Shown here piece after piece: positions 1 through 16,352 of a stretch of DNA of 16,352 bases. Where the stretch lies: assembly GCA_051294375.1 (NCBI GenBank), contig JBJCIZ010001081.1:1-16352 (forward strand), read 5' to 3'. Both the position numbers and the translations under genes were made by a program. The notes under the pieces are model-generated. The model ran no database searches and was not told the origin of the DNA. It saw only the letters and a program-made list of their open reading frames with translations. Positions within the stretch are counted from its first letter, which is position 1. Every line of letters starts with the position of its first letter. Origin of the DNA: Paraspadella gotoi. Taxonomy: Eukaryota > Animalia > Chaetognatha.

Positions 1-199
1 TTTATCTGTTATCATCTATCATTGCTTAGTTAGCATTCGAAACTTAAATTAGTTATCACCTAATTATATTTTATTATTATTTTTCACTTATCATCATTAA
101 CTTTATCCACCGGAGACAAATTATCAATTATCACTAATATTCCGACACCTATCATCAGTCAATTATCTTAACATCAATCATTAATCATAACCCATCCTC

Positions 200-2935
200 C
201 AAAGACAACCCTACGCGATTCTCCGCCGACGTCGAGTTACTTCGGCCCACAACCGCGAAGAACGAGTGGCTCGTCAATCGGCGAGCCCTCGCATCCTCGC
301 CCATCCGCAACGGGGCGAAGATGATCCTCCGGAGGGGAATGGCTCGTCGGCGGAGTGGAGGTCTGTCAGAAATCGTCTGGGAGGACGCTGGACGAGTACA
401 GGTTTGTTGGGCGAAGGGAGAAGTTGATTGATTGATGTGGTGATTGACTGAATGAGGCTAGATCTTTAGGTTCAGAGTTGATTGACGTCCGGGGCCCCTT
501 TGAATAGAAAATCCTTTTTTGACATTTTTTTTATTTCTTTCTTTCTTTTCTTTCTTTCTTGTTTTTCTTTCTTTCTTCTTTCTTTCTTCCTTTTCTTTCT
601 TCTTTCTGTCTTCTTCTTTCTTCTTTCTTCTTTCTTTTTTTCTTTCTTTTGTCCCCTCTATCTCTCTCTCCCTCTCTCTCCTTCTCACCTCCCTTCTCTT
701 CCATTGCTTCTCTCTCTCTCTCTCTCACTATTCTTTCACATTCTTTTCTCTCCATCTCCACCCTTCCACCGCTCCCTACAACCCTTACCCCACCCCCAGA
801 CTCACCCCTTTTCCAAATCCGCGCCCGACTCTCCTCAATGGGCGCCCGCACGCAGTCTTCGCCTTCCAACTCCCGCAATCCGATTCACACGACACGCCCT
901 CCTAATGCGGACACGCGGGAGAGGAAGCTGCGTCCGCCGCGGTTTCAAGACCCGTGCTGCATGGCTGCATCCGTTGGAGGTAGAGTTTTCACAGTTCAAT
1001 CGGTAACATAAGTAAATTTAAGTCGTTTAGATATTAAAGCGAATGATTGTAATTGTTTGAGATGTATAGATCGTTAAGATCGATGCAATCAATCATAATG
1101 TTGATGATCGAATGTGTTAGTGGTGAGTGAGGCTAAGATGTGTCGTGATTTCAGAAGGAAGCATCATAATCATCATAAATAAATCAATTAAAGATTGTGT
1201 CAATTCAATCGATGTTGTAATTCGGTGTTCCGCCCAAACCAAATAACCAATCGTTTCGAAAGCGGAGAGTGATTAAGGCAGTTGGTGGTTGGAAGTCGAT
1301 ATTAGAACGTGTCGTAGAGAGAGATAGAAGATGTGTGCAATGTGGTGGATCAGCAGAGGGTGCATGTCAAGTCGTAGAGTCAATCGATTGGAGTGCCCAG
1401 AGTTCTAGTATATGGTTAGAGTGCTGAAGTGCATCTTAATTTACAATCTGTAGATCAAAACAGGCGTTTTTGGTTACCAATTGTCGGACGAGTCTTGGTC
1501 TCTCCCGATCGAACTCCGTGTGGTCAACATCTACGCCGTCGTTGTTCGGTCGTCCAGGATTGTCCTCGACCGGAGCGACGCGTCGTCGCCGTCTTGCCCG
1601 GCGCCGATGCTCTACGCGGGGCCGACGGAGTTGGCAGTGCACTGCAAGGCCAGGCTGGGCGGCCGGCGCTAACTTTTACATCGTCGGACGGGACCCCGCG
1701 GCGTAGGAAAGGTGCGGTGAGGAGAGAGAGAGGAGAGGAGAGAGAGGAGAGAGAGAGAGAGGAGAGAGAGAGAAGAGAGAGATAGAGAGACTGGAGGACG
1801 AGGAATTGAATTGAATTGAAAATTATAATTGTGAGCTTTAGGCTCGTTTTCACAAACTTGAGTAGAGATGAGAGAGATGATGAGCGGATGAGAGCAGAGA
1901 GAGGAGCGAGAGAGAAGAGAGACGAGAGACAGAGAGAATGAGAGATGACGAGACGGAGAGAAGAGACGAGCAGACGAGAGAGAGAGAAAGAAAAAGAAGT
2001 AGAGAGAGAATAACGAGGGGTTGAATGTATATTTTATGTATTATTATATTTTTTGATTTATTCATTTTGTAAAACTTATTTATTTATTATTTTATTTATT
2101 ATTTCATTTATTTATCTTTTATATTGATGTAGACCGTTTTCTTTCTTTCTTCATCTTTCTTTCTTTCTTTTTCTTTCTTTCTTTTCTTTCTTCTTTCTTT
2201 TCTTCCATTTAAAGATCTATGGGCGCTGCCTCACCCTTCCGTTTCCGGGCTGCCGACCCCTATTTTACTGATCCAACCCAGCGGCGGCCGAAAGTCCTGA
2301 CGAATGTGGCGCCGGGTACTCGCTCACCTCGGAAGTTCATTCCTTTCAAATCGGATAAGTTAGGTCTTTTTGGACGAATATTTTTTCCTACTATGGATGT
2401 TGGTACCATCATTACGAAATATGTTTGTATTTTTTCTTTAACTTTTCTTTCTTCTCCCTTTTGGCCTTTTCCTTTCCTTTCCTCTTTCCTTTCCTTATCA
2501 CTTTCCTTTCCTTTCCTTCCTTTTCTTCCTTTCTTTTCCTTTCCTTTCCTCTCCTTTCCAGTTTCCTCAATCTCCACATATCATGTAACCATGATCCGTA
2601 CCTTCTATTTTTCCAAATCATAATAAATACTTCACCTATGCTTCCTCCTATCTTCCCCCTGTATCGCTCCTCCCCCCGCATCCTCCCCTCCTCCTCCCCC
2701 CCAACCCACCCCCCCCCCCAAAAGAATTACCTAAGATGGGGCGGGACCTGACACGGATCGCGCTCCGCAACTAGCATGAGCTCCTCTCGATCTCTCGAGG
2801 ACAGCTCGAGTGATTCAGAACCATCATAATCGGCGGAAACGAGGGATGACGAGAACCGTTCTCGTCTCGGCCTGAAGGGTCGCTGGCCTCCGCCGGAAGG
2901 GTTCATGGGCCGGACGCGCTGGAGGTCCTTAGCGA
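200..2935 (+). CDS. Putative multi-exon immunoglobulin-superfamily gene fragment, frameshifted in this sequence (exon-like blocks ~200-401, ~815-979, ~1454-1710, ~2214-2355, ~2735-2935)
   Basis: GC-rich islands separated by SSR-rich, intron-like DNA, with donor-like ends (CAG|GTTTGT at 401, GAG|GTAGAG at 979, AAG|GTGCGG at 1710). Allowing single indels they read as Ig motifs: EWLVN(G)EP, EIVWEDAG(E)Y, PIELRVV, VHCKA..W.AANF, ECGAGYSLTSEVHSFQI, WPPPE. No clean ORF; exon edges approximate. Confidence 0.4.
520..745. repeat. Pyrimidine-rich (CTTT)n/(CT)n simple repeat
   Basis: Directly visible; explains the F/L/S-rich and K/E/R-rich ORFs here. Confidence 0.9.
1721..2010. repeat. Degenerate (AG)n microsatellite tracts (1721-1790, 1862-2010)
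   Basis: Directly visible. Confidence 0.85.
2138..2560. repeat. (CTTT)n/(CCTTT)n tracts (2138-2205, 2440-2560) flanking an exon-like island
   Basis: Directly visible. Confidence 0.8.
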
Positions 2936-3873
2936 TCTCTCTAGCTCTGAGCGGAAGGCAAGGGAAGAGTATAGATGGCATTGAGGATGGACTACGCCGA
3001 GACATAGGATGACCCAATCCGAGCGATCGCGACCTCGAACAGAACAATCATAGCTCAAGAGATCGCGCAATCACGAGCGAAGCATAGTAACGAGAATGGT
3101 CCTGCTGAAACATAGACGCGAGAGTGAATTAGAGGATAGATGGAGAGACCGGACTATGGCATAAGGTGGAATAGGGGGGAACAAAAAGTCGCTTATAATG
3201 AATGGAGAGGAATTAGTGAGTAGGATAAGATGCGAAGACGGGATGGTAGAGGTTATAGATGAAGAGGGTCATGGTAGAGGAGTAGATGAAGAGCCTGAAT
3301 GGTATGAGGCATTAGATCGTGATAGAAGGGTGGTTAGTTATGCCTTCAGTCCACGTACTTCGTTAATTCTATGTTATTGTTTATTCGTATGGAAATTAAA
3401 TTCCGCGAATTATAAACCCTCGTTTTTTTTGATTTGATGTATTCTACTCAAATTGTAGTTATATATTTTGTTTAATTTGGTAACCCGTTGCATAATAGCA
3501 TTATTATATTAAAGACGAGAACTTAGTAGTTATGATGACAGATAACAGGATGTCGAGTAATCTAAAAACGCAATGCGTCGAAAACTCATGAAGTGCCAAA
3601 ATCGTGAAGCTCATTTTTCCTATAGTTTTTCGTTTAAACTGTACGATGATGGCGGAAAAATAGCCCTCAATTGCTTACGGGCGTCTTAACCCCACGACCG
3701 CGAAAAAAAACGAACAAGAACGAACAAACATTGTGCATTTTCGTTTTATTGCGATTTAGTCTTATTTACGATAGATAGTCGAACTGGTTTAAACTGGGCT
3801 AATGAGTTATTTCGTTACTGTCTTCAATGTGGAAAGGATTTTTGTGAAAATTATTTTTCGGCATACGAGGAAT

Positions 3874-3916
3874 GTCTGTCTGTCTGTCTTCTCTCTTCTC
3901 TCTCTTCTCTCCATCA

Positions 3917-3954
<38 letters not shown>

Positions 3955-3968
3955 CTCCTCTTTCCTCT
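3874..3968. repeat. (CTGT)n/(CT)n microsatellite
   Basis: Directly visible. Confidence 0.9.
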
Positions 3969-4544
3969 TAACTATAAAGTTACTTGGGTAATTCATCGCT
4001 AATTTTAAGTCAAAATATATTCATCAACAATGAAAGCAAAATAGACACCAGAAAAAACTGACACCAGTCCGGTTCAAACTGAAGAAATTTGATAATTTCT
4101 ATGGTGGACACTGGGATACTGAAAAGATCAAAAACATCAAACATAAAGAATGCTATTTTGTTTTCAAATAAACTAAGTATGATACAAAACCCATGATGCT
4201 TACATTTTATTTACAAACTTCTTTGGAAACAGGAACGACATCAACATGAATAGGGAAAAAAAGGGGAAGTGTAAGCGAAGTCACATTCAAAATACGAGTT
4301 CTTGCATTTTATTTTTTACCTAACTACTTATGCAAATATCAAAGTCACAATACATAACGCACTTACTACTGGATTCTTAATACGAGCGGCAACATTTTAT
4401 TTGATAGGCTTGATAGAATGAAGTTTTAATTTTATTTTTTAGACCAATATTGAAAAACTGCACTTTCGTGCAACTCATTCGAGAAATGCCTTCTATTTAT
4501 CACCATCGCATGATACGTCTAAATCTGTTCCTATTTTATATACT

Positions 4545-6860
4545 CTAATTTTGTATCGCAAACATTTGAACAAGACACTTTCCGAGCGCCATCTTGGTGA
4601 CGAGAGCACGCAAACCGCCGGGCGACCGCCATGAGACCGAGAGACGGTCTTCCTTCTCTCTCTCCCCCATTGCAAAGCTTCTTCTTGCAGGCGAATCCTT
4701 TCTTGGGTTCCTTGTGTTTGAGAATGTTCTTGATGACCGTATATAACGGCGGAAGGATGCGTCGAAGACTTTGACGACCTCTTGGGAACTTCTTTCTTGA
4801 GTCGTTGGAGACGTGGGTGGAGGTTCATGTACTCCCGCGTTCTTCTTGCAACCTTTGGGATGCGAGGAAAGGGGGGGGAGTATAAGGGGGGAGAGTAAAT
4901 GGGAGTAAGGGTCGTTGAATGTAGATAGATTTTGAAATGAATTGTGAGCGATTCGGAAATCATGCGGTTTGGCGGGCACAGTTAAAAGATTTAAAGGATT
5001 ATATTTAATAATTAAGGTAGTTTTATATCAAACTCAAATCACATTCATAACTTCATTTCCTCACATTTTGCTCTCCTTGACGAAACTCCTTCTCCGTGCG
5101 CCAGGGCGCAGCCCTCGAGTCGTCAGGCTCCCGCCGAAAGTTTGGGCCTTTGGTGGCAGAAGTTTTCCCAAAGGCGCAAGTGACCTGGAGCCAGTTGCAT
5201 TTCTCTGTCGGGCGGAAGAGTGGGGGGCGGAGGAGGAGAAAAAGACCAAAATAGAAAAGTGATGAGCTATATGAAAATATATATATAATATATGAAATTG
5301 TACAACCAATATAAAAAACTCCGTCTTTTTAATAAATAAGGATGCTCTTGCCCTGATTTGGAAAGGCTTGGCGGTTTAACTGCGCCAGTCACTCTTACAA
5401 TATATTGTGTTTTACTTCCGTCTTACACAAATAGTTGAAACAGTACATTCCCAACATTGACAACTCGTTGTATGCCTAGTCTATTGTCCCGTTGTCCCAT
5501 TCTCATCGCTCGAGGATCGAAAACAAATGAGCATCGCGTCGAAACGATCGATGAGCTGAACTTTTATTTAGAAATAATTTTTTTTGAAGAGATATTCAAA
5601 TCGAGTTTGAATGTTTTTTTCCCCCTTTCAACTTTTTTAAAGTCAGATTAACCTGAATGGTGTCTGATTACGTCACTGTTGAGCATGAGCTTTTCGGCTT
5701 TTGTCCGTCCTTGGCTCCAAAGGGATTCTGCTTATTCATTTTTTTTATTGATGTTATTGCTCCTTTTCGGTTTAATTTACGTTTTTGTAACTTTTGAACA
5801 GATTCGACCGCGTTCGTCGTCCGTCCGATCGTCGTCATCGTCGTCGTCGTCGTAATGATTGGTCGGTTGAAAAAAATTTTATTGTAATGTTTTATTGTAA
5901 AAAGAAGTTTATTATCAACAACCCGTCATTTTGAAAAGAAATTAAAAAAAATAAATTAAAATTGAAAAAATAATGATGAAATTTAGATTAGAAAAACGTC
6001 GAATTTGGGATCAAGTGGCAGTATTTTTTTCTTTTGATAGAAAACCCAAATTATTTCGATCTTATTATGACAAAGATCATCTGTTCAGGTAAGAGTGAAG
6101 TTGAGTAGAAAGAAGAGAGCTTAGAAAAGAGAGAGAGATAGAGAGAGAGAAGGAGAACAGGTGAGAGTCAGACAATACAAACAGGGATGAAATTTTTTTT
6201 TTTGATGCTAGTGCTAGACAATATAGTATTTCCCCCCGTTCTAATACAATTGAAACATTCTTTTAAATAATACTATACTTCATTGATAGGAAAGCAATGT
6301 AGCCCTAGGGTACTCTGGGAGTGAATGAACGAGGACTTTGAGAGAGTCTTATTGAAGGCTTGCAAGGACCTGCCATGTAATTATCTTGTAGGCGTGATGG
6401 AGGCCTTAAACCAACCCAAAGCCCCGTCCAAAGGTCAGGACATTTATTGAATGGACCATGGGATACTTTTTTATATTTGGAAGGACCCAATTTTAAAAAA
6501 AAAATATTTCAAATTTACGAACCCCAAGATGAATGCTATTTTCGATAGCTATACCCACGGTGGCCGGGTGATACGCCATTTTGAACCTACTCATGCCCCA
6601 ATCGTATTGCCGGGATGAATACTTTCCGGCACAAACTCTGTTTTAGTGCCCGATTTGGAACTTTTTTACTCGGTTCCCCAATTGGCTGCCGGAAGTATGC
6701 CTCTCCTCGCAAAAACTTACCCAACGCCCCAATGTGGATGCCTCGTGATGCATTGATGGACACTGAATTCCAGCGGCGTCGATTTGCGTCGACCGCTGCG
6801 GCGACGACGGACGACGACGACGAAAAGCCGACGATCCCGCTCGCGGCGACATTTCTGAAT
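4545..6860 (-). CDS. Putative multi-exon glycosyltransferase family 8 gene (XXYLT1/GXYLT/LARGE-like), frameshifted in this sequence
   Basis: Minus-strand fragments occur in GT8 order: IHIG..SFCEE...KKFQI(A)LK (~6740-6640); KLMLNSDVI (DXD-like, ~5690-5666); LIDRFD (~5548); VNVGNVLFQL (N-x-G-V-x-L-like, ~5460-5432); RQAFPNQ/GQEHPYLLKR (DQ..N-like, ~5373-5324); KCNWLQVTC (C-x-W-N-x-Q-like). The last motif lies in exon ~5204-5065 with a pyrimidine-tract CAG acceptor and GTGAGG donor. A last exon starts at AAG|GTTGC (~4852). Needs several indels; comparison to GT8 is from memory, not a search. Confidence 0.45.
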
Positions 6861-6975
6861 AGTCAAAGAAAAAAAAAGTTTGGATTAAAAATTTGAGAAA
6901 TCGATTTTGGTCGAAAAAAAGTTTTGACACTATTCGCGGCTTTCTGCGAACGATTGGCAGAAGGCCATTCAGTTG

Positions 6976-7272
6976 GAGAGAGAGAGAGATTAGAGAGAGA
7001 GACGAGAGAGAGAGAGAAGAGAGAAGAGACTGCAGACGAGAGGTGAGAGAGACAGAGAGAGGAGAGAGAGCACGGATAAAAGGGGGAAGAGAGTAGAAGA
7101 GACGGAGGGGCGCGGCGATTACAAGAAGAGAGGAGAACGGCGGGAAGAGCGAGAATGAGACGACGAGAGAAAAGAGAGAGAGAGACGAAGACGAGGAGGA
7201 GAGAACGAAGAGATGACCGAGAGACGAGAGAGAGATGAGAGAGAGAGGAAAGAGCAGAGAAAGACGAGAGGA
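6976..7272. repeat. Degenerate (AG)n microsatellite
   Basis: Directly visible. Confidence 0.85.
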
Positions 7273-7596
7273 GCCCCAATGAAGAAGGCGTTCAAGTATA
7301 AAGAGATCAGGAAGGTTTTTTTATTTCAGTTGGACTTTAAATTTTTCATCGTGGTTAGGATTGACGAATTTCGGAAGGAAAAAAATTTATTTTGTTTTCG
7401 AAGGGGCTTTGTTGTTATCGGTTTCAGTTGCTTTATTATTGTACTGTATTGTTTACGATTACGGCCGATCGGCTAATTTCGTACTTCATTTAATTAAAGC
7501 CTTGTACCACTCACCGTTTCAATCAAAATCCCGGACGACCTGATTAAAAAGAAAAAAAAAAAAAACCCTTTTACTACCTCCCTTGTCCTCATGGCT

Positions 7597-7605
7597 CCCT
7601 CTCTG

Positions 7606-7673
<68 letters not shown>

Positions 7674-7677
7674 CCTC
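7597..7677. repeat. (CT)n microsatellite
   Basis: Directly visible. Confidence 0.9.
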
Positions 7678-7825
7678 ACTCAATGGTCACATTCGTGTGT
7701 GACCCGCCTCAAACGCGCCTCCTCTAACCTGCGACCTTCCGGATCCGGCACTCGCGAAAAGGGGGGGGGGGGCCAGAGCGGCGTGAGGGGGGGGAACGAA
7801 TTTGGAAGGGAAAAAAGGGAAAGGA

Positions 7826-8034
7826 TGTGCCACCGACAACCTTCAAATCTCGATCAAGATTCTCTCTCTTCAACTGGTTCAGTTATTTCAACCACTTGTC
7901 CCTCACGTGTCCTTACCTTTTGTCCTGTAAATAGTCAGACGTAGTATTGTTATTGTTATCGCTTTGTTACTGTTGGAGAATACAAAAATCATTCTCGATC
8001 TGAACCTTCGTCCTCGTTAACATCTAATGCCACA
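7826..8034 (+). repeat. 5' LTR (~209 bp, TGTG...CACA)
   Basis: Starts TGTGCCACCG and ends TGCCACA, followed at once by the PBS. Homologous to 15951-15989 (direct) and 16183-16351 (inverted). Confidence 0.88.
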
Positions 8035-8048
8035 CGGTGAGCCCGACG
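8035..8048 (+). promoter_or_regulatory. Primer-binding site, tRNA-Trp-like
   Basis: CGGTGAGCCCGACG matches 12/14 of TGGTGACCCCGACG, the complement of the animal tRNA-Trp 3' end, directly after the LTR-terminal CA. Confidence 0.75.
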
Positions 8049-8230
8049 AAAAAGAAATAAAGCCCAAAAATCATTTTTCTCCCTAATAAAACTAAAGTCC
8101 AAATCTTAAAGCAAAATAAACTTTTCTCTACACGTGTCTACCCAAACCCCGCAATCTGGATACTAAAACTAGCTGGATTTTCCGACCTCGCCCGTCTACA
8201 CCTGCTGACGAAGAAGAAGAGGTTTCTAAC

Positions 8231-9319
8231 ATGCCCATCACCAGAAGCGCTTCAAAATCCGACGCCGCCGGCGCGGACGAGACGTTCCAAGACGCCGACG
8301 CTCCACCAATGACTATGGAGACAATGGCCGATGCTATACTGGCAATGCAAAGGCAAATAACGGAAATGTTGGCGAAAATAAATTCTCCCCAAACAAACTC
8401 AAGCCTAACATCAACGAATCTGCCGGCCATGGTTGAAGAAGATGCTGACAGCGCTCCTGTTTCACATGACGCCGGCCTTCCTCGTCCGCGGACGCCGAAG
8501 CTGCCAACCTTCGACGCCGACAACATTGAGGATTGGATCCTGGCGGCAGACACTGCTTTTGAGGTGGCCGACGTCCATGATGAGCGCACCAAAAAAGCTC
8601 ACGCCCTCGCGGCAATCCCGACGGAACGTCACCGCCACCTTGACTTAACAATACGCCAGGACAAATCCCCCGGGGCTTACGCCCGTCTTACAGCCCATCT
8701 CCGAAACATCTACGGCGATGCCAAGCCCCAGAGAGCGGCCAAACTTCTCAGGATGACTTCCTTAAAAGGGAGTACCCCTCTCCAACATCTTGCTGCCTTG
8801 AAAACGCAAGCTCAAGGCCTGACCGTTGACGACCTCATCCGGGCTCTTCTGGTTTCTTCTCTACCGGTCTCTGTCCGAGACCATGTCCTCAACAATGAGA
8901 GCTCCCTTGACGATGTGGCCAAGACTGCCAACAACTTCTACACTCCTGCAGGGAACCTGCGTAATCAGGCCACACCCGGCGTGGTTAATGCAGTTACATT
9001 CACCACCAATCCTGTTGCAGAGGAACTGGACGAGACCATCGCGCCTCCAGAGGAGTTTTTGGATGATGATGCAGCTGCTCCTACTTCATATGCCAACGCA
9101 GTCAAACGAACTTATTCTAGACCGCCACTTCGCCTACGTAATCAACAGCAAGCCCGACCACATCGCCAAAACGACTCACCAAGTTACTTTCGCAGCCGAA
9201 ACCCTCTTCCATATGGTGAGAAGAAGTGCGTCTATCACTTTGTCTATGGCTCCAAGGCGATAAAATGCGACGGCCCTCCCTGCCCAATGGCGTCAAACGG
9301 AAACGCCGGCGGCCGCTAG
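8231..9319 (+). CDS. gag: Gag (362 aa) with C-terminal CHCC motif
   Basis: Intact ORF after the PBS; KLPTF...W capsid-like start; CVYHFVYGSKAIKCDGPPC = C-X2-H-X9-C-X4-C at 9227-9283. Confidence 0.92.
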   Translation: MPITRSASKSDAAGADETFQDADAPPMTMETMADAILAMQRQITEMLAKINSPQTNSSLTSTNLPAMVEEDADSAPVSHDAGLPRPRTPKLPTFDADNIEDWILAADTAFEVADVHDERTKKAHALAAIPTERHRHLDLTIRQDKSPGAYARLTAHLRNIYGDAKPQRAAKLLRMTSLKGSTPLQHLAALKTQAQGLTVDDLIRALLVSSLPVSVRDHVLNNESSLDDVAKTANNFYTPAGNLRNQATPGVVNAVTFTTNPVAEELDETIAPPEEFLDDDAAAPTSYANAVKRTYSRPPLRLRNQQQARPHRQNDSPSYFRSRNPLPYGEKKCVYHFVYGSKAIKCDGPPCPMASNGNAGGR

Positions 9320-9336
9320 TCGCCCGCGTCGCCGGC
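9298..9336 (+). promoter_or_regulatory. Putative -1 ribosomal frameshift signal
   Basis: pol is in the -1 frame relative to gag. C_GGA_AAC (9298-9304) is in gag codon phase and is followed by the stem GCCGGCGGC (9305-9313)/GTCGCCGGC (9328-9336). Confidence 0.65.
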
Positions 9337-12300
9337 CGAAATTCTTCTAATCTTTTCTTCCTGCGCGACCCAGATGCTGGCGTGGAGTGGCTGGTCGACG
9401 GTGGCTCGGAGGCAACTCTATTACCTGCAACCAACTCCGACCGCGCAAAGGCGGCAACCGATCCAGCCGCCGTCAAAGCAGCTCTCGCAGCAGCAAAATT
9501 CCCAACACTCCACGCCGCAAACGACACACCCATCGAAATTTATGGCATCAAGGATATGCAAATCCGCTTAGGCAACCGAACTTACCCATACACTGTCGCA
9601 ATCGCAGATGTTGCCACGCCAATCCTTGGTGCAGATTTTTTGATGGAGTTCCACCTTGGCGTCGACCACCGTCGACGCCTCCTGCTCGACTTAGACGACT
9701 TCACAGTCATCACTGGCCACCCGGGAAAGTCCACTCCCACTCCTCCTCGCGTCCACCTCGCTCGTGACGCATACTCTGCTTTACTAGACGAACGGCCAGA
9801 ACTCACCAAACTAGTCTTTAATTCAGCACCACCCAAACATGGTGTCGAACACCAAATCCCAACAAAAGGCCCACCTGTTCACGCCCGCGCCCGACGCCTT
9901 GCTCCCGACCAACTGGCTGCTGCCAAGGCAGAATTCCAAAAAATGGAAGAGCTTGGAATAATCCGTCGTTCAACATCATCCTGGGCCTCTCCACTCCACG
10001 TTGTCCGCAAGCCTGATGGCTCTTTAAGGCCGTGCGGCGACTATCGACGTCTCAATTGTGCTACAATAGATGACCGCTACCCAATTCGTCACTTACTAGA
10101 TTTCAATGCGGATGTAGCAGGAAAAACTGTCTTCTCAAAAATCGATCTCTGTAAGGGATACCATCAAATCCCTGTAACGAAAGAGGACCGACACAAGACG
10201 GCAATCATCACGCCGTTTGGCTTGTGGGAATTCAATTTCATGCCATTCGGCTTGAAAAACGCCGCACAAGATTTTCAACGAATGATGGATAGGGTCCTCA
10301 ATGGAATTCCACACGTGTTTGTCTATTTGGACGACCTCCTCGTGGCATCAAACTCACATGAGGAACACCTTGAAGACCTCAAGAGAGTCTTCAACACACT
10401 TGCCGACAACGGTCTTGTGGTCAATCGTGCCAAATGTGTGTTCGGCGCATCAAGCTTGGAATTCCTGGGATATCAAGTCAATTGCCATGGCGTCAGTCCC
10501 CTTCCATCAAAAGTTGATGCAATACGCAACATGGCCACGCCCACATCCACCAAGGAGCTTCAACGCTTTATAGGCATGGTCAACTACTATCGCCGCTTCG
10601 TTCCGCACGCCGCCGAGCACATGGCACCACTCTTGGAACTCCTCAGTGGAAAACGCCGAACGTTTTCATGGGAAGCAAAGCAGGATATAGCTTTCCAAAC
10701 AATCAAAGATGCCTTGGCTGATGCAACCATGTTAGTCCACCCAGTTGATGGCGCTCCTCTCTCCCTCACTGTCGATGCTTCCGACATCGCGGTTGGCGCC
10801 GTCCTGGAGCAATCCGTCAACTCTTCATGGCAGCCCCTTGGGTTTTTCTCCAAGCGCCTCAAGCCGGCTCAACAAAAGTGGCCTCCATTTGACAAGGAAC
10901 TCCTTGCAGCTCACAGCGCCATCCGCCACTTCCGGCCCTACATTGAAGGTCGACGGTTCACTTTGTTTAGTGATCATATATCACTAGTCCCAGCGCTCCG
11001 TAAAAAGGCAGAACCGCACACAATGCGGCAAACTTATCAGCTTGCCGGTATAGCAGAGTTCACAGGCGACATCCGACACATTGCGGGAAAAGCCAATGTC
11101 GTCGCGGACACCCTCTCACGACCCTCCGCGGAAACACCCCCAACAACTCCAGAAAAATCATCAGAGCCAGATGCTACCAATAAGCGCGCTAAGGACGATG
11201 TAATCGCATCAGTCAATGCAATTGGCTCCCTCAGTGTGAACCTGGAAGCAATGGCAGCAGACCAGGCAACAGACAACGACGTCCAAGACCTTCTCAACAA
11301 TCACCAAACTGGGCTAGAACTAAAAACGATCCTCATCGGAAACGCTCCTCTCATTTGCGACACTTCCGGTACGCGCGCGCGTCCTCTCGTCCCAGCAAAC
11401 TGGCGCCGCCGTATATTCGAAGCAACCCATAACGTTGGCCACCCTGGAATTAAGGCATCCAAAAGCCTTGTTTCAAAAAGGTTCGTCTGGCCCTCTGTTT
11501 CCAGTGACGTTGGCCGGTGGGCGGCCGCCTGTGACGCCTGCCAACGCGCCAAAATACAACGTCATATTCGAACGCCTCTACAGCAGTTTGAGCCTCCCTC
11601 ACGGCGCTTCGCCCACATCCACGTGGACCTCGTTGGCCCACTCCCCCCCGCCTCAGGACACACCCACCTCCTGACAATCATTGACCGTTTCACAAGGTGG
11701 CCGGAAGTAGCGCCACTTCGTGATACATCCGCGGCATCAATAGCCAACGCCTTCCTTCTATACTGGGTTTCACGCTTTGGGGTCCCCGCCGTCGTAACTA
11801 CTGATCGAGGAGCACAATTTACCTCGGAACTGTGGCGCCAAGTGGCCGCAGTAGTAGGTTTTGATCCAGCAACCACCACAGCATACCATCCTCAATCAAA
11901 TGGCATGGTAGAAAGACTGCACCGGACGCTCAAGTCGTCTCTCAGAGCAAAATGCGACGCCGCCGGTGAAAATTGGCTGAAGCAACTCCCTTGGACTCTT
12001 CTTAGTCTCCGAGCCACGCCCCGCGACGACTCCAATATCTCACCCGCCGAGCTCACACTAGGGGAAACGTTAACACTCCCGGGACAACTCCTCCCAACGC
12101 CGTCAACTGACGTCGACATCGCTGAACGAAACAAAATCGTAGAGGAGCTCCGTCAAGACGTCGCGCTATTGCAGCCTCTTCCGGCCGCGTGGCACACCTC
12201 CCCAACCGCCCACGTCCCAGACTCGCTCGCCGACGCCAGCCGCGTATACATACGACGCGATGGCCATTCAACGCCGCTACAACCACCTTATGACGGGCCT

Positions 12301-12489
12301 TATATCATCGTCGAAAAAGGCGAGAAAACATTTAAAATCGAAATACCGGGACGAGGAATAGAAACAATATCTGTCGACCGTCTAAAGCCGGCAGTCCTTG
12401 ACACAGAACGCCCTCCACCAACTCCTCCTCAAGCACCACGCCGAGGGCGACCACGCATCATCTCAATCCCACAAATCGTTCCCCCACCC
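9298..12489 (+). CDS. pol: Pol polyprotein (protease, RT, RNase H, integrase); main part of ORF 9226..12648, whose last 53 codons (incl. stop) are read-through into the insertion
   Basis: PR LVDGGSE and ILGADFL; RT WASPL, RPCGDYRRLN, IDLCKGYHQI, MPFGLKNA, YLDD (10324-10335); RH VDAS, DKELLA, SDH, NVVADTLSR; IN H-X3-H...CDAC, HVDLVGP, TTDRG, NGMVERLH, YDGPY. Confidence 0.96.
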
Positions 12490-13176
12490 CACAATGTTAT
12501 AATTTTGAAAAAGGGCCTCCAGGTTTACGCCACTGCTCTTCCTCGGTCCGCCTATCTCGTACACAATGTTATATTTGAAAAAGGGCCTCCAGGTAACGCC
12601 CTGCTCTTCCTCTCGTCCGCTATCTCGTACACCAATGTTATATTTTGAAAAAGGGCCTCCAGGGAATTGCCTGCTCCTTCCTCCGTTCCCTATCTCTACA
12701 CAATGTTATATTTTGAAAAAGGCCTCCAGGTTTAACGCCCTGCTCCTCCTCCGTCCGCCTATCCGTAGCACAATGTTATATTTTGAAAAAGGAGCTCCAG
12801 GTTAACGCCCTGCTCCTTCCTCCGTCCGCCTATCTCGTACACAATGTTATATTTTTTGAAAAGGCCTCCAGTTACGCCCTGCTCTTCCTCCGTCCGCCTA
12901 TCTCGTACACAATGTATATTTTGAAAAAGGGCCTCCAGTTAATGCCCTGCTCCTTCCTCCGTCCGCCTATCTCGTACACAATGTTATACTTGAAAAAGGC
13001 CTCCAGTTAACGCCTGCTCCTTCCTCCGTCCGCCATACTCGTACACAATGTTATATTTGAAAGGGCCTCAGCGTAACGCCCATGCTCTTCCTCCGTCCGC
13101 CTTCTCGTACACAATGTTATATTTTGAAAAAGCCTCCAGGTTAACGCCCTGCTCCTTCCTCCGTCCGCCCTACTCT
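12490..13176 (+). repeat. Tandem array of 10 units of ~70 bp, each a copy of the transposon left end
   Basis: Units start at 12490, 12562, 12630, 12699, 12769, 12840, 12908, 12977, 13044, 13110. Consensus by eye CACAATGTTATATTTTGAAAAAGG(G)CCTCCAGGTTAACGCCCTGCTCCTTCCTCCGTCCGCCTATCTCGTA. Confidence 0.95.
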
Positions 13177-13606
13177 CTCTTCCTGTGTCGTCCTTTTGGC
13201 AATGGTTATGGATCATGCCAACATCACACCCACCCCGATTGTATCACCAATTTATCATTACAATATACTCTAGAAATATTTAATCTTTTACTTTTTAGTT
13301 TGAATAATAATGACATCAATCCTAATAAAACTAGAATATTTATATCATTCAGACATAACTTTGTATTGTATTTCTAAGGCATAATTTTTGTTTTTCGCTA
13401 TTAAATCTTTATCAAATATTTTTAAGAAATAGATATTAAAGCTAAATATGCAATAAGACTCACTTTTTGCTTGGTCCCTGGATGGATCACTAATTGTCCA
13501 TTTCTCTTATTTCCACATTCGTCAGGTTAACTCTCAGAATTATTAAATATTGTAAAATATAAGATCGGACAAAAAAATCTAAAAGAATAGGATCGAGCCT
13601 CCTTCA

Positions 13607-13840
13607 ATAATAACAAATATTGATGCGATTATAACCAAAGGATTGATGCGATGATACCAAATGATTGATGCATGATAACAAATATTGATGCGATTGATAA
13701 CCAAAAAAAATAATTGATGTGATGATAACATTAATTGATGCGATGATAACCAAATGATCGATGTGATGATAACCAATATGATTGATGTGTAATAACCAAA
13801 TGGTTGATGCGATGATAGTCATTCATTGATGTGATGATTA
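13607..13840. repeat. Minisatellite, about 10 copies of ~22-23 bp (ATTGATGCGATGATAACCAAATG)
   Basis: Directly visible recurrence of TTGATG(C/T)GATGATAAC. Confidence 0.88.
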
Positions 13841-13880
13841 CATTCATCATAAATAAAACAAACAAATACGTGTATGAGTG

Positions 13881-13892
13881 AAAGAGGAGAGA

Positions 13893-13928
<36 letters not shown>

Positions 13929-14190
13929 AGAGAGAAGAGAGAGAGAAAGAAAGAGAATAATCCAAGAAAATCTCGGATGTAAATTTGGATTTTGTATTGA
14001 GAAAATGAATAAATGGCGATAATAAAAGTTTTCAGAAAAGAAAAAAATAATCAGAATTTTTTACAAAACAACGATGCACGCAAAATCGTACAGAGAGAGA
14101 GAGAAAGACAGAGAGATAGAGAGAGAGAAGAGAGAGACGAGAGAAGAGAGAGAAGAAGAGACAGAGAGAGAGAGAAGAAAGAGAGAAACA
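13881..14190. repeat. (AG)n microsatellite tracts (13881-13955, 14092-14190)
   Basis: Directly visible. Confidence 0.88.
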
Positions 14191-14559
14191 TCAGACACAA
14201 ACGTTGTCATGGTGGATGAAACAACAGACAACGATGACGCGAAGACTATAAAACGATGACATTGAAGACAATGTGGAAGAAGAGATACAACAAGAGAAAA
14301 CGACAAAGCAGAAGACATTGAGAAGAGGATGAGAAAAGAGGAAAAGAAAAGGACAATGACAGAAACGATGCGACTTTAAGACGACAAATATCGCAAAACT
14401 TATAAAAACAAGAAACCGTAATTCAAAATGTGTTGCGCCGCAGTAACTCCTTATACACGTGTATCTCATCGTGACATGACATGACGTACATGACCTTACG
14501 TGACATGACATAAAACTGAGTCGGTGCAGGCAGGCCAGATTCCCCCATGTTTATATTTT

Positions 14560-15420
14560 TTTAATTTCGGATATCTGATGGGTTTACTGGTTGGGCTTGT
14601 TACTCATTAAAACAGTAAAACGCAAAAAATTCGCTTCAACCCTACATCAATGTAATCTCGGGCAAAGCTGTTAAACCTAATTTCTTCCCTTTTATAAGAA
14701 ACCTCATTAAACCAAACCTCATCAAAGTAAAAAAAAAAAAATTGGAAAAAATAGAAAACCCTACAGTGTTTGAAATTTGAATGTCTTTCTTTTTTATTTT
14801 GGGAGTAGTTTCATTGCCAAAGCTTGTTTCTCCCTTAAAAACTCAAAATCGCTAAAATCCGCATTAACCTCGAATGTCTCTGGAACCTGATGTGAACCTG
14901 TAAACCTGACAATGATACTAAGTTTAGGATAAAACCTGGGTAAACGAAGATATATAGAAAGTCGATCAAAGAAAAATATGAAAAACCTAGTTCTTTCTTT
15001 GTTATTTTCGATGATTGACTTATTAACTGGTGAGCGTTATATTTTCTTTCTTAAAACTCAAAAACCGCTTAAATCCGCTACAGACCGTAATAGCCAAAAC
15101 CTAGTACTAACTAATAAAACTATTGTCCAATTTTTAATATGATAAACCTGAGTAAACGAGTAACTACAAAAAAAAATTTCAATTTCAGGAACGTAGTTAA
15201 TTTCTGATATATTTTGAATCCATTTCATAATTTAGTACCTCATTGGCAAAAAATCAATTCTCTCTTAATTTTATGAATCGCTATTAATCGCATTAACTGA
15301 GGATCAAGGAAACCTTTCTTGACCTAAGAAACCCATAGATATTGTCAGATGTGATAAACCTGGGTAAACGAGTGACCTATAGTAAAAAATTGTTTTTGTA
15401 ATTTTTAAAGGAAAAATATG
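14560..15420. repeat. Degenerate ~213-bp tandem repeat, 3-4 copies, towards the right end of the insertion
   Basis: AAACCTG(G/A)GTAAACGA at 14932, 15144, 15356 (212-bp spacing); CTTAA...CGCT...CGC motif at 14834, 15050, 15264 and more weakly at 14605. Confidence 0.75.
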
Positions 15421-15783
15421 TTGGACTAATATAAGTAAAAAATATATTACTATGTTAGAAAAAAAAGATACGCATTTGGACTTTTGGATATGATAAAAGG
15501 TGAGACGTCTAGCTTTCTAACGCCGTATCATTTATTACAATTGACAATGATATTAGAAAATGACAGGTAGAATAAGAAAAAGTTTTTTATTTTAGAGAAG
15601 CTAAAAGAGAGGTCGAAAGATAAGAAAGAAAGTTACGAATTTTTCGAATCTTTTTTTGGGTCAAAATCCCCGCAAGACCATTCACTTGTCATTAAAACTA
15701 TTGAAATCGAATTCGGTGACTGACCTTTTTCGCTCCTTCTGAAATTTTTATTTTTTCCTGGAGGCATGTATCAGCGTGCACCC

Positions 15784-15912
15784 CCACCCGCCACTCCCTC
15801 AACCATCAAGATTATGGAAAGACAAACGAGAGCGATCCCCAATCTCGTAAACATCCTTCCGTCGATGTTACAACCGCCAAATGACAAGGAAGACGATCAA
15901 CTGTTCTCATAG
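15784..15912 (+). CDS. pol: Displaced C-terminal tail of pol (42 codons plus TAG)
   Basis: Joined to 12489 it continues in frame: ...PQIVPPP|PPATPSTIKIMERQTRAIPNLVNILPSMLQPPNDKEDDQLFS*, ending just before the PPT. Confidence 0.75.
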   Translation, partial: PPATPSTIKIMERQTRAIPNLVNILPSMLQPPNDKEDDQLFS

Positions 15913-15938
15913 ACTTCTCCCCTCTGGGCCAAAGTCTC

Positions 15939-15948
15939 AGCGGGGGGA
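15939..15948 (+). promoter_or_regulatory. Polypurine tract
   Basis: AGCGGGGGGA, 2 nt before the 3' LTR start TGTGGCA. Confidence 0.8.
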
Positions 15949-15950
15949 TG

Positions 15951-15989
15951 TGTGGCACCGCAACCTTCAAATCTCGATCAAGATTCTCT
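15951..15989 (+). repeat. 3' LTR, first 39 bp only
   Basis: TGTGGCACCGCAACCTTCAAATCTCGATCAAGATTCTCT matches 7826-7865. TGTGGCA is the inverted repeat of the LTR-terminal TGCCACA. Confidence 0.88.
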
Positions 15990-16182
15990 AGAGAGAGAAT
16001 CCGTCAGTCCGTGCACTTTAAGCAAAAACACACGCCAATTACTCGTGATTGGTGGATGGATTCTGAATAAATTTTTGTGTGTGAGTTAGGGAAGTGTGTG
16101 ATTGAGTTGGATTATGACAGTTTCGTATGGTAATCGTCCGAGTGAAATGAGCTTTAAATGGAAAAAAACAAAAAATATATTT

Positions 16183-16351
16183 TGTGGGCATTGATTGTTA
16201 ACGAGAACGAAGGTTCAGATCGAGAATGATTTGTTACATTCTCCAGCAGTAACAAGCGATTAACAATAACAATACTACGTCTGACTATTTACAGGACATA
16301 AAGTAAGGACACGTGAGGACAAGTGTTGAATAACTGAACCTAGTTGAAGAG
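16183..16351 (-). repeat. Inverted LTR segment equivalent to 7866-8034
   Basis: Reverse complement aligns with the 5' LTR at roughly 90% by eye (e.g. TGTCCTGTAAATAGTCAGACGTAGTATTGTTATTGTT, ATCATTCTCGATCTGAACCTTCG). Not followed by a PBS; runs to the window edge. Confidence 0.92.
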
Positions 16352-16352
16352 T

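What the first reader, a model, noticed from the sequence alone, without database searches (positions are those of the whole stretch)
12485..15783. Transib/RAG-like element with RSS-like heptamer-spacer-9-mer ends and a one-helical-turn spacer asymmetry
Seen: the left end is CACAATG (12490-12496), a spacer, then GCCTCCAGG (12515-12523). The right end on the minus strand is CACGCTG (15778-15772), ATACAT, then GCCTCCAGG (15765-15757). The right spacer is 6 bp. The left spacer is 18 bp in the terminal unit and mostly 15-17 bp in its tandem copies (range 14-18, homopolymer indels). The insert has a GC-rich 5-bp TSD, CACCC. Known: 5-bp TSDs and CAC-initiated, CACAGTG-like heptamers define Transib and RAG-like transposons, the ancestors of RAG1/RSS, and 12/23 RSS spacers differ by 11 bp. 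Inference: a family whose ends are not simple TIRs but asymmetric bipartite signals with a roughly 6/17 rule and a GC-rich 9-mer unlike ACAAAAACC. I cannot tell whether it is already described.
Basis: partly seen in the sequence, partly recalled or inferred. Interest (0 to 1): 0.85.

Follow-up and report, generated by a model that had tools for sequence, protein, structure and literature searches.

The report
Gene-less transposon with one-turn-unequal ends
A 3.3-kb gene-less jumping element sits inside a retrotransposon gene, with a 5-base footprint and two ends that carry the same 9-base motif 6 and 17 bases behind the first seven; it is likely moved by a Transib/RAG1-type enzyme, and such unequal ends are already in print, so it is an ordinary new member apart from its long end being repeated ten times in a row.

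Summary
Observation confirmed, novelty mostly not. A 3,289-bp element (12490-15778) interrupts a Gypsy pol gene, flanked by CACCC. Its ends share CAC, 9 of the first 13 bases and GCCTCCAGG. Short-read contigs correct the terminal left spacer from 18 to 17 and confirm 6 on the right, an 11-bp difference. They also show other flanks at the left tip and the Gypsy flank without the element, so this is a multi-copy family. No transposase remnant was found (0 of 47 ORFs), and no genome was held to look for a partner, so Transib/RAGL membership rests on the ends and one TSD. The architecture is in print: 12/23-like Transib ends (2005); ctenophore PbaTransib_0868, whose second block lies 6 and 16 bp behind the heptamer; GC-rich second blocks in ProtoRAG and AanRAGL. 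The less ordinary part is that the complete 71-bp long end is tandemly repeated (10 copies here; tandem junctions in contigs of both studies). The scan has noted asymmetric Transib-like ends in other genomes but not this family. Two unchecked notes report CAC ends with 5-bp TSDs on P-like elements, a live rival. New member of a known kind; interest 0.28.

The parts
12485..12489 (+). Left copy of the 5-bp target duplication CACCC
   Evidence: the only perfect direct repeat among 2-12 bp at these boundaries
12490..12496 (+). Left tip, heptamer CACAATG, identical to the published Transib consensus heptamer
   Evidence: other copies begin here with unrelated flanks (X4 record 10 and loose ends)
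12497..12514 (+). Left spacer: 18 bp in the window, 17 bp in contigs. The first 6 bp resemble the right spacer; the rest is an 11-bp T/A-tract insert
12515..12523 (+). Shared 9-mer GCCTCCAGG, long end
   Evidence: contig consensus of 32 X4 contigs, agreement 0.98
12490..13169 (+). Tandem array of about 10 copies of the complete left end (66-72 bp each in the window, 71 bp by X5 record 19); every unit starts at the heptamer
   Evidence: tandem junction also in X5 record 19 and X6 record 22
13170..15756 (.). AT-rich non-coding interior (29-37% GC), no transposase remnant found
13607..13847 (.). Internal 22-bp tandem repeat, about 10 copies
13883..14186 (.). Two (GA)n microsatellites, of the kind found throughout the window
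14790..15400 (.). Three diverged repeats 212 bp apart near the right end, with a conserved 16-bp core (14932, 15144, 15356)
15757..15765 (-). Shared 9-mer GCCTCCAGG, short end; followed inward by an A-tract
15766..15771 (-). Right spacer, 6 bp (ATACAT)
   Evidence: X2 record 7 and X5 record 23 without change here
15772..15778 (-). Right tip, heptamer CACGCTG
   Evidence: depth collapses beyond it in 3 of 4 runs and falls more than 20-fold in the fourth
15779..15783 (+). Right copy of the 5-bp target duplication CACCC
   Evidence: X4 record 16 (Gypsy) matches from exactly 15779 and carries 23 other letters before it
9220..12489 (+). Host: Ty3/Gypsy pol (RT, RNase H, integrase) upstream of the insertion
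15784..15912 (+). Host: last codons and stop of the interrupted pol, in the same window frame as the upstream part
   Evidence: related Gypsy contigs encode a similar peptide in this frame (loose ends, read by eye)

Best explanation
This is one copy of a multi-copy, gene-less DNA transposon family whose two ends share a CAC-tipped 13-bp block and a GC-rich 9-mer set 11 bp further in on the left than on the right, and it is likely moved in trans by a Transib/RAG1-type transposase that would bind one long and one short end. By analogy with HzTransib, ProtoRAG and RAG (established knowledge, not tested here), the enzyme would nick and hairpin next to each CAC and insert with a 5-bp stagger into GC-rich DNA, here a C-rich stretch near the 3' end of a young Gypsy pol gene. 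The 11-bp insert would keep the 9-mer on the same helical face at both ends, as the 12/23 spacers do. The first 70-71 bp of the long end have been duplicated head to tail, probably by an insertion into another copy's end followed by unequal exchange (inferred). The outermost unit served as the end in this insertion (shown by the duplication); whether inner units can be cut is unknown.
For: Ends and duplication in sequence. 9-mer not chance, about 0.5%. Spacers 17 and 6 in contigs. Multi-copy with sharp boundaries: beyond the right tip depth goes 1153 to 0 (X2), 69 to 0 (X5), 127 to 0 (X6) and 12256 to 552 (X4); 2 X4 contigs have different flanks directly before 12490, agreement 0.67, and 1 X5 contig from 12488. 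TSD length: the pol parts on both sides lie in the same window frame, which fits 2, 5, 8 or 11 bp, and only 5 is a perfect repeat. Left heptamer equals the Transib consensus, and 5-bp GC-rich TSDs are Transib/RAG traits. PbaTransib_0868 has the second block starting at position 14 of the short end, as here, and at 24 of the long end against 25 here (supplement text, counted by eye).
Against: No transposase in the element (0 of 47 ORFs reach a Pfam cut-off) and no partner could be sought. Only one complete TSD pair was seen; the other copies show one end only. The long end lacks the AA at positions 34-35 that marks the 21 insect Transib families (it has TT there, AA at 36-37). The 9-mer matches no published block well: 5 of 9 to ProtoRAG TR5, and only positions 2-3 of the critical 2-5 and 7-8. 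CA..TG termini with 2-5 bp TSDs are shared across the CMCT clade, and hAT5 also makes 5-bp TSDs. Two unchecked notes report CAC ends with 5-bp TSDs on P-like elements. No loose-end row at the right tip was among the 22 of 51 rows shown.
Confidence: 0.65

Rival explanations
1. It is a Transib/RAGL-type element, but the enzyme reads only the terminal 13-17 bp, and the 11-bp offset is an inherited indel without function.
For: ProtoRAG needs mainly its first 16-17 bp, and invertebrate RAGL enzymes are proposed to be insensitive to asymmetry. The first 13 bp match 9 of 13 between the ends. One founder copy can fix any indel in a non-autonomous family.
Against: The 9-mer is identical at both ends although the tips differ at 4 of 13 positions. 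The offset is one helical turn, and a 9-11 bp offset recurs in independent published families. ProtoRAG prefers unlike end pairs and needs its inner 9-mer for precise recombination.
Confidence: 0.17
2. The element is moved by a transposase of another group (P-like, Chapaev or another CMCT lineage), and the RSS likeness is convergent.
For: CA..TG termini with 2-5 bp TSDs are general in the CMCT clade. Notes e1-9944638 and e1-7275726 report P-like gene fragments inside CAC-tipped, 5-bp-TSD elements (unchecked, not tested here). No coding remnant ties this family to RAG1.
Against: TSD lengths of 2, 3 and 4 bp do not fit; EnSpm makes 3 bp and Chapaev 4 bp (recalled). The exact Transib heptamer and a layout nearly equal to PbaTransib_0868 point to Transib. 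A paper search for a P-like group with 5-bp TSDs and CAC termini found 0 papers.
Confidence: 0.15
3. The pattern is accidental: a 71-bp satellite and unrelated DNA were joined into a Gypsy copy by recombination or misassembly.
For: The window has many indel errors against contigs (table 4). The target is low-complexity C-rich DNA. No listed contig bridges either junction of this very insertion, and the host's 3' LTR is rearranged.
Against: Both boundaries are seen independently in contigs. The inverted ends share CAC, 9 of 13 bases and a 9-mer. The duplication length fits the pol phase.
Confidence: 0.03

Closest known systems
Ctenophore Transibs PbaTransib_0868 and MleTransib_3931 (Tao et al. 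2022, PMC9435367, Supplementary Data 2; probably Subgroup I, figure not seen)
   Same: CAC heptamer, 5-bp TSD (Pba), a terminal 12-13 bp block, then a second block 6 bp behind the heptamer at the short end and 16 bp at the long end; a 10-bp offset in both elements (counted by eye)
   Different: Second block is GATGCTATATTAGG-like, not GCCTCCAGG; offset 10, not 11; they carry transposase genes; no tandem array of the long end seen in the passages read
Transib5 (Drosophila melanogaster), Transib2_AG, TransibN1-N3_AG (Kapitonov and Jurka 2005, PMC1131882)
   Same: Consensus heptamer CACAATG, GC-rich 5-bp TSD, non-autonomous members, 12/23-like unequal ends. The right end here reads as heptamer + 12 bp + AGGAAAAAA
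   Different: Their second block is an A-rich nonamer, and the short end is given as 5'. Here the shared block is GC-rich, and the long end has AGGTTAACG at the RSS23 nonamer position
AanRAGL of Aureococcus anophagefferens (PMC9435367)
   Same: 13-bp terminal element plus a C-rich second element beginning CCTC, unequal spacers (4/13), 5-bp TSD
   Different: Encodes RAG1L and RAG2L; offset 9 bp; different 13-bp block
ProtoRAG of Branchiostoma (PMC8289069) and PflRAGL-A (PMC10462144)
   Same: CAC heptamer plus an inner 9-mer; ProtoRAG TR5 is GC-rich (GCCATCTTG); PflRAGL-A has a 10-bp asymmetry
   Different: ProtoRAG spacers are 27/31; the PflRAGL-A nonamer is AT-rich; both encode RAG1L and RAG2L; the protostome RAGL AAA at positions 8-10 is absent here
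TIR-derived satellites, e.g. Tetris TIR-220 of Drosophila virilis and Xmix/Xstir of Xenopus (review PMC9659126)
   Same: Tandem repeats born from a DNA transposon's terminal region
   Different: Here the unit is the whole recognition end and starts exactly at the terminal C

Membership tests
Transib superfamily | 5-bp target site duplication | tested here: met
   CACCC/CACCC; only perfect repeat in phase with the split pol. One site only.
Transib superfamily | GC-rich target | tested here: met
   CACCC, 4 of 5 G/C; the one other single flank seen (X5) also ends GC-rich
Transib superfamily | CAC at positions 1-3 of both ends, CACAATG-like heptamer | tested here: met
   CACAATG (7 of 7) and CACGCTG (5 of 7)
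Transib superfamily | RAG1-core-like DDE transposase, in cis or in trans | not testable with these tools
   None in cis: 0 of 47 ORFs of 30 aa or more (47 of 55 listed were sent). No genome held for a partner search.
Insect-type Transib TIR consensus (21 families, 2005) | A-rich nonamer with AA at positions 34-35 of the long end (11 earlier at a short end) | tested here: not met
   Short end has A23 A24 (met); long end has T34 T35, then A36 A37. Not filed with these families.
Subgroup I Transib (Tao 2022) | Asymmetric bipartite TIRs | tested here: met
   6/17 here; 6/16 in PbaTransib_0868
Subgroup I Transib (Tao 2022) | Transposase with alpha11-alpha12 region and CTT1, and its place in the tree | not testable with these tools
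   No transposase available
RAGL transposons (ProtoRAG, RAGL-A/B, AanRAGL) | RAG1L plus RAG2L gene pair between the TIRs | tested here: not met
   No coding remnant in this copy; an autonomous partner could still carry them
Protostome RAGL | AAA at TIR positions 8-10 | tested here: not met
   TTA left, ATA right
ProtoRAG | TR5 GCCATCTTG at 27/31 bp | tested here: not met
   5 of 9 identity, spacers 6/17
EnSpm/CACTA and Chapaev | CAC..GTG termini with 2-4 bp TSD (EnSpm 3 bp; Chapaev 4 bp, recalled) | tested here: not met
   Termini fit, but 2-, 3- and 4-bp duplications do not exist at these boundaries
P-like elements with CAC ends (unpublished scan notes) | P-type transposase fragment | tested here: inconclusive
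   No THAP or P-type hit in 47 ORFs; absence in a gene-less copy decides nothing

The most novel reading that the evidence does not exclude
The array is a natural 'many long signals, one short signal' substrate, like V segments facing one J: the partner transposase would pair the single short end with any of the ten long-end units. Each excision would carry off a variable number of units and leave the rest behind as the seed of a 71-bp satellite, so a selfish RAG-type element would spread and grow its own signal arrays under a one-turn rule with a GC-rich second block.
Probability: 0.12. Interest if true: 0.65.

Novelty: new member of a known kind. Interest (0 to 1): 0.28.

Why it matters
It adds one more animal lineage (likely an arrow worm by an unchecked scan note, not tested here) in which a Transib/RAG-type element has ends that differ by one helical turn. 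This supports the published view that the asymmetry behind the 12/23 rule is old and widespread and that the second block's sequence is free to change. It changes no conclusion by itself. It would matter more if the partner enzyme were found and shown to enforce 6/17 through a GC-rich block, or to choose among the tandem long ends, because that would be a simple natural model of signal choice in an RSS array.

Tried and rejected
No host genome was held, so copies could not be aligned end to end and no partner transposase was sought. Collection scans: right-end motif, 0 hits in metagenome contigs. Left-end motif, 9 hits, all in 53-61% GC, probably bacterial DNA with no blastn similarity to the element, and most are copies of a few loci: chance. 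Degenerate bipartite motif, 16 hits in viral contigs; 0 of 16 had a partner end with a TSD or any blastn similarity: chance. Left-unit motif, 0 hits in prokaryote genomes. Pfam: 7 of 47 interior ORFs had weak hits (best E 0.046), none at cut-off and none a transposase. Rfam: 0 hits in the window. No notable hairpin in either end (z -1.5 and -0.4). No convincing nested element in the interior (1 weak candidate). The ungapped inverted-repeat finder did not list the end pair among its 25 longest, as expected for ends offset by an indel. The sequencing-run shares were small (0.09-0.15) and were used only after laying. The very high summed depth of the unit in X2 and X4 (over 100,000) was not taken as a copy number: overlapping short contigs are summed and the library types are not on record, so free satellite arrays are not shown. 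Earlier scan notes held nothing on this family. An RSS reading with a shared A-rich nonamer was considered and rejected for the long end.
Full report
1. What is in the window. The window is eukaryotic DNA rich in microsatellites. It holds a Ty3/Gypsy retrotransposon: 5' LTR from about 7826, a gag frame at 8120-9319 and a pol frame from 9220 with RT, RNase H and integrase domains. Near the 3' end of pol lies a 3,289-bp insert, 12490-15778, between two copies of CACCC. No genome is held for the window. A scan note suggests an arrow-worm host (e1-10588733); I did not test this.

2. The ends. Left: CACAATG, a spacer, GCCTCCAGG. Right, on the minus strand: CACGCTG, ATACAT, GCCTCCAGG. The first 13 bases match at 9 positions without gaps; then the left end has 11 extra bases before the shared 9-mer. 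The 9-mer occurs 6 times in the window (5 in the left array, 1 at the right tip) against 0.09 expected. A shared 9-mer between two 40-mers arose in 111 of 20,000 shuffles and in 81 and 65 of 12,950 real window 40-mers.

3. Contig evidence. Eight public runs of one coded organism, from two studies, hold small shares of the element; four of the eight were laid. The window carries many indel errors against them (table 4). At the left end, base 12501 is missing in contigs holding 3816 of 4173 depth (X4) and 455 of 486 (X2), and X5 record 19 and X6 record 22 read 17 bp between heptamer and 9-mer. So the true spacer is 17 and the spread of 15-18 in the window is probably largely error. At the right end, X2 record 7 and X5 record 23 match the 9-mer and the 6-bp spacer unchanged but stop at 15773. 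Boundaries: beyond the right tip depth falls from 1153, 69 and 127 to 0 in X2, X5 and X6, and from 12256 to 552 in X4. There a Gypsy contig matches from exactly 15779 and has 23 other letters before it. At the left tip, 2 X4 contigs carry different flanks directly before 12490 (agreement 0.67) and 1 X5 contig does so from 12488 (17 of 30 loose-end rows shown). No row at the right tip was among the 22 of 51 shown. The element is therefore a multi-copy family with these boundaries, but no second complete TSD pair was seen, and no listed contig bridges this particular insertion.

4. TSD length. The target is low-complexity, so I tested lengths 1-12. Only 1 and 5 are perfect direct repeats. The pol parts on both sides lie in the same window frame, which fits 2, 5, 8 or 11 bp. 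That the downstream frame is the real pol tail is backed by related Gypsy contigs in X2, X5 and X6, whose loose ends encode a similar M-L-Q/H-P-P-D/N peptide with synonymous changes (read by eye). Five is the only length that meets both tests.

5. Interior. It is 29-37% GC, with a 22-bp tandem repeat, two (GA)n tracts and three diverged repeats 212 bp apart near the right end. Of 55 ORFs of 30 aa or more, 47 were scanned; left out were one short frame in the array, two microsatellite frames and five frames that run across the right junction into the flank. None reached a Pfam cut-off and none hit a transposase. Rfam found nothing. The element is non-autonomous.

6. The array. The whole left end, 71 bp by X5 record 19, is repeated about ten times, each unit starting at the heptamer. 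The tandem junction is also in contigs of both studies: X6 record 22 has 31 or more letters on each side of it, X5 record 19 has 16 on one side, and X2 and X4 have many short ones. In X2 and X4, 157 and 240 contigs lie on 176 bp, against 39 and 45 on 686 bp of the right end. Single-unit versions exist too: X4 record 12 goes from one unit into a different interior, and record 10 leaves the unit at 12557. Summed depths cannot be read as copy numbers, so free satellite arrays are not shown. Inner heptamers are preceded by TA; T/A-rich flanks lower RAG activity (passage), a weak point against their use.

7. Mechanism. Shown: ends, offset, boundaries, multi-copy state, one TSD. From established knowledge: Transib, ProtoRAG and RAG cut by nick and hairpin next to CAC and make 5-bp, GC-rich TSDs. 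Inferred: a Transib/RAG1-type enzyme in trans binds one long and one short end, with the 9-mer kept on the same helical face by the 11-bp insert (0.65). Rivals: the asymmetry is an idle indel (0.17); the enzyme belongs to another group (0.15); artefact (0.03).

8. Comparison with what is known. Kapitonov and Jurka 2005 (PMC1131882; passages and section 9, figure 4 not seen) give CACAATG as the Transib consensus heptamer and name five families with RSS12- and RSS23-like ends. Yakovenko 2021 (PMC8355894; passages) repeats this. Tao 2022 (PMC9435367; main-text passages, part 1 of 25 of the supplement and keyword passages, 60 of 69 'TIR' places, figures not held) states that all Subgroup I Transibs have asymmetric TIRs and that AanRAGL has a 13-bp element and a CCTCAAYAYG element 4 and 13 bp apart. 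In its supplement PbaTransib_0868 has its second block 6 bp behind the heptamer at one end and 16 bp at the other, and MleTransib_3931 also has a 10-bp offset (counted by eye). ProtoRAG has a GC-rich 9-mer that is needed for precise recombination (PMC8289069; passages and section 7). PflRAGL-A has a 10-bp asymmetry (PMC10462144; passages). Protostome RAGL TIRs have AAA at 8-10, absent here (PMC7204232; passages). CA..TG termini with 2-5 bp TSDs are general in the CMCT clade (PMC12730594; passages). Satellites from transposon ends are known (PMC9659126; passages). In RSS register the short end reads heptamer + 12 + AGGAAAAAA and the long end heptamer + 23 + AGGTTAACG, so 6/17 and 12/23 are the same offset, but only the short end has an A-rich nonamer.

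9. Membership and novelty. It works like an asymmetric Transib and meets the end and TSD criteria of the superfamily. It fails the insect-type nonamer consensus at the long end and the RAGL-specific features, and the transposase criterion could not be tested, so the filing is provisional. I found no paper on this family or on Transib in chaetognaths (no mention in the main text of PMC12460157, passages; its supplements were not seen) and none on a tandem array of a Transib end (listings only). Repbase and Dfam were not searchable, and subscription papers are missing. The scan has noted similar asymmetric ends in other genomes but not this family. Verdict: new member of a known kind, interest 0.28. 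The boldest reading left open is that the array offers the enzyme a choice of long ends and seeds satellites (probability 0.12, interest 0.65).

Noticed in passing
window 15951-16352 versus 7826-8031: The host Gypsy's 3' LTR is rearranged: 15951-15989 is a direct copy of 7826-7865, then after about 200 bp of other DNA 16187-16351 is an inverted copy of 7866-8031. It looks like a local inversion with a break in a TC/GA tract; real or an assembly error is open.
   Followed up: partly
window 8120-12489: The host Gypsy has open gag (399 aa frame) and pol frames that overlap as for a -1 frameshift, and X4 contigs match both flanks without change, so the host copy and hence the insertion are probably young. 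In X2, X5 and X6 this Gypsy is absent or barely covered.
   Followed up: partly
window 12490-12575: The 71-bp end unit is far deeper and more diverse in the two laid runs of one study (X2, X4) than in the two of the other (X5, X6), whereas the right end differs much less. This could be array expansion in some populations or an effect of library type.
   Followed up: no
X4 record 12 (12502-12560): A 448-letter contig goes from a single left unit into an interior that shares only about 8 bases with the window's interior: a second subfamily or possibly the autonomous partner.
   Followed up: no
window 14790-15400: Three diverged units 212 bp apart with a conserved 16-bp core near the short end; possible host-factor or transposase binding sites.
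   Followed up: partly
window 14470-14511: Short 14-bp tandem repeat (about 3 copies) inside the element.
   Followed up: no
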